Made by a program: the position numbers and the translations under genes | Shown here: in pieces, positions 1-64,000 of the stretch | Numbering within the stretch: position 1 is the stretch's first letter | Layout of the letters: each line of letters starts with the position of its first letter | Origin: Anaerolineae bacterium | GTDB taxonomy: Bacteria > Chloroflexota > Anaerolineae > Aggregatilineales > Phototrophicaceae | Assembly: GCA_034437535.1 (NCBI GenBank) | Contig: DAOTTZ010000029.1 | Location: 6,367 to 70,366 of the forward strand | DNA: 64,000 nt | Direction of reading: 5' to 3' | The notes under the pieces: model-generated | What the model saw: only the letters and a program-made list of their open reading frames with translations | Databases searched by the model: none | Told to the model about the DNA's origin: nothing

Positions 1-1038
1 ACCGCGCAAGTACCAACACTCGATTTTATCCGACCCATAACGGACGCAATCCTCAAACGACTCAATCGCGCCTTCATAATTGCGCCGGACGTACTGCATC
101 TGCCCGCGCTGAGCGTAGGCATCGCCATATTCCGGGTTGATCTGTATCGCCCGATCACAATACGGCTGGGCGACATCAAACCGCGCTTGATCCACCCCGG
201 CGTAGACCTGGCACAAGCGCAGATACGCTTTCTCGTTGTCTGGGTCCATCTCCAGGATGCGCTCGTAAGTGGCGATTGCCATTTCCGGCTCGCCGACTTG
301 ATTCAGGTTATAGAGTGCGGCCAGATAAAAGTATGGCGTGACCAGATTCGGGTTTAGGCCGATGGCACGCTCTAATGCTTCGATGGCGGCGCGATAATTG
401 CCCTGGTAGACATACGGCCACTGCATCGACATCTGCACAAAGATGTTGTTCGGGTCGATTTCCTGCGCCCGTGTGACCATGCGAAGCCCTTCCTGCCAGC
501 GGCCCAGGTTGGTATACGCCACACCCTGTGCGGCGTATAAGGGTGCGAAGGTCGGGTCAACGTCTACGCCCTGGATGGCGACCTGAATCGCCTGGGGCGA
601 GTCGGTAAACATCAGGTTGCGGGCCTTCAGCGCGTAACCACGCGGATCATCCGCCGCGACGTCGATGGCGTGTTCGGCGACGATCAACGCCTCTTCGAAG
701 CGTTCCGCTTCCATCAGCATACTACCGTATTCATAGAGGTAATCAATGTTATCCGGGCGTTGCTGTAAAGCATTTTCGAAGGCGATAATCGCGTCGTCCA
801 GGTCTCCCCCATAGAATAATTCCATACCCTGGCGGGCGTAGTTGCTGGCAAAGGGGGTCGCGGTGGGGGCCATGCCGACGGCATCCAGCGCGGCCAATTG
901 CAGACGGTTGAAGTTCAACATGAAGAACACGGCCAATCCCCCCAGCAACAAGCCGATGAGGAACAGGACGCGGGCACCGATGCCGCCACGCCGTCTACCT
1001 GTGAAAAACGAGCGCGAATAATCCCGGCGAATTTGCAT
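1..1038 (-). CDS. TPR-repeat protein with N-terminal membrane anchor (partial; gene runs off window start)
   Basis: Minus-strand ATG at 1038..1036 (MQIRRDYSRSFF...). Hydrophobic segment LFLIGLLLGGLAVFFMLNF, then repeated 34-aa TPR-like units (AIIAFENALQQRPDN, AIEALERAIGLNPN, AIATYERILEMDPDN). No in-frame stop down to position 1, so absent from the ORF track. Confidence 0.6.
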   Translation of the reverse strand, partial: MQIRRDYSRSFFTGRRRGGIGARVLFLIGLLLGGLAVFFMLNFNRLQLAALDAVGMAPTATPFASNYARQGMELFYGGDLDDAIIAFENALQQRPDNIDYLYEYGSMLMEAERFEEALIVAEHAIDVAADDPRGYALKARNLMFTDSPQAIQVAIQGVDVDPTFAPLYAAQGVAYTNLGRWQEGLRMVTRAQEIDPNNIFVQMSMQWPYVYQGNYRAAIEALERAIGLNPNLVTPYFYLAALYNLNQVGEPEMAIATYERILEMDPDNEKAYLRLCQVYAGVDQARFDVAQPYCDRAIQINPEYGDAYAQRGQMQYVRRNYEGAIESFEDCVRYGSDKIECWYLRG

Positions 1039-1270
1039 AGACTAACAACCCTCAACTTAATTGACACAAATTGCACCCCACCGGCATCACATCTGGTGAA
1101 AGATGGCAGGATAGACAACTCTACCATTATAAAAGATGCTGGTCTTTGATTTTAGGCCCGGCCCGCCAAACTTAACATAATTATTGCAAATCTCAGGGAA
1201 GACTGGCATTTTCCGCCAATTGAGCAGACAATAGAGGCACAATGATGAGTAAATGTAAAAGGGCGATCAG

Positions 1271-1687
1271 ATGACAACATGGATGGTCGTAGAAGACGAG
1301 CCGGATCTGTATGATATGGTGTTGGCGATGTATGACACCCTGGGCGTGAACGGTGTCGCATTCGCCAATGGCGAAGAAGCAATGGAATGGATCGAAGCGG
1401 TGGAAAGTGGGCACTTCCAAGACGAGATCCCGGAGCTAGCCCTGATTGACATCCGGCTACCGGGCAAGGTGAGCGGGGTCGATGTGGCCGAACGGATGCG
1501 CCAGAGCAGTAACCTGGGGCATGCCGCCATCGTCTACATGACCGCGTACCGGTTATCGCCCAAAGACGAGAAAGCCGTCATCGCCCGCGCCGATGCCGAC
1601 AAACTGATCTACAAACCCCTGCCGGAAATCAACGTGTTTGAGACCGTCCTGCGTGATCTCATCAAGCAACGGAATGAGATGGGCTGA
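1271..1687 (+). CDS. single-domain CheY-like response regulator receiver
   Basis: 138 aa. N-terminal VVEDEPDLYDMV acidic pocket, central LIDIRLPG (phospho-acceptor Asp), conserved YKPLP Lys region. No output domain. Confidence 0.75.
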   Translation: MTTWMVVEDEPDLYDMVLAMYDTLGVNGVAFANGEEAMEWIEAVESGHFQDEIPELALIDIRLPGKVSGVDVAERMRQSSNLGHAAIVYMTAYRLSPKDEKAVIARADADKLIYKPLPEINVFETVLRDLIKQRNEMG

Positions 1688-2103
1688 TGTCTACCTGGAT
1701 GTTGCTAGAGGACGAACCCGACCTGTACGATATGATCCTGGCAATGTATGAAGTCATGGGCATTGGCGGGGTCGCCTTCGGCACCGGGGAAGACGCGGTT
1801 GATTGGATCCGGGAAGTAGATAGCGGGCGATATACTGACGAATTGCCAGAACTGGCCCTCTTAGACATTCGAATGCCCGATCACATCAACGGGGTGATGG
1901 TCGCGGCCCGGTTACGAGAAAGCGCGGTCTTGAATGATCTCGTCATCGTGATGATGACCGCTTACCGCATGAACCCGGACGAAGAAAAAGATCTAATCGA
2001 ACAGGCCGGCGCGGATTTCTTGATCTACAAACCCCTGCCCAAGCTGGACGAATTGCATTATATCCTCAACGGCTTGCTGTTGAAGAAGCGCGACGATGAG
2101 TAA
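1687..2103 (+). CDS. single-domain CheY-like response regulator receiver (tandem paralog)
   Basis: 138 aa, ~50% identical to the upstream gene (LLEDEPDLYDMILAMY, LLDIRMPD, LIYKPLPK). Start ATG overlaps upstream stop (TGATG). Confidence 0.75.
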   Translation: MSTWMLLEDEPDLYDMILAMYEVMGIGGVAFGTGEDAVDWIREVDSGRYTDELPELALLDIRMPDHINGVMVAARLRESAVLNDLVIVMMTAYRMNPDEEKDLIEQAGADFLIYKPLPKLDELHYILNGLLLKKRDDE

Positions 2104-3292
2104 TGTGCTTGCCAGCCTGAACGAAGCCTTCTTGAATCAGATCCTGGCGGGGTACATCGACCAATTCAGCGGCTCACGGGTCATCCGCACTGCTTCGGTG
2201 ATGATCACTTACACCGCGTTAGATAATCCGGTCTTCACGCTACCCCACAGCGGGGATAGCGGCTTTATCATCCAGGTGCCCACGCTGGATATTCGGCTTT
2301 ATCGTTACCGGGATGGCGAACGCGGGCCGGAACTGGGCGGGAGTCAGTTTGAATTGACCGTGCGCGGTAATTTCCGGCTACAGCCCCCACGTAATAGCGA
2401 CCCTGGCGGAAGCATCCAGATCCACATTGACGACTGTGAGGTCAACGGCGGCAACCCGATTGGGCGGGCCATCGTGAGTCTGTATATCAACAACACCGTG
2501 ATCCCGGCGTTAAAGGCCCGCCTGCCCGCCGTTAAAATCCCCAACCTGCGGCAGTTGCTCGGCTTCCCGGTGACGGTAGACCGCGTGCATACCGCCAACC
2601 GGCAACTTTATCTGCTGATGACCGTGCCCGATGCCCCACACCCGGCCACGCCACCGCCCGTCATCACCCAGACTGACGAACCAAGTGTGTTCATCTGCGC
2701 GACAGATGCCGCCATCACCGCATCCCAGGCCAGCTTTAAGGTCAAGCGCGGGGTAGACGAAGACACCGATTTCCCCCTGCCGATGGGCGTCAAGTTGGGA
2801 TTGGCATCCTTGCATCTGGTGGGGTACGTCCAGGCAGACGACCTGAACGTTCGCATCCACAGCGGCGAACCATCCTGTGGGGTCAACCTGACGGCCAGTG
2901 CCGGCCTCAAAGTCGGGATGAAGCCCCTCGGCCAGTACGATCTCGGACTTAAACCACGCATCACACCGCCCCGCTTTAGCCTGGATCTCAAATCAAACGA
3001 CGAACGAATCTATGCCGTCATCCAGATGGAGTCGAGTCCGCTGGTGAATTGGGAGATTCCCGGCATCCCGCGTGTCATTCAACCGGCCCTGCGTGATCTG
3101 CTCGGCTGGGTTGATTCGTCGATGAGCATGGTATACGACACGCTGGATGCTGGCCTACGAGTCATTCGTATTCCGATTGTCTCATTCGCGGATTGGTCGT
3201 ATCTTATGCATGTGGAACAGGTGCGCTTTGAAGGCAACAGCGTGCTGGTGCATCTGGTGGCCGATCAACGTGAGGAGGAGGTACCATCATAA
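2096..3292 (+). CDS. hypothetical protein (398 aa), operonic with the two receivers
   Basis: ATG 2096 overlaps the upstream receiver gene by 8 nt. Long ORF with coding-like composition. No motif I can recognise. Confidence 0.55.
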   Translation: MSNVLASLNEAFLNQILAGYIDQFSGSRVIRTASVMITYTALDNPVFTLPHSGDSGFIIQVPTLDIRLYRYRDGERGPELGGSQFELTVRGNFRLQPPRNSDPGGSIQIHIDDCEVNGGNPIGRAIVSLYINNTVIPALKARLPAVKIPNLRQLLGFPVTVDRVHTANRQLYLLMTVPDAPHPATPPPVITQTDEPSVFICATDAAITASQASFKVKRGVDEDTDFPLPMGVKLGLASLHLVGYVQADDLNVRIHSGEPSCGVNLTASAGLKVGMKPLGQYDLGLKPRITPPRFSLDLKSNDERIYAVIQMESSPLVNWEIPGIPRVIQPALRDLLGWVDSSMSMVYDTLDAGLRVIRIPIVSFADWSYLMHVEQVRFEGNSVLVHLVADQREEEVPS

Positions 3293-3369
3293 GCGGTCAA
3301 ACCGTTCGCATCCCGCAGAGCTTCCCGGCGGGCACCGTCGTCGCGGTCGCCGTCAGTGAAGCGGATTAC

Positions 3370-3945
3370 ATGGCAACCTATGCCGAGACCTTTCATGAGT
3401 GGATTGATGGAGTCGTGGTCAAGATGTCACCTGTCACGTTGCGTCATGCGCAAATCGTAGATTATCTGCGCCACCTGCTCCAGACCTATTGTTCGCTCCG
3501 TCCGGTGGCACAGGTGCTCAGTGAGCCATTTGTCATGCGGCTTGATCTGGGTGACCGCATCAGCCGCCGAGAGCCAGATCTACAGGTGATCTTAAACGCC
3601 AACCGTGCGCGAGTTCAAGCCACGTACACCGATGGCCCGGCAGATATTTGCATCGAGGTAGTCTCCCCTGGCAGTGTGGCGATTGACTACGGCGAAAAGC
3701 TAGTCGAGTACGAAGCGGGTGGCGTACAAGAATACTGGATCATCGACCCGGAACGGCAATTGTGCCACTTTTACCGCCGTCAGGGAGATTATTACCAACC
3801 GATCCCGCGTACTGATGCCCACACGACCCCGCTTTTGCCCGCATTTCGGCTGGATATTGCGACCCTGTGGGCGGATGATCTACCAGATATTCTGGATGTG
3901 GTCGAAATAGTGAAGGTCATGCTGGCGGAGGATGAAACCAGATGA
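3370..3945 (+). CDS. Uma2-family (DUF820) putative restriction-endonuclease-like protein
   Basis: HEWIDGVVVKMSPVTLRHAQIVDYL, PDLQV, EVVSPGS, EYEAGGVQEYWIIDPE. This is the typical PD-(D/E)xK-like Uma2 signature. Confidence 0.7.
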   Translation: MATYAETFHEWIDGVVVKMSPVTLRHAQIVDYLRHLLQTYCSLRPVAQVLSEPFVMRLDLGDRISRREPDLQVILNANRARVQATYTDGPADICIEVVSPGSVAIDYGEKLVEYEAGGVQEYWIIDPERQLCHFYRRQGDYYQPIPRTDAHTTPLLPAFRLDIATLWADDLPDILDVVEIVKVMLAEDETR

Positions 3946-4478
3946 GCGGTGGTGAGCTTTACGTCTTAGCGTTACAGATCGGCCTGGGGTACTTACTGCC
4001 GGGGGCGGCCTTGCTCCGGGCGATTTATATGGGCTTGCGTGGTCGCCTGCCGGAGGGCCTGCGCGACATCGCCATCGCCGCTTTCATCGCCGGCCTGGGG
4101 TCGATCATGGATGGTGACGCCGAAGATCTGGGCCAGGCGTTGTTTGAAGTCGTCGGGAACGCGGTCTTCGTCGGCGGCGTGCTGACCTTTACCCTGGTTT
4201 ATCTGCTCAAGTTACCCAACCTCGGCCCCTGGGTTGATGGCATTATCGGCGGGTCGCTCGGTTTCATCGTGTGGATCGTGTCAGTTTATATCTTTAACAA
4301 CCCCTGGCCGACGTGGAGCGGACCATTAACCGCCGTCGCCGGGGCGATGATCTTCATCGGTCTGCGCTCACTCATCCGGCGGATGGCGGATCTACTGCGG
4401 TTAGCTCGTCGCTTGATCCTGGTGGGTGGGGTTCTGGGGGTGATCGGGGTCGGGCTGTGGTTGCTCACCGCTGGCTGA
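3942..4478 (+). CDS. polytopic membrane protein, unknown function
   Basis: ATGA overlap with the Uma2 gene. Four or more hydrophobic helices rich in G/A/L/V. Confidence 0.5.
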   Translation: MSGGELYVLALQIGLGYLLPGAALLRAIYMGLRGRLPEGLRDIAIAAFIAGLGSIMDGDAEDLGQALFEVVGNAVFVGGVLTFTLVYLLKLPNLGPWVDGIIGGSLGFIVWIVSVYIFNNPWPTWSGPLTAVAGAMIFIGLRSLIRRMADLLRLARRLILVGGVLGVIGVGLWLLTAG

Positions 4479-5601
4479 TGCGCTTGAGTCGCTCCCCGGC
4501 CAGCCGCGCCCCGATGATGTTACGAGCCACCGGCCCAATCTCCAATTCTGCCAATGCACCAGCCACATACAATCCATCCGCCCAACAAAGCGTCTCATCA
4601 ACCACTGGATAACCGCACCCGGCCACCGGCAGATCGTAGCGCGTGATGGCGTCAGCCAGCCAGGCCCCACCCGGTCGCGCCGGTTCGAAGCCGGTACATA
4701 GCACAACCTGATCCGCCTGGATTGAGTCACCATCGGCCAGGGTCAGGGTCGAGTCCGTCAGCGCGACGCCTTCCCCCCGGTGGATGCGTAAGCGTCCGGC
4801 GGCTTGAGCTTTCTGCAAAGCGGTGTGAATGTCCGGCGGGATCGAGCCGGTATGCCGCGCATCACGGATCATGCGCCGCCGTTCGGCATAATCATCAGTC
4901 GCGTGAAACGCATCCAGGCAGAGCGACGTCACCCAGCACGGATCGCTGTCAAAATCATGCACCCGGAGCGGATGGCGCGTCAACAACGTCACGTCACGCT
5001 CTGCCGATAGCCGGAGTGCGGTCTGCGCCGCGCTGATGCCGCCGCCAATTACGACACACGCCGGGCCATCATCCAGCATGAAACCCGGCGCGAAAATGTG
5101 CTGAACATGCGGCCAGGGCGCGGCCCAACCGGGCACCCGTAATGCATCAGACGCCCCGATTGCCAGGATCACCCGGCGGGCGACTAACCGGCTGTCGTCA
5201 GTCTCGACCTGCCAGCCGTTCGAGTGGCGCAGTAACCGCCGGGCCTGCCCGCGAATCATCAGATCTGGGATCGCGTAACGCGCTAGCAGATAATCAGTAT
5301 AAGCGCGGAACAATGCCAGCGCGGGTCGCTCATAACGCGGGATCGACTCATCCAGCGGACGCCCCCGTTTGGTCTGACGAAAGGTACGGATTGAGAACGG
5401 GTCAAAGTGCAGGTGATGCACCCCCGGCGACCGTAGATAGGTCATCCCGACTGCCGCCGTCATTTGACGCCAGCGGGCCAACGGTACCGGGTGCGGATCC
5501 AGCAGGCGCACCCGGTCACGCGGCACACGGTCCCGCCCGATGAGTGCGACCGCCAACGAGACACCCTGCACCCCCGCGCCGATAATCAGCCAATCAAACA
5601 T
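4465..5601 (-). CDS. FAD/NAD(P)-binding oxidoreductase, class-B flavin monooxygenase-like
   Basis: N-terminal IIGAGVQG Rossmann motif, second VVIGGGISAAQTA dinucleotide motif, C-terminal DQVVLCTGFEPARP resembling the ATG(Y/F) motif of N-hydroxylating monooxygenases. Confidence 0.6.
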   Translation of the reverse strand: MFDWLIIGAGVQGVSLAVALIGRDRVPRDRVRLLDPHPVPLARWRQMTAAVGMTYLRSPGVHHLHFDPFSIRTFRQTKRGRPLDESIPRYERPALALFRAYTDYLLARYAIPDLMIRGQARRLLRHSNGWQVETDDSRLVARRVILAIGASDALRVPGWAAPWPHVQHIFAPGFMLDDGPACVVIGGGISAAQTALRLSAERDVTLLTRHPLRVHDFDSDPCWVTSLCLDAFHATDDYAERRRMIRDARHTGSIPPDIHTALQKAQAAGRLRIHRGEGVALTDSTLTLADGDSIQADQVVLCTGFEPARPGGAWLADAITRYDLPVAGCGYPVVDETLCWADGLYVAGALAELEIGPVARNIIGARLAGERLKRISQR

Positions 5602-5609
5602 TTAGTCTT

Positions 5610-6386
5610 TTAGTCTTCGGTTTCACGACTACCGACGATAATCAGTTGCGCCCCATGTAAGGACTCGGTCGGCAGGCGTTTATACATCTCACCCGGCCCG
5701 GTGAGGATCGCCCGCCACACACTATCCCCACGCTGTTGGTGGATCTCCTGCAACAGGTCGGTGGTTGGCGCGATCACGCTGATCTCGACATCGGCCACCC
5801 GCAAAATACCGGTCTCTGCATCCGGCGTCACGCCGAAGGTGGCCGCCAATTGCGCTTGCACCGCCGCTGGATCTGCCGCGACATGGAGCAGAGACCGCAC
5901 ACCCAGGGCCAGGTTCGCATGGGTGACTCGTTCTTCCGCACCGGGGATTCGCAAGTGTCGCTCGGTCTCGTCGCTAATCAAGATCACGGTCACCCCACCG
6001 ATCACCAGCCGGGCCAACCGCCACTTTAGCACCACCCCATCGTCACGGGTGCGCTGGCCGGCGGTTACCTCTGGTGCAGATACGCCCCGGTCGCGCAGGC
6101 CCTGCACTGCCGCGTCCAGGTCATCCACCTGGAAAGCGTAGCCGATGATGCCTTCGGTGTTCTTCAGCATAGCGGCGAAATCTGTCGTCGTCGTCCCGGC
6201 TTCCGGCTTCTCCCCGGTCGGGGCGATCAACTCCAGGTAAGATCCATCACGCAGACTGATAATCGCGTTATGGGTCGTCCCGGCGGCATGTTGGCCGCCC
6301 GAATGCACCGTAAAACCAGTGGCTTCATAATCTTGCATCGCATCTTTCAGCGTTTTAACGCCAATAATGATGTGATCAAATCGCAT
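5610..6386 (-). CDS. VOC (glyoxalase/bleomycin-resistance/dioxygenase) family protein
   Basis: Track ORF begins at a TTG (6434) that sits 6 nt after a perfect TATAAT. The internal ATG 6386 (MRFDHIIIGVKTLKDAMQDYE...) is taken as the start. Two glyoxalase-like beta-alpha-beta-beta-beta modules. Confidence 0.6.
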   Translation of the reverse strand: MRFDHIIIGVKTLKDAMQDYEATGFTVHSGGQHAAGTTHNAIISLRDGSYLELIAPTGEKPEAGTTTTDFAAMLKNTEGIIGYAFQVDDLDAAVQGLRDRGVSAPEVTAGQRTRDDGVVLKWRLARLVIGGVTVILISDETERHLRIPGAEERVTHANLALGVRSLLHVAADPAAVQAQLAATFGVTPDAETGILRVADVEISVIAPTTDLLQEIHQQRGDSVWRAILTGPGEMYKRLPTESLHGAQLIIVGSRETED

Positions 6387-6440
6387 AATTCGACGTCCCC
6401 AAAGTAACAAACTTGATATTATATTGTAGCCCAATTTGCG

Positions 6441-6446
6441 ATTATA
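6441..6446 (-). promoter_or_regulatory. -10 box (TATAAT) for the VOC / oxidoreductase operon
   Basis: Perfect TATAAT on the minus strand ~50 nt upstream of the ATG at 6386. The -35 element is weak. Confidence 0.4.
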
Positions 6447-6465
6447 CCCTAACCAGACTCATGAA

Positions 6466-7296
6466 TTAATAATAAATAATGGCATATACAATTGTGCCGA
6501 CGAAGTGAGCATCCGCCCGCTGAAAGAGATACGCGGGTGACGCCGGTGTGTAAAGTTGAAGCAACCTGTCGAAATCATCAACCGGCAGATGTGGGCGGAT
6601 CAATGGCGCGGTGTGACAGGCAAACAACGCAGAAAGATAATCAACCACCGGCGGCGGAAACGGCGGGCGATAACTGACAGAAGCCACCGCAACTTGCAGA
6701 TCCAACCGGCGGCAGGCGGCATAAAATGCCGCTTCGTAGCGGGTGCCAGCGGCATAGTCAGTCTCGTTGATGGCTTGCTCGTAGGCGGCATCCACCCGTG
6801 CTTGCAGGCCACGATCCCAGGCGTAAAGCGTGGGCCGGATGATGTTGTTCGTCTCCAGCAAGAGCACGCCCCCCGGCTTGAGCATCTGCCGGGCTGATTC
6901 TAAATGCGGGAACAAGTCTAAAAACGGATTTCCCACATATAACACATCAAAGCTGGCAGGCGGGAAGGGTAAAGGCCGCAAGACATCGCCTTGCCGGAAG
7001 TTCAGCCGGTCGTCGGGTGGGCCAGTCTGGGCCAGTTCGTCCGCGTCGATCTCAATACCGGTGACGTGGGCTACGCCAGCATCCAGCAACAACCGGCTCT
7101 TGGTACCGCTACCACAAGCCAGGTCGAGCGCGTCACCCCGCAGGCCGACGGTCGCCATCATTTGCCGCAGGGCCGGCGCGTAAAATTGCGCGGTCAACCG
7201 GGTGATGGCCGCCCATAATGCCGTTTGGTATCGTTCTTGTTCGGGGTGGTCAGGATCCTGAGCCAATGCCGGGATCAAATGGGGTGGGATCAACAT
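6466..7296 (-). CDS. class I SAM-dependent methyltransferase
   Basis: Motif I LDLACGSGT and a post-I acidic residue (GIEID). Track start TTG 7311 lies inside the rpmB terminator hairpin, so ATG 7296 is preferred. Confidence 0.65.
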   Translation of the reverse strand: MLIPPHLIPALAQDPDHPEQERYQTALWAAITRLTAQFYAPALRQMMATVGLRGDALDLACGSGTKSRLLLDAGVAHVTGIEIDADELAQTGPPDDRLNFRQGDVLRPLPFPPASFDVLYVGNPFLDLFPHLESARQMLKPGGVLLLETNNIIRPTLYAWDRGLQARVDAAYEQAINETDYAAGTRYEAAFYAACRRLDLQVAVASVSYRPPFPPPVVDYLSALFACHTAPLIRPHLPVDDFDRLLQLYTPASPAYLFQRADAHFVGTIVYAIIYY

Positions 7297-7300
7297 GATG

Positions 7301-7335
7301 AGACAAGACAAACGCCGCCGATATAAGCGGCGGCG
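7301..7335 (-). terminator. rho-independent terminator downstream of rpmB
   Basis: CGCCGCCG / CGGCGGCG 8-bp GC stem with a 7-nt loop. On the minus strand it is followed by TTTGTCTTGT. Confidence 0.55.
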
Positions 7336-7344
7336 CGGCGGTGC

Positions 7345-7584
7345 CTAAAGCACACTTTTCAATGTGCGGCCCTGACGTGCTAAAAATTCTTGCACGCCGA
7401 TCTTGTCAATCGTCTTGATCTCTTTCGCTGTCACCTTCAAGCGCACCCACCGGTCGAGTTCCGGCACGTAGAAGCGTTTATTCTGGATGTTGGGCTTCCA
7501 CTTTCTGCGGGTGGCCTTCATGGAGTGACTGCGGTTATTGCCGAATTGCGGCTTAACGCCTGTAACTTTACGTTTGCCCGGCAT
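7345..7584 (-). CDS. rpmB: 50S ribosomal protein L28
   Basis: MPGKRKVTGVKPQFGNNRSHSMKATRRKWKPNIQ matches the L28 consensus. GGAGGT SD 6 nt before ATG 7584. The upstream ATG 7596 is part of that SD. Confidence 0.9.
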   Translation of the reverse strand: MPGKRKVTGVKPQFGNNRSHSMKATRRKWKPNIQNKRFYVPELDRWVRLKVTAKEIKTIDKIGVQEFLARQGRTLKSVL

Positions 7585-7709
7585 GAGTACCTCCATAACA
7601 GCTTGCTTTGACTCCGATATTGTAATGCATCCTGGCGCGGAAAGGTAGTGTAGACCCGCTGATTACCCATCATCAAGCTACGCTTGCCCCCCGTCCGGGT
7701 GGAGTGAGC

Positions 7710-7715
7710 TATAAT
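7710..7715 (+). promoter_or_regulatory. -10 box (TATAAT) upstream of the SBP gene
   Basis: Perfect TATAAT 45 nt before ATG 7760. The -35 element is poor. Confidence 0.35.
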
Positions 7716-7759
7716 GGCGGTGAATTTTGGCAACGACATCAATCAAGAGAGAGACCGAT

Positions 7760-9658
7760 ATGAGACAAGTGATCTTCGGGCTGTGTGTGGCCCTGCTGAT
7801 GATTCCACTCGGCACGCTGGCGCAGGACGATGCAACCGAGCGCGTGCCCCTGCGTGTAGCGGGGACAGGCTACCCCACCACGTTCGACCCGCTGTTTGCG
7901 TCATCCGCCGCAGACGCGCAAATTTTACCCAACCTGTTCCTGAGCCTGACACGCATCGACCCGCTGACCGGCGCACCCAACCCTGCCCTGGCCGAGTCCT
8001 GGTCGATCAGCATCGACGGCCTGACGTGGACGTTTACGCTACGCGATGACATCCCCTGGGTACTGTATGATCCGGTACAGGATACCTTTGAGCAATTCCG
8101 CACCATCAACGCCGACGACATGGTGTACAGCATCCAGCGGTTGTGTAGCCAGGCCGAAGGCGGTTATTATGCGACGGATGTCGTCGGCCAGCGCATCGCC
8201 GGCTGTGCGGAGGGCCAGGCCGCCGGGGATGGCACCTTGGCCCAGGTCAGCGCGGAGGGCAACGACCTGCAAATCACGTTGACCGCACCTTACGCTTATT
8301 TCGACTCGATTGCTTCGTTATGGACGTTGGCCCCGGTCCCGCGTGAAGCCCTGGACGGCTTCGGTGACCAATGGACGATCCCCGGTAACTTAATCACCAG
8401 TGGTGCATTTGCCCTGGCGGAAGCCAGCCTGGAGACGAACACATTGACGCTGGTCGCCAATCCCTTCTTCCCGCCAGATTTACGAGCCGGGGGCAACGTT
8501 AACGTGGTCGAATACACCCGGACAGAGGAAACCACCACCGCTTTCCGGTTATACCGGGATGGTCTGGTCGATCTCGCGCCGATCCCGGCCTCTCAACAAA
8601 CGGCGATCTTCGCCAACGAAGACTTTAGCGGCGAAACCTATGCCGTACCACAATTGACCGTGTTCTACCTGGGTTTTGACACCAGCCAACCGCCCTTTGA
8701 CGACATACACGTCCGCCGGGCCTTTTCCGCTGTGCTGGATCGTGACGGCTTCATCGAGACAGTGCGCGACGGACGCGGCACGCCGGTCAAGCATTTCATC
8801 CCGGAAGGCATCGCGTTTGGCCCGCCGCGCAACTTCTCAGAGACGGTCGGCTTCAACCTGGATTTCGCCCGTGAGGAAATGACCCGTTCGGCCTATCCGA
8901 ATTGCGCCAACTTACCGCCGGTGACGATCTACACCTATGAGGGTGCCAGCGGTTGGGCTGGCTTCCTGGTGGATAGTCTGGTCAACGAGTTAAATTGTAG
9001 CGATACCGCGTTTAATATCGAACGACGGTCATTTACCGACCTTCGCACCGCCATTGACCCCGATACACCAGCGGAACAACGCCCGCAGATGTTCACCTTT
9101 GGCAACAGCCCGGATTATAACGACGCCAGCACCTTTGCGGATGTGCTGACCTGCGGCCCGGAAAATTACTTCGGGCGGCAAACCTGTGATAGCGTGGACG
9201 ACTTGATTCGCTCCGCCGGGCTGACGACCGACCCGAACGCCCGGACGGAAGGTTATCAACTGATCGAGGCGGCATTATTCGGTATAGAAGGTCGCTTCCC
9301 GTTGATCCCACTGTTCCAGTTGACGCGCTACACCGCCGCCAAGCCCTGGGTCAGCGGGCCGATTGAGACGGTCTACGACGCCCGATATTTTGACGCCTAC
9401 AGCGTCGATACTGAAGCACGCGGCGCGGTGCTGGTCTGTTCACTTTCCGCCGCACAAAATGTGAACCTGCGCGGTGGCCCCGGCACAAACTTTGATGTGG
9501 TCGGCATGCTGGAAGCCAATGTCGCCCAGAACGCAGTGGCGCAGACCAACGGCACCGATGGCTTCACCTGGTGGCAGGTAGAAAGCGGCGCGTGGGTACG
9601 TGAAGATGTGGTGTTGGAAGACGGCATGTGTGCCGCGCTCCCGGTTGTGGATTCTTGA
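7760..9658 (+). CDS. family-5 (DppA/OppA-like) solute-binding protein with C-terminal SH3b-like domain
   Basis: ATG 7760 after a GA-rich RBS. Signal peptide MRQVIFGLCVALLMIPLGTLAQ. SBP_bac_5 signature LAESWSISIDGLTWTFTLRDDIPW. C-terminal ~70 aa (NVNLRGGPGTNFDVVGML...WWQV...AWVRED) looks like a bacterial SH3 domain. No permease or ATPase genes nearby. Confidence 0.75.
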   Translation: MRQVIFGLCVALLMIPLGTLAQDDATERVPLRVAGTGYPTTFDPLFASSAADAQILPNLFLSLTRIDPLTGAPNPALAESWSISIDGLTWTFTLRDDIPWVLYDPVQDTFEQFRTINADDMVYSIQRLCSQAEGGYYATDVVGQRIAGCAEGQAAGDGTLAQVSAEGNDLQITLTAPYAYFDSIASLWTLAPVPREALDGFGDQWTIPGNLITSGAFALAEASLETNTLTLVANPFFPPDLRAGGNVNVVEYTRTEETTTAFRLYRDGLVDLAPIPASQQTAIFANEDFSGETYAVPQLTVFYLGFDTSQPPFDDIHVRRAFSAVLDRDGFIETVRDGRGTPVKHFIPEGIAFGPPRNFSETVGFNLDFAREEMTRSAYPNCANLPPVTIYTYEGASGWAGFLVDSLVNELNCSDTAFNIERRSFTDLRTAIDPDTPAEQRPQMFTFGNSPDYNDASTFADVLTCGPENYFGRQTCDSVDDLIRSAGLTTDPNARTEGYQLIEAALFGIEGRFPLIPLFQLTRYTAAKPWVSGPIETVYDARYFDAYSVDTEARGAVLVCSLSAAQNVNLRGGPGTNFDVVGMLEANVAQNAVAQTNGTDGFTWWQVESGAWVREDVVLEDGMCAALPVVDS

Positions 9659-9678
9659 GCTTAAGGCAATATGACGGC

Positions 9679-9710
9679 ATGAGGCGGCGATGCAGGGCTG
9701 GCCGCCTCAT
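9679..9710. terminator. 10-bp perfect inverted repeat between convergent genes (candidate bidirectional terminator)
   Basis: ATGAGGCGGC-(12 nt)-GCCGCCTCAT. No clear U-tract on either side. Confidence 0.35.
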
Positions 9711-9721
9711 ATTGGCTGGGG

Positions 9722-10225
9722 CTAGCGCATGTACACGTAGATCGCGCCTTGCCAATCTTTGAAGACACGCTCCAGGTTGCGGCGGGCCTTGTGCCAGTAG
9801 AGCGCACCAATGCCAGAGCCGATGGGCGGCATCGCGATGCTGGTGATGTTATGTTCTTCCATCTGCTCACGCAGGCTCTGGAACGCGCTTTCAATCTGTT
9901 TACCCGATGCCATCGTCATGTACTTGTCTTTTTGCGTCCCCAACACGAAGACCATCATGCCATCACGAGTCTGGTATTGCATGGTCTGCCCCAGTTGGAA
10001 TTCGTTCGCCTCACACCGGCGCAGATATTCCGCGTAGAGATCGGGATATTTGTTGCGAAAGCGAATAGTCAGCTCGGTATTCAGTTCGCCTTCCGGGTGG
10101 CAACCAAAGGCCATCGCCTTGATTTTGCTCGTATCGGCAAACATATCACCGGTTTGATAAGTGATTGGTGTCTTGGGCCGGTTATCATTGCGATTGCGGG
10201 ATCGCCGGCGGCGTTTTTTCCCCAT
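9722..10225 (-). CDS. TARG1/DarG-like macro-domain protein with polybasic N-terminal tail
   Basis: By eye, ITYQTGDMFADTSKIKAMAFGCHPEG...MVFVLGTQKDKY...ITSIAMPPIGSGIGALYWH aligns with TARG1 ITYVKGDLFAC...YYLITKKRASHKPTYE...LSMPRIGCGLDRLQW. The first 20 aa are MGKKRRRRSRNRNDNRPKTP. Confidence 0.65.
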   Translation of the reverse strand: MGKKRRRRSRNRNDNRPKTPITYQTGDMFADTSKIKAMAFGCHPEGELNTELTIRFRNKYPDLYAEYLRRCEANEFQLGQTMQYQTRDGMMVFVLGTQKDKYMTMASGKQIESAFQSLREQMEEHNITSIAMPPIGSGIGALYWHKARRNLERVFKDWQGAIYVYMR

Positions 10226-10279
10226 ATCTATGTCTCCATTGTGCTATGCAGTCAGCCCCCATTATATACCGGCTTTGCA

Positions 10280-11710
10280 CTATTTGAGCAGGTAGGTCGA
10301 GACCTGGCCCTTGCCCTTCACCTCGACCGAATCGCGTGGTTCGAACTCGAATTGATCTTTGACTCGTTCATAAGTGGCTTGCGTCACCTGGATGCGGCCA
10401 GCGACGCCGGTCGTCTCCATCCGGCTGGCCGTGTTGACCGTATCGCCCCAGATGTCGTACATACGCTTGGTAGAGCCGATCACCCCGGCGATGACCGGCC
10501 CGGTGTTGATGCCGATGCGCAATTGCAGGTTATAATCACTCGTCTCGTTAAAGCTACGCACCGCTTTGAGCATGGCCTGGGCCATCCGCATGACAGCGTC
10601 AGGATGATGAGCCGATGAGCGCGGGATGCCACCTACCGCCATGTAAGAGTCGCCAATCGTCTTGATCTTTTCCACGTTATGCTGTTCGCTGATGTCATCG
10701 AACATCGAGAAGATCTTGTTCAACATCTGGATCAGATGATCGGGCGGCATGGTATCGACCAGCCGGGTGAAGCCGACCAGATCGGCAAATAGTACCGTCG
10801 CATCATCGAAGCTATCCGCGATCTGGGTTTCCCCTGCTTTGAGTCGATCCGCAATCGGTGCGGGGAGCATGTTCAACAACAAGACCTCGGATTTCGCGTG
10901 GGCTTCTTGCAACGCCAATTCAAGCTGTTTACGTTGGGTAATATCCTGGATGCTGACCGCCGCGAAGCTATGATCTTCCACGCTGATGTCTCCAAAGGGG
11001 TTAATCGGCTGGTATTGCACCGAGAAATGATGGCCGCGTTGCGCGTCTTTGCCTTCCCACTCGAATTCTAACCCCCTGGCAAGCTGATGCTTCGCGTTCG
11101 GCCAGATGCTCCGCATCTGTGCGGCGAAATCCGGGTAGATGTTCCCCAGGAGATCCGCCAGCGATTGATCGTGAGCATCGGACTGCCAGGTGAGGCCCCA
11201 CAATTCGATGGTGGCATTGGCCCGGATCACACGGCCTTCGTGGTTAATCAGGCAGATCAACTGTGAGATGCTATCGGTCGTCGCTTCCCATTCTTGCTTG
11301 GCCCGTTCCAGGTATAAGGACCGGTCTCGCAGGCGATTCTCCAACTTGACCACCCGCTGGCCGATGGCGATCCGCGCCCGCAATTCCGCCGCGTTGATCG
11401 GTTTCTTCATGTAATCATCCGCGCCCGCATCCAGCCCGTCCAGCACATCGCTCGCCTCACTTTTAGCCGTCACCATAATGATGTAACGGTAAGGCTCTGC
11501 GAAGTGTTCGCGCACATGCCGCACCAAGTCAATGCCGGGACGTTCGGGCATCATCCAATCGACAACCAACATCTGGATGGTTTCCGTTTCCAACATGCCG
11601 ATTGCTTCATCAACCCCACGTGCATGGACGGCCTCGTACCCGGAGATGCTTAAAATTTCCAACAACATGCGGGCATTCAGTTCATCATCTTCGACGAGCA
11701 ATATTTTCAT
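10280..11710 (-). CDS. response-regulator receiver-PAS-class III adenylate/guanylate cyclase
   Basis: N-terminal MKILLVEDDELNARML...LVVDWMMP receiver, central PAS-like region, C-terminal CHD (FADLVGFTRL...KIKTIGDSYMAVGG...GDTVNTASRME). Confidence 0.85.
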   Translation of the reverse strand: MKILLVEDDELNARMLLEILSISGYEAVHARGVDEAIGMLETETIQMLVVDWMMPERPGIDLVRHVREHFAEPYRYIIMVTAKSEASDVLDGLDAGADDYMKKPINAAELRARIAIGQRVVKLENRLRDRSLYLERAKQEWEATTDSISQLICLINHEGRVIRANATIELWGLTWQSDAHDQSLADLLGNIYPDFAAQMRSIWPNAKHQLARGLEFEWEGKDAQRGHHFSVQYQPINPFGDISVEDHSFAAVSIQDITQRKQLELALQEAHAKSEVLLLNMLPAPIADRLKAGETQIADSFDDATVLFADLVGFTRLVDTMPPDHLIQMLNKIFSMFDDISEQHNVEKIKTIGDSYMAVGGIPRSSAHHPDAVMRMAQAMLKAVRSFNETSDYNLQLRIGINTGPVIAGVIGSTKRMYDIWGDTVNTASRMETTGVAGRIQVTQATYERVKDQFEFEPRDSVEVKGKGQVSTYLLK

Positions 11711-11785
11711 CTGTTTTTTTATCGCTTAATCGCATCAATCAGGTCATTTTATCACGGTTGAGACCGCGCAAATCCGAAATTTTTC

Positions 11786-11822
11786 TAACAAAAAGACACC
11801 CTCAGCCTTAGAGGGTGTCTTT
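11786..11822 (-). terminator. rho-independent terminator downstream of the flavoprotein gene
   Basis: GACACCCTC-(7 nt)-GAGGGTGTC, followed on the minus strand by CTTTTTGTT. Confidence 0.65.
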
Positions 11823-11848
11823 GATCGTTACTGGTTGATCGTAACCCG

Positions 11849-13597
11849 TTATTCTAGCAGACGCCCGGCGACTTCCAGTTCTTCATTGTCTAGCCACGCC
11901 TGGAGTTCTTGCGGGATCGGGTGGGCATCTCGCCGGGAGAGGGTTAGCTCACCGCTTTGCGCGTCCAGCCGGGTGATGAAGTTGACCTTGAGCGCGTCGT
12001 CCATCTCCGGGAAGTCATCGCGGTTGTGGGCACCGCGTGTCTCGCGCCGTTCCAGCGCACCCAGCACCGTAGATTCTGCGGAGAGCAAGGACGAACGCAG
12101 ATCCAGCGCAATCGCAAGATCCTGATACCCTTCGGAAGTCGGGCGGACATCCGCGTTTGCGCTCCGTTCGCGCAGGGTAGCAATATCAACCAACGCCTGC
12201 TTGAGCTTATCCTCCGAACGGACGACGCCGCAGTTATCCCACATGACGTTACGCAGTTCACGTTGCATCGGGCGTACCATCTCGTCCCCGGCCTGCATGA
12301 TCGCGTTCAGGTCGTCATGAGCTTCGCGGATGGCGGCGTTACTGCGGTATTGCACTTCGAGATTCTTGGAGAAATCCGCCGCCGCTGTGCCGGTGCGCAT
12401 ACCAAATACCAGGATCTCCGCCAGTGAATTACCGCCCAGGCGGTTGGCCCCGTGCAGACCGCTGGTCACCTCCCCGGCGGCATACAAGCCTTCGATGCTG
12501 GTGGCGTGGGTTTCAGCATCGACGACAACACCGCCCATGCTGTAGTGGGCAGTCGGTGCGACTTCCATCGCGTCCTGGCTGATGTCGAGCATCTGTGTTT
12601 CCAGGAATTGCCGGTACATACGCGGCAGCTTTTCCAGGATGAAGTCTTTGTCACGGTGGCTGATGTCCAGGAAGATCCCACCGTTCGGTCCGCCGCGTCC
12701 TTCTTGGATTTCGGTATAATTCGCCAACGCGACTCGGTCACGGGTGGAAAGCTCCATGCGCTCCGGGTCATACTTGGACATAAAGCGGTCACCCGCACTG
12801 TTGAGCAGGTGACCGCCTTCCCCGCGCACGGCTTCCGTAACCAGGGTGCCGGCCATCTGCTCCGGGTAGACCATGCCGGTCGGGTGGAATTGCACCAGTT
12901 CCATATCGGCCAGTTCTGCCCCGGCCTGGAGCGCAAGGTACATCCCATCGCCGGTGTTTTCATCCCTGCGGGATGAACTGCGCCGCCACAGGCGCGTATG
13001 CCCGCCCGTCGCCAGGATCACGGCATCGGCCAGGTACACGGTGCGCTGGCCGCTCATGATGTCGAAGGACATCGCGCCGAAGCACTTACCGTTGCTCACC
13101 AGCAAGCGTGATACATATTGATGCTCGTGGATGTCGATGCCTAATTCCTCGACCTTATCCGCCAGCGTGTACAGGATGGCCCGCCCGGTATAATCTCCGG
13201 CGTAGCAGGTTCGGCGGTACTTGTGCGCCCCGAAGAACCGCTGGTCGATCTGGCCGTCTTCGGTGCGGGCAAATTCACAGCCCCAATCGGCCAATTCTTG
13301 CACCCGGTCGGGGGCTTCCTGCGTCATGATCTCGACAATGCGCGGTTCAGAGAGGAAATATCCCTCTTTCATGGTATCCACGAAGTGCTGTTGCCAGGTG
13401 TCTTGTGGATCTCGTGATCCAAATACGGCGTTGACGCCGCCTGCCGCCAGCACGGTATGCGCGTCTTTCTTCAGCCGCTTGCCGACCACGACGACATCAC
13501 TCCCAGCCTGATGCGCGGCAATGGCCGAACGCAAACCCGCCCCACCAGATCCAATCACCAGCACATTTGAAATATGGGTTCTGTGTTCAAAGGTCAT
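11849..13597 (-). CDS. succinate dehydrogenase/fumarate reductase flavoprotein-family protein (SdhA/FrdA/NadB-like)
   Basis: VLVIGSGGAGLRSAIAA FAD motif, DAHTVLAAGG (covalent-FAD His context), HYSMGGV, RETRGAHNRDDFP. GGAGTGA SD upstream. No SdhB/SdhC genes adjacent. Confidence 0.8.
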   Translation of the reverse strand: MTFEHRTHISNVLVIGSGGAGLRSAIAAHQAGSDVVVVGKRLKKDAHTVLAAGGVNAVFGSRDPQDTWQQHFVDTMKEGYFLSEPRIVEIMTQEAPDRVQELADWGCEFARTEDGQIDQRFFGAHKYRRTCYAGDYTGRAILYTLADKVEELGIDIHEHQYVSRLLVSNGKCFGAMSFDIMSGQRTVYLADAVILATGGHTRLWRRSSSRRDENTGDGMYLALQAGAELADMELVQFHPTGMVYPEQMAGTLVTEAVRGEGGHLLNSAGDRFMSKYDPERMELSTRDRVALANYTEIQEGRGGPNGGIFLDISHRDKDFILEKLPRMYRQFLETQMLDISQDAMEVAPTAHYSMGGVVVDAETHATSIEGLYAAGEVTSGLHGANRLGGNSLAEILVFGMRTGTAAADFSKNLEVQYRSNAAIREAHDDLNAIMQAGDEMVRPMQRELRNVMWDNCGVVRSEDKLKQALVDIATLRERSANADVRPTSEGYQDLAIALDLRSSLLSAESTVLGALERRETRGAHNRDDFPEMDDALKVNFITRLDAQSGELTLSRRDAHPIPQELQAWLDNEELEVAGRLLE

Positions 13598-13799
13598 CTT
13601 AAAATTATCACTCCTGGGTCGATTTATTCCAACAAATTGAACCCCATCCTTTGTGAATAATATAACGATCAGCCATGAGAGAAGGCTAAACAGGCGATAA
13701 TAACTCGTTTATGACTCGATGACAGATGCCGGGCAGGAATCAAAAAGCGCGCCATTATCGGCACAGCTTAACGTTGCAGTCTTGCGTTCGATAAATACA

Positions 13800-14201
13800 T
13801 CATTCCGCAGAACGATCTGTCTCTATAAGTTGAAGCGCATCCTCGATAGACGACACAAGACGGAAAGACGAGCGTGCTTCCGCAGATAGTTTGAAAGCAA
13901 TGTTAGCCATTGAGCGCAGTAACGCATTACTTGCAACAATAACTATCAACTTGACCCTGGGATGCTTGTTTTGAATAACAGACCTTGCATGTCCGAAAGG
14001 GGAACCCTTAGGCAAGATAGAAGCAGACTGATCCGCAATAAAATCAACCCGCGCCGTATTTTCAGAATCAACAAGCGCATGTACCTGCTCACGTATCATG
14101 TAAAAGTCATCCCAAGTCCAATCTATAGGATACTTCGCATAAACAATATCATGGCTTTCATTGACCCAGTGAACGTTATATATATTCTCTAGCTTATCCA
14201 T
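13800..14201 (-). CDS. hypothetical protein (133 aa) in a low-GC islet; possible STAS-like fold
   Basis: Local GC ~43% versus ~60% in flanks. GGGGGTAAA RBS. The C-terminus (FRLVSSIEDALQLIE) resembles STAS/anti-sigma-antagonist ends; fold is inferred only. Confidence 0.5.
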   Translation of the reverse strand: MDKLENIYNVHWVNESHDIVYAKYPIDWTWDDFYMIREQVHALVDSENTARVDFIADQSASILPKGSPFGHARSVIQNKHPRVKLIVIVASNALLRSMANIAFKLSAEARSSFRLVSSIEDALQLIETDRSAE

Positions 14202-14377
14202 TTTACCCCCACAACAATTTGCAACTTTTCGAACATGAGCAGGTCAGGATGGAAGCGAAAAATCGCACCGCTAACAGCACGCTTTCTCGGTTGATCGCGT
14301 TATCTATTCGCCGTCAGTATCCGCTTCGTCTTCCGGCGGCATTGGCTCCAGCGGGAGCGGTACAGCTCCCGGCAGGC

Positions 14378-14584
14378 TCAGGTGACACTCTGCTCAAACG
14401 GATTGTAGAAATGGCGTCCCGGCCCGATTGAGTCAGCTAAGATACCGTCATTGATGTTGAACAGCACGCCGACGTCAAACGGTTGCAGGATGACTTCTTC
14501 TTGCCGTTCGTCCCCGCCATCATCCTGGGCGACCACCGGCAGAGCCATCAACCCCAGCAAAAGTAGAATCAGAACACGTCGCAT
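14378..14584 (-). CDS. small secreted protein (68 aa precursor)
   Basis: ATG 14584 preceded by AGGAGA SD. Signal peptide MRRVLILLLLGLMALPVVAQ. Acidic mature peptide of ~47 aa. Confidence 0.5.
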   Translation of the reverse strand: MRRVLILLLLGLMALPVVAQDDGGDERQEEVILQPFDVGVLFNINDGILADSIGPGRHFYNPFEQSVT

Positions 14585-14733
14585 GCACAAAATCTCCTGT
14601 TTGATCAACACCTGATTTCAGTCTATCAGATTATGGGCGACATGCTGACGAAAAACAGAAAAAATGCCGAACCGAGCAACAACAAGAAAAACACGATTGA
14701 TGCTTGCACTTCTTTCTCCTTAGAGACTACACA

Positions 14734-15351
14734 TCACTTACGCCGCTTTTCAACAAATGCCAGGAACGGAGACGCCAGATCGTCGGCACTCGGCATCCCG
14801 CGTGAGAGGGCAACCTTGTTCGCTTCCTCAAAATCGGTATGCAAGCGCGTCATCTCTTTGATCTGGCGCGGGGCCGGTTCATGCCGGAACTGAGTCACTA
14901 GGATGGTATATAATCCTGCCGCCAGCACCAACCATTGCTTGTCACCCAATTTCTTGACAGTCGGCTCAACATGACGCCCCCGGCTAACATCGCCCGACAT
15001 ATCGTTGAGCAACGGGCCGATAGTCGCAATCGGCACATCCGGGTTGCCCAGTGTCTCGACGATGGTGCCACTCTTGGTGTGGTAGATCATCAAACCGACG
15101 GCCTTGCCCTGCAAGGCAGAGCGCATCGCGATGGTAGTGGTACCATCGCCGGAGACGAGATCCAGTTCACCTGAATCGCCGGAGGCTACAGCCAGGTTTG
15201 CAATCGTCAGTTGATCGGTATAGCGGGTATAAATAGCCTGGAATTGCTCCCGGCTGATCTGCCCGGATGCGAATTCCTGCACAGTGCGATTCAGCTTTTG
15301 CATGATCGTATCACGAAAAGCCCGGGCCTTTTCTTGTGCGTCTGTAGACAT
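14734..15351 (-). CDS. Roadblock/LC7 (MglB-like) domain protein with N-terminal helical extension
   Basis: 205 aa. Helical N-terminus, then TTTIAMRSALQGKAVGLMIYHTKSGTIVETLG...WLVLAAGLYTILVTQFRHEPAPRQI, consistent with a roadblock alpha/beta fold (inferred). Confidence 0.5.
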   Translation of the reverse strand: MSTDAQEKARAFRDTIMQKLNRTVQEFASGQISREQFQAIYTRYTDQLTIANLAVASGDSGELDLVSGDGTTTIAMRSALQGKAVGLMIYHTKSGTIVETLGNPDVPIATIGPLLNDMSGDVSRGRHVEPTVKKLGDKQWLVLAAGLYTILVTQFRHEPAPRQIKEMTRLHTDFEEANKVALSRGMPSADDLASPFLAFVEKRRK

Positions 15352-15431
15352 CCGTGTTTAGCTCCATGAAAACTTTTGATCGTTATACTCAAAGCATAAC
15401 ATAAGATTGAACAAACGAATGATGAACGTTT

Positions 15432-16046
15432 CTATTTTTGATAGCGTTTGCGGACGAAAACCAGAAACGGGAAGCCGAGGTCATCCGGGTTGATGCGGTC
15501 TGCCTGGAGCTTGCCAAAATTAGCCTGTTCGAAATCATGCTGAAGCCGCTCTAACTCACGGATTTGTGCCGGAGCGGGTTCATGCGCGAACAGCACGACC
15601 GTTGTCGTATATTTGCCCGGCAAGAAGACCAACCAGCGATCTTTTTCGATCTTTTCCATGCGCTGGTCTACCAATTTACGGGCCAGCATCTGCATACTGA
15701 TGTCTTCCAGTGCTGGTTGAATCAATTGAATCGGGATCTCAAAATCGCCCAGTAATTCCAGCACTGTCTCGGCCTTATTGTGGTAGACGATCAACCCCAG
15801 GGCGCGGCCCATATGGGCGTCACGGATGGCGATAGTCGGCGGGCCACCAGCGGCGATCTGCACCGCATCCGGGTTACCACTCATCAGCGCATAATCTGCG
15901 ATCTTCAACCGGTCGTTATAGCGTTTATACAAGACGTGGAATTGCTCTCGGCTGATGTTGCCTTCGGCAAAGTCATTGACCAGGCCCTGAATCTTGGCCT
16001 CAACCGCGTCTTTGAATTCCTGTGCTTTTTGTTTGGGGTCAGTCAA
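15432..16046 (-). CDS. Roadblock/LC7 (MglB-like) domain protein, tandem paralog
   Basis: 204 aa, ~35-40% identical to the downstream paralog over the full length (HEPAPAQIRELERLQHDFEQAN). TTG start with GGAGGA SD 9 nt upstream. Confidence 0.5.
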   Translation of the reverse strand: MTDPKQKAQEFKDAVEAKIQGLVNDFAEGNISREQFHVLYKRYNDRLKIADYALMSGNPDAVQIAAGGPPTIAIRDAHMGRALGLIVYHNKAETVLELLGDFEIPIQLIQPALEDISMQMLARKLVDQRMEKIEKDRWLVFLPGKYTTTVVLFAHEPAPAQIRELERLQHDFEQANFGKLQADRINPDDLGFPFLVFVRKRYQK

Positions 16047-16100
16047 TGCGGGGTCCTCCAGGTGGGGCGGCGATGCATGCCATGCCAGCCGCCCGCGACC

Positions 16101-16301
16101 TTATATGACGCCCAACACAGCCAGCCCGGCGACGATGATCGCAATCACGCCGATGAAGGCCAGCACATAGAGGATGTTTTGTTGCCAGCCAGGGAGCGGC
16201 GCGTTGGATTTTTCGACCTGGTAGGTCTCCATCGTGTTGTGGCTCTTGTTCTCCCGCTGGCTCCGGTGTTGCTGGACGATACGATTGGGATCATTGCTCA
16301 T
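16101..16301 (-). CDS. small single-pass membrane protein (66 aa)
   Basis: C-terminal TM helix ILYVLAFIGVIAIIVAGLAVLGVI. GAGGG RBS. Same strand and cluster as the roadblock paralogs. Confidence 0.4.
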   Translation of the reverse strand: MSNDPNRIVQQHRSQRENKSHNTMETYQVEKSNAPLPGWQQNILYVLAFIGVIAIIVAGLAVLGVI

Positions 16302-16360
16302 GATGGTATTCCCTCAAAATTTAGACAATCATTGTTTCCAATACTCTTTTGCATTATAGC

Positions 16361-16918
16361 TCATCTGGCGCGGTTATCGTACAGGACACCGCCGATCATC
16401 ATCAACACGATCAATCCCCCCATCAGCCACCACCAGATTTGATATTGAATTTCGATGGTCGTGGTCTCCCCCTGCGCGGTGAGCAAGTCATTGACTTCGG
16501 ATAAATCACCCTGTAGATCCAGCGCGTATAAGACCATCACCAACAAGGCCCCGGTCGCACTGCCCACATATAATCCCTTCAGCAGTTGGTCGCTGATGAA
16601 GACGACGGCCATTGCAAACAGCACAAAGGCCGGGATCAACACGACTTCAAAATCCCCCGTGACTTGTTCCGATGTCTCATCGACTTCGCCGCCGACGGCC
16701 CCGGCGGCTAATCCAGTCGGTTGAATTTCGCCCATCATCAGGTTAAAGCCGGAGGCTTCCGCAAAAGCACCACCACCGGTCATGGTGAAGGTCATCCCGC
16801 TCTCCGCATCGACGTTTTCGGTGGATGAGCCACAAGAGAACGCCACCCAGGGCAGGAAGAACAACGCGACAATCAATATTGGCGGTACACCCAGCATTGA
16901 CTTCGGAAACTTCAGCAT
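16361..16918 (-). CDS. membrane protein with signal-anchor, unknown function
   Basis: ATG 16918 (MLKFPKSMLGVPPILIVALFFLPWVAFSCG) after GAGGGTGA SD. Gly-rich central region, two C-terminal TM helices. Confidence 0.5.
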   Translation of the reverse strand: MLKFPKSMLGVPPILIVALFFLPWVAFSCGSSTENVDAESGMTFTMTGGGAFAEASGFNLMMGEIQPTGLAAGAVGGEVDETSEQVTGDFEVVLIPAFVLFAMAVVFISDQLLKGLYVGSATGALLVMVLYALDLQGDLSEVNDLLTAQGETTTIEIQYQIWWWLMGGLIVLMMIGGVLYDNRAR

Positions 16919-17058
16919 GCTTTCACCCTCATTGTGTCTGTTGATGTCTTTAATCCTACCACGAATGCTTCCAAATCGCTGTGTGCCAAATTGGAACAAT
17001 CCGCCAGCCGGTGGCGTCTAAAACACATCAACCCATTGAATAACGAGGTGCAGTTCTG

Positions 17059-19278
17059 ATGAAAAAACGACTCTTTTTGCTACTCTTCCTTTTGCTTTCC
17101 AGCGTCGGCATCGCCCAGGCCCAGGATATAATCGACCCGCCCTGTTGTGGTGTGTTTACCGATCCATCCTGGCTCAAGATTGATTATCAACGTGTGACGG
17201 TCGATATTGAAAACCAGATCGCCACGACCAACGTCGATATGCAATTCACCAACGAGGGCGACGGATTGGCCGAAGGTACATTTATCTTCCCCCTGCCGCA
17301 AGAAGCCGCCATCGACCAGTTGACCATGTTCATCGACGGCCAGCCGATTGAGGCCAAGATCCTACCAGCGGGGGAAGCACGCGAGATCTACGATGCCATC
17401 GTGCGCCAATACCGTGACCCGGCCCTGCTGGAATACATCGGCAATAGCGCGATCCAGGCCAACGTTTTCCCCATCCCGCCCGGCGAATCACGCCGGATTG
17501 AATTCAGCTACAGCCAGATTCTCGAAGTGGAAAACGGCCTGATTCAATACACCTTCCCGATGAACAGCGACACACTATCCTCACGGAGCATCGGGCTGAT
17601 GAGCATCAGCGTGACGGTCGATGGCAACGACCCGATCAGCAATGTTTATTCACCAACTCACAACATCGGCACCATCATCGACGACGGCCCACGCCCGACC
17701 GGCTTCCGCACCAGTTGGGAAGCCAGCAATTACAACGAGGGCGAAGACTTCAACCTGTTCTACGGGTTGGCGCAAGATACCATCAACGTCAATCTGCTAA
17801 CCTACCGGGAAAGCGCGTTAGAAGACGGCTTCTTCATGTTGCTGGTTCAGCCCCCCTTCACCGTGCCGGATGATGAGGTCATCGCCAAAGACGTCATCAT
17901 CGTGCTGGATCAATCCGGCAGTATGAGTGGCGAAAAGTGGGATCAAGCGACGGAAGCGACCGGCTACGTGCTGGAAAACCTCAACGCGCAAGACCGCTTT
18001 AACGTGGTGATGTTCAGCACCGGTGCCCGCATCTACAGCCGCGAACTCGAACCGGCGTCTAACGCGGATGAGGCTATCGACTGGGTAGACAACAACTTCC
18101 CGGAGGGCGGCACCAACATCAACGAGGCCCTGCTGACGGCCATCGACCAGGCCGACCCCGACCGTGAGACGACCATTCTATTCCTCACCGATGGATTAGC
18201 GACCGAAGGCGTAATCTACACCGATGAGATCCTGGCGAACCTGCAAGCCGCCGAGGCCGATAAGGTGCGCATCTTCACCTTTGGTGTGGGCGATGATGTC
18301 GATACCTTCCTGCTGGATCAAATCGTGCAGGATTATCGCGGCACCAGTTCTTATGTGCGCCCGTTCGAGCGCATCGAGGAAGAGGTCGCCAGCCTGTACA
18401 ACAAGATCAGTGCCCCGGTGCTAACCAGTATCGACCTGGACTTCGGCGCGGCCTTTGTCGAATTGCTCTACCCACAGACTGTGACCGACCTATTCGCCGG
18501 GGAGCAACTGACCATCGTCGGGCGTTACCGTGATGGCATCGAAGACTTCACACTGACGCTCAGCGGCGAGGTCAACGGCGAGACCCAACGCTTCCTCTAT
18601 GACGGGCTGGAACTGCGCGAGCGGGCCGGCGGTGAAGCCTTCGTAGCGCGGCTGTGGGCTACCCGCCGCATCGGGGATCTGCTGACTTCGATCCGGCTCA
18701 ATGGTGAAAGCGACGAGTTGGTCGATAGCATCGTGGATCTCAGCGTGCGCTATGGCATCATCACGCCTTACACCAGCTTCTTGATCGAAGAAGACGACAT
18801 CCTGACGCAGACCGGGCGTGACCGGGCCGAAGAAGGCTTCGCACAAGAGGCGGAAGAACTGGCCGGTGTTGCCAGCGGCCAGGGCGCGGTGGATGCGGCG
18901 GATGACATCGGCGGCCTGCGAGATGCCAACGCCCCGGCGGCCATGCCAACGGCTCCCAACATCCAGCAAGCGGCCCCTGCCGACATGGAAATGGAAGGGG
19001 AAGCCTTCGATGAAGCTCTCAGCAGTGGCGAGCAACGCCGCCAGGATAACGCCCTCACCACCGTCGAAGATAAGACCTTCATCCAGGTGAATGGGGTATG
19101 GACGGATACAACCTTCGAACCGGATACCATGACCACCGAGCAGATCGTCTTCCTCAGCGATGCATACTTCGACCTGCTGACGGAAATCCCGGAACTGGGC
19201 GATTATCTGGCCCTGGGTGAGCGTGTGATCGTGGTCTATGATGGCACCGCCTACGAGATCGTGGCAGACGAAAGTTAA
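17059..19278 (+). CDS. secreted VIT-VWA domain protein (inter-alpha-trypsin-inhibitor-like)
   Basis: Signal peptide MKKRLFLLLFLLLSSVGIAQA. N-terminal VIT-like region, then a VWA domain with MIDAS (VIIVLDQSGSMSG...FLTDG...). Confidence 0.8.
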   Translation: MKKRLFLLLFLLLSSVGIAQAQDIIDPPCCGVFTDPSWLKIDYQRVTVDIENQIATTNVDMQFTNEGDGLAEGTFIFPLPQEAAIDQLTMFIDGQPIEAKILPAGEAREIYDAIVRQYRDPALLEYIGNSAIQANVFPIPPGESRRIEFSYSQILEVENGLIQYTFPMNSDTLSSRSIGLMSISVTVDGNDPISNVYSPTHNIGTIIDDGPRPTGFRTSWEASNYNEGEDFNLFYGLAQDTINVNLLTYRESALEDGFFMLLVQPPFTVPDDEVIAKDVIIVLDQSGSMSGEKWDQATEATGYVLENLNAQDRFNVVMFSTGARIYSRELEPASNADEAIDWVDNNFPEGGTNINEALLTAIDQADPDRETTILFLTDGLATEGVIYTDEILANLQAAEADKVRIFTFGVGDDVDTFLLDQIVQDYRGTSSYVRPFERIEEEVASLYNKISAPVLTSIDLDFGAAFVELLYPQTVTDLFAGEQLTIVGRYRDGIEDFTLTLSGEVNGETQRFLYDGLELRERAGGEAFVARLWATRRIGDLLTSIRLNGESDELVDSIVDLSVRYGIITPYTSFLIEEDDILTQTGRDRAEEGFAQEAEELAGVASGQGAVDAADDIGGLRDANAPAAMPTAPNIQQAAPADMEMEGEAFDEALSSGEQRRQDNALTTVEDKTFIQVNGVWTDTTFEPDTMTTEQIVFLSDAYFDLLTEIPELGDYLALGERVIVVYDGTAYEIVADES

Positions 19279-19294
19279 TCCGCTACAATAGCAA

Positions 19295-19322
19295 GGGCAT
19301 GGTCAACCACCATGCCCTTTTT
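19295..19322 (+). terminator. rho-independent terminator after the VIT-VWA gene
   Basis: GGGCATGG-(7 nt)-CCATGCCC followed by TTTTTG. Confidence 0.7.
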
Positions 19323-19353
19323 GATTCTTAAGCTGCGAAAGGCGTGCTTTGTG

Positions 19354-19686
19354 ATGGAGTTCGAGCAAGTTTATATCGTTAACACGGTGCCGGAAGAAAA
19401 TCTGGCCGATGTGCTGGATGCCATCTCCGCCGCCGGGGGTGGGATCGTCGGCCATTACACCCACTGCGCGTTTACCAATGCGGGCGTCGGTCGCTTCAAG
19501 CCGTCAGACGCGGCCACACCCCACAGCGGGAGCGTCAACCAGATCAACGCGGAGCCAGAATGGCGCATCGAGACGTTCTGCCGCCGTGACCAGGCCAGGG
19601 CCGTTGTCGAAGCCATCCACCAGGCCCACCCCTACGAAGAACCCGTCATCTACGTCTTGCCGCTTTTAGACGTAAATGCGTTATAA
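19354..19686 (+). CDS. CutA/PII-like (GlnB-like superfamily) small protein
   Basis: QVYIVNTVPEENLADVLDAISAAGGG and C-terminal ...AIHQAHPYEEPVIYVLPL resemble CutA ([21 protein letters not shown] ... HPYxxPE..LP). ATG 19354 chosen because ATG 19312 lies inside the upstream terminator hairpin. Confidence 0.5.
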   Translation: MEFEQVYIVNTVPEENLADVLDAISAAGGGIVGHYTHCAFTNAGVGRFKPSDAATPHSGSVNQINAEPEWRIETFCRRDQARAVVEAIHQAHPYEEPVIYVLPLLDVNAL

Positions 19687-19726
19687 TACCCGCGTGACTA
19701 TCTGCGGAAGCGAAGGATGAGCGTTT

Positions 19727-21268
19727 ATGACCAAGAAAAAGCCTCAGGATCCCTTCATCGGTAAGACCCTGGGCGACTACAAATTAACCAGTGTGCTGGC
19801 AACCGGTGGTATGGCGCGTATCTACGTTGGTAAAGACATCAACCTGGGCCGCGAAGCCGCCGTCAAAGTGCTGACTCAAGAGATGATCGAGTCCGACTCT
19901 TTCCTGAGAGAACGCTTCCTGCGGGAAGCGCGGGCGGTCGCGGTGTTAGATCACCCCAACATCATCCCGATCTTCCAGTATGGTGAGGAAGAAGACTTTT
20001 ACTTCCTGGTGATGAAGTTGGTGCGCGGGCGAGATTTTGCCGACGAGATCGGCGATTTGCAACGCCAGGGCGAGCGCATGACGATCAAGCGCATGTTGCA
20101 CATTCTCTCTCAGACTGCCGCCGCGCTGGATGCCGCCCACGAAGCCGGGATTATCCACCGCGATGTCAAGCCGTCCAACATCTTGCTGGAAGAAGAGACC
20201 GACCGCGCCATCCTGACCGATTTCGGCCTGGTCTTACAACAGACCGAGATCGACAAGACGATGGGCACCGCCTTCGGCACGCCGCGTTACATCTCGCCGG
20301 AGCAAGCTCTCGCTTCGGAAAGTGTGGTACCCCAGAGCGATATTTATTCGCTGGGTGTCATCGTCTACGAGATCGTCACCGGCAGTCAGGTCTTCCGGGC
20401 GGATACCGCGATGCAGATCGCGCTGAGTCACATCAGCGAGCCGCCCCCCGCGCCAACCACCATCAACCCGGATATTTCAAAGGCGGTCGAGCGCGAGATC
20501 TTGAAAGCACTGGAAAAAGAACCGGAAAACCGGCACCAGACTGCGATGGAATTTGTCGAGGCGTTGGCGGCGGCCTATGGTGAAGAACTGGATATGCCCA
20601 CCAGTGTCGGCACCCGTTCCAGGCCGGCTAAACCCACCGCCAGCCCGCAAGCCACCGCACCGGCGGGTAGCTCCCCGCCTGCCGAAAAAGCTGGATCATC
20701 GCGCACGTTGTTATTTGGTGGCATTGGCGCGGTCATCTTGCTGGCGATTATCGGCTTGCTTGTGCTGGGTGGTGGCGGGGGCGATGATGACAACGACGCC
20801 CCCGACTCTGAGTTTGGCGGCACGGTGGTCGAAGTCGAGGCGATAGAGCCAGTCGTCGCGGAGGTCGTCACCGGCGAAGCGCAACCCCTGACCGCCAATT
20901 ACAACGGCTCGGCCTTCGCCCTGGTCAACACGGCGGAAGTCCCGGTCTCGTTGATCGACTTCCAGGCCGAACGCAGTGGTGCCCTCAGCCTGGAAGGCAC
21001 CCGCGATGTGAACGGGCAACGCCTGGAAAGTGGGGAATGCTTGCTCGTCGTTTCCGCCACGACCCGCGTCGAGATCCCCGAAGACTGGAATTGTACCGAG
21101 GTGCGAAACGAAATCGTGCGCTACCCGGAGTCGTTGTTCTTCCGGGAAGCAAGCGATACCTTCGGTGTGACCTTGCCCGACGAAACCGTCGTGGATTGCC
21201 CGACGACGATTGACAGCGCACAAACCTGTGATCTCAGCCTGCCAGCCATCGTCACGAGCGACGAATAA
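19727..21268 (+). CDS. Hanks-type Ser/Thr protein kinase with TM helix and extracellular C-terminal domain
   Basis: GGMARIYVG...AVKVL (Gly loop and Lys), HRDVKPSNILL, DFG, SPEQ. Pro/Ala-rich linker, TM LLFGGIGAVILLAIIGLLVLG, then ~150 aa extracytoplasmic domain. Confidence 0.9.
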   Translation: MTKKKPQDPFIGKTLGDYKLTSVLATGGMARIYVGKDINLGREAAVKVLTQEMIESDSFLRERFLREARAVAVLDHPNIIPIFQYGEEEDFYFLVMKLVRGRDFADEIGDLQRQGERMTIKRMLHILSQTAAALDAAHEAGIIHRDVKPSNILLEEETDRAILTDFGLVLQQTEIDKTMGTAFGTPRYISPEQALASESVVPQSDIYSLGVIVYEIVTGSQVFRADTAMQIALSHISEPPPAPTTINPDISKAVEREILKALEKEPENRHQTAMEFVEALAAAYGEELDMPTSVGTRSRPAKPTASPQATAPAGSSPPAEKAGSSRTLLFGGIGAVILLAIIGLLVLGGGGGDDDNDAPDSEFGGTVVEVEAIEPVVAEVVTGEAQPLTANYNGSAFALVNTAEVPVSLIDFQAERSGALSLEGTRDVNGQRLESGECLLVVSATTRVEIPEDWNCTEVRNEIVRYPESLFFREASDTFGVTLPDETVVDCPTTIDSAQTCDLSLPAIVTSDE

Positions 21269-21347
21269 CCGACGATCAAACGACGTAGACTTTTCAAAGC
21301 GGGAACGGACTCATACAATATAGATGCATTCGTCCCCGGAGTTGTGA

Positions 21348-22766
21348 GTGAAGATAAGCATGGTGAAGAGTCCGCACTTCAAGAGTTTCTTATTCGTCGT
21401 TTGGCTCAGTTTGTTCTCATTGGCCTGTACGCTTTCGTCTGGCCCGTCAGATGATCCGCTCATCATCGAGCCGCGCATCAATGGCGCGACGGCCACACCG
21501 CAACCGCCCCTGGCGTTTTCCACACCGATGCCCGGCACCGAGCAAGCCCCGCTTGTCTCCGAAAGCCAGCAAGAGCGCATCGAAGTGGAGATGTTCAACC
21601 TGCTGAACCAGGTGCAATCTGACCGGATGATGTCGCACATCGCGACGCTGGTCGGCTTCCACACGCGCCACGTCAACAGTGCCGGCAGTCAGGCTGATTA
21701 CGGCGTTACAGCGGCGGCAGATTACATCTATAGCCAATTCCAGCAGATTCAGGCACAATCACCGAACACCTTCAGCGTGTTCGAACAACCCTTCCAGGTG
21801 GAATATAACGGCGTCCGCACCACCCAACGCAACATCGTCGGCGTGCTGAATGGCACCGATGTGGGCGCAGGTGTGATCGTGGTCGGTGCCCATTACGATA
21901 GCCGCACCTGGGATCTGAGCGACTCGCAGGCTTACGCGCCCGGCGCGGCAGATAACGGCTCTGGCGTGGCGGCGGTCATCGAGATGGCCCGCATCATGAG
22001 TGACGAACCCCGCCGCGCCTCGATCATGTTCGTGCTGTTCGCGGCGGAAGAGATCGGCGCGGAAGGCAGTAAAGCTTTCATCCGGGAGTACCTACAAAAT
22101 TACAACGTGCAAGATGTGGTGATGGTTAACATTGACACCATCGGCAGTTATAACGATTCCGCTGGCAACATCGACGCGGAAAACTTGCGCCTGTTTTCCT
22201 CCCCTGGCGTGCAGAACCCCAACGCATCACCGGCCCGGCAGTTGGCCCGAAGCCTGGACTTCATCGCCTATAATCATGATCTCAACCTGGAAATTGCCAT
22301 GCAGAACACCATCGACCGCGAAGGCCGCTTTGGTGACCATAACTCATTCGACGATGCCGGCTATCCGGCGGTGCGCTTTATCGAAGCGTTGGAAGACACC
22401 GAAAACCGCGAAGGCAACGACACCATCGACAAGATCGAAGCGGCGTACATGGTCGATGCCACTCGTACCCTGCTGGGCATCCTGGAAGCCCTCTCCAACG
22501 GGCCACCGCCACCCCGTAACCTGAGTCTGCGGGGTGATGGCGGCACATTGGGCACACTGGTATGGGAGCCGATCCCGGATGCGGCCAGTTATGTGGTGGC
22601 CGTTCGCCCTGCTAACGCGCTGAACTTCACCCTGCACTTCCCGACGACTGACAACCGCACCAACGCCTGGGATGGCTGGTGGGCGTATGAAGCGGTGGCC
22701 GTCGCCGCCGTTGATGCACAGGGCCGCATCGGACGCTTTTCCGAAGAATTAAAGGTGAATCGCTAA
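21348..22766 (+). CDS. M28-family aminopeptidase (lipoprotein-type signal) with C-terminal beta domain
   Basis: Signal plus Cys (LFSLAC). M28 metal-ligand motifs GAHYDS, DNGSGVAAVIE, AAEEIGAEGS, GDHNSF. Start is GTG 21348 or ATG 21360. Confidence 0.8.
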   Translation: MKISMVKSPHFKSFLFVVWLSLFSLACTLSSGPSDDPLIIEPRINGATATPQPPLAFSTPMPGTEQAPLVSESQQERIEVEMFNLLNQVQSDRMMSHIATLVGFHTRHVNSAGSQADYGVTAAADYIYSQFQQIQAQSPNTFSVFEQPFQVEYNGVRTTQRNIVGVLNGTDVGAGVIVVGAHYDSRTWDLSDSQAYAPGAADNGSGVAAVIEMARIMSDEPRRASIMFVLFAAEEIGAEGSKAFIREYLQNYNVQDVVMVNIDTIGSYNDSAGNIDAENLRLFSSPGVQNPNASPARQLARSLDFIAYNHDLNLEIAMQNTIDREGRFGDHNSFDDAGYPAVRFIEALEDTENREGNDTIDKIEAAYMVDATRTLLGILEALSNGPPPPRNLSLRGDGGTLGTLVWEPIPDAASYVVAVRPANALNFTLHFPTTDNRTNAWDGWWAYEAVAVAAVDAQGRIGRFSEELKVNR

Positions 22767-23072
22767 ATGTCAGAACCGATCAGCGCGGAAGAAGCGCGTG
22801 CTATCTTGCAGAATGCTATCATCGAACGACTCGGTGAGGACTGGGACGACGAACACATCGGCTGGACGCAAGTCAGCGGGCATGATTACATGGCCCGGCT
22901 GACCAATGGTCGCCAGACCATCGACTTTTATGTCGATCTGGTGGGCGAAGTCACCGTTCAAGAGCGCGACGACATCCCCAATACCGATACGGGGCGCGTT
23001 ACCGCGTGGATCGTACTGGGTACGTCGTTGTTCATCGCCTTCATGATCGCCCGATTCGGTGGGTTCATTTGA
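22767..23072 (+). CDS. hypothetical protein with C-terminal TM helix
   Basis: ATG placed directly after the upstream stop (TAAATG). C-terminal helix AWIVLGTSLFIAFMIARFGGFI. Confidence 0.45.
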   Translation: MSEPISAEEARAILQNAIIERLGEDWDDEHIGWTQVSGHDYMARLTNGRQTIDFYVDLVGEVTVQERDDIPNTDTGRVTAWIVLGTSLFIAFMIARFGGFI

Positions 23073-23074
23073 CG

Positions 23075-23491
23075 ATGGAGACCGTCACCATCCGCCCGGC
23101 GACACCCGATGACCTGGCCGCCATCACTGATTTCATCGCGCCGTTCGTGGCCGCCCGCACCCTGCTACCGCGCACCGTCGCGGAGCTTGGCGACCTGATC
23201 GACACATTATTCATCGCAGAGCAAGACGGCGTGCTGGTGGGGTGCGCCGCGCTGGAAATCTACTCCAACAAACTGGCGGAAGTCCGCAGTCTGGCCGTCT
23301 CCCCGAAGATGCAAGGGGCCGGGGTGGGCAAGCAGTTGGTCTCAGCGTGCGTCAAGCTGGCGCATGAACGGGCGGTCTTCGAAGTGATGGCGATTACCTC
23401 AAACGATCACTTCTTCCGCGCTTGCGGTTTTGATTGGACACTCCCCGGCGAACGAAAAGCCTTATTCTTGCAAACACGCGACGAAATGTGA
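23075..23491 (+). CDS. GNAT-family N-acetyltransferase
   Basis: ATG 23075, 2 nt after the upstream stop. GNAT motif A (LAVSPKMQGAGVGKQLV). Confidence 0.75.
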   Translation: METVTIRPATPDDLAAITDFIAPFVAARTLLPRTVAELGDLIDTLFIAEQDGVLVGCAALEIYSNKLAEVRSLAVSPKMQGAGVGKQLVSACVKLAHERAVFEVMAITSNDHFFRACGFDWTLPGERKALFLQTRDEM

Positions 23492-23542
23492 TTTATGTTA
23501 CAATATTGAAAAGACGCTCAACCTTCTAAGCGGTAGGGAATC

Positions 23543-24460
23543 GTGACTGACGAATTCGAGCCGGATATCTGGCGACTGCAAACGCAATACGACACGCAAG
23601 GGTTAGTCTCCGCGTTACAAAACAAAGATGTAAACATCCGGCGGCGGGCGGCGGCGGCGTTACGCGCCATCGGGGCCTATGAGGCACTCCCTCAGCTAGA
23701 AGCCGCGCTGGAAGGTGAAACCGACCCGGAAGCCCGCTCCACCATGATCTCCGCGATGGCGACCCTCAAGCAGGAGAAGCAATACCGCGAAGAACACCCG
23801 GATGACTTCTTCGAATTGGAACGCCCGCCGCGCATCGACCCGAAAATTCAAGCCCTCATCGACCGGCTGAATAGCGACAACCCGCAGACAGTCATCAAGG
23901 CCGCCCGGCTGTTGGCGAAAGCCGGCGATAAATCCGCCGTAGAGCCGTTAGTCCTGGTCTTCAACAACCTGGAGACCTCCATGCAGGTACGCCTGGCCGT
24001 CGCAGAAGCTCTGCTCACGCTGGAAAGTGCGCCGGTTGAAGTCGCGCTGTTAGGGGCGTTGCGCAGTGAAAATTGGCGGGTGCGCCGCAACGGAGCCGCC
24101 ATCCTGGGGCAATTAGGGGCGGAATGGGCCGTCGAGCCGCTCATCCGCACGTTGAGCGACGAAAAGCGCAGTGTGCGCCGCACCGCTTATGCCGCGCTGA
24201 AGGCCATCGGCACGCCAGCCGCCCTGGAAGCGTTGGAACGAGTCAAACGCCGGGCACAGCAACGCCAGCAGGCACAGGCGGACGAGGAGACACCGCCCAC
24301 CCTGGCGAACGACGAGACTCAACGCATCGAATGGCCGCGTGGTTGGCTCACCCGCACCAACGCACCGACCAAACCGCTTGATCCTAATGTGCTGGAAAAC
24401 AGCGACCATTACCAATCGCTCATGCAGGGCGATGACGACACATCCGACGACGAGTCATAA
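23543..24460 (+). CDS. HEAT-repeat (PBS-lyase-type) protein
   Basis: GTG start. Repeated ~31-aa units (VRRRAAAALRAIGAYEALPQL, VRRNGAAILGQLGAEWAVEPL, VRRTAYAALKAIGTPAALEAL). Confidence 0.7.
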   Translation: MTDEFEPDIWRLQTQYDTQGLVSALQNKDVNIRRRAAAALRAIGAYEALPQLEAALEGETDPEARSTMISAMATLKQEKQYREEHPDDFFELERPPRIDPKIQALIDRLNSDNPQTVIKAARLLAKAGDKSAVEPLVLVFNNLETSMQVRLAVAEALLTLESAPVEVALLGALRSENWRVRRNGAAILGQLGAEWAVEPLIRTLSDEKRSVRRTAYAALKAIGTPAALEALERVKRRAQQRQQAQADEETPPTLANDETQRIEWPRGWLTRTNAPTKPLDPNVLENSDHYQSLMQGDDDTSDDES

Positions 24461-24462
24461 GC

Positions 24463-25377
24463 CTAACCCCGCTTGAGCAACGCACGTAAGGCCGGTGTAA
24501 TCTGCGGGAATTGGAAATCGTACCCGGCAGATTGAAGCACCGACGGATAAACCCGCTGGCTATCAAGCACGCTGGTCGCCATCTCCCCCAGGGCCAACCA
24601 AAGCGCAAAAGCTGGTACCGGGATCAACGTGGGCCAGCGGCGCACCCGCCCGATGCTTGCCATTAAGTCCGCGTTCGTCACCGGGTAAGGCGCACAGATA
24701 TTCACCGGGCCATCGAGTGACTCGGCGGTCATCAAGAAGCGGATCGCCCCGCTGACATCGGCGTTATGGATCCAGGGCACCCACTGCTTGCCATCCCCCA
24801 GGCGGCGGCCCATGAAGGTCGTCCCCAGCACCATCGGCGGCAAGGCCCCACCCGCCGGGTCGATCACGATCCCAATCCGCAAGAGAACCCGCCGCACGCC
24901 CTGCGTCAGCACCGGGTCGGTTTCCGCCTCCCACAGCTTACATACTTCCGCCCGCCAGCCGGTGCCCGGTGTGGTGATCTCACCCAGCGATAGATCCCCG
25001 CGTGAGCCGTAATATCCCACCGCAGAGGCCTGAAGAAGCACCGCTGGTTTTTCTTCCGCCTGGGCGATAGCCTGAGTCACCGCCCGGCCAGCCGCCAGGC
25101 GGCTTTGCAAGACGATGCGCCGGTGGGTGAGCGTCCACCGCCAGTTTGCGACATTCTCCCCGGCTAGATTAATAATCGCGGTATCGGATGTGATGAGGTG
25201 GCCCCAGCCTTCCGGGCTGAGTGCGTCCCACTGCACCAGGCGCACCGCCGGGGCGAATACATCGTGCTTGTCCTGCACATTGCGCGTCAGGACGATGACC
25301 TCATGGCCGTCCTGTACCAGATCCGCGACCAACAACCGCCCGATCAAACCCGTACCGCCGGTAATTATGACTCGCAT
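24463..25377 (-). CDS. TIGR01777/SDR39U1-family epimerase-like NAD-binding protein (YfcH-like)
   Basis: MRVIITGGTGLIGRLL Rossmann motif. C-terminal DUF1731-like region. Confidence 0.75.
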   Translation of the reverse strand: MRVIITGGTGLIGRLLVADLVQDGHEVIVLTRNVQDKHDVFAPAVRLVQWDALSPEGWGHLITSDTAIINLAGENVANWRWTLTHRRIVLQSRLAAGRAVTQAIAQAEEKPAVLLQASAVGYYGSRGDLSLGEITTPGTGWRAEVCKLWEAETDPVLTQGVRRVLLRIGIVIDPAGGALPPMVLGTTFMGRRLGDGKQWVPWIHNADVSGAIRFLMTAESLDGPVNICAPYPVTNADLMASIGRVRRWPTLIPVPAFALWLALGEMATSVLDSQRVYPSVLQSAGYDFQFPQITPALRALLKRG

Positions 25378-25382
25378 AACGT

Positions 25383-25826
25383 TTACTTCCCCTCGTCGTC
25401 ATCACTGAGTTGCCCGCCCAGGGCATAGACCAGCACGCCAGCACATGCCAGCGCATAACTGGCGATGATGCCAGTCGCTTGCAATTGGCCGAGGACGTTG
25501 ATTTCGTCGAACGTCGTCCCGTGTGAGCCATAACCCAGCACATCGGCCAGGCCGGCCATCGCCGCCAGCACCAACCCCGTCATGGAAAGCCGCGTGCCGA
25601 TCTGTTGTGTCAGGTTGCTTTGCTGGCGCAGGTAAAATGTGAACTTCACATAGATCAACGCGCCGACGATAAACCAGCTAAAGCCAACCAGCAGGGCAAA
25701 GATCTGCACGATGCCGATGCCGGGAGTCGGCTCCAGGCCGGTCACACCGGGGAACAACCCCATCAGCATCAACACCGCCCCCAACGCCCCGATGGCGATG
25801 CCAAACTGTGCCAGACGGCCTATCAT
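25383..25826 (-). CDS. membrane protein, unknown function
   Basis: Four hydrophobic helices. ATGA overlap with the upstream dipeptidase gene. Confidence 0.5.
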   Translation of the reverse strand: MIGRLAQFGIAIGALGAVLMLMGLFPGVTGLEPTPGIGIVQIFALLVGFSWFIVGALIYVKFTFYLRQQSNLTQQIGTRLSMTGLVLAAMAGLADVLGYGSHGTTFDEINVLGQLQATGIIASYALACAGVLVYALGGQLSDDDEGK

Positions 25827-26896
25827 CGTGCCAGACTTTCTTTTAGCTTGCGGAGCATGTTGCCGCTTAAAATGGCGGCGATGGCGTCCGCGTCAAACCC
25901 ACGCCCGGCCAGCCCCTCGCGGAAGGCCCACAGGTCGCCCACCGTGTCAATCTCCGCCGGGATGCTCTCCGCACCGAAACCGCCGTCTAAATCACTACCG
26001 ATGCCGATATGCCGCGCACTACCCGTCACCTGGCACACATGGTCGATCACGTCTAACGCGGTCGTCAATGTGATGGCCCGTTTGCCATCAGTCTTACGCC
26101 ACCGATCATCCAAAAAGCGATTCCACAACGCCACCCCCATCACGCCGTCACGCTCCGCCAACCGCCGGATCATCGCGTCATCTAGGTGGCGGTCACTCGC
26201 GCAGAAGCGGCGCGGGTTGCTATGGCTGGCGATCACCGGGCCGGCGTACTGATCGAGAGCTTCATAAAATGCGTCTTCCGCCATATGAGAGACATCCAGC
26301 ACCACGTTGAAATCCATCAGGACATCCAGCAACTCGCGCCCCAGGTCGGTCAGGCGACCGGGTGCGCCGGTACCGGCAGTGTAACGGGTGGCTCGCCACG
26401 CCGGGCCGACGATCCGCACGCCGCGTTCGTACCACGCTTCGAACTGGCGCGGTTCCTGGATGGGGTCGGCATTTTCCATCAAGATGGCCAACCCCTGCAC
26501 GCGCTCGGTCAATGGTTGATCGGGTTCCCACGTCGCCAGCACCGCCGCAAGCTCGGCGGAAGAACGCACCAATTGCACCCGCGCTTCGTCATCCGCCAGC
26601 TTATGATAAAGATCCATCTGGGTCATCGCCAGCCGGTAAGCGGCCTGAGAATCAGCGTAGGTCACCGCATCCCAGGGATGGCTTTGGCGGCTGGCAGGCG
26701 CGGTGAAGATCGTGGCGAAGACCAGCGCAACCCGCCCGATCATCCCTTCCGGCAGGCCGAGCGTCACGGCACCCGCACGCGCCGGGATGTCCGTCCCGGC
26801 TTCCAGCCAACGCTTGCGGTAGGCACTGCGCCGGTAATCACGGCCAAAGCAGATTGTGTTATAGGCGATGTCCTGGTGCGCGTCTAAGATGTACAT
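25823..26896 (-). CDS. M19-family membrane dipeptidase
   Basis: ILDAHQDIAYN, DVSHMAEDAF, IASHSNPR, IGIGSDLDGG. These are the characteristic M19 metal-binding motifs. Confidence 0.8.
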   Translation of the reverse strand: MYILDAHQDIAYNTICFGRDYRRSAYRKRWLEAGTDIPARAGAVTLGLPEGMIGRVALVFATIFTAPASRQSHPWDAVTYADSQAAYRLAMTQMDLYHKLADDEARVQLVRSSAELAAVLATWEPDQPLTERVQGLAILMENADPIQEPRQFEAWYERGVRIVGPAWRATRYTAGTGAPGRLTDLGRELLDVLMDFNVVLDVSHMAEDAFYEALDQYAGPVIASHSNPRRFCASDRHLDDAMIRRLAERDGVMGVALWNRFLDDRWRKTDGKRAITLTTALDVIDHVCQVTGSARHIGIGSDLDGGFGAESIPAEIDTVGDLWAFREGLAGRGFDADAIAAILSGNMLRKLKESLAR

Positions 26897-27080
26897 GCCG
26901 GCTCCTGTGTCGAAATCTGCCCCTCATTGTAAAGCCCCCGGCAGGAAAAACCAAAACTCAATTTGAGGCCGAGACTTGTACAGCACTCATGCCAGATTAA
27001 AGTTTGGTGTGATATAACGTAAGAAACAGACGACAATACACATCAAAACATCGCAAGTTCAAATATTTGAGGGAATACGT

Positions 27081-28844
27081 GTGGAAAACCAAACTGATCG
27101 AGAACAACCCGGTTTACTTACCGGTGCTATCGTCGGCTTTGTCTTACTTGCCCCCGTCATCGTTATCTATTACATCGGCAATGTATTATTCAGCCTGCCG
27201 TTTGTCCCGTTCGACTTGTTCGACGTCATGGCGCGGGTGCTACCCGGGGACATCATCCGCTTCGGCATCAGCGTGATCCTGGGGTTGATCGAGACCTTCA
27301 ACCTGACTGACCTGGGCGAAACCTCGGACATCTCTAAGACGCTGGAACACATCCAGGGGATTATGATGGTCATGGGGATGGGTGCGGGCATCGGTGCCGG
27401 GGTTTATTACCTGCTCCAGAAAAGACGGTTTCAATCAGTGTATGCCGTCGGCACCATCGCTGGCCTGCTGACCGGCGTCGTCTTCGCCCTGATGAACCTG
27501 TGGGTTCGCACAGAGTTCACCGCCGAACAGTCGGCCCTGGTACGTGTGTTGTGGATCACGGTGCCGTTTTTGGTGTGGGGCGGTGCGCTGGCCTGGATCT
27601 ATGACGACCTGACCAGCATCGGCCAGAATGCCCAGACAGAAGACGACAAACAAGTCGCCCGCATCAACCGGCGGCAATTTCTCGTCAGCGTGGGCGGCAC
27701 CACCGCCACCCTCACCGTGATTGGCGCGGGCATCGGCGTTGGCCTGGGCCGCAACAGCGGTGACGGCACCGGCGAAGGCTCCGAAATCGTCTCGGAAGCC
27801 CTCAACCGCTCTGCCACTGCCACACCGACCCCGGCCCCTACTACCGAAGCGGTAGAGGCGACGGCAGAACCTACGCCAGCCCCCGGCGCGAAGTTCGATG
27901 AGAGCGGCAAGCTCATCCCGGCGCAGGGCACCCGGCCAGAGATCACGCCGCTGGATGACCACTACCGCATCGACATCAGTTCACAACCACCGGTCATCAA
28001 CGGCGAGACCTGGCGGTTAAAGGTCTCCGGCTTGGTTGAAGAAGAGCTGGAAATCAGCCTGCAAGATCTGGTCAATAATTACGAGGCGGTCGATCAATGG
28101 GTGACGCTCTCTTGTATTTCGAACCGCATCGCGGGCGGTCTCATCAGCACCACCCGCTGGACGGGCGTGCCGCTCCATCTTCTGCTGGATGAATGGGGCC
28201 TGCTGGATAACGCGACTCACCTGCGCGTCGTCTCCGCCGATACCTTCGATGAGTGGGTGTCGATTGACATGATCCGGCAGGACGAACGAATCATGCTGGC
28301 CTACGCCTGGGATGGACAACCGCTCAAGCAGAAGCACGGCTTCCCGCTCCGCATTTACATCCCGGATCTCTACGGCATGAAACAGCCCAAGTGGATCACC
28401 GAAATTCAGGTGCAGGACGAATGGCAACCGGGCTACTGGGTAGAATCACCGCGCAACTGGGACGCAGAAGCCGAAGTCAACCCGGTCTCGGTGGTGGATA
28501 CAGTCGCCATAGATCAGGCGTACACCCGCGACAATCAACTTTACATCCCGGTCGGGGGCATCGCCTACACCGGGGCGAAAGGCGTCTCGAAGGTTGAGGT
28601 GACCGTCGATGACGGCGACCCGGTAGAAGCCGACCTGGGCGACCCACTCAGCGATACATCGTGGGTTTTGTGGCGCTATGATTGGCCTTATCAACCCGGT
28701 TTGCATGATTTCTCGGTGGTATGTTACACCAGCGATGGTGAACTGCAACCCACCAACCAGCGCGGTACGTTCCCCAGTGGCGCGACCGGCATTCACCAGA
28801 TCTCTACCCGCATACCGAGCGACCTCAAGCAAGAAAACACCTGA
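27081..28844 (+). CDS. sulfite-oxidase-family molybdopterin oxidoreductase (MsrP/YedY-like) fused to an N-terminal polytopic membrane domain
   Basis: GTG start with GAGGGAA SD. ~200 aa with 4-5 TM helices, then an internal twin-arginine-like INRRQFLVSVGGTTATLTVIGAGIG, then an Oxidored_molyb domain (HYRIDIS...WRLKVSGLVEEELEISLQDL...VTLSCISNRIAGG...WTGVPL). Confidence 0.7.
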   Translation: MENQTDREQPGLLTGAIVGFVLLAPVIVIYYIGNVLFSLPFVPFDLFDVMARVLPGDIIRFGISVILGLIETFNLTDLGETSDISKTLEHIQGIMMVMGMGAGIGAGVYYLLQKRRFQSVYAVGTIAGLLTGVVFALMNLWVRTEFTAEQSALVRVLWITVPFLVWGGALAWIYDDLTSIGQNAQTEDDKQVARINRRQFLVSVGGTTATLTVIGAGIGVGLGRNSGDGTGEGSEIVSEALNRSATATPTPAPTTEAVEATAEPTPAPGAKFDESGKLIPAQGTRPEITPLDDHYRIDISSQPPVINGETWRLKVSGLVEEELEISLQDLVNNYEAVDQWVTLSCISNRIAGGLISTTRWTGVPLHLLLDEWGLLDNATHLRVVSADTFDEWVSIDMIRQDERIMLAYAWDGQPLKQKHGFPLRIYIPDLYGMKQPKWITEIQVQDEWQPGYWVESPRNWDAEAEVNPVSVVDTVAIDQAYTRDNQLYIPVGGIAYTGAKGVSKVEVTVDDGDPVEADLGDPLSDTSWVLWRYDWPYQPGLHDFSVVCYTSDGELQPTNQRGTFPSGATGIHQISTRIPSDLKQENT

Positions 28845-28900
28845 GTCGTCTTCAAACGGGCGGGGCTTCTATCTCTCCCCGCCCGATACATGACAGTTAT

Positions 28901-30355
28901 TTAATCCCCCAGGGCAACCCGTACAAACGCCCGCACATCTTCCGTCAGTTTCACCAATGAGGCTTGATCCAGGTACATCATATGCCCGGCTTCATAATCT
29001 GCCATGTGGATGTTCTGGCGGAATACCGGATCAAGGTTCATGTGGTTGAATGTGTATTGCGCGGCAAAATGAGGCGTCGCCAGGTCATAATATCCCATCC
29101 CGACGAACACCTGCATATATGGGTTCTTTGAAAAGGCCATCCGTAGCGCGTCGCTGGTATCCGCCAGTTTGCCACGTTCATATTCCCAGTTCATGTTCAC
29201 ATCAAAGCTCAAAATCTCATACACACGATCTGTCTCGTACCCCAGTTCCCGCCGCATATAATCGTTGAGCATGGCGGTATAAGGCGGCATGATGGCGGAG
29301 TAAGAGGGATCATGTTCGAACGCCTCGCGCACCGAAAGCGCATCAATCCCTTTGAAGCGACTATCCAACCGGCCAACGGTGCGCTTTTCATCCCGGAGCA
29401 ATTCTTTGCAGAACAGGAAGATGTTCACCCCCAGGTTACTGCCGTCAATCCAGCGATCACTCACCCCGGTGTAGCGAGCCAGCTTCCGCACGATCTCGGC
29501 CCGCTCGGCGTCACTCAGGCTGTCCCCTTGCATGAGCGCGATCGTGTAATCGGTAGCGGCCCACGCCTCGACCTCGGCCAGCACCTCCCGGAGCGGCTTC
29601 GCCTGGAGGTCATCCGCCAGCTTGCCATGATACCAGGCCGTCGCGGTATAAGTCGGCAGGAATAAGATATAGGGCAAGTCGTTGCCCACGCCGAAGTTAA
29701 GCGTCTGGAAGTTCAACACGGTAGAGATCAGCATGATCCCGTTAAAGGCGATGCCTTTATCAACCAGGTGACCGGCCAACCCCGCCGCCCGTGTGGTGCC
29801 GTAACTTTCCCCGGCCAGGAACAAGGGCGAAGACCAGCGGCCATAGCGCGTCAAATACAGGCGGATGAATTCTCCCACCGCTTCGATGTCCGCCTTGAGA
29901 CCCCAGTATTTTTTGTTGTCATCGCTTTTACTGGCCCGGCTGTAGCCGGTGCCCACCGGATCAATGAAAACCAGATCGCTAAAGGTCAGCCAGGTATGCT
30001 GGTTGGGGACCAGCTTATAAGGCGGTGCGGGCATCCAGCCTTCGTCTTCCATCTGCACCCGCTTAGGGCCGAGCGCACCCAGATGCAACCACACCGACGA
30101 CGACCCCGGCCCACCGTTAAACACAAATGTGAGCGGACGTGCGCTTACATCAGCGGTGTCTTCCAGCGTGTACGCGGTGAAGAACATCTGCGCTTCGATC
30201 TCGCCTTGTTCGTTCTTCAGCGGCATCCGCCCGACAGTGGCCGTATAACGCAAGTCGGACGACTCCAATGTGAGGGCGTGCGTCGTGGTGATCGGTTGTT
30301 CTTCGGTCGGCTTTGCACCGTTATCGACAACATTATTTTCGCTTGATGTGCTCAT
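28901..30355 (-). CDS. S10-family serine carboxypeptidase-like protein
   Basis: ATG 30355 with AGGAG SD (track start is an upstream TTG). FVFNGGPGSSS, LFLAGESYGT (catalytic Ser), C-terminal His region. Confidence 0.75.
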   Translation of the reverse strand: MSTSSENNVVDNGAKPTEEQPITTTHALTLESSDLRYTATVGRMPLKNEQGEIEAQMFFTAYTLEDTADVSARPLTFVFNGGPGSSSVWLHLGALGPKRVQMEDEGWMPAPPYKLVPNQHTWLTFSDLVFIDPVGTGYSRASKSDDNKKYWGLKADIEAVGEFIRLYLTRYGRWSSPLFLAGESYGTTRAAGLAGHLVDKGIAFNGIMLISTVLNFQTLNFGVGNDLPYILFLPTYTATAWYHGKLADDLQAKPLREVLAEVEAWAATDYTIALMQGDSLSDAERAEIVRKLARYTGVSDRWIDGSNLGVNIFLFCKELLRDEKRTVGRLDSRFKGIDALSVREAFEHDPSYSAIMPPYTAMLNDYMRRELGYETDRVYEILSFDVNMNWEYERGKLADTSDALRMAFSKNPYMQVFVGMGYYDLATPHFAAQYTFNHMNLDPVFRQNIHMADYEAGHMMYLDQASLVKLTEDVRAFVRVALGD

Positions 30356-30495
30356 GGCATTGCTCCTATGGGTGAAATGATGGGCAGAGTGTACCCACAC
30401 AGATAGGTTATTCGCAATCTCATTCGATTCCGACGAAAGATTTAGGCCATTTATGCTATCCTGACTATATCGTATCGTTAGCAAAGGATAGTCTC

Positions 30496-31026
30496 ATGGC
30501 TTTAGCAACACTCGGCGGTGGGTGCTTCTGGTGCCTGGAAGCCGTCTACCAGCAACTGCAAGGGGTAGAAAAAGTGGTCTCCGGTTATGCGGCGGGGGAT
30601 GTAACAAACCCCACCTATAAGCAGATCTGCACCGGCACCACCGGCCACGCGGAAGTCGTACAAATCACCTATGATGAAAATGTGGTCTCGTTCGAAGATC
30701 TGCTGGATGTGTTCTTCACGATTCATGATCCGACCACGCTCAACCGGCAAGGGGCAGATGTCGGCACACAATACCGCTCGATCATCCTGACGCATGATGA
30801 CGATCAACGCGCCATCGCAGAGCAGAAGATGACCGAAGTGGAACAAACTGGCATGTGGGCAAACCCCATTGTCACACAGGTCGAGCCGCTGGACATATTC
30901 TATGAGGCGGAAGACTATCACCAGAATTACTTCCGCAATAATCCGGGTGCGGGTTATTGTCAGGTGGTCATCGCGCCCAAAGTCGCCAAGTTCCGCCAGA
31001 AGTACATGGAACGCCTCAAGGCATAA
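30496..31026 (+). CDS. msrA: peptide methionine sulfoxide reductase MsrA
   Basis: ATLGGGCFWCLEAVYQQLQGV active-site motif. Full-length (176 aa). Confidence 0.9.
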   Translation: MALATLGGGCFWCLEAVYQQLQGVEKVVSGYAAGDVTNPTYKQICTGTTGHAEVVQITYDENVVSFEDLLDVFFTIHDPTTLNRQGADVGTQYRSIILTHDDDQRAIAEQKMTEVEQTGMWANPIVTQVEPLDIFYEAEDYHQNYFRNNPGAGYCQVVIAPKVAKFRQKYMERLKA

Positions 31027-31156
31027 ACCACGACCGGGCAGGGACATCAACCACCCCGGCCCTGCCCGGCCACCTTACCCCTAAAGTCTGGGGTGACGTC
31101 TTCGTATGCACGAATTTACAATTTGAGTATGATAGAGCATAAGGAGGCGCGATGCT

Positions 31157-31714
31157 ATGGAGTTGTTCTTTCTTATTACATTCGGAATCGGCGCGGTTTA
31201 CCTCCTGCTGATGATTTTCGGCGGGGTTGGGGAGGCGTTAGACTTCGACCTGGCCGGGTTGTTCGGCGGTGCGGCGGAAAGCCTGGACGGTGGGCTGGAC
31301 CTGGACGGCGGCAACGAGGGCCTGGGTTGTAACGTCATCGCTGGCTTCCTCACCGCGTTCGGTGCGATTGGCCTGGCAGGCACCGTTGCAGATCTCAATA
31401 TCTATTTGGTGTTGGCGTTGGCCGTGATCTTCGGTTATGCCGTCGGTCGGTTGATCTCACGCTTTATACATTTCGTCTATACACAACAGAGCGATACCGT
31501 CGCCTCCCAGGATACGCTAATCGGTAAGCTAGCACGAGTCACCATCAGCGTGCCGGCTGGTAAGGTCGGGGAAGCCATCGTGGAAGATGGCCCGGTCACC
31601 AAATACCCGATCCGTGAGGTGAACGAGACCCCGCTAAAACGCGGCGACATGGTGATGATCGTGTCGATGGACGGTACGACGCTCAATGTGAAGAAAAAAC
31701 GTGCGGAAGACTAA
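31157..31714 (+). CDS. NfeD-like membrane protein (OB-fold C-terminus), flotillin partner
   Basis: AAGGAGG SD. N-terminal TM helices, Gly/Asp-rich linker, C-terminal beta-barrel-like LIGKLARVTISVPAGKVGEAIV...GDMVMIVSMDGTTLNV. Directly upstream of flotillin. Confidence 0.7.
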   Translation: MELFFLITFGIGAVYLLLMIFGGVGEALDFDLAGLFGGAAESLDGGLDLDGGNEGLGCNVIAGFLTAFGAIGLAGTVADLNIYLVLALAVIFGYAVGRLISRFIHFVYTQQSDTVASQDTLIGKLARVTISVPAGKVGEAIVEDGPVTKYPIREVNETPLKRGDMVMIVSMDGTTLNVKKKRAED

Positions 31715-31730
31715 ATAAGGGGATATTTTG

Positions 31731-33209
31731 ATGGATAGTAGTTTGATTTTGATCGGAGCCGCTGGCTTAATTGTCATCGCGCTCGTCGTCTGGCTGATCC
31801 GCTATTATCACCGTGTCCCGCCCAGTGAGGTCATGGTGGTCTATGGGCGCAAAGCCCCCCGGTTGATTACTAACGGCGGCGTGTTCGTCATCCCGATCCT
31901 GGAAGAATACAAAAAGCTCGACCTGACCGTTATCACCATCAAGATGGAAAAAGATGAGGTCTACACAGTCAGCGGTGTACCCATCATGCTGGATTGGGTG
32001 GCGCAGGTGCAGATCGGCAGTACCAACGAAGCCATGCAGACGGCGGCCCGCGCCTTTTTGGATAAAGCGCGTACTGAGATCACCAGCATCCTGCTGGATA
32101 CCCTCAGCGCGAACTTCCGCGCCATTGTCGGCCAGATGAGCGTTGAGGCCATACACCGCGACCGGGACGACTTCGCCCACCGGGTACAGGAACTCGCCAG
32201 CGATGATATGTCCGCAATGGGTGTGAACATCGTGAGCATGGGTATCGAAGAAATTGTCGATAATCAGGGCTACTTAGAGGCGATGGCCGCGCCACAAATC
32301 GCCGCCGTCAAGCGGGATGCTACAGTAGCCGAGGCCGAAGCCGAGCGCGAAGCACGCATCCGGGCGGCGGCGGCTACCCGCGAGGCCGAGCAAGCCGAAC
32401 TCGACGCGCAACGTGAGACCCTGGCCCAGAGCGAAGCCCTGCAATTGCGCGAAGTCGAGGTACAACGCCGGGTAGACATCGAACGCGCTGAATCCGACCA
32501 GGAAGTACAACAAAAACGCGCCCTGGCCGTCGAGCAACAGCAAGAAGCCGATATTCTGGTGCCAGCGCGGGCCGAACGTGAAGCGACCGAAATCCGGGCG
32601 GAAGCCTCCCGCCGCAAGATGACAATCGAAGCGGAAGCCGACGCTACCGCCGTCCGCGAACGCGCCGAAGCCGACGCCGCCGCCACCGAACAACGCGGTC
32701 GGGCAGATGCCGCCGCCCTGCAAGCCAGAGAACTGGCCCAGGCCGAGGGTGAAAAAGCCAAGCTCCTGGCGGAAGCAGAAGGCCGCCGCGAACTGGCCGC
32801 CGCCACCGCCGCCGAAGACGCGATCAACCTGCGCCAGTTCATCATCGAACAGGTCACCCATGCCGAGATCGAGAAAGTACGCGCCATCAGCGATGCGATG
32901 GCCGGATTGGGTGGTAATGTGCGCGTGGTGCAATTAGGCGGCAATGGTGACGGCTCTACCAACACCTTTATGGATTTCCTGATGGGCATCCCAGAAGTGG
33001 CCGAAGTCTTGCGGACGAAGGTAGAAGCCCTGAGTGGCGAAGACTTCGATAAGACCATCCACCGTGTGATGAGCATGTTCACCAGCCTGCGTACCATCGA
33101 TGACAGCGTACCCGTCAACGGATCACCACTCCCGATGGATTACGGGACGAACGCCCCCGGCAATGGCAAAGGTGATACCCCCCCGGACGACCAACCGGCG
33201 GACGAATAA
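31731..33209 (+). CDS. flotillin (SPFH/band-7 family)
   Basis: ATG 31731 with AAGGGGA SD. N-terminal TM, SPFH domain, long Ala/Glu/Arg-rich coiled-coil. The antisense ORFs in the track here are spurious. Confidence 0.85.
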   Translation: MDSSLILIGAAGLIVIALVVWLIRYYHRVPPSEVMVVYGRKAPRLITNGGVFVIPILEEYKKLDLTVITIKMEKDEVYTVSGVPIMLDWVAQVQIGSTNEAMQTAARAFLDKARTEITSILLDTLSANFRAIVGQMSVEAIHRDRDDFAHRVQELASDDMSAMGVNIVSMGIEEIVDNQGYLEAMAAPQIAAVKRDATVAEAEAEREARIRAAAATREAEQAELDAQRETLAQSEALQLREVEVQRRVDIERAESDQEVQQKRALAVEQQQEADILVPARAEREATEIRAEASRRKMTIEAEADATAVRERAEADAAATEQRGRADAAALQARELAQAEGEKAKLLAEAEGRRELAAATAAEDAINLRQFIIEQVTHAEIEKVRAISDAMAGLGGNVRVVQLGGNGDGSTNTFMDFLMGIPEVAEVLRTKVEALSGEDFDKTIHRVMSMFTSLRTIDDSVPVNGSPLPMDYGTNAPGNGKGDTPPDDQPADE

Positions 33210-33215
33210 CCCCCT

Positions 33216-33241
33216 GGGCGGGGCCTGGCTCCGCCCATTTT
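33216..33241 (+). terminator. terminator-like hairpin after flotillin
   Basis: GGGCGG-(9 nt)-CCGCCC followed by ATTTTAAG. The U-tract is weak. Confidence 0.4.
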
Positions 33242-33293
33242 AAGCTCAGATGATCGTCAGTTAAATTGACTTATAAAAAGACGTTTGCATTGG

Positions 33294-33322
33294 TTGACAG
33301 TCGCCTCAAAGCGGGTTACACT
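33294..33322 (+). promoter_or_regulatory. candidate sigma70-type promoter for the cys leader transcript
   Basis: TTGACA (33294-33299), 17-nt spacer, TACACT (33317-33322). Confidence 0.4.
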
Positions 33323-33352
33323 TCGGCTGTAAACATAAGTGAGGAGGACGGG

Positions 33353-33412
33353 ATGTTTTCCCTGCGTTCCTGTTGTACCTGTCAAAGTTTGGAGAGTAAG
33401 ACCACGCTTTGA
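33353..33412 (+). CDS. candidate Cys-rich leader peptide MFSLRSCCTCQSLESKTTL
   Basis: GAGGAGGA SD at 33341-33348. 19 codons with four Cys codons (UGU UGU ACC UGU). Lies in the 5' leader of the cysteine synthase gene, upstream of a terminator-like structure. Confidence 0.45.
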   Translation: MFSLRSCCTCQSLESKTTL

Positions 33413-33447
33413 TCGGGTAGCATAATACAAATCGACTGGCAATTTCT

Positions 33448-33541
33448 CGCCAGCAGACGACGCCAAGCGTGGCTAAACTCTTCCAGATTTCAAGAGTTTG
33501 CAAAGCCATGCTTTTTGTTTGGTCTGCTGGCGTTTTGTTTT
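33448..33541 (+). terminator. attenuator/terminator-like structure in the cys leader
   Basis: Perfect 11-bp inverted repeat CGCCAGCAGAC...GTCTGCTGGCG enclosing ~63 nt with internal small hairpins. Immediately followed by TTTTGTTTT, 32 nt before ATG 33573. Confidence 0.45.
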
Positions 33542-33572
33542 AGTGTAATCCAACCATGAGAGGGCAATTATC

Positions 33573-34541
33573 ATGACTGCGGCCTTAAGACAAGTCAATT
33601 CTATCTCGCATCAACACACCCTGGTCGAGCCGACGACCATCGAATGGCAAATCGGCAATACCCCGTTATTGAGCTTCAAGCGGCTGACCGCTCACCTGCC
33701 GGAAGATGTGCGCGTCTTCGCTAAAGCCGAATGGACCAACCCCGGCGGCAGTGTGAAAGACCGCGCCGCCCTGCAAATCATCCGTGAGGCCGAACGCGAC
33801 GGCCTGCTGGCACCGGGCAAGACCATCATGGATAGCACCAGCGGCAACACCGGCATCGCCTACGCCATGATCGGCGCGGCCAAAGGTTACCCGGTCAAGT
33901 TATTCCTGCCGGAAAACGCCAGCCCGGAGCGCATTGCTATCTTACGCGCCTACGGGGCCGATCTGGTGCTGACCGACCCGCTAGAAGGCAGTGACGGGGC
34001 CATCCGCGCCGCCCGTGATCTGATCGCCAACCAACCGGATGACTACTTCTACGCCGACCAGTACAACAACGTGGCCAACTGGCGCGCCCATTATTACGGC
34101 ACCGGCGTAGAGATCTGGCGGCAGACCGACGGCGCAGTGACGCACTTCGTCGCGGGCCTGGGTACCTCCGGCACGCTGATGGGCACCGGTCGCCGCCTGC
34201 GTGAGCATAACCCGGCGATTCAGGTGATCTCTCTGCAACCGGATTCACCGTTTCATGGGTTGGAAGGCTGGAAGCACATGGAAAGTGCCATCACACCCGG
34301 CATCTACGACGAAGCATTCGCCGATGCTGATTTTGGCATCAGCACGGAAGACACCCAGGCAATGGCACGTCGCTTAGCACGGGAGGAAGGGTATCTGGTT
34401 GGCATCAGCGCGGCGGCGGCCATGGTCGGCGCGTTGCAGGTGGCGGGGCAGATCGCGGAACGGGGCGATGCCGGTACCGTCGTCACACTCTTCCCGGATA
34501 ATGCCTATAAGTATCTGAGTGAGTCCTTCTGGACATCATAA
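33573..34541 (+). CDS. cysteine synthase family PLP-dependent enzyme (CysM/CysK-like)
   Basis: GGSVKDRAALQII (PLP Lys), DSTSGNTGIAYAM, GLGTSGTLMGTG glycine loop. GAGAGGG SD. Confidence 0.85.
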   Translation: MTAALRQVNSISHQHTLVEPTTIEWQIGNTPLLSFKRLTAHLPEDVRVFAKAEWTNPGGSVKDRAALQIIREAERDGLLAPGKTIMDSTSGNTGIAYAMIGAAKGYPVKLFLPENASPERIAILRAYGADLVLTDPLEGSDGAIRAARDLIANQPDDYFYADQYNNVANWRAHYYGTGVEIWRQTDGAVTHFVAGLGTSGTLMGTGRRLREHNPAIQVISLQPDSPFHGLEGWKHMESAITPGIYDEAFADADFGISTEDTQAMARRLAREEGYLVGISAAAAMVGALQVAGQIAERGDAGTVVTLFPDNAYKYLSESFWTS

Positions 34542-34593
34542 CGTCCGTGCGGGGCGGTCGCTCATCACTGGCTGGCCGCCCCCACCTGCTCGC

Positions 34594-35787
34594 TTATCCG
34601 CGTGGTTCTAGCAGGTCATTTTCCAGCAGATAATCGCGCACCGCTCCCGCCACAACTGCGTTACCATAAGCCGCAAGGTGGAAATCACCATTCCAGTAGA
34701 GCATCTGGCCGGTGTTGAGGCTTTCATCGACGGCGGCTTGCAACGCCGGGAGTGTATCCAGGCAATACCAACCGCGTGTTTCGCATTCCTGCCGCATGGC
34801 TTCCCGGTTGGCTCGCATCTGGTCTAAATACGCTTCGCTCAAGGCACCGTCCAGGTAATCCGCATAGACCAATTCTTTATACGGGATCATGACGATGACG
34901 ACCGGCGCGCCGAACGCCTCATCGATCATGTCGATGCCAGCCTGATAATTGCTCAGGTTGCGCTCGAACCCGTAAGCCACCGCCGCATACGAGTCCGTAT
35001 TGTTGCCGGGTGGATATTCTTCGGTCGTGATGTAGAAGTTGGCCCCCGCCAGTTCGATGACCTGACCATGTTCGTAATTGGAGGAAGACGGCGGCGGGTT
35101 CAGCCGGTTATCCAGCAGATGCAATAAAGCGGAATATTGCCCCAGGCCACGCGGCGGGCGCACCGGGTCCGGGCTGGGGGGCACTTGCAGGCCCCGGATC
35201 CTGTTACGCAATTGATCGAAGTTGTAATCGTCCATCAAGTCGTTATCATACCGTTGCCAGATCACGACACCGGGTTCCAGCGGCAAGGCGAATTCTTCGA
35301 TCATCGCCAATTGACCACCGGGGCCGGTGCCCGGTTGCCCGGCGTTGATGACGTGCCAACCGTATTGAGATTGGAGCCGTTGCACCCAGCAATCCGCCGC
35401 GAACGTCCAGCAGAAGGTGAATGAATCGCCAAAGGCCATAATATCGACCGGCCAGCTTGGCTCCCCGACCCGCAGGCCGACCGGGTGTTCCCAATCTGGC
35501 AAATTGCGGGTGGAAAAGGTAAAGCGGGCATCACGCCAGCGTACCGGGCGATCTTCCAGGCCGGGGGGTAAATGCGCCTGATAGCGCGTGCTGGATTGAA
35601 ACGGCACCGGCGGCAGAATATGCTCTTCTGACCAGGGCACCTGCCTTACACTCTGAATTTCCCCTTGAATTTCAGCCGGGAGCGAATCAAACCCGGCCCG
35701 CAAGAAGACCTCGATCAACACGAAGATCAACAAGGTGCTGAACACCATCAAGCCCAGGTTAATCAGACAACCAGTTACACGTTTCAC
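34594..35787 (-). CDS. SGNH/GDSL-family hydrolase or acyl-esterase with N-terminal membrane anchor
   Basis: GTG start overlapping the upstream stop (GTGA). TM LINLGLMVFSTLLIFVLIEVFL. AFGDSFT block I. Confidence 0.6.
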   Translation of the reverse strand: MKRVTGCLINLGLMVFSTLLIFVLIEVFLRAGFDSLPAEIQGEIQSVRQVPWSEEHILPPVPFQSSTRYQAHLPPGLEDRPVRWRDARFTFSTRNLPDWEHPVGLRVGEPSWPVDIMAFGDSFTFCWTFAADCWVQRLQSQYGWHVINAGQPGTGPGGQLAMIEEFALPLEPGVVIWQRYDNDLMDDYNFDQLRNRIRGLQVPPSPDPVRPPRGLGQYSALLHLLDNRLNPPPSSSNYEHGQVIELAGANFYITTEEYPPGNNTDSYAAVAYGFERNLSNYQAGIDMIDEAFGAPVVIVMIPYKELVYADYLDGALSEAYLDQMRANREAMRQECETRGWYCLDTLPALQAAVDESLNTGQMLYWNGDFHLAAYGNAVVAGAVRDYLLENDLLEPRG

Positions 35788-37937
35788 GGATTCATCCTTC
35801 GAAATTCAATCCAATCGATCATCAAGCCCAGATCACGGCCACCGGGTGCGGCAGTCGTCGCCGTCTCGAACGTAAGGCTCAGGTGAACCCCCTCCCCGAC
35901 CAAAGCGGCTGGTAGATCCACCGTATATTCTGCCAGGGCCGCTGGCCCCAACGCCGCCGCCCCGACGACCGTATCATCCAGGCGGATTGTCACCGTCTTG
36001 GCCCGCTGGAAGCTCTGCGCGGAGAAAGCCAACGTATACGCCCCCGGCGGTAAATCAACGTAGAGCGTGGCGGGGGTCGGTGGCTCGCCCGTCCAACGAG
36101 CGGTCAAACCGCCGAAGTCCTCACGCCAATACCAGCCCCAACCGGTGTAAGTTTCATCGGCCGGCCCACCGATGTCAACCCGGTAGATGCCCGGCTCAAC
36201 TTCCGGCGGGGTACGGGGCGGGCACCCTGCCGGGTGCCAGTGCGTGCGGTAGGCGATGGCCTGCCCTTCGATGAAGACCGGACACAACAGATCCGGCAGA
36301 CTGTTGAAGTAACCGATCATCTCGCGCACGGATTCACCGTTGGGCGATGGTACAAAATCCTTATGGATGACGATGTAACCCAGCGGCCACTCCGGGATGA
36401 TCCGCCGCAATTGTGACTCTACCAATTCCGGGTTGAGGTCAATCCGCTGGCCGATCCAACTCAAGAGCGGATCGCCCGTCCGCAGGTAGAAGAAATGCTC
36501 TAACGGTGCCCGCGCTAAAAAGCCGTTGACCATCCGCCGGCCATGCGCCAGCCCGTAATATTGAAACGCGATGGCCTCCGCATTGCCGACCAGCAATTCC
36601 CCGGTTCCAACCCCACTGGGAGCCTGCACGATGACGTAATCTTGCGCCACATCTTCCGCCCCCATCGCCGCGTAGAAGTCATACGGCGCGACAATCGGTT
36701 GGAGTGGCCCCGGTTGATACAGGCGCAAGGTCGCCACCAGCAAGAGAGCCGCCGCTGTCATCAGCCCGGCCCGGCGCGGGAGCGTCCAGCCCCGCAAGAT
36801 CGGCGTCCAGGTCTTCGCGGTGAAGATCAAACCGGCGATGACGTAAACCGGCCCCACCCGCCAGGGCATCCGAAAGTTGCCGTCGGTCAGATCGAACACC
36901 ACGCGATACGGCATCGGGATCGTCAAGCCGAAGACCTGCCAATCCGGGCCAATCGCCAGTATCATCGGCGGGAGCATGAGCGCGAACCACAACCAGCGAT
37001 CACGCGGCAGGTCATCCCGCCGCCAGCCGACGACCAGAGACGCCAGCACCGCAATCATGACGAAGCCGCCCAACGTCGGCACATCCCAGTGCCACCAGCG
37101 ATCATACGTCCATAAAAATCCGCCCGGAAACGGAATCCCCGGTCGGTCTTCCACCACGCCGGGCACAAAACTGCCATCCGGCCCCTGTAGAATATAACTC
37201 AGCGGCCCGGCGATCCACAGCAATGCCAACGCGACGGCCACGATGCCACTACCGACCGCGATGATCTGCCCCCGATGCGGACTTCGCCACAGGTCACGCA
37301 GGCCCACCGGCACGATCAACAACGCCAGCATCAGCGGAAATTGTAGATCGGTCAGCACCATCGCCCATAAGCCGATGGTCATCACGCCGCCCCAGGCCAG
37401 CGCGCGCCGGATCTGCCCGGTGTTGATCGCGCTGACGACCTGCCGCCACAACAACAGATGCACCGGGAGCCAGAACCAGCCGATCAGGTTGATGTGGGTG
37501 TTGTAATAGAAGTACCGTACCAGCGGTGTCGCTTGCAGGGCCGTCCCGGCCAGAAAAGCCAATCCCGGCGAGACGCCTTCCGCCCGCAAGTACACGTAGA
37601 ACAGATACCCCATCAGCGTAATCGCCACCCAGGTGATGAGCGTCATCGCCGTCAGCGTACCCGTCACTGGCTCCAGCACTGCCCACAACGGAAACCAGAA
37701 CAGCGACAACGTGGTATAGGCGAAGTTGCCGACGAACGGATACAGGATGTAATTACTTTGGTAGAGGTCAAGGCCGGGGGTCGTCAGGGCTTCCCGCGTC
37801 CACCAGAAGTTCCAATGGAAGTGAAAGTAATCATAGCCAGCGGCCAGGCTCCCATTGGCGAACACCAGCGGGTAGATCGTTAAAAACGCCAGCATCAGGT
37901 AACCACCCAATGCCAGCGCATGATGTCGCAGGTTCAA
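35784..37937 (-). CDS. large polytopic GT-C-type membrane glycosyltransferase-like protein
   Basis: TTG start with AGGAG SD. ~12-14 TM helices with Trp/Tyr-rich loops, then ~250-aa C-terminal soluble domain. Confidence 0.55.
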   Translation of the reverse strand: MNLRHHALALGGYLMLAFLTIYPLVFANGSLAAGYDYFHFHWNFWWTREALTTPGLDLYQSNYILYPFVGNFAYTTLSLFWFPLWAVLEPVTGTLTAMTLITWVAITLMGYLFYVYLRAEGVSPGLAFLAGTALQATPLVRYFYYNTHINLIGWFWLPVHLLLWRQVVSAINTGQIRRALAWGGVMTIGLWAMVLTDLQFPLMLALLIVPVGLRDLWRSPHRGQIIAVGSGIVAVALALLWIAGPLSYILQGPDGSFVPGVVEDRPGIPFPGGFLWTYDRWWHWDVPTLGGFVMIAVLASLVVGWRRDDLPRDRWLWFALMLPPMILAIGPDWQVFGLTIPMPYRVVFDLTDGNFRMPWRVGPVYVIAGLIFTAKTWTPILRGWTLPRRAGLMTAAALLLVATLRLYQPGPLQPIVAPYDFYAAMGAEDVAQDYVIVQAPSGVGTGELLVGNAEAIAFQYYGLAHGRRMVNGFLARAPLEHFFYLRTGDPLLSWIGQRIDLNPELVESQLRRIIPEWPLGYIVIHKDFVPSPNGESVREMIGYFNSLPDLLCPVFIEGQAIAYRTHWHPAGCPPRTPPEVEPGIYRVDIGGPADETYTGWGWYWREDFGGLTARWTGEPPTPATLYVDLPPGAYTLAFSAQSFQRAKTVTIRLDDTVVGAAALGPAALAEYTVDLPAALVGEGVHLSLTFETATTAAPGGRDLGLMIDWIEFRRMNP

Positions 37938-37945
37938 ACAGGCTC

Positions 37946-39532
37946 CTAGGGATCGTTGGCGACGTAATCTTCACATTCGCCGGTAAACCACATCCAGGTC
38001 GGGCAATCCGGGTCTGGGGCCATGCTCCGCCGCAGTTGGAGCAATTGCGTCTTACACAGATATTGCCCATTCTGGTACGCGATGATCTCATAGAAGATCG
38101 TCGGCTCTTGCACGCCGTTTTGATTCAAAGCGGGGGTCATCGTATCCACCCGGACGTTGGGCGTGGCGGTCGGTTGCTCGAACGTCCAGATCAACTCTTG
38201 CTCGTAATTGTACAGCCGGAAGTCGTAGCTGGTCGCGCCGGGGGCCGGATCCCAGTAGGCCCGCACATAACCAAAGTGCATAATATCCAGCGGATGCGTC
38301 GGGCGGAAGCCGGGACACTCCAACGACTCGCCGGGCCGGGCGTCATTCGAGACGGCTTGTGCCGGGGCGGTCGTCGGTTGAGGCGCGACAGGTTGCGCCG
38401 CCGGGCTGACCGTCGGCACCGGGGTTGCCGTCGGGCTATATTGCACCTCTGCCGCCATCAGCAAGCGTTGCAGGGCCTGGTCTACTTCAGTCTGGGTGGG
38501 CAATGCAACCGCCCGCAGAACAGGATCCGCCGCTTCTAAAAATGCCAGCGATTCCAGCCGTTCCGGGCGGATGCCAAGTGTGCGCCGCCAGGTCGCTTCG
38601 CCGTCGGTCGTGCAATCGAACACGAACGTGCTCAACCCGCGAGAGAGGCTGAAGGCCCCGGCATTGAGCGCGACATCGCCTTCCAGCGTATCCAAGCGAG
38701 TAAAAGCGCAGGTTGTCGCTTCCAGGCCGTCGGTTTCTGGTGGCAAAAAGACCTGATACCGCGCCATCCACCGGTCATCCGCCATGAAGTCGGCCAGCGT
38801 GCGCCGGTCTGTGTGGAGTGCGACCGTCCCCGCCAGCGCAAAATCTGCCCCGTTAACCTGCATCGGCACCGGTTGCGCGTCGGTCGCGGTCTGCACCAGC
38901 AAGATGCTGTCGTCACATCCATCGCCCATACGAAGTGCGAAATCCTGCATCGGCGTGCGGATGGTACTATCGACCGATGGCAGATCGCCCAGCCCATCCC
39001 CGCTGACGAGATCCGCCCGGACCCAGGCAAATTGTCCGTCATAGGCGACCCGCACCCAGGTACGCGCTGTATTCCAGGCATCGGCCTGAAGCTCGTCACC
39101 CTGGTTGAGCGTCACCACCACCGCTTGATCGGTAGCTGGCCCTTCGCGCAGGTTCACGTTATAGATGGCCCGCACCAGACGCGCCGCCGTCGCATTAAAG
39201 CGGGCCGTCGGCGGTACCACATCGGTCAAGGCCACATCACCCAGGCCGATCATCGTCACACCGGGCACGGCATCCGGCAAAGATGCGGAGACATTCGCCA
39301 GCACAAAACCGGCCTCATCGCTGGTGATCGTCGCATTTTCTGCCAGGGAAACAAAAATGCCCGACGAGTCGAGACCTGTACAGGCACTATCACGCGGGGT
39401 CGTCGTACAGGCCGCCGCAATTTGTGCCAGCAGATCACCCCAATCGTCCGGGCAATCCGATTGGGCGGCGGCTGTCAGCGTGGGGGCCAACAGCACCACC
39501 CCGGTTATTATCAAGAGGATCCGTTTGACCAT
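37946..39532 (-). CDS. secreted Cys-containing protein with SH3b-like domain
   Basis: Signal peptide MVKRILLIITGVVLLAPTLTAAAQ. SH3_3-like block AIYNVNLREGPATDQAVVVTLNQGDEL...WVRV...AWVRADLV. Pro/Thr/Ala linker. Stop overlaps the SD of the GT-C gene. Confidence 0.6.
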   Translation of the reverse strand: MVKRILLIITGVVLLAPTLTAAAQSDCPDDWGDLLAQIAAACTTTPRDSACTGLDSSGIFVSLAENATITSDEAGFVLANVSASLPDAVPGVTMIGLGDVALTDVVPPTARFNATAARLVRAIYNVNLREGPATDQAVVVTLNQGDELQADAWNTARTWVRVAYDGQFAWVRADLVSGDGLGDLPSVDSTIRTPMQDFALRMGDGCDDSILLVQTATDAQPVPMQVNGADFALAGTVALHTDRRTLADFMADDRWMARYQVFLPPETDGLEATTCAFTRLDTLEGDVALNAGAFSLSRGLSTFVFDCTTDGEATWRRTLGIRPERLESLAFLEAADPVLRAVALPTQTEVDQALQRLLMAAEVQYSPTATPVPTVSPAAQPVAPQPTTAPAQAVSNDARPGESLECPGFRPTHPLDIMHFGYVRAYWDPAPGATSYDFRLYNYEQELIWTFEQPTATPNVRVDTMTPALNQNGVQEPTIFYEIIAYQNGQYLCKTQLLQLRRSMAPDPDCPTWMWFTGECEDYVANDP

Positions 39533-39607
39533 CTGCTATCCTCGCTCATCTAACGTTAAGTCATCGAGCATAGCATACCGATCAATCCGGAATAGATCAA
39601 GATGGGG

Positions 39608-40264
39608 TCACCCGCCGCTTGCTTCGCTTTCTGTCTCTGGTTCATCGGTCGCGGTCGGTTCCGCCGTCGCTTCGATCACGATCTCATCCGGGATCGCATC
39701 AAGCGGCGTGAAAACCGGGTCATTCTCCGATTCAATCGTCCAGGTCATCGTCGCTTCATCAAACACAAAGACGTGCCCACCGTAATAGCTGTTCAAGGTG
39801 TGGGTGCCGGGGCCGGGTGTGCCGTTTGCGTTGGCTTCACCCGCCATGTAAGTATAGCGCGTCTCGAAGCCGAACTCCGGGTCGAGTGCCCACCCCAGGC
39901 GCAACCGCAGATCATCATTGGTACGCCACAACTTGCCGAACCCACGTTCCGGTTGCACCAGGCCATCCGGCGTGCGGACGGAAGCATCCAGGGCCGGTTC
40001 GTCGTCCATCCAGGTGTTCTCGAAGACTTCCCAGGTGCCGCTGGTCAGTGTGTCGTCATCATAGTACAGCACCCAGATGCGATCATTGGGTTGCAGGTAG
40101 AACATGCGCCCATTCTGGAAGATTTGCTCTGCCACGATGATCTCGTAATCGGTCAACCGGGGGAACGGCTCCACCGTCGGATCTTCATTTTGGGCCAGGG
40201 CCGGTGCCAACATCGCCAGAACCAGGGCGAACACGCCCATCACACCTAAAAATCGAATTCGCAT
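39608..40264 (-). CDS. secreted hypothetical protein
   Basis: Signal peptide MRIRFLGVMGVFALVLAMLAPALAQ. Acidic C-terminal tail. Confidence 0.5.
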   Translation of the reverse strand: MRIRFLGVMGVFALVLAMLAPALAQNEDPTVEPFPRLTDYEIIVAEQIFQNGRMFYLQPNDRIWVLYYDDDTLTSGTWEVFENTWMDDEPALDASVRTPDGLVQPERGFGKLWRTNDDLRLRLGWALDPEFGFETRYTYMAGEANANGTPGPGTHTLNSYYGGHVFVFDEATMTWTIESENDPVFTPLDAIPDEIVIEATAEPTATDEPETESEASGG

Positions 40265-40442
40265 AAGATCTCCTCTGCTTGACTAAACATTACGCTTGCC
40301 ATTATATGCCGGGGTTTGTTAGAAATGTATGATAGCGTAGGGTGATCGTAGCTTCGTTGTTGTGATAAATATCACTAGAGCCTGGCTCATAAAGCATTTA
40401 GAATAGACAAGCGAATGCGAAGGATAGTTGAGTATACATTAC

Positions 40443-41198
40443 ATGATGCGATTGACATTAGGGCTGGCGGTTCTCCTCTTGACGGTGGCCGCCTGTGGGT
40501 CAAGGGCGGTTGAACCCGTCACCAGTAACGAGGATTGGGAACCCGTCACCCGTGATTTTAACGGTTTTACGATGGTGCAGGTGCCGCCGGGCTGTTTCTC
40601 TATGGGCAGTGATTTTGGGCGGCGTGACGAACTGCCGGAACACGAAGTCTGCTTTGAGCAACCGTTCTGGATCGACCAGAACGAGATCACCAACGCTCAA
40701 TATGGCAGTGAAGGCCCCTTCCCAGGGGAAAACAAGCCACGCACCAATATGACCTGGGTCGAAGCACGCGATTTCTGCACAGCGCGGGGGGGGCGTCTGC
40801 CGACTGAGGCCGAATGGGAGTACACCGCCGCTGGCCCCAGTGATTGGATCTACCCGTGGGGTGGAGAACTGGACAACGAACTTCTGATCTTCGACCGGAA
40901 CAGCCCCGGCAACCCCGCTGATGTCGGCAGCCGGCCAGAGGGTACGTCGTGGGTCGGCGCGAATGACATGGCCGGCAACGTCTTTGAGTGGGTCTTGAGC
41001 GAATATGAAGCCTACCCCTATGACGTCAACGATGGCCGCAACGACCCCGCCAATGACCTGGCGCGGCGTGTTTACCGCAGTGGAATTTATAGTTATATTG
41101 ATTACGGAGTCGCCAACTCGATTCGCTTCTGGTTGCGCGGCTATAACCGTGATTGGTTTATCGGTTTTCGTTGTGTTGTTATTGAAGAGGAGCAGTAA
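40443..41198 (+). CDS. formylglycine-generating-enzyme (FGE/SUMF1)-family lipoprotein
   Basis: Lipobox LLTVAACGS. MVQVPPGCFSMGS, RLPTEAEWEY, YPWG, GNVFEWV, GFRCV. Start is ATG 40443 or the upstream TTG 40428. Confidence 0.8.
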   Translation: MMRLTLGLAVLLLTVAACGSRAVEPVTSNEDWEPVTRDFNGFTMVQVPPGCFSMGSDFGRRDELPEHEVCFEQPFWIDQNEITNAQYGSEGPFPGENKPRTNMTWVEARDFCTARGGRLPTEAEWEYTAAGPSDWIYPWGGELDNELLIFDRNSPGNPADVGSRPEGTSWVGANDMAGNVFEWVLSEYEAYPYDVNDGRNDPANDLARRVYRSGIYSYIDYGVANSIRFWLRGYNRDWFIGFRCVVIEEEQ

Positions 41199-41203
41199 TT
41201 TCG

Positions 41204-42388
41204 ATGAAACAGTTCACTTTGATCCTGGCTCTTTTGTTGATCGCTGTCGCGGGCGTCGGCGCACAGGATGACGAAGCAGAGACCGTACCGGACGAGACCC
41301 GCTTCGACCCGGCAGATTACCAATGGACACAGGTCGTCGCCGGGTTGGATAACCCGATCTTGCTGACGAACGCTGGTGATGGCACCGGGCGCATGTTCGC
41401 AGTGGAGCAAAACGGCTTTGTCCTGTTGCTGGAAGATGGCACCTACAACCCGGAGCCTTTCCTGGATGTGACCGAAGCCCTGCCCCGCACCGTGATTCAA
41501 GGCCGCTATTCTGAGCAGGGCTTGCTGGGTATGGCCTTCCACCCGGAGTTTGCGACCAACGGCGAATTCTTCATCGCCTACACCAAGCAAGATGGTGGAT
41601 TGGTGGTGGCACGCTTCAACGTGCTGGAAGACGACCCCAACCGGGCCGACCCGGAAAGCGGCCAGGAAGTGCTGGTACTGGATGAACCGTTCGACAATCA
41701 CAACGCCGGGATGCTGGCCTTCGGGCCGGATGGCTACCTGTACGTGGCGATTGGCGACGGCGGCGGCAGTGGCGACCCACTCAACAACGGCCAGAAGGCA
41801 GATAATTTGTATTCCTCCATCATCCGCATCGACATCGACCAGGAGCCTTACGCCATCCCGGAAGACAATCCCTTCCTGGATGACGACCGCTTCGCACCGG
41901 AGATCTGGGTGATGGGCCTGCGGAATCCCTGGCGGTTTAGCTTTGACCGCGAAAACGGCGATATGTACATCGCCGATGTCGGCCAGGAACGATTCGAGGA
42001 GATCAGCTTTGTGCCGGGTGATGTCAACGGCGGCTTAAACTTCGGTTGGGCAACCTATGAAGGCAACGAGATCTTCAAAGCGGAGATCGAACCCGTGACA
42101 GATGTCACCCCGCCGATCATCGCTTACGATCATAGCTTCGGCTGTTCCGTGACCGGCGGTTACGCCTATCGCGGGGAAGCCCTGGCAGAACTGGACGGCG
42201 TTTACATCTACGGCGATTATTGCAACGGCAACATCTGGTTCGCCTATCAAGACGAGGATGGCGAATGGCAGGATGATCTCATGTGGATGAGCGAGTACGT
42301 CATCTCATCCTTCGGTGAGGACGAGGCCGGTGAGGTCTATCTGGTGGATTATAAGGGCGAGATCTACCGTTTAGATCGCGCCGAGTAA
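41204..42388 (+). CDS. PQQ-dependent soluble sugar (glucose/sorbosone) dehydrogenase-family beta-propeller
   Basis: Signal peptide. GLLGMAFHPEF, FGPDGYLYVAIGDGG, GLRNPWRFSFD. Confidence 0.8.
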   Translation: MKQFTLILALLLIAVAGVGAQDDEAETVPDETRFDPADYQWTQVVAGLDNPILLTNAGDGTGRMFAVEQNGFVLLLEDGTYNPEPFLDVTEALPRTVIQGRYSEQGLLGMAFHPEFATNGEFFIAYTKQDGGLVVARFNVLEDDPNRADPESGQEVLVLDEPFDNHNAGMLAFGPDGYLYVAIGDGGGSGDPLNNGQKADNLYSSIIRIDIDQEPYAIPEDNPFLDDDRFAPEIWVMGLRNPWRFSFDRENGDMYIADVGQERFEEISFVPGDVNGGLNFGWATYEGNEIFKAEIEPVTDVTPPIIAYDHSFGCSVTGGYAYRGEALAELDGVYIYGDYCNGNIWFAYQDEDGEWQDDLMWMSEYVISSFGEDEAGEVYLVDYKGEIYRLDRAE

Positions 42389-42442
42389 GCACTTCATCAA
42401 CCGGGGGCGATAGCATAGACTATCGCCCCTGTGGCCACTGTG

Positions 42443-44320
42443 CTATTCTCCCGCCACATCCACCCGGAGCGTGTAATCAACCGGCACCGTCGTCACCGGC
42501 GCGAAGGGTGACACCACCAACACCGCACGATCTGTCCCCTCTTTAAGCGGCAAACTCCAGCCTTGTGCGGGTGCCTGCCAGCGCGTAACAGACTGTACGA
42601 TCCCCTGGTTGAGTTCGATCACCTGCACCCAGGCCCTCTGCGGCAGGATGTTGTCGATCAACAGCCAGCCTTCCGCCTGCCAACCGCCGCCGTCTGCTTC
42701 CAGATCGCTAAAGTACCCAATCTCCGGGATAGCGATGTCGTCAAGGGCGATGCCGTGTTCGGTCACTGCGTCATCGGTGATGTACTCAAAGCGGAGCAAG
42801 ACCTCATGCCCGGTGAAGCCATCCAGCCGGATAGATTGGTCGATCCAGCCGTCGCTATATCCGCTGTAACCAGCCCCATACGCATTGCCGAATGGATTTT
42901 CGGTGGTCATATCCGGTGTTTCCAGCAGGGTCCAGGTCGCGCCGTCATCAATGCTGGCACTGACGTAAGCGTAATCCCATAGTTCTTCGATGGCATACCA
43001 CGTCTTGAACGTCAACGTCGCAGAATCCACGTCGCGCAGGTCAAAGGAACGGGTTAACCGGGTGTTGCTGGTATCGGCCCGGTTGCTATACCACAACCGC
43101 TGACCGCTGGCCGCCGTCGTCGGAATCAAGCCGACGGTTTCCGGCGCATCCAGCATCACATCGAGCTTATCCCCATCCTGCAAACCGTCGATCTCGTAAT
43201 AGGCCGCGCTGTACTGGTTGGCTGTAACCTCCCAGGTGTAAGGCACAGGGCTACCCACCCGCTGGATGGTCGGGCGGCTCACTGGCAGGTCATCGGGGTA
43301 ACTGTACCGTCCATCTTCGAAGGTCTCATCCTGTATGTAGGTTGCCAGCACCCAATCCGCGAAAAAATCGGGGGCGTCGGTCGCCGGGTCGAGCGTTTCC
43401 AGTGCGGCCTGAACTGCCAGCAAGCCGTTATCGGTCTGCCCGCTCAGTTCACGGATGCCGTCTTCGCCGTAACGATGATAAAAATACGTCACGAACATAA
43501 AGCCAGCCCCATAATTTGCGCCGCGATAATCGTTAGAGAGGCCGAACGTGTTCAGTTGCACCTCCGGGCTGAACGTGTACATGCTGGTATAGCGGAATGA
43601 ATCCTGATAACCCAGGTAATATTCGGTGAAGGTAGAAAAGCCTTCGTTTAACCAGGTATCCTCGTTGGTATCCAGGTTATGCCGGATCATATGCTGGAAC
43701 TCGTGCGCCAATGTGCTGGCGATGCTCCCGGCGGTGATGCTGGGGTACGCGCTCAGGTTGACAAAGAACATCTCACGCTGGTTGCTCGGCGTGACGACGG
43801 CATCCGGGTAAGTGTGCCGCTGGGCGAAATACGCCCCCACGCCGGCCCCCAGATTATAAGCGAAAAGCACATGCAAGCGCGAATCACCATCTACACCGGG
43901 CGTCGCTTCCGGCCCCCATAAGGCCCGCACCGGCTCGTAGATCACCTCGTCGAAGGTCTGCGCGACGGCCTGCGCCTGCTGGTCACTGACGGGTGCGCCC
44001 TGCTCCACCCAAATGTAAACATGCTCACCAATCGCCCGCAGATCCGATTCCACCGGGAACGTCTCAAACGTGAAGGCGTTCGACGCCCATAACGCCTCAC
44101 GGTCACCGACAGCGTATTGCGGCGGCGTCACCGAGAGCCAATCTCCCATCGCTACACCGCGAAAACGACTCGCCAGGTCAACCGGGTCATTCAGCGGGAT
44201 GTCGGTCGTGGTCAGGTCGCGGTACGTCGGGAAGTCCAGCGGATCAGTCTCGGTCTCCTGCGCCTGCACGGTCAACACACCAAGCAGCATCGTGATCGTC
44301 ATCAATAACCAGAATTTCAT
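42443..44320 (-). CDS. secreted zinc metalloprotease (HEXXH...E gluzincin-type; M6/M30-like, family uncertain)
   Basis: Signal peptide MKFWLLMTITMLLGVLTVQAQ. HEFQHMIRH...NEGFSTF. Large C-terminal beta-rich region. ATG 44320 with AAGGA SD. Confidence 0.65.
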   Translation of the reverse strand: MKFWLLMTITMLLGVLTVQAQETETDPLDFPTYRDLTTTDIPLNDPVDLASRFRGVAMGDWLSVTPPQYAVGDREALWASNAFTFETFPVESDLRAIGEHVYIWVEQGAPVSDQQAQAVAQTFDEVIYEPVRALWGPEATPGVDGDSRLHVLFAYNLGAGVGAYFAQRHTYPDAVVTPSNQREMFFVNLSAYPSITAGSIASTLAHEFQHMIRHNLDTNEDTWLNEGFSTFTEYYLGYQDSFRYTSMYTFSPEVQLNTFGLSNDYRGANYGAGFMFVTYFYHRYGEDGIRELSGQTDNGLLAVQAALETLDPATDAPDFFADWVLATYIQDETFEDGRYSYPDDLPVSRPTIQRVGSPVPYTWEVTANQYSAAYYEIDGLQDGDKLDVMLDAPETVGLIPTTAASGQRLWYSNRADTSNTRLTRSFDLRDVDSATLTFKTWYAIEELWDYAYVSASIDDGATWTLLETPDMTTENPFGNAYGAGYSGYSDGWIDQSIRLDGFTGHEVLLRFEYITDDAVTEHGIALDDIAIPEIGYFSDLEADGGGWQAEGWLLIDNILPQRAWVQVIELNQGIVQSVTRWQAPAQGWSLPLKEGTDRAVLVVSPFAPVTTVPVDYTLRVDVAGE

Positions 44321-44353
44321 CACATTTGTCCTTCGGGTTAGGCGTTCAGTTGG

Positions 44354-45319
44354 TTATACATCGGCGGTAACGGTCAGTTGCGCGGTCGGCCCGCCGTGAT
44401 CTTGTATGATGTAACCGACCAGTTCCGGGGCCAGGATGCGCCCGGTCAACGTCCAGATCGTGCCGTCATGCACTTCGTCTTCCACCACGCCGCCACGCTC
44501 GGCAAAATCCGCCTGGACTGCCGCCTGACGCTCTAGCGGGCACCGCACCTGCACACGTACCGTCGGCGTCACCACGCGCAGGTTATCATGCAGGACGTTG
44601 TTCAGCGCGTACTCGGTAGCCGATGTGACCGCCTCGACCGTCGCCAGCGTCGGGCCGAATAACGCCTCGGTCGGGTCGCCTTCGCCACCGGCAAACGTCT
44701 TATCAATGGTGCCGAAGATCCAATCAAAAAAGCGGAAAAACGGGTTGGCGGTCGCCTCCGGCTGAGATTTCGCGGTGCCACTCCCCAGGTTACGGTTGAG
44801 CGTCGCCTCGATCAAAGTGATCTTGACATCCCCCAGCGGATGATCCTGGGTGGCGGCCACCACCCCCGCCCGCTGGAAGGCCGCCCGGAGCAGAGCATCC
44901 GGCAGGGGTTGGGCCAGTTGATTCTCAAACAGGATGCCGCCCTGGGCCTCAGTATGGGTGATTCGGATCAAGACCTGGGCGGTGGTGCCGTTCTCGGTGG
45001 TGTAATCTGCCCGGCGTTCAGCATCATGGATGAGCTGTGACCGCTGGCCCAGCCCGCCACTGATGGCTGACCAGGGTTCGAGCGTGCAATCAGTCTCACC
45101 CAGCAGGGCGCGGACGGTATCGATGGCTTCATCATCTGGCATGGTGAGGATCTGGCCGAGTGGTTGCAAGATCTGGACATCCAGGTCAGGCAAATTCTGG
45201 ATGATCTCACGCAGGGCGTCCTGGCAGGGGCTACCGGCGGCATTATCCGCCCGCAGGTCGAACCAATCCGCCACATTAACCAGGCGCAGGTGGGGCGGAA
45301 TATATAATCGGTCGGTCAT
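44354..45319 (-). CDS. EF-G domain IV/V-like protein lacking a GTPase domain
   Basis: PLGDVKITLIEATL...VTPTVRVQVRCPLERQAAVQADFAERGGVVEDEV...TIWTLTGRILAPELVGYIIQDHGGPTAQLTV follows the EF-G domain IV / EFG_C pattern ([26 protein letters not shown]...AEVPLAEMFGYATDLRS). No P-loop or G-domain motifs. ATGA-coupled to the upstream NfeD-like gene. Confidence 0.55.
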   Translation of the reverse strand: MTDRLYIPPHLRLVNVADWFDLRADNAAGSPCQDALREIIQNLPDLDVQILQPLGQILTMPDDEAIDTVRALLGETDCTLEPWSAISGGLGQRSQLIHDAERRADYTTENGTTAQVLIRITHTEAQGGILFENQLAQPLPDALLRAAFQRAGVVAATQDHPLGDVKITLIEATLNRNLGSGTAKSQPEATANPFFRFFDWIFGTIDKTFAGGEGDPTEALFGPTLATVEAVTSATEYALNNVLHDNLRVVTPTVRVQVRCPLERQAAVQADFAERGGVVEDEVHDGTIWTLTGRILAPELVGYIIQDHGGPTAQLTVTADV

Positions 45320-45816
45320 ATGTTAAGTTGTCCTTCCTCTCCGGCAGGCGTGACGATCCAATAGGCATCGTCTTCACCAGTCATTACGACTGGCGTCCCG
45401 ACGGTTAACGTCTCATCATCGGTCATCACCGCGTAGACCTTATCCCCAAAGCGGGCTTCGCCGGGGTCACCGGGGGTGATGTCGGTCAGCATCTCGCCGA
45501 CGGTCTGCTGATGCAGGTCGTGCAGACGGCGGCGCACATCGGCGTTCAACGTACCGAACGTCGTCCGTGTGAACAAAATTGTCACGAAAGCCGTCGTCAA
45601 CAGACTATACGGAGCCTCCCAGCCGAGTGCGACCGTAATCAACCCGGCCCCGCCGAACGACGACAGGGCCGACGCCAGCAACATCCGGTTGAGCAAGGCC
45701 CGCCGCTGGTCGGCCTGCCACTCATGCACATATGGGAACCCACGAACCGCTAAGATTACCAGCGATGCGCCACCACTCAACACGGCTACTGCATACAATC
45801 CATTTAACCAGGTCAT
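45316..45816 (-). CDS. NfeD-like membrane protein (short form: TM helices plus C-terminal OB-fold)
   Basis: ATG 45816 (track TTG 45843). Three TM helices, then ...GEARFGDKVYAVMTDDETLTVGTPVVMTGEDDAYWIVTP, typical of the NfeD C-terminal beta-barrel. Confidence 0.55.
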   Translation of the reverse strand: MTWLNGLYAVAVLSGGASLVILAVRGFPYVHEWQADQRRALLNRMLLASALSSFGGAGLITVALGWEAPYSLLTTAFVTILFTRTTFGTLNADVRRRLHDLHQQTVGEMLTDITPGDPGEARFGDKVYAVMTDDETLTVGTPVVMTGEDDAYWIVTPAGEEGQLNI

Positions 45817-45861
45817 TGGCCCTAATCGTCTGTGTTCACACAATCACCCTGGATTATACTC

Positions 45862-45890
45862 TTGACGTTAGGCGGAGGGTATGCTATGTT
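45862..45890 (+). promoter_or_regulatory. candidate promoter for tRNA-Arg
   Basis: TTGACG (45862-45867), 17-nt spacer, TATGTT (45885-45890), ~18 nt before the tRNA 5' end. Confidence 0.4.
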
Positions 45891-45907
45891 TCTTGACATA
45901 CTGATGT

Positions 45908-45983
45908 GTACCTGTAGCTCAGTGGATAGAGCGTTGGTCTACGGAACCAAAAGTCGTAGGTTCGAATCCTACCAGGTACGCCA
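45908..45983 (+). tRNA. tRNA-Arg (anticodon ACG), CCA encoded
   Basis: Manual cloverleaf: acceptor GTACCTG / CAGGTAC, D-arm GCTC-AGTGGATA-GAGC, anticodon stem TTGGT / ACCAA with loop CTACGGA (anticodon ACG), 5-nt variable loop, T-arm GTAGG-TTCGAAT-CCTAC, discriminator G, CCA. Confidence 0.9.
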
Positions 45984-45987
45984 TAAA

Positions 45988-46019
45988 CAGCCAGCCTCCC
46001 CCGCTGGCTGTTTTGTTTT
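45988..46019 (+). terminator. rho-independent terminator after tRNA-Arg
   Basis: CAGCCAGC-(7 nt)-GCTGGCTG followed by TTTTGTTTT. Confidence 0.8.
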
Positions 46020-46089
46020 ATCCACCAGCCCCCCATCATGAGGTAAACTATAAACGATTACACCGGGCCGCAGGCCAATACTTAAAATA

Positions 46090-48081
46090 GTGAGGATGTC
46101 TTCATTTATGGAACCTGATATACAACGCTTACAATACTTAGAGTTACTGGCCGCCCAATATCCATCGCTACGGGCCGTCACAACCGAGATCACCAACCTG
46201 ACCGCCCGCCTGAACCTGCCCAAAGGCACCGAGCATTACGTCTCCGATATTCACGGCGAATACGAAGCCTTCCGCCATATCATGCGGAACGGCTCCGGGT
46301 CGATCAAGCGAAAGATCGACGAAAACTTCGAGATCTTATCTGACGAAGAAAAGCGCGGCCTGGCAACCCTGATCTATTATCCTGAACAGCGGATGTCGTT
46401 GGTGATGTCTGAGGTCGAAAACCCGGACGCCTGGTGCCGGATGATGATCTTGCGCTTAATCAAATTGGTGCGGGCTTTTGCCTCCAAGTACACCCGGCAG
46501 GATGTCGTGCGTTTCATCCCGGATGATTATCAATCCATGTTCATCCACCTGATCTACAGCCAATCCGATATTCCCGCGCAGAAGGATTATTACCAGAGCA
46601 TCATCGAGACGATCATCGAGACGGATAGTGCCCGCGATGTCATCCAGGCCTTCTGTGAGTTGATCCAGCGGTTGGCAGTGTCGCATCTGCATGTCATCGG
46701 GGATATTTACGACCGAGGCCCCGGCGCAGAGCATGTGATGGATCTCATCATGGACTTCCACAACGTCGATATTCAGTGGGGCAACCATGACATTTTGTGG
46801 ATGGGGGCGGCGGGTGGCAGTCAGGCTTGCATCGCCAATGTGATTCGCATCAGCCTGCGCTATGCCAATACCGACACGCTCGAAACCGGCTACGGCATCA
46901 GCCTATTGCCGCTGGCGTCCTTCGCGATGGACGTTTACGGCGATGACCCGTGCGAACAATTCCGGCCCAAGCTCAACGATAAGCTGGAATTGGAATTCAC
47001 CGAACATGAGGTCGGTCTGTTCGCCCGGATGCAAAAGGCGATCACCATCATCCAGATGAAGGTCGAAGCGCAGATCATCATGCGGCGGCCACATTACCAC
47101 ATGGAAGACCGGCTCTTGCTGGATAAGATCGACTACGACGCCGGCACCATCACGCTGAATGGCAAAACCTACCCGCTGATCGACTCGCACTTGCCGACGA
47201 TTGACCCGGAAGACCCCTACCGGCTGACCGATGCCGAAGCCGCCGTCGTTGAGAAGTTCGTCCAGTCCTTTGCCAATAGCCAGCGACTCCAGAAGCATGT
47301 GCGCTTTCTTTATGCCAAAGGCAGTATGTACCGCGTGTACAACGGCAACCTGCTTTATCATGGGTGCATCGTGATGAACGAAGACGGCAGTTTCCACGAG
47401 TTCGAAGTCGAAGACGGATCGTACTCTGCCAAAGCCTTTATGGATCGTGTGGATCGGCTGACCCGGCAGGGATACTTCAGCACCGATGACCCGGCGCGGA
47501 AGCAATACGGCCTGGATGCGACGTGGTATCTATGGAGCGGCGCACATTCGCCGTTGTTTGGCAAAGACAAAATGGCGACCTTCGAACGGTATTTCATCGC
47601 CGAAAAAGAAACCCACCAGGAGACGCGCAACCCCTATTATGAGTTCCGTGACCGCGAAGACATCGCACTCAAGATTCTGCGCGAATTCGGCGCGGATGAA
47701 GAAAACGGCCACATCATCAACGGGCATGTGCCGGTCAAGGTCAAGCAGGGGGAGAGTCCGGTCAAGGCGAACGGCAAATTGCTGGTGATCGACGGTGGCT
47801 TGGCGGAAGCCTATCAAGCGGTGACCGGGATCGCCGGTTATACGCTGATCTTCAACTCTTACGGGTTGTTGCTGGCCTCTCACCATCCCTTCCAAACGAC
47901 ACAATACGCCATCGAAAACGGCTACGATCACTTTTCCGAGACCCGCATCCTGGAGACCAACCGGGGCCGGTTGCGCATCCGTACCACTGATGAAGGCCAG
48001 GCCATCCAGGATCGCGTGCAGGATTTGCGCGATTTACTCCAGGCTTACCGCGCCGGGTTAATTAAAGTGCGTGACCGTTGA
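46090..48081 (+). CDS. fbp: fructose-1,6-bisphosphatase class 3
   Basis: Collinear with Bacillus class-3 FBPase: NLPKGTEHYVSDIHGEYEAF, HLHVIGDIYDRGP, VDIQWGNHDILWMGAAGGS, TFERYFIAEKETHQETRNPYY, NGHVPV...KANGKLLVIDGG. Start is GTG 46090, ATG 46096 or ATG 46108. Confidence 0.85.
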   Translation: MRMSSFMEPDIQRLQYLELLAAQYPSLRAVTTEITNLTARLNLPKGTEHYVSDIHGEYEAFRHIMRNGSGSIKRKIDENFEILSDEEKRGLATLIYYPEQRMSLVMSEVENPDAWCRMMILRLIKLVRAFASKYTRQDVVRFIPDDYQSMFIHLIYSQSDIPAQKDYYQSIIETIIETDSARDVIQAFCELIQRLAVSHLHVIGDIYDRGPGAEHVMDLIMDFHNVDIQWGNHDILWMGAAGGSQACIANVIRISLRYANTDTLETGYGISLLPLASFAMDVYGDDPCEQFRPKLNDKLELEFTEHEVGLFARMQKAITIIQMKVEAQIIMRRPHYHMEDRLLLDKIDYDAGTITLNGKTYPLIDSHLPTIDPEDPYRLTDAEAAVVEKFVQSFANSQRLQKHVRFLYAKGSMYRVYNGNLLYHGCIVMNEDGSFHEFEVEDGSYSAKAFMDRVDRLTRQGYFSTDDPARKQYGLDATWYLWSGAHSPLFGKDKMATFERYFIAEKETHQETRNPYYEFRDREDIALKILREFGADEENGHIINGHVPVKVKQGESPVKANGKLLVIDGGLAEAYQAVTGIAGYTLIFNSYGLLLASHHPFQTTQYAIENGYDHFSETRILETNRGRLRIRTTDEGQAIQDRVQDLRDLLQAYRAGLIKVRDR

Positions 48082-48125
48082 GCGGCTGGCTCCCGCTGGA
48101 TGATAAACCGGATGGTAAATCGAGT

Positions 48126-48300
48126 GTGCATTTCATTTCAGTGCGGTTTTTGCCCTCACCCCCTCAGTCCCGGTTTGCACTAAAAATGTGCGTATTCGGA
48201 AGGTCAATCAACCCCTCGCCTAGTCCCGCAGGGACGGTTGGAAGAGGGGTGGCGCGAAGCGCCGGGGTGAGGGCTGATTTTGCACTAACTTGAAATGCAC
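48126..48300. repeat. ~175-bp nested inverted-repeat element (MITE-like or structured RNA)
   Basis: Terminal IRs GTGCATTTCA...TGAAATGCAC, second tier AGTGC/GCACT, inner 11-bp GCCCTCACCCC...GGGGTGAGGGC. Interior hairpins CCCCTC/GAGGGG, GTCCC-GCA-GGGAC, GGCGC-GAA-GCGCC. Intergenic between fbp and the AAA+ ATPase gene. Confidence 0.5.
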
Positions 48301-48403
48301 CCATAAACGATGGAACGTTGCGCGGATCGCCAAGCCCATTTATGATTAAGGTATGTGCTGTAAGATCTTCCCCAATAACTGTAAGAAAGAGACCTAAAAC
48401 CTT

Positions 48404-49351
48404 ATGTTCAAGGACATTCAAGAAGTCAGCGCGGCCCTGAGCAAACAGCAATACATCTCAACCGATGAAATCTCAACCGTGAGCTTCCTGGCGAACCAGT
48501 TAGGCAAGCCCCTGCTGGCCGAAGGCCCGGCAGGAGTCGGCAAGACTGAACTGGCGAAAGCCTGGGCCGGGGCAACCGGCAAGCGTTTGATCCGCCTGCA
48601 ATGCTATGAAGGATTGGATGAAAACAAAGCCCTTTACGAATGGGAATATGCCAAGCAGATGCTCTACACGCAACTCCTGCGTGATAAACTGAGCGAAATC
48701 CTGTCCTCTGCGGATACCCTGACCGACGCGGCAGACCGGCTGGCCCAAGAAGAAGACGTGTTCTTCAGCGAACGCTTCTTGCTGGCACGTCCCCTGCTGG
48801 AAGCCATCACAGCCGATGAGCCGGTGGTCTTGCTCATCGACGAGATCGACCGGGCCGATGCCGAGTTTGAGGCATTCCTGCTGGAAATCTTGAGCGACTT
48901 CCAGGTGTCGATCCCGGAAGTCGGCACAATAATGGCCCGCCACAAGCCCGATGTCCTGCTGACCAGCAACAACACCCGTGAGCTTTCCGAAGCTCTCAAG
49001 CGGCGGTGTCTGTATCTGTTTGTCGATTATCCCGCCCACGATTCCGAACTCAACATCGTGCGGATGCGTGTGCCTGAATTGCGGGAAAAGCTGGCGGAAC
49101 AAGCGGTTGAAGTCGTGCAAAATCTGCGGCGGCTAGATCTGAAAAAGAACCCCAGTGTCTCGGAGACCATCGACTGGGCCAAAGCCCTGGTGATGCTCAA
49201 CGCTGACACGCTGGATAAGAAGACGCTGGAAACAACCCTGACGGTCTTGCTCAAGCACGAAAGCGATGTGCAAAAGGCCCGGCGTGCCCTGGTGGATGGT
49301 GGCCCGCCGGTTGACCGCCGACCGGGGCGGGGTCGCTCCGACTGGAATTAA
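48404..49351 (+). CDS. MoxR/CbbQ-NorQ-type AAA+ ATPase (AAA_5)
   Basis: Walker A GPAGVGKT, Walker B VLLIDEIDRA, RLQCYEGLDENKALYEWEY resembling the CbbQ/MoxR post-Walker-A segment. No VWA-domain partner gene adjacent. Confidence 0.75.
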   Translation: MFKDIQEVSAALSKQQYISTDEISTVSFLANQLGKPLLAEGPAGVGKTELAKAWAGATGKRLIRLQCYEGLDENKALYEWEYAKQMLYTQLLRDKLSEILSSADTLTDAADRLAQEEDVFFSERFLLARPLLEAITADEPVVLLIDEIDRADAEFEAFLLEILSDFQVSIPEVGTIMARHKPDVLLTSNNTRELSEALKRRCLYLFVDYPAHDSELNIVRMRVPELREKLAEQAVEVVQNLRRLDLKKNPSVSETIDWAKALVMLNADTLDKKTLETTLTVLLKHESDVQKARRALVDGGPPVDRRPGRGRSDWN

Positions 49352-49376
49352 ACCCGATCAGCCGTCGGCTACTTCT

Positions 49377-51200
49377 TCAACGCAACGGGCGGATCTGATA
49401 CAGATCAACATCCTCAAAGCCGCGTTGACGATAATATTCACGGGTGCCGATGGCGGAAATCACCGCTAGCCGGGGGTACCCATGCTCCCGGCTGATTTTC
49501 ACCGCTTCTTCGATCAACCGGGTGCCCAGGCCCAGATGTTGCGCCCGGCCAGCTTGCGATGCCCCGATGCCGAGTGACTGCCCGTAGACATGGATCTCAC
49601 GGATCATGGCGCAATCGCGCAGTTCCGGCGTGATTGGCTCCCCAACCGGCAACGCCAGGCGTAAGAACCCGGCGATGTCGCGCTCTGCGGTGATAAATTG
49701 CAAGAACACCTCATCGCCGCATGACGACTCATACGCGATCTTATCCAGGTGCAATTCATCCATCGTCACCGTCCGATGACGGATCTCACGGGCGCGGATG
49801 TCCGGGCTACGCTGGCCGTTCCGCGCTAGATGTTGCTCCACAATCTGGCGGAAGTTGGTCTTCTGGTTGCCGTCTACGATGTCCGTACCGGGAATATCAC
49901 GGATGACGCGAGTCAGACGGCAGTATTCCGGCGTTTGTAGGAAGCAAGTCTGCAAGACGTCCAGCAATTCGGCTTCGGTATAGGGCCGCCAACTGCCGTC
50001 CTCATAGCGTTCCATCAATTCCGCGCTTTCGATCAACGAACACGGATACACCTTAAGTTCGTCCGGGCGGAAATCCGGGTCACCGAACATCCGCTGATAA
50101 TCTTCGATGTCCAGTTCTGGCGATGAGCCGTACAGGTTGGGCATCCAGTGCGCGTGGATCTTGAAGCCGGCCTGCCGCAACAACCGGACGGCGCGACGGG
50201 TGGCGGCGACATCATGGCCACGCTTGTTGGCCGTCAGCACGTCATCGTTCAGGCTCTGGAAGCCGATCTGCACTTTAGTACACCCCAACCGGCGGATCCG
50301 CAAGACTTCATCCACGCTGATGTGATCCGGGCGCGTTTCCACCACCAGCCCGACGGCGCGACAAGCCGCCGTCTCGTTTTCACGGTGGGCGGCTTCCAAT
50401 TCGGACCAGGTGGCGAACTCATCGACGGTATCGCGTTCACGTTCGCCACGTTGGATGGCGGCCACCATCTCCCGCGACCGGATCATCTCCCCCTCGTAAA
50501 TATCTTGCACCACCTGGTTATAACTCCGCTGGAGTTGGTTGCCAAAGAGCGTGACGTTGGTCTGATTGTTTTGCGGGTGGAGCTTGGATCCCTGGCGGAG
50601 TGCGGCCTCGACTTCGGCCCGGCGGTCGATCCCGTTGCCGAAGTCATGGAGCGCGTCAAAGATCCGCTTGATGAACCAGATTTGATACGTCTCCGGGTAA
50701 AATGACCACGTTCCGCCCAACACGATGATCTCGATCTTGTCCGTTGGGTGGCCCAGGTTGTAATACGTCTTCAACCGGATGTAAGTCTGCAAATATGGGT
50801 CAAAGCTGTTCTGTTCCGCCCGTTGGGCACCTGGCTCGTTGGAAAGATAACTCTTAGGCATCCGCACGTCATTCGGGCAGAAGATACACTTGCCAGGGCA
50901 TGGGAAGGGCTTGGTCAGCACTGTGACCGGCGTAACACCCGAACTGGTGCGAATCGGCTTGCGCCGCAGACGTTCCATCACGTCTTCATCATAGGGCGGG
51001 ATGCCGTCATACACACCCGCCATCGCCCGGTATCCTTGAATCAGGTCGCTACGGCTGTATAGGCCACCATCCGGGCGTGGGTAACGGTGGACAAGCTGGC
51101 TAAATTGGCGTGAGGATAACCGCCCCGGCGCGTTGATAACCTCAATTAAAATCTGCTGGACGGTGCTTTCATGCCCGGCCAGGTCAAAATCATACGTCAT
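49377..51200 (-). CDS. Elp3-like radical SAM plus GNAT protein (putative tRNA-modifying acetyltransferase)
   Basis: Radical-SAM Cys cluster CPGKCIFCPN. TIM-barrel region. C-terminal GNAT (HVYGQSLGIGASQAGRAQHLGLGTRLIEEAV). Confidence 0.8.
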   Translation of the reverse strand: MTYDFDLAGHESTVQQILIEVINAPGRLSSRQFSQLVHRYPRPDGGLYSRSDLIQGYRAMAGVYDGIPPYDEDVMERLRRKPIRTSSGVTPVTVLTKPFPCPGKCIFCPNDVRMPKSYLSNEPGAQRAEQNSFDPYLQTYIRLKTYYNLGHPTDKIEIIVLGGTWSFYPETYQIWFIKRIFDALHDFGNGIDRRAEVEAALRQGSKLHPQNNQTNVTLFGNQLQRSYNQVVQDIYEGEMIRSREMVAAIQRGERERDTVDEFATWSELEAAHRENETAACRAVGLVVETRPDHISVDEVLRIRRLGCTKVQIGFQSLNDDVLTANKRGHDVAATRRAVRLLRQAGFKIHAHWMPNLYGSSPELDIEDYQRMFGDPDFRPDELKVYPCSLIESAELMERYEDGSWRPYTEAELLDVLQTCFLQTPEYCRLTRVIRDIPGTDIVDGNQKTNFRQIVEQHLARNGQRSPDIRAREIRHRTVTMDELHLDKIAYESSCGDEVFLQFITAERDIAGFLRLALPVGEPITPELRDCAMIREIHVYGQSLGIGASQAGRAQHLGLGTRLIEEAVKISREHGYPRLAVISAIGTREYYRQRGFEDVDLYQIRPLR

Positions 51201-51251
51201 GTCACAGGTTACTCAGTTTACGATACGATTGAGTCGAGTCTAACATAAACC

Positions 51252-51836
51252 TCAATCATATTGGATGGGTGACCACCCATCGCGGCCCTTGTCATCTTCG
51301 CGGAAGGGTAACTCCGGGTCGATCTCTTCGAGCTTCTTCATCCACTGGCGGGCGGTCGGATTTTCCGGGATTTTCTTCAACACACTGTAAGCTAGCCCAT
51401 ATTGTTCAGTCTGGATGAGCTTACGCGCCTGGTTGATCGACTCCTGGGTGGAGGCCGTCGGTGTCTGGCGGGAGCTTTCCGCCAGGCGGCCCGTCAGGCC
51501 GGTGTTAGGTTTCATATAATTCTGCTGTACAATCGTGGAAAAGTCGGTCTCGACTTCGATGCCGCCCACCAGCCCGGCGGCAAGGTTATAGAAAAAGGCC
51601 ACAATCGCCCCGCCGATGCCCCCGATGACCGCTTGCACCGGCAGACCACATAAATACGTAAAGAATAACTGCCCGCCGCCGATCTGCTGTTGTTGCATTT
51701 GCCCGTTCTGAAAGATCATCACCTCTTGCGATGAAATCAGCAGGAGAAATAACCCGAAGACTGCCCAGAGCAACACCGACAAAACCGCCCCGATCTTAAA
51801 CGCCGATCCGATCCCCACTTTCTTAATTTCCAGCAT
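51252..51836 (-). CDS. membrane protein, unknown function
   Basis: Two or three TM helices, Gln-rich loop, C-terminal soluble tail. Confidence 0.5.
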   Translation of the reverse strand: MLEIKKVGIGSAFKIGAVLSVLLWAVFGLFLLLISSQEVMIFQNGQMQQQQIGGGQLFFTYLCGLPVQAVIGGIGGAIVAFFYNLAAGLVGGIEVETDFSTIVQQNYMKPNTGLTGRLAESSRQTPTASTQESINQARKLIQTEQYGLAYSVLKKIPENPTARQWMKKLEEIDPELPFREDDKGRDGWSPIQYD

Positions 51837-51881
51837 GATGTACCCTAATCTTAAGTGTATTTAGCTTAACTGTACTCGAAA

Positions 51882-52628
51882 ATGGATGATTCAACCATTG
51901 AACAACTCAACGCGGTTAACCGCCGATTTTACCGGGTGACAGCGGCAGATTTCGACCAGACACGCGGGTATGCCTGGCCCGGTTGGGTGAGTGTGTGCGA
52001 CGTGCTGGCATCCCCGCCGCGCCGGGTGCTGGATGTCGCCTGCGGTAACGGGCGGTTCGGCGTCTACCTGGCGGAGCGATACACCGCGCCGGTTGCGTAT
52101 CATGGCATGGATAACAACCCGCAATTGCTGGCTCTGGCCCACGATGCCCTGCACGAGTTGCCATCTTTGCAGGTGCAATTGACCGAGCGTGATGTAGTGC
52201 TGGCCCCGCCCGATGAAGGCGCATATGATCTGGTGGTCGCGTTTGGACTGCTTCATCACATCCCCGGTGCGGCTAACCGGCAAGCCTTCGTGCGGTCACT
52301 GGCAAGGCGAGTCGCGCCGGGGGGCGTGCTGGCCTTCGCCGGATGGCGGTTCTACGCCTTCGAGCGATTCCGTCAGCGCATCATCCCCTGGGCGGAGCCG
52401 CTGGCGAGTCAAGTCGAACGGCATGATTATCTGCTGGATTGGCGGCGTGGTGCCAATGCCCTGCGTTACTGCCATTACGTCGATGATGATGAGTTAGCGA
52501 CTCTCATTGATGCCAGCGGATTAACTCCGCTAACTACCTTCCGGGCGGATGGCAAGACCGGCGACATGAACGCCTATGCTCTGCTGGCTAACCCCGCTGG
52601 AACCAATGGTATAATCCAGGATGAATAG
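51882..52628 (+). CDS. class I SAM-dependent methyltransferase
   Basis: Motif I VLDVACGNGRFG. Rossmann-like methyltransferase fold. Confidence 0.7.
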   Translation: MDDSTIEQLNAVNRRFYRVTAADFDQTRGYAWPGWVSVCDVLASPPRRVLDVACGNGRFGVYLAERYTAPVAYHGMDNNPQLLALAHDALHELPSLQVQLTERDVVLAPPDEGAYDLVVAFGLLHHIPGAANRQAFVRSLARRVAPGGVLAFAGWRFYAFERFRQRIIPWAEPLASQVERHDYLLDWRRGANALRYCHYVDDDELATLIDASGLTPLTTFRADGKTGDMNAYALLANPAGTNGIIQDE

Positions 52629-52650
52629 ACCGTTTTCAAAGTGACGATGT

Positions 52651-53091
52651 ATGACCGACAAAACTTTTAATACAGCCCGCGCCCGCTTTAACCGGGCTTA
52701 TGATGACCTCTTTACGCTGGTGGCCTGCTACCCGCCAGATCAGACCGACAAACCCGGTGCATGTGGCAAATGGTCGCCCCGGCAGATCCTGGCCCACTTC
52801 AGCGGTTGGGTTTACCGGGCGATTGACACCTTCGATGCCTATGAAGCCGGCGATCAACTACCCGGTGTCGATCCCGATACTTACAACGATGAGCAAGTCG
52901 CCCACCGCGCCCATCTGGGTTGGGCCGGCACCATCGACAATGTGAAGACCGCCCGCGACGCGCTCAACCGGCGCGTTGCCACCATCGACCCGGACAGCCT
53001 GGATAAGACCTATATCGGTTGGCTGGTTGGCCTGGCAAAAGATGCCGAGCGACACATGGTTGAGCTAAGGAACTTCAAGTCTCATGACTGA
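52651..53091 (+). CDS. ClbS/DfsB-like (DUF1706) or DinB-like four-helix-bundle protein
   Basis: 146 aa. WSPRQILAHFSGWVYRAIDTF...D/H-rich helices. Family call is tentative. Confidence 0.45.
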   Translation: MTDKTFNTARARFNRAYDDLFTLVACYPPDQTDKPGACGKWSPRQILAHFSGWVYRAIDTFDAYEAGDQLPGVDPDTYNDEQVAHRAHLGWAGTIDNVKTARDALNRRVATIDPDSLDKTYIGWLVGLAKDAERHMVELRNFKSHD

Positions 53092-53184
53092 TGTCTATCC
53101 CTATCCCATCCTGGAATTCGACCCGGCCCCCACTGCCGTCACGGATCGGGGCACACCGCTGGCGGCGGAGACGGCCCTGCGCTT

Positions 53185-53628
53185 ATGAGCCAGCACATCA
53201 TCGTTCTGGCCGGTCTGGTCACGGTGGAAAAACACGATCTAGTCGTCGATCTGGCGGCAGAGTTCCAGGCGCGGGGCGAGTCGGTCACGTTGATCGACAA
53301 TGTAGCCCGGCTCTCATTGGATACAGCGCGGGTGCCCGCCGGTGTCACTTACCAGCGGTTGACCGTTGATCTAACAGCGCACATGGGGGCCGTGTTGGAT
53401 CACAGCAGGGCGGAACGAGTCATCGTAGCGGCGGCGGAAACACTCCACCCGGAAAGTCTGTTCGCCGCGTTGTTCGACATCCCCGCCGGGCGGGTGGATA
53501 CGGTCGCGTTGATCGACACACGTACCTGTGATTGCTTCCCCAATGTCCGCGCTCTGCTGGAAGACGGAGCCGACCATACCATCTATCTGCCTTATACTCT
53601 GGACGAAATCTTGCAGAGGCTGACATGA
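53185..53628 (+). CDS. hypothetical protein (147 aa)
   Basis: Reads like a Rossmann/P-loop-like alpha/beta protein (IIVLAGLVTVEKHDLVVDLAAEF) but has no Walker A motif. First gene of a coupled operon. Confidence 0.5.
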   Translation: MSQHIIVLAGLVTVEKHDLVVDLAAEFQARGESVTLIDNVARLSLDTARVPAGVTYQRLTVDLTAHMGAVLDHSRAERVIVAAAETLHPESLFAALFDIPAGRVDTVALIDTRTCDCFPNVRALLEDGADHTIYLPYTLDEILQRLT

Positions 53629-54218
53629 ACGACGAACAAAAACGTGACCTGGGCGCGATGCGGATCGCGGCGGAGCAACGCCAGTGGATGTCCCTTCAGG
53701 ATATTTTCAAGCGATTGCTGACCGACCTGGATCCGTTGATCGCGCTGAGTGTTGTCGCGCCCCGTGTACGGGCGTTCGTACCACGCTTCAAGCGATACTA
53801 TCCAGAAGCTGGTTGGGTCGAAGAATTGATGCTGACCGTCGTCTCGTATGCCTCCGCGCCGGGGGAATTGCCGGTCAACGCGGTGAACCAGTTCCCGCGC
53901 CCTGGTTGTGGCAACTTCGTGCTGGCGGTGATGGATCTGGCGCGGACGGTTCAGCCGAAATATACCGTTTACGAACGATTCAGCCATGTAACCAACGCCG
54001 CCGCCAATGCAATCCTGGCGGATTTACAATATACTTATTTCAAAGACGCGCTTGAATTGTTCGAGAGGTTACGCGCCGACGAAACCGACGCCGAGACGCG
54101 CCAGCGCATCCAGTATCAATTCTGGCTGGATGACAACATCGCCGCCCGTGATACAGCCCTCTGGCTTCATCTCGTTGCAGAGGTCGAGCGTGCGCTGGAG
54201 AGGGAATCTAATGGCTGA
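53625..54218 (+). CDS. hypothetical protein (197 aa)
   Basis: ATGA overlap with the upstream gene. Predominantly helical sequence. Confidence 0.5.
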   Translation: MNDEQKRDLGAMRIAAEQRQWMSLQDIFKRLLTDLDPLIALSVVAPRVRAFVPRFKRYYPEAGWVEELMLTVVSYASAPGELPVNAVNQFPRPGCGNFVLAVMDLARTVQPKYTVYERFSHVTNAAANAILADLQYTYFKDALELFERLRADETDAETRQRIQYQFWLDDNIAARDTALWLHLVAEVERALERESNG

Positions 54219-54609
54219 TTTCAATCATACTGTTGCGGACGGTGGCGTGCAGGTCTTCCGCTTAAACAAGAACGACCGGGCGACCTTAGATGCCTTTATG
54301 GTCAAGTTCGAAGAGGTGCTGGTCGCTCATCGAGAGATCGGGTATATCGCGCTGATTATTGACCTGCGCCCGCGTGGCTTGCCCCCCATCACCTATTCCA
54401 TCGGCAAAATTCGTGAGACCTTCGCCCGTGTCGATAACCCACCGCAGATCTACGCCGCTTATCTCTATCAGCAGAGTTTCGTCATCGGCTTGATTTCCAG
54501 CTTGCTCGATACCCTGCGCCTGCGGACGACGCGCAAGTTCTTTTACGGTGACCGCGAAGAGGAAGCTACCCAATGGTTGATCGACCGCATCTACGAATTC
54601 ACACATTAA
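54211..54609 (+). CDS. hypothetical protein (133 aa), possible STAS-like fold
   Basis: 8-nt overlap (ATGGCTGA) with the upstream gene. C-terminal ...FFYGDREEEATQWLIDRI resembles the ends of STAS/anti-sigma antagonists (inferred). Confidence 0.5.
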   Translation: MADFNHTVADGGVQVFRLNKNDRATLDAFMVKFEEVLVAHREIGYIALIIDLRPRGLPPITYSIGKIRETFARVDNPPQIYAAYLYQQSFVIGLISSLLDTLRLRTTRKFFYGDREEEATQWLIDRIYEFTH

Positions 54610-56048
54610 TCATCCTCTGGCTGGCGGCCTTGCTGGCCGTCACACCGGCTACTGCCCAGCAAGAGAGCATCACCGAGACGGGCACCTGGGTCGCGGCGGG
54701 CTTGAGCTTCGATTATCCGGCAGATTGGGTGACCCGCGATGACACACAACGCTACGGCGCGATGAGCATCGCCACCACCCAGGCCGCACTCGATGCGGTA
54801 CCATTGCCCCCCGGTGAGCTAAATGTGTTGATCTACCCGCCGCTGAGCAAACAACCGGAAAGTTTATCGCGGGTGGGCTTACGCGCCATGACGGCGCAAT
54901 CCGCGTTGTTAGTCCTCAGCATCCCAGAGAGTGAAGCACCGGTCACGCTCGACCTGGACGGACGCGAAGCCGCCCGGCGCGACCTCCAGACCGATGACTT
55001 ACAGGTCATGCTGTTGACCATCGACCTGGGGGATGTGGTGGTGCCGGTCTTCGCCACCGCCCCCCGCGCCGATTTCGCGCAGTACGAAGCCGCCGTGCTT
55101 GATCTGGTCGCGTCGATCCGCCCGGCAGAGTTGGCCTTCCCCGGTGGTACGGTCATCCCGGTAGACGCGGAGGCCTCCACCGTTGAGGACGACACAGGCA
55201 TCGACTGGCAGTACACCGCACCGCTCGAAGACGCCGATTTCACCACCCTGACCGGGGCCTTCGGGCGGTTAGATGTGGCCGGGGAGCGCGTTTACATCGC
55301 AACCGGGGCGGATTCAATCCTGGTGTTCGAAGCAGACGGCACCTTCGTCCAGATCATCCGCAACGAGTCGATTAACATCCACGATGTCGCCGTCGCGGAT
55401 GATGGCACCCTCTGGGTGATTGATCCGCTTCAGATGAAGGTCTTCCAACTGGATGCAGATGGCAGAGTGTTGAATTGGTTCGGGCAATATGGCACCGGCG
55501 TCGAGCAGTTCGACCTGTTCTCCCCGCTGGATCTTGTGATCGGCCCGGAAGGTCGCTTGTACGTTTTGAACACGACTCAAGTCGGCGGTCAGACCTATGA
55601 GGACATCCAGATCTGGACGCCAGACGGCACCTTCGTCACCTCATTTAACGCGACGTTCCGCGCTGGTGGCCTGCGTGATGCCTCCATGCTGGCTGTCGCA
55701 CCGGGGTTAGATCTGTTCTTCACCAATGGCGGGAACTTGCTAACGACAATCTTCTCGTTTGATGGCACCGTGCTGGATCGCCTGCCGGCTCCGGTCTCAC
55801 CGTATATCCCCGGTGGCTTCACGGTGGATGAAAATAGCGTGTTCTACTTCGAAGATAACGGCCAGATCACCCGGTTTAGCCTGTCGTTGGATGTGTTCGG
55901 CACTGCCCTGGACGATGAAACAGCCGCCTTCCAACCGGGGGAGTTCTTCTATCCGCGTGGGTTGGGCATCCTGCCGGGTGGGGATCTGATCGTCGCGGAC
56001 GCCAACGAGACTCATTTCCAGGTCACACGGGTTGATAGCGTGCGATGA
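54573..56048 (+). CDS. secreted NHL-repeat beta-propeller protein
   Basis: Signal peptide MVDRPHLRIHTLIILWLAALLAVTPATAQQ. Repeated NHL-like blocks (VAVADDGTLWVIDPLQMKVFQLD, LVIGPEGRLYVLNT, LIVADANETHFQVTRV). Start overlaps the upstream gene by 37 nt. Confidence 0.65.
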   Translation: MVDRPHLRIHTLIILWLAALLAVTPATAQQESITETGTWVAAGLSFDYPADWVTRDDTQRYGAMSIATTQAALDAVPLPPGELNVLIYPPLSKQPESLSRVGLRAMTAQSALLVLSIPESEAPVTLDLDGREAARRDLQTDDLQVMLLTIDLGDVVVPVFATAPRADFAQYEAAVLDLVASIRPAELAFPGGTVIPVDAEASTVEDDTGIDWQYTAPLEDADFTTLTGAFGRLDVAGERVYIATGADSILVFEADGTFVQIIRNESINIHDVAVADDGTLWVIDPLQMKVFQLDADGRVLNWFGQYGTGVEQFDLFSPLDLVIGPEGRLYVLNTTQVGGQTYEDIQIWTPDGTFVTSFNATFRAGGLRDASMLAVAPGLDLFFTNGGNLLTTIFSFDGTVLDRLPAPVSPYIPGGFTVDENSVFYFEDNGQITRFSLSLDVFGTALDDETAAFQPGEFFYPRGLGILPGGDLIVADANETHFQVTRVDSVR

Positions 56049-56052
56049 CGCA

Positions 56053-56895
56053 TCAGGCCAACTGCACCCGCACCACCCGATCATGCCCGGCGTAATCCGG
56101 GATTACTGCTACTGACTGTGCATCAGGGAAGGCTTGCTGTGCCAGCGCACAGACTGCCGCGCCCTGATCCGCGCCGATTTCCAGCAAGATCAACGCGCCA
56201 GGGTTGCACACCTGCGGCGCACCGGCCAGCAACCGCCGGATGTCGTCTAACCCGTCCGGGCCACCATCCAGGGCCAGATGCGGCTCGTAATGGCGCACAT
56301 CAAGCGTCTTGAGCGTGTCCGTCGCGATATAGGGCAAGTTCGCCATCAGCAGATCCACACGGACGCCATTGGTGATTAAGGGATCGAGCAGATCCCCCTG
56401 CCAGAAGGTCACGGCTACGCCCTGCGCGGTCGCGTTCTGCCGGGCGATTGCCAGCGCGTCTGGGCTGATGTCGGTCGCGTGGAGCGTGACCTGCGGTGCG
56501 TTGCCCTTCACGGTGAGCGCGATGGTACCGCTCCCGGTGCCGATGTCTACAACGGTGAGCGGTCGCCCGGCGATGAAGCGCAAGGCGGCCTCGACCAGAT
56601 GCTCGGTTTCCGGGCGGGGGATCAAGACGCCTGGTGCGACCACAAATTCACGATCATAAAAGGCCCGCCGCCCCAGGATGTAAGCCATTGGTTCGCCCGC
56701 CGCCCGCCGATCCAACCAGGCGGTAAAGCGGGCGACTTCTGCCCCGGTCAGATCACGGTCTCGGTGTGCCAGCACATGCGCCCGGCCCACGCCCAGCGTC
56801 TCCGCCAGGAGTAGTTGCGCGTCCAGCGCGGGCGATGACGAGACCATGCCCAACCGGGCACAGGCTTGATCCAACAATGGGCCGAGCAAAGCCAT
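56053..56895 (-). CDS. prmC: release-factor glutamine N5-methyltransferase PrmC (HemK)
   Basis: Directly downstream of prfA (TAAGCATG). Motif I VVDIGTGSGTIAL. NPPY variant MANLPY. Confidence 0.85.
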   Translation of the reverse strand: MALLGPLLDQACARLGMVSSSPALDAQLLLAETLGVGRAHVLAHRDRDLTGAEVARFTAWLDRRAAGEPMAYILGRRAFYDREFVVAPGVLIPRPETEHLVEAALRFIAGRPLTVVDIGTGSGTIALTVKGNAPQVTLHATDISPDALAIARQNATAQGVAVTFWQGDLLDPLITNGVRVDLLMANLPYIATDTLKTLDVRHYEPHLALDGGPDGLDDIRRLLAGAPQVCNPGALILLEIGADQGAAVCALAQQAFPDAQSVAVIPDYAGHDRVVRVQLA

Positions 56896-56897
56896 GC

Positions 56898-57980
56898 TTA
56901 AGCGTCTTCTTCCGTGGCGGAGAGCATAGCGGCCTGTTCGGTCGTAATCAGGTTATCAATGAAGTCATCCAGCGCACCATCCATCACGCCGGAGAGATTA
57001 TAACTGCTGTAATTGATGCGATGATCGGTCACACGGCTCTGCGGGTAATTATAGGTGCGGATCTTTTCCGCCCGGTCGCCACTGCCGACCTGCCCGCGCC
57101 GGGCCGCTTCCTGTTCTTCGCGTTGCTTACGGACTTCCAGTTCATACAGCCGGTTGAGCAAGACTTGCTTGGCCCGGATGCGATTCTGCAATTGGCTCCG
57201 CTCGTCCTGCATTTCGACCACGATGCCGGTCGGCTCGTGTGTCATCCGCACAGCGGAGTCAGTCGTATTGACCGATTGACCGCCCGCGCCCTGACTGCGA
57301 AACACATCAACCCGCACTTCGTTCATGTCCAGGTCAATATCCACGTCTTCCATCTCTGCCAGCACCGCGACGGTGGCCGTGCTGGTGTGGATGCGCCCCT
57401 GACTTTCGGTATCTGGCACCCGCTGGACGCGATGCGTGCCGCCTTCATACTTCAACCGGCTGAAGGCCCCATCGCCTTTGATCTCGAATTCGATGCGCTT
57501 GTAGCCGCCGCCGCCGGTCTCATTTTCGGCGGCAATGTCAACCTTCCAGCCGCGATTTTCCGCGTACCGTGCGTACATGCGAAACAGATCCGCCGCGAAG
57601 AGGGCGGCTTCATCGCCGCCGGCCCCGGCGCGGATCTCCATGATGATGTTCTTTTCATCACGCGGGTCCCTGGGCAAGAGCAAGAACTTTAGCTTTTCTT
57701 CCAAATCGGTGATCTCGCTTTCCAGTTGATTGACTTCCTCCCGCGCCATCTCGCGCAGGTCGGCGTCGTCCTCATCCTGGAGCATTTGCCGCGCCCCGTC
57801 TAACTCGGTGTTGAGCGTCTTGTACTTGCGATACTCGGTCACAATTTCCTGGATGTTGGCCCGCTCTTTGGAAAGCGACACCACATTTTCATAATCAGCG
57901 GTAATTTCCGGGTCGGCCAATTGCCGCTCAAGTTCTTCATAACGGTCTTCGATGCTTGCCAGCTTGTCATACATTGACAT
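56898..57980 (-). CDS. prfA: peptide chain release factor 1
   Basis: PDTESQGRIHTSTATV (RF1 PxT context). GGQ motif (SQGAGGQSVNTTDS). 360 aa. Confidence 0.9.
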   Translation of the reverse strand: MSMYDKLASIEDRYEELERQLADPEITADYENVVSLSKERANIQEIVTEYRKYKTLNTELDGARQMLQDEDDADLREMAREEVNQLESEITDLEEKLKFLLLPRDPRDEKNIIMEIRAGAGGDEAALFAADLFRMYARYAENRGWKVDIAAENETGGGGYKRIEFEIKGDGAFSRLKYEGGTHRVQRVPDTESQGRIHTSTATVAVLAEMEDVDIDLDMNEVRVDVFRSQGAGGQSVNTTDSAVRMTHEPTGIVVEMQDERSQLQNRIRAKQVLLNRLYELEVRKQREEQEAARRGQVGSGDRAEKIRTYNYPQSRVTDHRINYSSYNLSGVMDGALDDFIDNLITTEQAAMLSATEEDA

Positions 57981-58144
57981 GCGTGTATCCTATCCTCTTA
58001 CTTGGTTTACAAAATCAAAAAATGTATGGGCGATAGCTGGGTACGCTATAAAGCATCGAGCCGTCGGTTTTTCCACTGCATGGGTAGGTTTCTCTTGATG
58101 ATTGATCGTGTATGGGTTAATCATGCGCGGGCAGGCGCAAATAA

Positions 58145-58966
58145 TCAATGGCGAACCACCATCACTGGTACGCCTTGCGCCCGCAACTGCCGGTTGCCGT
58201 CGGCATCCAGGTCACAAACTCGTAGATCCTTGCCCTGGGCCTGGGCGAAGCGGGCCGCGTGCATCGCGCCGCCAGTCGCGCTGGTCTCTACGATGACGGT
58301 CGTCTGGCTCAAGCCGGTGATGATGCGATTGCGGGCGACCAACCCCGGCGCACTGACCGCTGAATCCGGCGCGACTTCACACAATAACGCCCCGTGATGC
58401 GCCAGGATGGTCTCCGCCAGATCATGATTTTCCGGCGGATACGGTTGGAGGATGCCGTTGCCCAATACCGCGACGGTCGGCGTGGGGATCGCACCCAGAT
58501 GCGCGACTGTATCAATGCCGTGTGCCAACCCGCTGATGACCGCACAACCCCGCATGGCATAAGAGCGGCTGACGGCCAGCGCGGCCTGATGCCCGGCCCG
58601 GCTGGGCTGGCGCGTGCCGACGACCGCCACCGCCCCGGTTAGATCTGGCAAGCTCCCACGCAGGAACACCGTCGGCGGCGCATCGTCCAGGGTACGCAAT
58701 GCTACCGGGAACGAGTCCTCTTGCCGGGTGATGATCTGCACGCCGTTTGCCTGCCACTGATCCATGCGGCGGCGCACACCGTCCAGGTCAACCGCCAGGA
58801 TGCTCTGGGCGATCTTCGCGCCGATGCCGCGCACCGCCTGCAAGGTCTTTGCATCTGCCCGCAAGACCGCGTGCAGGTCATGATCAAAATGCGCCAGTAA
58901 GGCGGTAAAGGTCTTGCCCCCCAGGTGCTTGCACAGGCTGAGGGCCACCCAGGCGGCACGATCCAC
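58145..58966 (-). CDS. dprA: DNA processing protein DprA (Smf)
   Basis: Rossmann-like DprA core (AVVGTRQPSRAGHQAALAVSRSYAMRGCAVISGLAHGIDTVAH). GTG 58966 overlaps the MerR-like stop by 1 nt (TAGTG). Alternative ATG starts at 59047 or 59080 would overlap the upstream gene. Confidence 0.7.
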   Translation of the reverse strand: MDRAAWVALSLCKHLGGKTFTALLAHFDHDLHAVLRADAKTLQAVRGIGAKIAQSILAVDLDGVRRRMDQWQANGVQIITRQEDSFPVALRTLDDAPPTVFLRGSLPDLTGAVAVVGTRQPSRAGHQAALAVSRSYAMRGCAVISGLAHGIDTVAHLGAIPTPTVAVLGNGILQPYPPENHDLAETILAHHGALLCEVAPDSAVSAPGLVARNRIITGLSQTTVIVETSATGGAMHAARFAQAQGKDLRVCDLDADGNRQLRAQGVPVMVVRH

Positions 58967-59589
58967 TATTCTTCCTCGTAATACTCCACCAGGGAAAGCA
59001 ACATGGCGTTCATAAAGTTGTTGACGTGGCGCACCAGCACCGCCCATTCCGGCGTCGAGCGCGGCGTGATCTCCGACCAATTCAAGATCGAGTTCAGCAC
59101 AAATTCACTAAAATAGAAAAAGCCGCGCATGGCCTGGGGCAAGGTCAGGCCGTCGTCCACCAGTTCCGCCGCATATTCTTTGCCCAGGCGGATGGCAACC
59201 GATAATTGATCGTCGGGGGCACCATCGGCTAGGTACCGGCGGATGGCGTCGAGTAATTCGCGCCCGCGCTCCCGCATACGGCCCCGCGTCCGGTCGCCCA
59301 TCGCGGCATACCAGGGGGTAGAAGCCAGCATCCCTTCGCCCACTTGCATCCGCGCTTGACCCAGCGCACTCTGGATGATGACCTGCACTTCAATCGGTTG
59401 CACGTCTTCCTGTTGGGTAGTCTGCGCGTGGCGTTCCAGATCAGATTTTAAGAAGCGGCGATGCCCGCCCGGTGTCCGTCGAGATGCCAGATCGCCCTTA
59501 TCCGCCCAGTTCCGCACGGTCGCCGGATGCACGCCTAGAATATCCGCCGCCCGCCGCAAGCTGACCCATTCCGCTTGTTCTTGGCTCAT
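58966..59589 (-). CDS. MerR/excisionase-type HTH protein with C-terminal helical domain
   Basis: ATG 59589 after GAAGGAGAAA SD (track start is an upstream TTG). N-terminal HTH LRRAADILGVHPATVRNWADKGDL. Confidence 0.65.
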   Translation of the reverse strand: MSQEQAEWVSLRRAADILGVHPATVRNWADKGDLASRRTPGGHRRFLKSDLERHAQTTQQEDVQPIEVQVIIQSALGQARMQVGEGMLASTPWYAAMGDRTRGRMRERGRELLDAIRRYLADGAPDDQLSVAIRLGKEYAAELVDDGLTLPQAMRGFFYFSEFVLNSILNWSEITPRSTPEWAVLVRHVNNFMNAMLLSLVEYYEEE

Positions 59590-59645
59590 CGCTGTGCCCG
59601 TTTCTCCTTCGCGCAATCGTTCGAGTCTATTATAACGCGAACTGT

Positions 59646-60722
59646 TCAGGATTGTTGACTCTGGCGTGATCCTAATATGACATCCACCGTCTGGTAGGTT
59701 CCATCCCGGTAGACGGTCAGTTGGAGGATGTCGCCGGGGGCGGTATTGGCCGCCAGGTAACTCACCAGCGCATCAAAGCCGGTAATGGGCACGGTATTGA
59801 TCGCGGTAATGACATCAACCGCTGTCTCGGTATCAGGTCGCAGGCCGCCCTGGTCTGCCGGGCCACCCGCCGCCACACTGGTAACCACCACCCCACGCAG
59901 ATCAAACGGCAGGCCATAGGTTTCGATGGTATCAATGTCTACATCCGTCCCGTTAATGCCCAGATAACTGTAATCCACAAAGCCGACTTCGATCAATTCA
60001 CGGGCGACCCGCACCACCAGGTTGCTGGGCAGGGCCAAGCCCACCCCGGCGTTACGCGGCTGGTCGTTGATGATCTGCGCGTTCATACCTATGACCCGGC
60101 CCTGACTATCCAGCAGAGGGCCGCCACTGCTCCCTGGGTTGATGGCGGCGTCAGTCTGGATCACCGCGCCGACTTCATAATTGGTAAAGCCCTGAAGTGT
60201 GCGATCCAACGCGCTGATAATGCCGCTGGTCAACGTCCAGTTCTGGCCGAAGGGATTGCCGATGGTGAGCGTGATCTGCCCGACCTGTAACATCGCAGAA
60301 TCAGCAAATGTCACCGGGGTCAACCGATCCATCGGCAGGTCAACCCGCAGGACGGCAATATCGGAAGCGGCATCAAATGCTTGAAGCTCTGCCCGCAGGG
60401 TCATGCCATCGTAAAAGTTGACGATAACACGGTCGCTATTTTCCACGACGTGATAATTGGTGAGGATGTGTCCCGCTTGATCGACCACAAAGCCGGTGCC
60501 GGTGCTCCAGGGTTGCCAGCTCCCCCCGCGCAGTTGATCGGCGGTGATGGCGACCACCGACGGCGCGACCGTCTCGTAGACGCGGGTATAGGCCGTTTCC
60601 AGGTCGGTGATGGTGTCAATCTGGGCGGTGGTGGGGATGGGGGCTGGCAAGAGTGCCCCGCCGAGCAAAAATGCACCGATCAACAACAGGCCGCTCAAAG
60701 TCGTTTGCATCCAGTTTCGCAT
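59646..60722 (-). CDS. HtrA/DegP-family serine protease with PDZ domain
   Basis: ATG 60722 with AGAGGA SD. Signal-anchor LLLIGAFLLGGALL. Catalytic triad contexts TNYHVV, DIAVLRV, NPGSSGGPLLD. C-terminal PDZ-like region. Confidence 0.85.
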   Translation of the reverse strand: MRNWMQTTLSGLLLIGAFLLGGALLPAPIPTTAQIDTITDLETAYTRVYETVAPSVVAITADQLRGGSWQPWSTGTGFVVDQAGHILTNYHVVENSDRVIVNFYDGMTLRAELQAFDAASDIAVLRVDLPMDRLTPVTFADSAMLQVGQITLTIGNPFGQNWTLTSGIISALDRTLQGFTNYEVGAVIQTDAAINPGSSGGPLLDSQGRVIGMNAQIINDQPRNAGVGLALPSNLVVRVARELIEVGFVDYSYLGINGTDVDIDTIETYGLPFDLRGVVVTSVAAGGPADQGGLRPDTETAVDVITAINTVPITGFDALVSYLAANTAPGDILQLTVYRDGTYQTVDVILGSRQSQQS

Positions 60723-60807
60723 GGGTCGTGATCCTCTGTCTTGTGGTGGGTTCCGCCTGGAATCATAGCACGCGACCGGCACCGTGTACCGTAAAAAAGC
60801 TTTTAGA

Positions 60808-61566
60808 TTAACCGCGTTTGGATTGCTCCCAGGTACGCCGGGTCAACCAGTGTCCCATCCAGGCGGCATACCGTGAGACAAAATAGACCAGGTAAGATCG
60901 CCAATCCGGGAAGATCATAAATTGCTGGCGTTTCAGCCCGCGCTCGATGGTCTGCGCGATGTCATCCGCCGTGTAGACCTTGAGGAACGGCGACTGTGCA
61001 TTGGTCAGGCTGGCGTGCTGGCGATTTTCGGCGGATAGCATCGGTGTATCGACCAGATTCGGCACGACAACGCCGATATGCACACCACTGCCGGCCAGTT
61101 CCACGCGCAAACCCTGGGCCACGTTCAAGACGGCGGCCTTGCTAGCGGCATAACTGGCAAATTCCGGGATGCCGTAAAAGCCCGATACCGACGCGATCAA
61201 GATCAACGATCCTTTAGACTGGCGCAGATAGGGCAAGACGGCATGGGCCATATGCAGGGTGCCAGTCAGGTTGACGTCAATCGTCCGGGCGTGGGTGGCC
61301 GGGGCGGTCGCTTCGAACAAGCCGGTATGCAAGATGCCAGCACAATGAATGACTGCATCCAGCGTGTTGACTGCCGCCAGCGCAGTCTTGATCTGGTCAT
61401 AGCGGGTGCAATCCACCAGCGCAGAATCTACCCCCAGGGTTTGTGCCGCCGCCTTCAGGGCGGTTTCGTCAATATCCCACAGGATGAGATCAACACCGGC
61501 TTGCTTCAGGCGGTGGGCGGTCGCCAGCCCGATCCCGCTGGCTCCGCCGGTAATCAGGACGCGCAT
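60808..61566 (-). CDS. short-chain dehydrogenase/reductase (SDR)
   Basis: MRVLITGGASGIGLATA. YxxxK catalytic context (YAASKAAV). Confidence 0.8.
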   Translation of the reverse strand: MRVLITGGASGIGLATAHRLKQAGVDLILWDIDETALKAAAQTLGVDSALVDCTRYDQIKTALAAVNTLDAVIHCAGILHTGLFEATAPATHARTIDVNLTGTLHMAHAVLPYLRQSKGSLILIASVSGFYGIPEFASYAASKAAVLNVAQGLRVELAGSGVHIGVVVPNLVDTPMLSAENRQHASLTNAQSPFLKVYTADDIAQTIERGLKRQQFMIFPDWRSYLVYFVSRYAAWMGHWLTRRTWEQSKRG

Positions 61567-62063
61567 GAGTGTATCTCCAGCAATAGATATTGGATGGTCT
61601 TAGGTGGGTCATCCGGCGTCTGGATGCGGTGGGCCGGCTGGAAGCCCAACCGACGATACAGGGCAAGTGCCCGTGTGTTTTCGATCTCCGCGCCGATCTC
61701 CACCCGGCGGGCTTGCATTTCGCGGGCGGCCCGCACCAGATATTGGATCATGGCGGTGCCGATGCCCTGGTCACGCTGGGCCGGGGCGACGATTAAATCA
61801 CTGATTTCCGCCGCCCGTAGCCAGAGCGTCAACTGCCCATAAGCCTGCAAAGTTGTCTGATGGTCTGTGTTACCCATCACCACGATCCCTAACCCACGTC
61901 CCTGCAATGCCTGTTGCCTTGCTCGACTGACCATCGTGTAAACCCAGCGCGATGGCTTATCCGGCCAGCAGGTCGCTTGCAACGATGTGACATCATGCAG
62001 GCGCACCGGGCGGATCTTGACCATCGGGTCGGGATGACTCAGGGCAGGGGGGATCGTCATCAT
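61554..62063 (-). CDS. GNAT-family N-acetyltransferase
   Basis: LIVAPAQRDQGIGTAMIQYLV motif A. 13-nt overlap with the SDR gene. Confidence 0.7.
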   Translation of the reverse strand: MMTIPPALSHPDPMVKIRPVRLHDVTSLQATCWPDKPSRWVYTMVSRARQQALQGRGLGIVVMGNTDHQTTLQAYGQLTLWLRAAEISDLIVAPAQRDQGIGTAMIQYLVRAAREMQARRVEIGAEIENTRALALYRRLGFQPAHRIQTPDDPPKTIQYLLLEIHSCAS

Positions 62064-62065
62064 GG

Positions 62066-63082
62066 TCAGGTGGTGGGGCTGGCGTCGCTCTCACCCAGGG
62101 CGATGGCGAAGACCGCGCCAAACATCGCACCGTAGATCAACCCGCCGATTAGCCCGGTGAGGAAATCCGGCAGATCTAACCCGGCACTGAACAAGAAGAA
62201 GATACGTGTGCCACCAGCCGAGAACATAATCAGCGTGATTGCCAGCAAAATAAACAAATTACGATTCAAGCGTGGTTCACCCTGCGCGGACGCGATACGG
62301 CTACCATTGGAGAAGACATAGGCCAGCCCAACAGCGTAGATCAACCGTATGATCCATTCTAAAAATTGACTGTCAAACGCGGTAAACGAGCCGATCCCTC
62401 TCAACCCCAGGATGCCCGCGATCAGCGTGACGACCACCGGGATACCGATAAAGGCGAACAGCGTGTTGCGCGGCATCTTGGGATAAGCAATTGAGAGGCC
62501 AATCGCCAGCCCATAAAACACCACCGCCGTCAAGATCGCGGCGATAATGCCATACACAAAGTCACTATCCAGTTCGAGGATGATCTCGACGGTAAAGGCG
62601 ACCGCGAACAGGATCGCGCCGAGTGCGCTCAACCCGCCCAAGGTGCCCAGGCGGTCAAACAGATTGGTTTTGAGTGCGTCCATCACCGGCGGGGCCATCG
62701 GGATCTTGTAATCGGTGGCCGAGCGGTCGTTATCCGGTGTAGGGGGAATACTTTCGTTACTCATGACTGCATCTCCTTCTGTCGTTCGATCAAGGTTTTG
62801 CAGGCGGTCGAGCCACTTCTGCGCGGTTTCATTGTGTGGGAGGCCGCGTAAAATACGGATGGCCTCATCATAACGTTGGGTGTCGATGTAAGCTTTCGCT
62901 TGCTCTAACTGGGATTCTTCGCTGTTTTGCCCGGCTTCCGGGAAGCGTTGATCCAGTTGTTTAAGCCACTTCTGTGCTTTCGGGTTATCTGGCATGGTTA
63001 CAAGAATGCGGCGTGCCTGCTGGTACTTCTGCTGATTTACAAGTTGCTTCGCTTCTTCTAGACGAGTAGCATCGTCGGACAT
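62066..63082 (-). CDS. membrane protein with N-terminal tandem ~30-aa helical repeats
   Basis: ATG 63082 after AGGAAAA SD. Repeats YQQARRILVTMPDNPKAQKWLKQLDQ and YDEAIRILRGLPHNETAQKWLDRLQNLD. C-terminal 6-7 TM helices. Confidence 0.55.
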   Translation of the reverse strand: MSDDATRLEEAKQLVNQQKYQQARRILVTMPDNPKAQKWLKQLDQRFPEAGQNSEESQLEQAKAYIDTQRYDEAIRILRGLPHNETAQKWLDRLQNLDRTTEGDAVMSNESIPPTPDNDRSATDYKIPMAPPVMDALKTNLFDRLGTLGGLSALGAILFAVAFTVEIILELDSDFVYGIIAAILTAVVFYGLAIGLSIAYPKMPRNTLFAFIGIPVVVTLIAGILGLRGIGSFTAFDSQFLEWIIRLIYAVGLAYVFSNGSRIASAQGEPRLNRNLFILLAITLIMFSAGGTRIFFLFSAGLDLPDFLTGLIGGLIYGAMFGAVFAIALGESDASPTT

Positions 63083-63219
63083 AAGACTTTTCCTCATACA
63101 ATCGAGCAAAGGCAATTTTGAGTGTAGCACAAATCCCAATTTCTGCTGAAAAATAGCTGTGCAAGGGGTCAGTTTACAGTAGAATGGATAATAGACCAAC
63201 CAATCATTAGAGGCCGCTG

Positions 63220-63900
63220 ATGAGTTTGCAACGTCGTATTATTTTATCTGTCACCGCGCTGGTTCTGGTGGCCGTCATCCCGTTGACCTTGCTTTCCGCC
63301 ATTACCGTTCGCCAATCTTTGCTTGACCAACGTGAGCGTGACGGTATTTTGCTGGCGGATCTCGTCGCGCAGAGTGCCAGTTTCATCCAGGAGATCCCGT
63401 CAGATGTCGAGACCGTGCTGGAAGAGCAGATGATCGTCCAGGCACGGGTGGCGGCTTACATGGTGGCCTATGCCGAACAAGCCGGCCTAATGCCCGACCA
63501 GATCAACACGGCCCTACGGCGCATCGTGGATACATCGGTTATCGATGAATTCTGGATCACCGATGACTCCGGGGAGGCTTACCTGCGCTCTGATGAATTC
63601 TTTGAGTTCACCTTCAGCCCATCTGCGGAAGAACAACCCCAGGCGTATATCTTCTGGCCGTTGCTGGATGGCGAGACCGATGTCGTCGTCCAGGAAGCCC
63701 GCACCCGCGAAGTCGATGACCAGCGGTTTAAGTACGTCGGCGTCTCCGGGGTGGATCAACCGCGCATCGTGCAGGTGGGGTATAACGCCAGTATCTTAGA
63801 CGAGATCGAGGAACGACTGGGCCTGCCACGCCTGATCGAACGCATCTTCAGTTCAGATCTAGATTTCGCGTCAATTAGTGGACAAAAAGGGCGTTGTTGA
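63220..63900 (+). pseudogene. sensor-domain (MCP/histidine-kinase-type periplasmic domain) gene, probably truncated by IS insertion
   Basis: TM1 IILSVTALVLVAVIPLTLLSAI, then ~190-aa periplasmic sensor-like domain. Reading frame ends 10 nt inside the IS inverted repeat. No TM2, HAMP or output domain. Confidence 0.45.
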
Positions 63901-64000
63901 ATGAACAGGGAAAAACGGGTAAACTGGGCACAGGGCAGACAAGAAGGAAAAGTCGATGAGCAAGAAAGCCGTTTACCGTCCGCGTAACTGGAAAGCCTAT
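63889..64000 (+). mobile_element. IS5-family (IS903-group) insertion sequence, left end (partial)
   Basis: GGGCGTTGTTGAATGAACAGG...CGGGTAA closely matches the IS903 left inverted repeat GGCTTTGTTGAATAAATCAG...CGGGTAA. Transposase ORF starts 67 nt inside. Confidence 0.6.
63957..64000 (+). CDS. IS5/IS903-group transposase, N-terminus (partial)
   Basis: MSKKAVYRPRNWKAY... resembles the IS903 transposase N-terminus (MAKQKFKITNWSTYN...). Runs off the window end. Confidence 0.5.

Follow-up and report, generated by a model that had tools for sequence, protein, structure and literature searches.

At positions 9722..10225 of the minus strand, within the 64,000-nucleotide stretch of DNA that was analysed as a whole (the window), the list of window open reading frames gives a 167-residue ORF running from an ATG to a stop codon, which the coordinates include. 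It encodes a macrodomain protein (Pfam Macro, E=9.1e-9), and the four strings quoted from it in the preliminary description (ITYQTGDMFA, VFVLGTQKDKY, IAMPPIGSGIGALYW and KKRRRRSRNRNDNRPK) are all present in the translation. Six metagenome or MAG contigs from microbial-mat samples carry an identical 167-aa protein. A Shine-Dalgarno-like GGAG, read off the sequence at 10234..10237 of the minus strand, lies 8 nt 5' of the ATG and supports the annotated start, so that the polybasic N-terminus is very likely translated. This N-terminal tail (MGKKRRRRSRNRNDNRPKTP, codons 1–20, 10166..10225, minus strand) is predicted to be disordered and precedes the macro core (residues 21–165, 9731..10165, minus strand).

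As first stated, the neighbours are a convergent gene for a family-5 SBP and, upstream on the same strand, a gene for a REC-PAS-class III nucleotide cyclase (10280..11710, minus strand; Pfam Response_reg, PAS_4 and Guanylate_cyc). The cyclase gene is separated from the macro gene by a gap of 54 nt, in which a promoter scan found no sigma-70-like site, and might be its operon partner. Between the convergent SBP and macro genes, a hairpin with an 11-bp stem is predicted at 9679..9710; it is a weak candidate for a bidirectional terminator, the 76-nt segment having a z-score of only -0.9 and the terminator scan making no call.

The cyclase gene directly precedes the macro gene, in the same orientation, in four lineages (the window and the related loci L006, L008 and L012), with outer flanks that differ and with cyclases that are 48–52% identical. 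An orthologous family-III CoA-transferase (48–85% identity) adjoins or lies near the macro gene in six loci (L007, L008, L010, L012, L013 and L014), and no copy of it was found within the window. In L012, an upstream block of the window type is joined with the CoA-transferase downstream. These orthologous cyclase and CoA-transferase neighbours suggest a stable chromosomal gene passed on by vertical inheritance, and not a mobile toxin–antitoxin or defence cassette. The macro gene might be functionally linked to either the cyclase or the CoA-transferase.

Fold, class and the DarT partner

The protein had been described as a stand-alone macrodomain of the TARG1/DarG type, and Pfam, PADLOC, phmmer, AF2 and Foldseek all bore this out. 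Profile searches place it in the macro family, Pfam Macro (PF01661) passing its gathering threshold of 22 bits with a score of 35.7 (E=9.1e-9). The PADLOC DarG profile matches at 1.8e-23 and spans residues 21–165. A phmmer search of the PDB returned the macrodomain of TaqDarG (1.9e-11) and that of MtbDarG (3.4e-11), then TARG1 (about 1e-7). The AF2 model, built from a 36-sequence alignment, has a mean pLDDT of 92.7, with values above 90 over residues 21–165. When this model was compared with the PDB by Foldseek, the top 11 matches were all DarG and TARG1 structures with TM scores of 0.81–0.89, those of the core against 5m3e and 4j5q being 0.85–0.88. The target-normalised TM scores are 0.85 for DarG, 0.86–0.89 for TARG1, 0.83 for SCO6735 (5E3B) and 0.75 for Poa1p. 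A profile of the relatives searched against the PDB gave 1.5e-36 for DarG, 7.7e-17 for 5E3B and 5e-16 for Poa1p, and the order of the nearest structures is the same in phmmer, the profile search and Foldseek. The closest class in both fold and sequence is the ALC1-like class (TARG1, DarG and SCO6735), rather than the MacroD, PARG or viral classes. The 167-aa protein is thus almost certainly a stand-alone macrodomain of the ALC1-like class, and not a DarG antitoxin, in a derived clade that is undescribed in the literature searched.

The NCBIfam model of DarG (NF048014, 338 positions) matches at 7.7e-20 with 71.4 bits against a cutoff of 250 bits, and the match is confined to profile positions 30–146, which is the macro half only, without the C-terminal DarT-binding half. 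A PADLOC scan of the 33 DarT-sized window ORFs (complete list of 20 families) found no DarT, the unannotated ORFs within about 10 kb gave no ART or DarT match at E<=0.1, and no DarT or ART gene adjoins the macro gene in 10 related loci (L006–L010 and L012–L015 among them). The observation that no DarT flanks the gene, the neighbours being the SBP and cyclase genes, therefore stands for the window ORFs tested.

The accompanying premise, that this macro type is usually the antitoxin of DarTG, fails for the relatives of this protein. An exhaustive profile search yielded 3,872 relatives at E<=1e-3, with only 14 representatives at E<=1e-30, and a second, word-indexed search added 69 proteins. Among the best 154 of the 3,872 matches plus three references, the column of the catalytic Lys holds Gln in 123 sequences and Lys in 19, and most of these 154 relatives are single-domain proteins of about 145–170 aa. 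The absence of a DarT partner is ordinary for stand-alone macrodomains of this class, and a stand-alone Gln-type macrodomain without DarT is an already known kind, as exemplified by SCO6735 (PMC9411070). The window protein is neither a component of a toxin–antitoxin system nor a DarTG antitoxin.

Two other candidates were set aside during the comparison of loci. A 208-aa gene upstream of the macro gene in L007, L009 and L010, considered as a DarT for its size and position, encodes a HEAT-repeat protein (HEAT_2, 4e-31). The locus L011, considered as a positive control for DarTG, turned out to be phage-like and from Lachnospiraceae; its macro gene again stands alone, and DarT is absent.

Pocket residues and the nearest known enzymes

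The alignments place Gly140 at the position of the TARG1 catalytic Asp125, in agreement with the mapping made by eye. As a sign of altered activity, however, this Gly is uninformative: it is present in both aligned DarG macrodomains and in 147 of the 157 aligned sequences, and DarG lacks the Lys/Asp dyad, while SCO6735 has neither residue (PMC9411070). The substitutions that matter, judging from the alignments, are those that the preliminary description overlooked, namely Gln98, His43 and Asn49-Thr50-Glu51.

Both residues of the TARG1 dyad are absent, Gln98 and Gly140 occupying the columns of Lys84 and Asp125; in the phmmer and family alignments alike, Gln98 also takes the place of the catalytic Lys80 of DarG. 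The pair Thr97-Gln98 (9932..9937, minus strand), in which Gln98 corresponds to SCO6735 Gln85, is invariant in the seven closest homologues. In SCO6735, Gln85 is the equivalent of the catalytic Lys and is essential, the Q85A variant being inactive, and ALC1 homologues, too, typically have Gln in this column (PMC9411070). The substrate-binding loop 1 (residues 43–51, 10073..10099, minus strand) is remodelled, reading H-P-E-G-E-L-N-T-E against the canonical N-C-x-G-x-M-G-[AK]-G in ungapped alignments to 5m31 and 5m3i and in the column statistics. His43 replaces a conserved Asn (DarG N22, SCO6735 N27), and the Gly-[Ala/Lys]-Gly of loop 1 reads Asn49-Thr50-Glu51, of which Asn49 corresponds to DarG G28, Thr50 to DarG K29 and SCO6735 K34, and Glu51 to DarG G30 and Af1521 G42. 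In this numbering, DarG N22 results from subtracting 10 from the chain index of 5m31, to which the alignment has no gaps, and the SCO6735 residues were mapped indirectly, through DarG and motif spacing. The Asn+7/Asn+8 spacing agrees with N34/G42 of Af1521 and N24/G32 of CHIKV nsP3.

The elements on the ADP side are present and conserved across the clade described below: the adenine-contact Asp27, Gly136, Gly138 and Gly140 of loop 2, and the C-terminal aromatic Tyr165. Loop 2, which binds the diphosphate, comprises residues 133–142 (PPIGSGIGAL, 9800..9829, minus strand), with Gly138 aligned to TARG1 G123 and Gly140 to both TARG1 D125 and SCO6735 G128.

SCO6735 of Streptomyces coelicolor is a stand-alone enzyme that removes DarT-made thymidine-ADPr from DNA and has no cognate DarT, and homologues of it have been noted in Chloroflexi (PMC9411070). 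The window protein is likewise single-domain without a cognate DarT, and shares with SCO6735 (5E3B) the Gln at the TARG1-K84/DarG-K80 site, the Gly at the TARG1-D125 site and the fold (TM 0.83). However, the profile match of the window family to SCO6735 is weaker than that to DarG (7.7e-17 vs 1.5e-36). The SCO6735 subclass is defined by a mobile loop that is 5 residues longer than in DarG and TARG1 (PMC9411070), and this extension is absent from the window protein, in which the stretch from the K/Q site to position 112 counts 15 residues against 14 in TARG1 and MtbDarG, with a 1-residue gap relative to DarG. Mapped via DarG, Asn27, Lys34, Val25 and His24 of SCO6735 become His43, Thr50, Gly41 and Phe40, respectively. 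Furthermore, the loop-1 glycines are replaced and a polybasic tail is added, and the core has a net charge of 0, whereas the core groove of SCO6735 is electropositive. Given the missing +5 mobile loop, the missing Asn27 and Lys34 and the far better profile match to DarG, the window protein falls outside the SCO6735 subclass as strictly defined.

The DarG macrodomains (T. aquaticus 5M31/5M3E, M. tuberculosis 5M3I) are nearest in both sequence and structure. The mobile loops are nearly equal in length (15 residues in the window protein vs 14), and both have a PP[IL]GxGxGxL loop 2 with Gly at the TARG1-D125 site. In contrast, Lys80 and Asn22 of DarG are replaced by Gln98 and His43, and the window protein has no DarT-binding domain, no darT neighbour and a score far below the NCBIfam cutoff. 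Human TARG1 (OARD1, 4J5Q/4J5S) likewise stands alone, is about 150 aa long and shares the fold (TM 0.88), and it associates with RNA. It differs in its Lys84/Asp125 dyad, for which the window protein has Gln98 and Gly140, in retaining the loop-1 Gly-Ala-Gly and in having no polybasic tail. TARG1 reverses the ADP-ribosylation of nucleic-acid bases, and SCO6735, DarG and TARG1 all reverse uracil-ADPr on RNA (PMC13036486).

The MNT-loop clade and its polybasic tails

The loop-1 changes define a clade of 34 members including the window protein, here called the MNT-loop clade, which is monophyletic with no outsiders inside in a neighbour-joining tree. The names on its members or their contigs are only those of Chloroflexota, Anaerolineae and Phototrophicales MAGs. 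Beyond the clade, the closest relatives form a canonical Gln-type sister family (P0172–P0213) of about 156 aa and 34–43% identity, with the motifs GCNCxGSMGAG, LATQEDY and PRIGAGYGGL. These proteins are stand-alone with Thr-Gln, the named ones being 'macro domain-containing protein' or 'O-acetyl-ADP-ribose deacetylase', and the two members that carry names are from Chloroflexota MAGs. They have strict Asn43, Gly49 and Gly51, a basic core and a short acidic C-terminus, whereas the clade has replaced these residues and gained basic tails.

Column by column, position 43 is Asn in 47/47 sister-group sequences, against Asn in 26/34 and His in 7/34 of the clade. Position 49 is Gly in the sister group (47/47) and Asn in the clade (32/34), position 50 is Ala (40/47) or Lys (5/47) against Thr (29/34), and position 51 is Gly (47/47) against Gln (17 members), Glu (7) and others (10). 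Thr97 is present in 47/47 sister-group sequences and in 16/34 clade members; Gln98, found in 46/47, is kept in 13/34, the clade having otherwise Y, H, E, M or F. The net charge of the core averages +2.0 in the sister group and -2.3 in the clade. On the ADP side, conservation within the clade is nearly complete: Asp or Glu at position 27 in 32/34, P133 in 34/34, G138 in 34/34, G140 in 33/34, W144 in 34/34 and Y165 in 32/34. These patterns indicate that constraint has shifted from the classical catalytic constellation to the new loop, with the half of the pocket that binds the nucleotide being kept. Within the subgroup of seven that contains the window protein, His43 is found in 7/7 and Asn49 in 6/7, and Thr50, Glu/Asp51, Thr97 and Gln98 are essentially invariant. 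The clade is a natural experiment, in which residues that are essential by mutagenesis in DarG, SCO6735 or Af1521 have been replaced and the replacements are themselves conserved.

The 20-residue Lys/Arg tail pointed out in the preliminary description proved to be a real feature, an outlier in the window that is basic in five close homologues and enriched in the clade. It holds 10 K/R with a net charge of +9, and AF2 gives it no secondary structure and a pLDDT of 68–76. Among the 60 window ORFs it is the strongest polybasic N-terminus, with 10 K/R vs 5 in the next. The five closest homologues have basic N-termini of differing sequence (P0002–P0005 among those in which the basic character is kept), and a polybasic tail is carried by 19 of the 34 clade members but by only one of the 47 sister-group sequences (Fisher p=1.9e-8). 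Some members bear the tail at the N-terminus (P0001–6, 8, 9, 160, 161, 171 and 173), others as a long Arg/Gly/Ser-rich extension at the C-terminus (P0010–15 and P0164), which speaks for a function that depends on composition. With the tail counted, the mean full-length charge of the clade is +5.5. A tail that is kept in composition and switches terminus, on an acidified core, would fit a non-specific tether to a polyanion such as nucleic acid; nucleic-acid binding by the tail is plausible. It is the combination of clade-specific loop-1 rewriting with polybasic tails that is of real interest, a tail of the nucleic-acid type having been added to a core that is acidic on clade average, not basic.

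Putative function

Our best estimate is that the protein is a Gln-type ADP-ribosyl hydrolase that is held by its tail on its substrate, either ADP-ribose linked to nucleic acid or proteins bound to nucleic acid, a reading to which we give a probability of about 40%. A tethered, non-catalytic reader is the main rival, and two further explanations, a metabolite enzyme and an orphan DarG, carry less weight. From the residue mapping we infer that the macro core keeps the binding of the ADP part of an ADP-ribosyl ligand, via Asp27, Tyr165 and the intact diphosphate loop 133–142. Gln98 would position the distal ribose ring like Gln85 of SCO6735, rather than act as the Lys nucleophile of TARG1 and DarG, and would be flanked by His43 and the rebuilt Asn49-Thr50-Glu51 loop. 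The disordered +9 tail may lend a sequence-independent electrostatic affinity for DNA or RNA, and might offset the charge of the core, which is neutral here and, averaged over the clade, acidic, the cores of the canonical relatives being basic. The putative job is the housekeeping removal of ADP-ribose from nucleic-acid bases or nucleic-acid-bound proteins, which would shield the cell from ADP-ribosylating toxins, a role already suggested for SCO6735. A picture is emerging in which stand-alone macrodomains like DarG and TARG1 generally erase ADP-ribose from the bases of DNA and RNA, and may serve as a defence against such toxins (PMC9411070, PMC11833690, PMC13036486).

The hydrolase reading draws on the invariance of Thr97-Gln98 in the seven closest homologues and, by analogy, on the functional Gln at this column in SCO6735. 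By the same analogy, His43 and Thr50 argue against it, standing at the sites of N27 and K34, where the substitutions N27S and K34E left SCO6735 nearly inactive (PMC9411070). Glu51 occupies the site of Af1521 G42, at which G42E abolished ADP-ribose binding, although a Glu there is tolerable given compensating changes (PMC8319303). Moreover, a Glu next to the distal ribose would be expected to repel the DNA backbone, an argument made for G128E (PMC9411070). The absence of the +5-residue mobile loop of the SCO6735 subclass also weighs against the hydrolase reading, as does the fact that the genome has no known ADP-ribosyltransferase. Since Thr-Gln is unconserved across the wider clade (Gln 13/34), the function that its members share cannot be SCO6735-type catalysis. 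If active, the protein would represent a third catalytic solution in the ALC1-like class, beyond the Lys and Gln types, and could hint at a novel linkage or target of ADP-ribosylation in Chloroflexota. As a single small protein it is of moderate value, which depends on biochemistry.

A non-catalytic reader of ADP-ribose, or of a related ADP-nucleotide, that is tethered by its tail to nucleic acid or the ribosome, comparable to ALC1 and macroH2A1.1, is possible but in our view doubtful. The macro domain of ALC1 is a PAR reader. In favour of a reader, Thr-Gln drifts in the clade (Gln 13/34), as do positions adjacent to the Asn, whereas the sister group keeps Asn43, Gly49, Gly51 and Thr97 in 47/47 and Gln98 in 46/47. 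The ADP-contact elements are still conserved, the gained tails suggest localisation or scaffolding, and the Gln at the Lys column is one that ALC1 homologues typically share (PMC9411070). However, Thr97-Gln98 and His43 are invariant (7/7) in the window protein's own subgroup, which resembles a maintained active site, and the near fixation of Asn49-Thr50 (32/34 and 29/34) is equally compatible with a new catalytic loop. If inactive, the protein would be a bacterial case of a macrodomain turned tethered reader.

For the clade as a whole, a broader proposal can be made only tentatively, and we consider it rather unlikely in its entirety. It holds that a macrodomain lineage, known by name only from MAGs of Chloroflexota, has abandoned the DarG/SCO6735 constellation (Asn, Gly-x-Gly, Thr-Gln) and kept the ADP-binding half, that a new loop, Asn-Thr-(Glu/Gln), became fixed in it, and that disordered polybasic tails were acquired repeatedly, at one end of the protein or the other. 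Its members would be either hydrolases with a new catalytic loop and substrate linkage or nucleic-acid- or ribosome-tethered readers of ADP-ribose or another ADP-nucleotide, perhaps wired to the adjacent REC-PAS-cyclase gene.

It is improbable that the protein binds or hydrolyses a small ADP-metabolite with a retuned distal pocket, such as ADP-ribose-1''-phosphate (as Poa1p does), O-acetyl-ADP-ribose or another ADP-X, for example one that is related to CoA or is made by the pathway of the adjacent cyclase. The remodelling is indeed limited to the distal-ribose side with the ADP side kept, and Poa1p is a structural neighbour (TM 0.75; profile match 5e-16). In the Poa1p sequence as we take it to be, though, the columns of His23 and Ser30 hold Phe40 and Glu47 here, which counts against this explanation. 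The recurrent neighbours, CoA-transferase in six loci and the REC-PAS-cyclase directly upstream in four lineages, would favour it, but the synteny is explicable by vertical inheritance within one phylum, and the window has no CoA-transferase. Also against it, to our knowledge no macrodomain binds cNMPs or CoA, and a polybasic tail is of no obvious use to a metabolite enzyme.

Least probable by far is a DarG antitoxin, orphan or degenerate, that has lost its DarT partner or has it elsewhere in the genome: DarG macrodomains are the best matches by sequence and structure, but a protein of 167 aa and 71 bits against 250 has no C-terminal DarT-binding domain, the catalytic Lys80 is missing, DarT is found neither among the 33 DarT-sized window ORFs nor adjoining the gene in the 10 related loci, and in diverged genomes the locus shows synteny with genes of a housekeeping type.

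Two further neighbouring genes were considered and rejected as functional leads. The upstream FAD enzyme, considered as an L-aspartate oxidase that would offer a link to NAD biosynthesis, best matches fumarate-reductase/SdhA-type flavoproteins, with all matches below cutoffs. TIR (NADase) genes near the homologues in L013 and L015 were treated as coincidence; the window counterpart, which has no TIR, is an ORF with an FGE-sulfatase domain.

The cyclase–macrodomain gene pair

Immediately upstream of the macrodomain gene in the window, on the same strand, lies a gene encoding a REC-PAS-class III nucleotide cyclase (10280-11710, minus strand). Such a cyclase gene is also found directly upstream of the macrodomain gene, again on the same strand, in the related loci L006 (1441-2889), L008 (2-1033) and L012 (4416-5879). 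The gene pair recurs in four diverged lineages whose outer flanks are not alike, and the four cyclases share 48-52% identity. The cyclase and macrodomain genes may form an operon. In one sub-lineage (L007:2908-3534, L009:1598-2224 and L010:3892-4518), the cyclase is replaced by a 208-aa HEAT-repeat protein, the gene of which stands directly upstream of the macrodomain gene. The precomputed annotation gave no Pfam match for this protein, despite a HEAT_2 match at 4e-31.

Further upstream, the window encodes a flavoprotein of 582 aa (11849-13597, minus strand) that belongs to the fumarate-reductase/succinate-dehydrogenase/L-aspartate-oxidase superfamily. Its best match is TfrA-like, at 588 bits versus a cutoff of 718, and it falls below all equivalog cutoffs; its neighbours include no gene that is obviously for an Fe-S subunit or a membrane subunit. 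The flavoprotein gene is syntenic with the cyclase–macrodomain pair in L012. A tandem pair of paralogues of 205 and 204 aa without a Pfam family, at 14734-15351 and 15432-16046 of the window (both minus strand), is also present upstream of the flavoprotein-cyclase-macrodomain block in L002, L003 and L012.

CoA-transferase and TIR-domain neighbours

Beside or close to the macrodomain gene in six loci is a family-III CoA-transferase gene (L007:4445-5590, L008:1991-3136, L010:5450-6595, L012:7006-8151, L013:6614-7747 and L014:3657-4811), of which the window has no copy. These CoA-transferases are orthologous, at 48-85% identity, with succinate-glutarate and oxalate CoA-transferases as best NCBIfam matches, each under its cutoff. 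The CoA-transferase gene is beside or close to the macrodomain gene even where the encoded clade member shares no more than some 41-46% identity with the macrodomain protein of the window.

Genes for TIR_2-domain (NADase-type) fusion proteins, with TIR-WD40 and TIR-FGE-sulfatase architectures, lie at most two genes from the macrodomain homologues of L013 (2571-3968, minus strand) and L015 (6495-7991, minus strand), the latter sharing a 4-nt overlap with the 3' end of the macrodomain gene. The window has no TIR gene; its sole related ORF encodes a stand-alone FGE-sulfatase domain (40428-41198).

Another stand-alone macrodomain, of 162 aa, is encoded in a phage-like-looking region of a Lachnospiraceae MAG (L011:7884-8372); the catalytic-Lys site of this protein reads Ala-Gln (NLFAQERYG). 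Judged from ORF translations alone, no ART-like gene is evident among its neighbours.

Defence-type matches in the window

PADLOC, run on the whole-window and DarT-sized ORF sets, returned strong generic matches to PD-T4-6, ShosA, PsyrA and mad2, which look like shared domains rather than defence systems. The many PD-T4-6 kinase matches probably arise from a Ser/Thr kinase ORF (19727-21268, plus strand), those to ShosA and PsyrA probably from a DprA-like DNA_processg_A protein, and the three ORFs matching mad2 are probably methyltransferases. A Uma2-family putative restriction endonuclease gene (3370-3945, plus strand; 2.8e-27) adjoins genes for two response regulators that consist of REC alone and for proteins of 178 and 398 aa that carry no annotation.

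Follow-up and report, generated by a model that had tools for sequence, protein, structure and literature searches.

A GTPase-less homolog of EF-G domains III to V encoded next to a three-helix membrane protein in an Anaerolineae bacterium

The DNA analysed here, which we refer to as the window, is a stretch of 64,000 nt from an Anaerolineae bacterium (GCA_034437535.1, contig DAOTTZ010000029.1, positions 6,367-70,366). On its minus strand it carries two overlapping genes: gene A (45316..45816), which encodes a 166-aa membrane protein, and gene B (44354..45319), which encodes an acidic, soluble protein of 321 aa homologous to domains III-IV-V of EF-G. The longest open reading frame of gene A begins at a TTG at 45843, but the gene callers and an alignment with five homologs favour the ATG at 45816 as the start. 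Direct reading of the sequence confirms the original prediction that the stop of A overlaps the start of B, with the TGA of A (45318-45316) and the ATG of B (45319-45317) sharing a single ATGA (45316..45319, minus strand). Located 11 nt upstream is a GGAGAGGAAGGA stretch, and translational coupling of the two genes is supported as far as can be judged from the sequence. The same 4-nt overlap is found in the related loci L009, L010 and L011, and a 6-nt gap in L005 and L007. A scan for promoters and terminators gave background-level signals only, and the sole match in a search of Rfam was a tRNA.

When a profile of the B family was compared with the PDB, almost exclusively EF-G chains were matched, with residues 24-173 aligned to EF-G 420-568 and residues 229-278 to EF-G 582-631. 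Residues 1-88 of B (45056..45319, minus strand) make up a domain III-like part, as judged from the profile alignment, in which positions 24-88 align with residues ~420-482 of T. thermophilus EF-G, and from the beta-alpha-beta elements of an AF2 model. They are followed by a domain IV-like core at residues 89-176 (44792..45055, minus strand), which aligns to EF-G 483-568 and keeps the FEN motif and PLGDVKITL, and by a ferredoxin-like, domain V-like (EFG_C) module at residues 247-321 (44357..44581, minus strand), assigned from Pfam and from its topology in the AF2 model, which is beta-alpha-beta-beta-alpha-beta. The order III, IV, V across B is that of EF-G, and the AF2 model (pTM 0.68) has a defined interdomain arrangement whose fold matches are EF-G. 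Both Pfam domains that had been expected are matched within the family: EFG_C in three of the six members, with E 0.01 on residues 252-303 of B itself and 1.4e-8 on one other member, and EFG_IV with E 1.1e-4 in one member. The original prediction had confined the EF-G pattern to the C-terminal ~150 aa; the motifs it quoted do lie in EF-G-like regions, but the homology spans the whole of B. The identity between B and EF-G is only 13-16%. A search of the PDB with the single sequence returned only noise, NCBIfam had only chance-level matches, and a library of viral structures no meaningful match. The domain V-like module also contains a hairpin motif, HDGTxWT (residues 284-290; 44450..44470, minus strand), which is invariant in all six family members. 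The C-terminal stretch of an EF-G-type domain V, which we take to be of the PL.E..GY / LRS.T.GR type, is not conserved in the family alignment.

As had been anticipated, B is devoid of GTPase motifs. A regular-expression search found neither a P-loop nor an NKxD motif; its one match was to a loose D..G pattern, which is fitted by a solitary DHGG at residue 307. The Pfam models for the G domain (GTP_EFTU) and for domain II (GTP_EFTU_D2) gave no match. The protein begins with what is the first strand of domain III in EF-G; since its first residues already align to that domain, there is no room for a domain II. The claim that B is something other than an SPFH protein is likewise borne out, given that SPFH/Band_7 (PF01145) is not matched at E <= 1 and that the fold matches are to EF-G. 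By profile comparison and predicted fold, B is a G-domain-less homolog of EF-G domains III-IV-V.

The tip of domain IV has a different construction from that of EF-G. Residues 177-224 of B (44648..44791, minus strand) form an insertion that is peculiar to the family and takes the place of EF-G 569-581, the tip loop that contains His573; 13 EF-G residues here stand opposite 56 profile positions (174-229), and the insertion amounts to ~45 residues. Tip loop I is shorter by three residues, and the GGRGQYG motif is missing from it. Within the insertion, two alignments (A1 and A2) delineate an amphipathic helix, NPFFRFFDWIFGTIDKTFAGGEG (residues 192-214; 44678..44746, minus strand), in which F195, F198, D199, F202, D206, F209, A210, G212 and G214 are invariant, and which coincides with the 18-mer of top hydrophobic moment in every one of the six proteins (0.55-0.72). 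It is the most conserved segment of the protein, with a mean pairwise identity of 57% as compared to 27-32% for the EF-G-like domains, and in one relative, P0003, it is carried on an extra Pro/Gln-rich leash. The AF2 confidence in the insertion is low (pLDDT 37-54), and the helix could therefore fold back on B, or bind lipid or another partner.

The B family is exceedingly rare. It comprises 5 clusters in 1.84 billion representatives, all annotated as "hypothetical protein" and one with a member from an Anaerolineaceae MAG. An exhaustive phmmer search with B gave four relatives, a profile search added only P0006 and P0007, and a k-mer-indexed search returned B itself only; a scan of genomes found one locus, and scans of metagenome contigs with patterns of the A and B families came back empty. 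The family is unnamed, is not represented by its own Pfam model and does not figure in the literature; our literature search for G-domain-less EF-G, or for EF-G-like proteins in combination with NfeD or SLATT, found nothing relevant. All its occurrences are in a handful of genomes of Anaerolineae type from uncultured bacteria. The reading frames are intact, with lengths of 310-344 aa in five divergent lineages (20-40% identity), and each starts at the boundary between domains II and III; at n=6, the sequences are too few for covariation.

Hydropathy and alignment identify three hydrophobic segments in protein A (residues ~5-24, 45-64 and 71-87), which lie in a conserved three-helix module at residues 1-100 (45517..45816, minus strand). 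The module is 41-51% identical to its homologs in L005, L007, L009, L010 and L011 (alignment A3), is detected at the homolog loci by tblastn with E 1e-13 to 1e-25, and has among its invariant residues R38, L42-N43-R44-M45-L46-L47-A48, S71-L72, L81-F82 and R84. The positive-inside rule predicts an N-out/C-in topology, and the conserved parts are an arginine-rich loop, predicted to be cytoplasmic, and the juxtamembrane tail. A single-sequence AF2 model of A reached a pLDDT of 42, a single-sequence search of the PDB gave only noise, and a k-mer search matched, besides A, only P0002, a 98%-identical variant.

Behind the helices, residues 106-157 of A (45346..45501, minus strand) resemble the OB-like C-terminal domain of NfeD proteins. 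The ~60 C-terminal aa cover positions 5-57 of the 57 in the Pfam NfeD model (PF01957), with E 2.6e-4 and 21.5 bits for the whole of A and E 4.5e-5 and 24.0 bits when the C-terminal segment is taken by itself, values that fall under the gathering cut-off of 29.1 bits. None of nine shuffled controls matched, and the bona fide NfeD of the window reaches about the same level (22.7 bits); we consider the match in A to be statistically real, if sub-threshold. A had originally been described as a second, short NfeD-like gene, a description that holds for the three transmembrane helices and the short-NfeD architecture, and for the OB domain with the reservation just given. A has N-terminal membrane-spanning helices, as members of the NfeD family do, but the gene does not sit beside an SPFH gene, B having no Band_7 match. 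BLASTP detected no similarity of A to the OB domain of YuaF or to the canonical NfeD of the window, and the latter result rules out that A is a recent duplicate of the local nfeD.

In four of the five other lineages, represented by the loci L005/L006, L007, L009, L010 and L011, B lies directly downstream of an A-type three-helix gene, so that the two genes are conserved as neighbours, as the original prediction required. The remaining locus, L008, has no A gene beside B, and has a hairpin between B and a flotillin gene; B can accordingly occur without a neighbouring A. The module that had been proposed, an NfeD protein with an EF-G-like one, is not what is conserved. The five other A homologs measure 103-106 aa and end right after the third helix; none has the OB domain, and OB-like sequence was found nowhere else in their five loci. 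Because these paired homologs have no NfeD-like domain, what is conserved is the three-helix protein together with the GTPase-less EF-G III-V protein, and an interface between the OB domain and the EF-G domains cannot underlie the conserved pairing. The two proteins also carry complementary charges, with a pI of 4.5-5.6 and the invariant D199 and D206 in B, and a pI of 9-10 and the invariant R38, R44 and R84 in the short A homologs.

The canonical NfeD-flotillin operon that had been recognised at 31157-33209 is real, with an NfeD gene at 31157-31714 (Pfam NfeD E 1.1e-4) and a flotillin gene at 31728-33209 (Band_7 E 7e-27). NfeD genes are known to sit beside SPFH/Band_7 genes and to co-evolve with them (PMC2636767), and the OB domain of NfeD binds the coiled coil of flotillin/SPFH proteins (PMC11222466). 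The flotillin of the window is already paired with its own NfeD and lies 12 kb from A and B. In the closest relative of B (P0003, 40% identity), B is located 127 nt downstream of a flotillin ortholog that is 66% identical to that of the window; this is the single case of a flotillin directly before B. The NfeD domain of A and this one adjacency hint at a link of the A-B pair to SPFH proteins.

The third gene of the cluster, which follows B, varies: it encodes a SLATT protein, a GH13 enzyme or a secreted protease. In L005/L006, L007 and L010, which represent two lineages, a gene with DUF4231 and SLATT_1 lies 55-73 nt downstream of B on the same strand; SLATT proteins are predicted pore-forming effectors of conflict systems (PMC7159879). 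The window, L008 and L011 have no SLATT gene. Tandem Fic genes are found near the pair in L005 and L011, and L005, L009 and L011 share a syntenic housekeeping neighbourhood (YkuD, ThrRS). In none of the neighbourhoods is there a ribosome-related gene, and near the loci there is no enzyme that generates a nucleotide signal. In PADLOC-DB, neither A and B nor the protease encoded downstream was matched, nor were the A, B and SLATT proteins of the relatives, and PHROGs gave no match at a defence-relevant level for A, B and the SLATT neighbour.

The explanation that we favour, tentatively and at somewhat short of even chances, is that A and B form a two-gene module, conserved in a few bacteria of Anaerolineae type, in which B serves as a membrane-held adaptor or regulatory subunit on A. 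B would derive from the C-terminal half of EF-G, domains III-IV-V, stripped of both domain II and the GTPase motor, and the tip that reaches the decoding centre would have been rebuilt, with tip loop I shortened and the His573 loop replaced by a flexible insertion bearing the Phe/Asp helix. Coupling would yield A and B in a 1:1 ratio, and B would be kept on the cytoplasmic side of the membrane, its tip helix docking onto A. Held there through A, the EF-G scaffold would no longer take part in GTP-driven translocation but would have a new use at the membrane, as an adaptor or as a regulatory subunit. In the genome of the window, the added NfeD-type OB domain of A could in addition plug the complex into flotillin assemblies. 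What the analysis establishes are the gene structures, the homology of B to EF-G III-V, its lack of a G domain, the insertion with its conservation and the conserved gene pairing; the contact through the tip helix, the topology of A, the connection to flotillin and whatever function lies downstream are what we infer. Against the explanation stand the low model confidence in the insertion, the B gene of L008 that has no A beside it, the sub-threshold OB assignment, the adjacency to flotillin in one case only and the variable third gene.

One could also speculate that B is a ribosome-directed factor under membrane control, which either anchors ribosomes at the membrane or at flotillin domains, or is a translation blocker sequestered by A and released under membrane stress, upon which it would occupy the factor-binding site and the A site and halt translation in the manner of a hibernation or toxin factor. 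We regard this as unlikely. In its favour, the EF-G III-V body is kept as one unit, as in the interdomain model, B retains the surfaces of domains III and V that in EF-G bind the ribosomal factor site, it is acidic as EF-G is, and a gene for a SLATT pore-type protein after B in two lineages would fit a switch linked to stress or death. Membrane-anchored ribosome binders exist, for example YqjD of E. coli, and Borowski, Rodnina and Wintermeyer reportedly found (PNAS, 1996) that a truncated EF-G without its G domain was still partly active on ribosomes. Yet the elements of the tip that in EF-G extend to the decoding centre are gone, both the GGRGQYG loop and the replaced His573 loop, the C-terminal stretch of domain V is not conserved, the identity to EF-G is low and ribosome-related genes are missing from the surroundings. 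Moreover, if the tip helix is bound to a membrane protein, domain IV could not, for steric reasons, enter the A site in the canonical way.

Somewhat poorer prospects attach to a three-gene conflict or abortive-infection module of A, B and the SLATT effector, in which B would sense an invader that targets translation, or act as an EF-G decoy, and whose effector would have been lost or swapped in the copy of the window. The DUF4231 and SLATT_1 gene that follows in L005/L006, L007 and L010, the tandem Fic genes near L005 and L011, and the rare and very patchy distribution are consistent with such a system, as is the resemblance of the short A homologs to class I holins in size, in three transmembrane helices with a predicted N-out/C-in topology and in a charged tail. 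Against this, neither PADLOC nor PHROGs gave a defence-relevant match, SLATT is missing from the window, L008 and L011, the housekeeping synteny of L005, L009 and L011 forms no obvious defence island, and an enzyme generating a nucleotide signal is not nearby. A further reading strikes us as improbable: B might be a membrane-gated ribosome ligand, parked through its tip helix on the three-helix partner (and here within flotillin scaffolds), and released on membrane damage or SLATT pore opening to occupy the factor-binding site, thereby stopping or relocalising translation.

The proposal that the NfeD OB barrel of A binds the EF-G-like domains of B in place of an SPFH partner draws on the short-NfeD architecture and Pfam match of A, its translational coupling to B and the non-SPFH nature of B, but we find it very improbable, since the OB segment occurs in none of the five other B-paired A homologs nor elsewhere in their loci. 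That B is a decaying, functionless 3' fragment of a duplicated fusA would accord with its rarity and its distance from EF-G, but is effectively refuted by the conservation pattern, with intact frames in five divergent lineages, a new motif better conserved than the inherited domains, conserved coupling to A and a confident AF2 model.

As far as our literature search went, EF-G-type domains III-V are otherwise always found together with the GTPase motor, on the ribosome. In B the motor is lost, and a new, highly conserved helix occupies precisely the place at which EF-G contacts the decoding centre. A membrane complex of A and B, as in the adaptor explanation, would clearly exemplify how the scaffold of a core translation factor can be put to another use; should B still bind ribosomes, it would represent a new way in which translation is connected with the membrane or with flotillin microdomains, and as a membrane-gated ligand it would found a new class of translation regulators that couple membrane integrity to the ribosome.

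Among known systems, B is closest to EF-G and EF-G2 (T. thermophilus EF-G, 2bv3; EF-G-2, 2dy1/1wdt; the C-terminal fragment from S. aureus, 2mzw), with which it shares the folds and the order of domains III-IV-V over 321 aa, as well as the motifs FEN, P-L-x-D-V-K-I-T-L and EP...V.V..P.E....V..D...RGG. It differs from them in having neither G domain nor domain II, in its shortened loop I, in the ~45-residue helix insertion that takes the place of loop II (His573), in the new invariant HDGTxWT of domain V, and in being encoded with a membrane protein of three transmembrane helices and not as part of the str operon. The ribosomal protection proteins Tet(M)/Tet(O) and other EF-G paralogs such as BipA and LepA have all retained the GTPase domain and work as GTPases on the ribosome, whereas B has none, and its tip is a hydrophobic helix instead of loops that contact rRNA or the drug. 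The SLATT/DUF4231 conflict systems share with two of the relative lineages the DUF4231+SLATT_1 protein encoded by the third gene, which is absent from the window; our literature search found no SLATT system with an EF-G-like protein, and PADLOC matches none. Protein A, finally, is similar to short NfeD proteins of the YuaF/NfeD2 and YbbJ type in its size, its multi-helix N-terminal anchor and its C-terminal NfeD match of ~55 residues, but that match lies under the Pfam cut-off, neither YuaF nor the NfeD of the window is similar to A in pairwise comparison, the gene downstream does not encode an SPFH protein, and the homologs of its membrane part lack the OB domain.

Taken on its own, protein B, the 321-aa soluble EF-G-like protein, gives a weak EFG_C match in Pfam (E 0.01, residues 252-303) and, as a single sequence, no match among PDB sequences. 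Searched exhaustively with phmmer, 1.84 billion cluster representatives yielded no more than four relatives (P0003 to P0006, E values from 7e-50 to 2e-6), to which a profile search added P0007 and a genome scan one locus from an Anaerolineaceae MAG (L011). When six aligned family members were compared with Pfam, three of the six matched EFG_C (E 1.4e-8 at best) and one matched EFG_IV (E 1.1e-4), and the six-member profile matched almost only EF-G chains in the PDB (E 2e-4 to 2e-3), the best being 2mzw, a domain III-V fragment of S. aureus EF-G. By this profile, family positions 24-173 align to residues ~420-568 of T. thermophilus EF-G (domains III and IV); the alignment of positions 229-278 to residues 582-631 (end of IV, start of V) is weaker. 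With an AlphaFold2 model of B built on the six-sequence alignment (pLDDT 76.4, pTM 0.68), the top 50 Foldseek matches in the PDB were all EF-G, EF-G2 or mtEF-G (E down to 5e-16). The original prediction placed the EF-G homology in the C-terminal ~150 aa; it is present there, and the Foldseek alignment of ~330 columns extends it to the whole protein. Since the first strand of B already belongs to domain III, no P-loop or NKxD motif is found in B, and the matches are to EF-G, B is a homolog of EF-G domains III-IV-V cut at the II/III boundary, a structural identity in which we have very high confidence; the motifs were thus rightly read as EF-G-like and the protein as lacking a GTPase.

The inherited fold has been rebuilt at one end. 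Tip loop I of EF-G domain IV (GGRGQYG) is three residues shorter in the B family and not conserved, and in the profile alignment 13 EF-G residues, 569-581, face 56 family positions. These 13 include His573, at the tip of domain IV (1fnm, the EF-G H573A structure, is among the PDB matches of both the profile and the fold search). The insertion in B, residues 177-224, is modelled at low confidence except for a helix at 193-210, and carries the motif NPFFRFFDWIFGTIDKTFAGGEG with F195, F198, D199, F202, D206, F209, A210, G212 and G214 invariant. In all six proteins, no other 18-mer in the whole sequence reaches as high a hydrophobic moment as the tip helix (0.55-0.72), and no other part of the family is as well conserved: mean pairwise identity is 57% here and 27-32% in the inherited domains. 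Its Phe residues, spaced i, i+3, i+7 and i+14, line up in a stripe with the two invariant Asp at its flanks, an arrangement more suggestive of a protein-docking helix than of a lipid-binding one. An extra Pro/Gln-rich linker precedes the helix in P0003; this protein, at 40% identity the closest relative of B, comes with a precomputed Pfam match to EFG_C. Far from the tip helix lies a second family-specific site, the invariant motif HDGTxWT (B residues 284-290, window 44450-44470, minus strand), which sits on a hairpin within the module resembling domain V and has no counterpart in EF-G.

Gene B (ORF 44354-45319) lies head to tail with gene A (longest ORF 45316-45843) on the minus strand. Gene callers on the source contigs (MAG GCA_964430415.1, microbial-mat metagenomes, project PRJEB25599) start A at ATG 45816, giving 166 aa, in agreement with the alignment of its homologs, which all open M-x-L-L-x-x-I-Y. 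The proposed ATGA stop/start overlap can be read at 45316-45319, with a purine-rich GGAGAGGAAGGA 11 nt 5' of the ATG of B. Upstream, the unit is bounded by a tRNA-Arg(ACG) on the plus strand (45908-45983), from which it diverges with only ~90 nt between the tRNA 5' end and the start codon of A. Directly 3' of this tRNA is a terminator-like hairpin with an 11-bp stem (45985-46013, plus); the same strand carries a class 3 (Firmicute-type) fructose-1,6-bisphosphatase (46090-48081, E 3.5e-284) and a MoxR-like AAA+ ATPase (48404-49351), beside which no vWA-type partner gene was seen. Downstream, 30 nt past the stop of B, starts a gene for a secreted HExxH metalloprotease (42443-44323, minus; InhA-like MAM domain E 1.4e-30, MXAN_6640-type E 1e-17). 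No terminator-like site was found between the two, and the gene may be co-transcribed with A and B; it is not conserved beside B in the other loci.

Hydropathy and the homolog alignment both delineate the three predicted transmembrane helices of protein A. Its basic residues cluster in two places, the loop that follows helix 1 (RRALLNR) and the stretch behind helix 3 (TR...RRR); by the positive-inside rule this suggests an N-out/C-in topology. A Pfam NfeD match spans the C-terminal ~55 residues from one end to the other, with E 2.6e-4 for the full protein and 4.5e-5 for the isolated segment, whose 24.0 bits fall below the curated cut-off of 29.1; none of nine shuffled versions gave a Pfam match. 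The bona fide NfeD in the window reaches a comparable score (22.7 bits); it belongs to an NfeD-flotillin pair that is real as described (31157-31714, NfeD E 1.1e-4; 31728-33209, Band_7 E 7e-27). Because A shows no pairwise similarity to that NfeD or to the YuaF OB domain, and its single-sequence AlphaFold2 model reaches a pLDDT of 42, we regard an NfeD-type OB domain as probable only.

The pairing itself recurs. At L005/L006, L007, L009, L010 and L011, loci of relatives, the B homolog directly follows a gene whose product, 103-106 aa long, is 41-51% identical to the three-helix module of A and shares its invariant LNRMLLA, SL and LF.R motifs; the two genes overlap by 4 nt or stand 6 nt apart. 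These short homologs are basic (pI 9-10) and the B proteins acidic (pI 4.5-5.6). All the short homologs end just past helix 3, none carries the OB segment, and no OB-like sequence was found elsewhere in these loci. The conserved unit is therefore a three-helix membrane protein with an EF-G III-V protein, so that the proposed neighbourhood stands for the three-helix module and fails for the NfeD segment; judged from the sequences compared, only the window genome has added the NfeD-like domain.

That domain is one of two independent, individually weak pointers that may link the unit to flotillin. The other is P0003, whose gene lies 127 nt downstream of one with a product 66% identical to the window flotillin (L008 1-957), across a spacer (L008 958-1083) that contains the hairpin GACGCCCGAT...ATCGGGCGTC. 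No A-type gene was found in the available 10 kb of L008, a contig cut inside the flotillin gene, so that anything 5' of it, such as nfeD, falls outside. Co-evolution within shared operons is typical of NfeD and SPFH genes (PMC2636767), and the OB-like domain of S. aureus NfeD attaches to the coiled coil of flotillin, whose oligomers it stabilises (PMC11222466).

The data establish both architectures, the origin of B from EF-G III-V with no GTPase, the exchange of its decoding tip for a conserved amphipathic helix, and its conserved, translationally coupled pairing with a three-helix protein. Beyond these, we tentatively propose that B would dock through its tip helix on the arginine-rich cytoplasmic side of A, forming a complex at the membrane whose EF-G scaffold would serve as adaptor or regulator, not translocase, and that in the window organism the OB extension would connect this complex to flotillin assemblies; as a composite, this reading is plausible, if not quite probable. 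A ribosome-directed role for B, gated by the membrane, owes its appeal to the intact III-V body, yet the tip loops are lost, the C-terminal stretch of domain V is poorly conserved and a membrane-bound tip would clash sterically with A-site insertion, and we consider it unlikely.

The third gene of the cluster differs between loci, being the metalloprotease in the window, a GH13 enzyme in L011 and, in L008, a 389-aa protein with no Pfam match (2256-3425), which follows the B homolog. By eye, the 389-aa protein looks like a receiver domain at its N-terminus and has an acidic, low-complexity C-terminus. In two lineages of relatives (L005/L006, L007, L010) the third gene encodes a DUF4231+SLATT_1 two-module membrane protein of a predicted pore-forming effector family, on the same strand as B and 55-73 nt downstream (L005 9007-10110, L007 2424-3524, L010 1556-2305). 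Neither PADLOC nor PHROGs assigned any component to defence or phage, and PADLOC had no match for the SLATT protein; a SLATT-linked conflict system appears to us rather improbable. Just 5' of the A-B pair, two tandem Fic-domain genes (128-130 aa each; L005 5400-6372, with an extra 66-aa gene, and L011 5393-6168) lie beside a YkuD L,D-transpeptidase, a neighbourhood syntenic in L005, L009 and L011.

A pairing of OB barrel and EF-G domains, as originally envisaged, is very unlikely, the barrel being missing from every paired A homolog in the relatives, and that B is a decaying gene fragment is hardly credible.

The family amounts to 13 sequences in seven 90% clusters among about 15 billion proteins, all unnamed or annotated "hypothetical protein", and our literature searches yielded no report of an EF-G paralog that lacks the G domain and is paired with a membrane protein, NfeD or SLATT. 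The A-B pair is an unusual object, well supported as such, of narrow distribution and with a proposed function. Compared with known systems, A shares the membrane anchor of short NfeD proteins and differs from them in lacking an SPFH neighbour. B lacks the G domain, domain II and decoding loops that define translational GTPases and retains domains III-V, and is therefore a derivative of that family, not a member; what is new here is the architecture and the genomic context in which EF-G domains are found.

Follow-up and report, generated by a model that had tools for sequence, protein, structure and literature searches.

The spacer between fbp and a MoxR-like ATPase gene in the window (the whole 64-kb stretch of DNA that was analysed) holds a nested inverted repeat of 179 bp at positions 48124-48302, which is probably one copy of a non-coding, non-autonomous, mosaic palindromic DNA repeat belonging to a small, patchy and modular family in Anaerolineae (Chloroflexota). 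The best reading is that the family resembles REP/BIME/REPIN repeats and uses BoxC/TM-like words. A description of REP/BIME-like mosaic palindromic repeats in Anaerolineae was not found in the literature, and the element documents such repeats there, in words that are the GC-rich vocabulary of the enigmatic BoxC/TM motifs; were a transposase to be linked to the family, the origin of BoxC-type motifs might be explained by way of it. The feature itself is probably of an ordinary kind, albeit from an undescribed family, and its local consequences are probably modest, amounting to structure at the 3' end of the fbp mRNA.

The initial annotation had described a nested inverted repeat with imperfect termini, a perfect 11-bp inner stem and interior hairpins, all of which were recovered where it had placed them by an inverted-repeat search combined with an MFE fold. 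The arms returned by the search (48126-48162 and 48264-48300) are 37 nt long, 76% complementary and 101 nt apart, and pair perfectly over their outer 10 nt (GTGCATTTCA/TGAAATGCAC) and inner 11 nt (GCCCTCACCCC/GGGGTGAGGGC); the whole 64-kb window has just one other inverted repeat whose arms reach at least 20 nt within 400 nt, and it is the shorter of the two. Comparing the element with related copies, including those on L005 (a contig, 6.8 kb long, from the MAG of another member of Anaerolineae), revealed a 12-nt terminal motif, GGGTGCATTTCA/TGAAATGCACCC, and the bounds were therefore corrected to 48124-48302. The parts of the element, in window coordinates, are as follows.

48124-48302, no strand: whole element, a nested palindromic, non-coding repeat (arms and fold; bounds from the 12-nt termini common to the L005 copies)
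48124-48135, + strand: left terminal 12-mer GTGTGCATTTCA, one mismatch to the family consensus GGGTGCATTTCA (ungapped alignment)
48126-48162, + strand: left arm, type A, comprising the terminal motif, a variable spacer of 15-16 nt and the Y' tract GCCCTCACCCC
48152-48162, + strand: 5' half of the inner stem, GCCCTCACCCC, including the BoxC/TM-type word CCCTCACCC
48170-48199, + strand: interior hairpin 1 (CCGG..TGCAC..GTGCG..CGG; MFE fold)
48211-48250, + strand: interior Y-R stem, ACCCCTC/GAGGGGT (MFE fold), enclosing the hairpin GTCCC-GCA-GGGAC at 48223-48235
48251-48263, + strand: mini-hairpin GGCGC-GAA-GCGCC between the R and R' tracts (MFE fold)
48264-48274, + strand: 3' half of the inner stem, GGGGTGAGGGC, including GGGTGAGGG and fitting GGGGWSAS
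48264-48300, + strand: right arm, type A inverted, comprising the R' tract GGGGTGAGGGC, a spacer and the terminal motif
48291-48302, + strand: right terminal 12-mer TGAAATGCACCC, identical at L005:6728-6739

The structure is real and lies far beyond chance on both strands. The + strand, whose fold contains the three interior hairpins listed above, reaches -90.2 kcal/mol against -57.1 +/- 4.2 for shuffled sequences (z -7.8, with 0 of 200 shuffles equally stable), the - strand reaches -86.6 kcal/mol (z -8.0), and folding as single-stranded DNA gives -42.7 (z -5.4).

Relatives of the element account for the family reading. When the arm consensus was scanned against 185,579 species genomes, a single locus was returned, namely L005, and its 6.8 kb contain three related elements, one per intergenic spacer examined. 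The left arm of the window element and L005:942-979 (L005-1) are identical at 37 of 38 positions, and the right cores of the two at 31 of 34, an identity that extends well past the 20 bases specified in the scan pattern. L005-1 lies antisense to both of its flanking genes, which encode a DUF3352 protein and an unnamed secreted protein, each on the opposite strand, and it is a chimera that joins a type-A left arm to a type-B right arm (CTGAGTCGTTACG). The second copy, L005-2 (L005:4199-4318, z -5.35), has the same GCCCTCACCCC/GGGGTGAGGGC stem as the window element inside different 15-nt arms, and the third, L005-3 (L005:~6575-6739), ends in TGAAATGCACCC, with the GAGGGC core 16 nt from this terminal 12-mer both there and in the window. 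The folds of L005-1 and L005-3 are not significantly better than those of shuffles (z -1.1 and -1.6). A further, probable relative lies on L006, a metagenome contig of 67% GC in which a 24-nt segment is identical to the source genome; the members known are the window element, the three on L005 and this probable one.

The left terminal 12-mer of the window element gives ungapped alignments with L005:940-951 and, after reverse complementing them, with window 48291-48302 and L005:6728-6739, and the four type-A arms as a whole align ungapped except at one terminal position (one arm being a base shorter), with the termini and core conserved and the middle variable (n = 4). Against a profile of this arm type, nhmmer gives E 1.9e-9 for the left arm and E 7.3e-10, on the - strand, for the right arm. 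Between the arms, interior hairpin 1 is missing from L005-1, where it falls in an alignment gap, and the position of the hairpin inside the Y-R stem is taken in L005-1 and L005-3 by GCCGC/GCGGC, with two of the five pairs changed on both sides and pairing complete (100%); for the mini-hairpin, L005-1 has GCG-TGA-CGC as its equivalent and L006 has GGTTGC-GAC-GCAACC, making three different stems in all. The words CCCTCNCCC/GGGNGAGGG occur seven times in the 6.8 kb of L005 versus practically never in 133 kb of eight other Anaerolineae-type genomes.

The arms are bipartite, each made of the 12-nt terminal motif GGGTGCATTTCA, a variable spacer of 15-16 nt and the 11-nt pyrimidine tract GCCCTCACCCC, the latter pairing with the purine partner GGGGTGAGGGC of the opposite arm. 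The hairpin modules between the arms are exchangeable: a CCCCTC/GAGGGG stem around a variable GC hairpin, a mini-hairpin with a 3-nt loop immediately before the closing stem and, in the window copy, an extra, AT-richer hairpin. All five elements are intergenic, in spacers of tandem as well as divergent genes and in both orientations; modules have been shuffled between copies, orientation to the flanking genes has not been kept, and the loci that have homologous arms and cores are unrelated. The possibility that the type-A ends at L005:940 and L005:6739 bound a single transposon of 5.8 kb was rejected, as there is no transposase between them, the genes there being those for the DUF3352 protein, a TPR protein and SurE.

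The features around the element are given below.

46090-48081, + strand: fbp, class III (Firmicute-type) FBPase (Pfam PF06874, E 3.5e-284)
48078-48293, + strand: spurious ORF of 71 aa through the element, TTG start, no Pfam match, no homologue
48103-48123, + strand: left flank, candidate direct repeats ATAAACCGGATGG (48103-48115) and TAAATCGA (48116-48123)
48164-48451, - strand: spurious ORF of 95 aa, TTG start, antisense and overlapping the start of the ATPase gene, no Pfam match
48303-48313, + strand: right flank, direct repeat ATAAACGATGG, flush with the right terminus
48316-48352, + strand: block downstream of the element, conserved upstream of the ATPase homologue in L013 (alignment)
48404-49351, + strand: MoxR-like AAA_5 ATPase gene (Pfam; JGI name MoxR-like)

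Pfam and the JGI name agree with fbp and a MoxR-like (putatively CbbQ-type) ATPase gene as the two neighbours first given, both of which are co-directional with the element as placed here, and the fbp stop codon precedes the element by 42 nt. The two small ORFs, suspected from the outset of being by-products of the repeat, appear to be just that, a conclusion supported by their lack of Pfam matches and of any credible homologue: the 71-aa product has no homologue among 5.8 billion proteins, and the 95-aa one obtained only three marginal matches (E ~3e-4) among 1.84 billion representatives, all of them repeat-derived ORFs, one of which includes the core-module translation ALTPSLRATPLP. Likewise, a concatenated query of all six frames from the two elements (window and L005-1) produced 8000 word candidates, with no match at E <= 10. 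In the annotation, both ORFs should be dropped, and the label for the spacer should be that of a repeat element, not of an RNA gene.

The block conserved in L013 contains TTGCGC (48318-48323) and, after 17 nt, TATGAT (48341-48346), a promoter-like arrangement that falls short of the strict consensus scan (the promoter and terminator scan of 47900-48500 returned no sites), and it may well be the ATPase gene's own promoter. As the block lies downstream of the element, the latter is probably outside the ATPase leader. The element probably belongs to the fbp 3' UTR, ahead of that putative promoter, and, so placed, it would be neither a leader nor a riboregulator of the ATPase gene. If it is transcribed with fbp, its stable stem-loop could act as a barrier to 3'-to-5' exonucleases or as a transcript-end structure, as REP, BIME and ERIC sequences do, a putative role at the fbp 3' end.

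Homologues of the ATPase are 80-90% identical across Anaerolineae, and at nine of nine other loci in Anaerolineae-type genomes the element is absent upstream of close homologues; the upstream genes at these loci are different from fbp, and the upstream spacers, where readable, measure 36-176 bp and are all free of it. Among the ATPase loci compared, fbp adjoins the ATPase gene only in the source organism, and the orthologous-site comparison recovered no empty site, i.e., no fbp-ATPase junction devoid of the element, which sits exactly at a synteny break with other Anaerolineae. The neighbourhood of the ATPase gene, however, differs at almost every sampled locus, element or no element.

Within the source genome, the search for further copies that had been suggested found none in ~72 kb (the 64-kb window and 8 kb of extension to its left). 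Four independent short-read assemblies run unbroken through the element, which is hence not a high-copy, near-identical repeat there. Evidence of recent movement was not found, transposase domains are absent from the window and L005 proteins examined, and no RAYT gene was found in the window. Scans of viral contigs with five patterns yielded only a chance small hairpin (L007-L009) and otherwise nothing, and neither 72,556 plasmids nor 5,426 E. coli genomes gave a significant blastn match. An integron attC site was also considered and rejected, the ends having no RYYYAAC/GTTRRRY core sites and the surroundings no cassette or integrase context.

The family may spread or be reshuffled at the DNA level, possibly by a transposase recognising the hairpin or the terminus (perhaps a HUH tyrosine enzyme of the RAYT/TIRYT type) or, alternatively, by recombination between copies at the common GCCCTCACCCC core. 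A bolder and rather unlikely extension would be an undescribed class of modular nested-hairpin elements crossing phyla, with BoxC-type GCCCTCACCCC/GGGGTGAGGGC cores and conserved bipartite ends, propagated as single-stranded hairpins by RAYT/TIRYT-like HUH transposases; if true, mobile elements would be the origin of the BoxC/PIT/TM motifs, long unexplained, that Proteobacteria and cyanobacteria have.

Several other explanations deserve weighing against the mosaic repeat. The first guess had been a MITE-like repeat, and in the general sense of a repeat this holds, as related modules occur at unrelated L005 loci and probably on L006. A classical MITE in the strict sense, i.e., a deletion derivative of an IS with terminal inverted repeats of 12 nt or longer, moved in trans by a DDE transposase into the stretch from fbp to the ATPase promoter with a target duplication of ~8-11 bp, is nevertheless an unlikely explanation: conserved inverted 12-nt termini (one mismatch) are common to two genomes, the 179 bp have no coding capacity, the nine other ATPase loci examined do not have the element, and a direct repeat, ATAAAC(CG)GATGG/ATAAACGATGG, flanks it with its right copy flush with the terminus, but the left copy is 8 nt off the other terminus, 72 kb yielded no second copy, the assemblies do not break at the element, and the window and L005 proteins examined include no transposase. 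As for the direct repeat, both ATAAACCGGATGG (the copy 8 nt away) and TAAATCGA match ATAAACGATGG, with a local alignment score for the flanks that is reached by chance with P 0.02-0.03 and is thus marginal; the sequence predicted at the fbp-ATPase junction before insertion would be ...GATGATAAAC(C)GATGGAACGTTGCGC.... The L005 copies, moreover, have a single type-A end each and mixed arm types, which a mosaic of the REP/BIME kind fits better than a cut-and-paste unit does. The other early proposal, a dedicated long-hairpin RNA (6S-like, an attenuator or a riboregulator), now looks unlikely, and a strand-specific structured RNA more broadly, whether an sRNA or a 3'-UTR or leader regulating fbp or the ATPase gene with the DNA palindrome as its template, is quite improbable. 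The multi-branched fold is very stable, interior hairpins differ in a compensatory manner between copies, the element is co-directional with both neighbours, and a few G-U pairs make the + strand slightly the stabler (-90.2 vs. -86.6); against this, z is close to -8 on both strands, no promoter-like or terminator-like site was found around the element in the scan of 47900-48500, the L005-1 copy is antisense to both neighbours, copies are partial and chimeric, and the homologous ATPase genes have no element upstream, the conserved promoter-like block lying downstream of it here. Rfam, which was to be consulted, also offers no family: only a tRNA passes the gathering thresholds in the whole window, and 47800-48700 at E <= 10 gives merely two chance-level matches, Pseudomon-groES (18.1 bits, threshold 50) and Acido-Lenti-1 (13.6, threshold 37).

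That the element would be a non-B-DNA structure of the BoxC/PIT/TM type, a triplex or cruciform that stalls replication, promotes rearrangement and marks or caused the fbp-ATPase junction, is very improbable. The 9-mers CCCTCACCC and GGGTGAGGG are held in common, intergenic rearrangement in E. coli has been linked to TM loci, the element is exactly at a synteny breakpoint, and the order CCCCTCGCC...GAGGGG...GGGGTGAGGGC recalls TM_ECO, which is defined by the pattern CCCTCNCCC-N3-6-GGGNGAGGG-N3-GGGNGAGGG (Holder et al. 2015, PMC4666352). Membership in TM_ECO was, however, rejected, since the strict published pattern has 0 matches in the window; the element has loops of 23 and 14 nt where the pattern asks for 3-6 and 3 nt, its first purine tract goes no further than GAGGGG, its second is already Watson-Crick paired with the left arm, and, as the ATPase neighbourhood varies with or without the element, the breakpoint needs no special cause. 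That the palindrome is due to chance, or is an ordinary terminator of fbp, and belongs to no family, as its occurring once in the window and right after a gene might suggest, has a next to negligible probability in view of 0 of 200 shuffles being equally stable (z ~-8), of a left arm that is 37/38 identical at an unrelated locus of another genome, and of the negative terminator scan, with no T-run (U-tract) after the stem.

Among the known systems, TIR repeats, which flank genes of RAYT-like "TIRYT" tyrosine transposases (Di Nocera et al. 2013, PMC3733652), are comparable in that they are long and inverted, form families of moderate abundance, are in some cases double palindromes and occur in phyla beyond Proteobacteria. 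Their motif GGGGWSAS fits GGGGTGAG at 48264, a match of only 8 degenerate bases and hence a lead and not a test.

Bacterial MITEs, such as the Correia elements of Neisseria, ERIC/IRU of enterobacteria and Nezha of cyanobacteria, are alike in their size of 100-300 bp, terminal inverted repeats, lack of an ORF, folding into a long hairpin and intergenic insertion, and are often co-transcribed with their neighbours. The element differs from them in that its candidate target-site duplication is not a clean one, that ~72 kb of the source genome gave a single copy, that no parent IS was found, and that its copies elsewhere are chimeric or one-ended instead of unit-length.

BoxC, PIT and TM elements, in which the same 9-mers are used, are found between genes without strand bias and have no associated transposase (PMC4666352). 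The element has the GC-rich words CCCTCNCCC, GGGNGAGGG and GGGGTGAGGGC in common with BoxC/PIT/TM_ECO, and is similarly intergenic, unbiased in strand or orientation and unaccompanied by a transposase; these elements are also patchy among related genomes and sometimes form inverted pairs able to make a larger palindrome. In the present element, by contrast, the loops have grown into hairpins, there are additional outer arms with a conserved 12-nt terminus, and no triplex is required, since the purine tract can pair in Watson-Crick fashion.

On the best reading, the element resembles the REP/BIME/REPIN repeats of Proteobacteria (REP, REPIN and TIR repeats are described in PMC3733652 and PMC3116915). 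Differences from them include the absence of a GTAG/CTAC or CGTC end tag (only GACG, at 48233, is in or beside a stem), arms that are not self-palindromic REP units, a greater length (179 bp) with a 101-nt multi-hairpin interior, and a host phylum that is Chloroflexota; REP/BIME sequences reach tens to hundreds of copies per genome, the counts here being one in 72 kb and, in L005, three in 6.8 kb, and REP/REPIN repeats have a cognate RAYT (a Y1 HUH transposase), for which no gene was found in the window. Like them, however, the element is non-coding and strictly intergenic in both orientations to genes, it is, as in REPINs, an imperfect palindrome in which two inverted units give one long hairpin, its modules, as in BIMEs, are interchangeable between copies (the A/B chimera of L005-1, and L005-2 with the same core in other arms), its copies may be clustered (three in the 6.8 kb of L005), and its expected local effect is on the 3' end of an mRNA.

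The element in the spacer between fbp and the MoxR-like ATPase gene is real, and its parts and neighbours are as follows.

45908-45983, tRNA-Arg(ACG), 106 nt upstream of fbp
46090-48081, plus strand, fbp, a class III (Firmicute-type) fructose-1,6-bisphosphatase (PF06874, E 3.5e-284), upstream of the element
48126-48162 and 48264-48300, inverted arms found by repeat search, 37 nt, 76% complementary, 101 nt apart
48170-48199, 48211-48250 (with 48223-48235 nested inside) and 48251-48263, three hairpins of a multiloop enclosed by the long closing helix
48404-49351, plus strand, AAA_5 ATPase (MoxR-like by JGI name), downstream of the element
after the ATPase gene, minus strand, ELP3-like radical-SAM/GNAT gene

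The arms pair perfectly over their outer 10 nt and an inner 11 nt (GCCCTCACCCC/GGGGTGAGGGC), and the nested inverted repeat with an 11-bp inner stem and at least three interior hairpins that the initial annotation described is present in the repeat search, the fold and the sequence of 47900-48500. The plus-strand RNA fold reaches -90.2 kcal/mol versus -57.1 +/- 4.2 for dinucleotide shuffles (z -7.8; 0 of 200 as stable), the minus strand -86.6 (z -8.0) and the element as ssDNA -42.7 (z -5.4); the stable long-range pairing on which the original proposal depended thus exceeds chance on either strand, and chance is an extremely improbable explanation. Inverted repeats with arms of 20 nt or more within 400 nt number two in the whole 64-kb window, the element being the longer, while the other (36808-36938; 21-nt arms, 81% complementary, 89 nt apart) sits within a 717-aa minus-strand ORF (35784-37937).

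Several metagenomes of microbial mats, as well as MAG GCA_964430415.1, contain the same strain, and in these sources the 322-bp fbp-ATPase spacer is 100% identical, with contigs continuing unbroken through the element. The names carried by close ATPase homologues, and by the single locus retrieved in a scan of species genomes, assign the organism to Anaerolineae/Chloroflexota. Neither of the two TTG-start ORFs lying over it (71 aa on the plus strand, 95 aa on the minus strand) has a Pfam match or a credible homologue, and both appear to be artefacts of the palindrome, as had been supposed. The window has a G+C content of 57.8%; elsewhere in it, two tandem 138-aa response-regulator genes (1271-2103, stop and start overlapping at 1687) are followed by a 398-aa protein without a Pfam match and then a Uma2-family gene.

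A scan of 185,579 species (one genome each, the window's own genome evidently being outside the collection) with the positions common to the two aligned arms (CANNTNAGTGCNNNNTNNGCCCTCACCCC; 20 specified bases, for which about one match is expected by chance) returned a single locus, L005, a 6.8-kb contig of another Anaerolineae MAG. Its left arm is identical to that of the window at 37 of 38 positions, well past the scan pattern, its second block (GAGGGGT-hairpin-GGGGTGAGGGCTGA) at 31 of 34 and in the correct order, and the genes on either side bear no relation to fbp or the ATPase. Three related elements lie on this contig.

L005:940-1064, L005-1, type-A left arm and type-B right arm (CTGAGTCGTTACG)
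L005:4199-4318, L005-2, stem GCCCTCACCCC/GGGGTGAGGGC within differing 15-nt outer arms CACGTAACGACTCAG/CTGGGTCGTTACGTG
L005:~6575-6739, L005-3, ending in ...GGGGAGTGAGGGC-16 nt-TGAAATGCACCC

L005-1, with its two kinds of arm, is therefore a chimera, L005-2 folds with z -5.35, and the end of L005-3 is the right terminus of the window's element with identical spacing. The four type-A arms align ungapped save for one terminal position (one arm being a base shorter) on a plan in which GGGTGCATTTCA, the 12-nt terminus, is separated by a variable stretch of 15-16 nt from GCCCTCAC(C/T)CC, and this shared plan sets the window's element at 48124-48302. The stretch of L005 bounded by its two type-A ends encodes DUF3352, an unknown protein, a TPR protein and SurE, which makes these three separate intergenic elements and rules out a single transposon bounded by those ends. 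The pyrimidine/purine words CCCTCNCCC/GGGNGAGGG number seven in the 6.8 kb, and nested palindromes on such tracts occupy all three of the intergenic spacers examined on L005; element density is 3 per 6.8 kb there, as against a single one in 72 kb of the window's own genome and practically none across the 133 kb from eight other Anaerolineae-type genomes. Orientation relative to genes is not kept between copies: on the coding strand, the window's type-A left arm is the one nearer the upstream gene, whereas both neighbours of L005-1 are on the opposite strand and a further element lies in the spacer of divergent genes.

The latter, on the 67%-GC metagenome contig L006, was the only one retrieved from metagenomes with GTGCGGTTTTTGCCCTCACCCC and is a probable relative, less secure than L005. 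There, 24 nt identical to window 48140-48163 begin a larger nested palindrome (L006:2500-2800, roughly 270 nt, z -4.4), closed by AGGTGAGGGC, built of CCCCTCTCCC/GGGAGAGGGG modules and containing two TM-like CCCTCTCCC/GGGAGAGGG modules; of its sequence, TCTTCCGACC recurs in L005-1 and CGACTCAGG in the L005-2 arm, and the genes beside the palindrome encode a proline-rich protein and a ROK-family kinase. The predicted 100-aa protein P0121 is a tandem series of 37-aa units in which ALTPSLRATPLP occurs, a peptide obtained by translating the GCCCTCACCCC-hairpin-ACCCCTC module antisense, and the module therefore seems to be arrayed in tandem in some other genome.

The element is likely to be a single member of a modular, patchily distributed family of palindromic, non-coding DNA repeats in Anaerolineae. 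Inside the CCCCTC...GAGGGG stem, GTCCC-GCA-GGGAC in the window corresponds to GCCGC-NNN-GCGGC in L005-1 and L005-3, with both bases replaced in two of five pairs and every cell paired, although the sample is tiny and 48 of 500 shuffles equal it; the mini-hairpin before the closing stem reads GGCGC-GAA-GCGCC in the window, GCG-TGA-CGC in L005-1 and GGTTGC-GAC-GCAACC in L006. Such pairing, kept despite changed sequence, points to selection for hairpins or a mechanism maintaining them, and would fit a DNA or an RNA role alike.

A strand-specific RNA, the structured-RNA alternative of the initial annotation, is improbable: both strands fold equally well, as expected of a DNA palindrome, which lends it no support. 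Nor is the element a known RNA, as cmscan of 47800-48700 (E <= 10) gave just two chance-level matches (18.1 and 13.6 bits versus thresholds of 50 and 37), and Rfam at gathering thresholds matched only a tRNA in the whole window, tRNA-Arg(ACG) being its sole Rfam or ARAGORN match. No sigma-70-like promoter or intrinsic terminator was found in a scan of 47900-48500, nor is there a U-run after the closing stem. A classical MITE has in its favour the terminal repeats, the size and the lack of coding capacity, and suggestive flanks: ATAAACGATGG (48303-48313) directly follows the right terminus, ATAAACCGGATGG (48103-48115) stops 8 nt short of the left one, and the intervening TAAATCGA resembles TAAACGA as well, so that a target-site duplication may be present, the local alignment score of the 30-nt flanks being reached at rates of 2% among shuffles and 3% among random genomic pairs. 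The window proteins examined contain no transposase domain, and of the MITE-like repeat originally proposed, the existence of related elements holds (on L005), whereas no second copy was found in the window (exact/mismatch pattern search, blastn at word size 7, nhmmer arm profile) or in 8 kb past its left end; a classical MITE is rather unlikely, and a triplex or rearrangement element very unlikely.

The element is not a conserved leader of the ATPase, as nine loci with close homologues in other genomes (133 kb in total) contain no element or arm and essentially no pyrimidine/purine words; the upstream gene varies among them (TIR_2, permease, UppS, TPP enzyme, glycosyl hydrolase), and the upstream spacer, where readable, spans 36-176 bp. 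The ATPase gene neighbourhood differs in almost every genome sampled, despite 80-90% identity of the protein across many Anaerolineae; CysS-SpoU-RRF-UppS-(two TIR_2 genes)-ATPase recurs at three homologue loci (L010, L012, L015), and in L010 an IS605 OrfB/TnpB gene follows 1.6 kb downstream. The block 48316-48352 (CGTTGCGCGGATCGCCAAGCCCATTTATGATTAAGG; TTGCGC-17-TATGAT), conserved upstream of the homologous gene in another such locus (L013), is probably the ATPase promoter, while scoring below a strict sigma-70 consensus scan; this would place the element between the fbp stop codon and the promoter, probably within the fbp 3' UTR, where a -90 kcal/mol stem-loop would protect or define the fbp transcript end, as REP/BIME/ERIC elements do.

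BoxC/PIT/TM_ECO motifs are intergenic, without strand bias, occasionally found as inverted pairs, and without an associated transposase or known function (PMC4666352). The element uses the same GC-rich words, but its loops are expanded into hairpins and the window contains no instance of the published pattern, so that vocabulary alone is common and membership is rejected. That BoxC-type motifs and HUH-transposase-driven hairpin elements are linked in one cross-phylum family is rather unlikely. The closest architecture is that of REP/BIME/REPIN, in which two inverted units form one hairpin and mosaic modules cluster in intergenic spacers (PMC3116915, PMC3733652), although the element is without the GTAG/CGTC tag. 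A further lead comes from the TIRs flanking RAYT-like "TIRYT" genes, which have GGGGWSAS in common (Di Nocera et al., PMC3733652), a motif that GGGGTGAG at 48264 fits.
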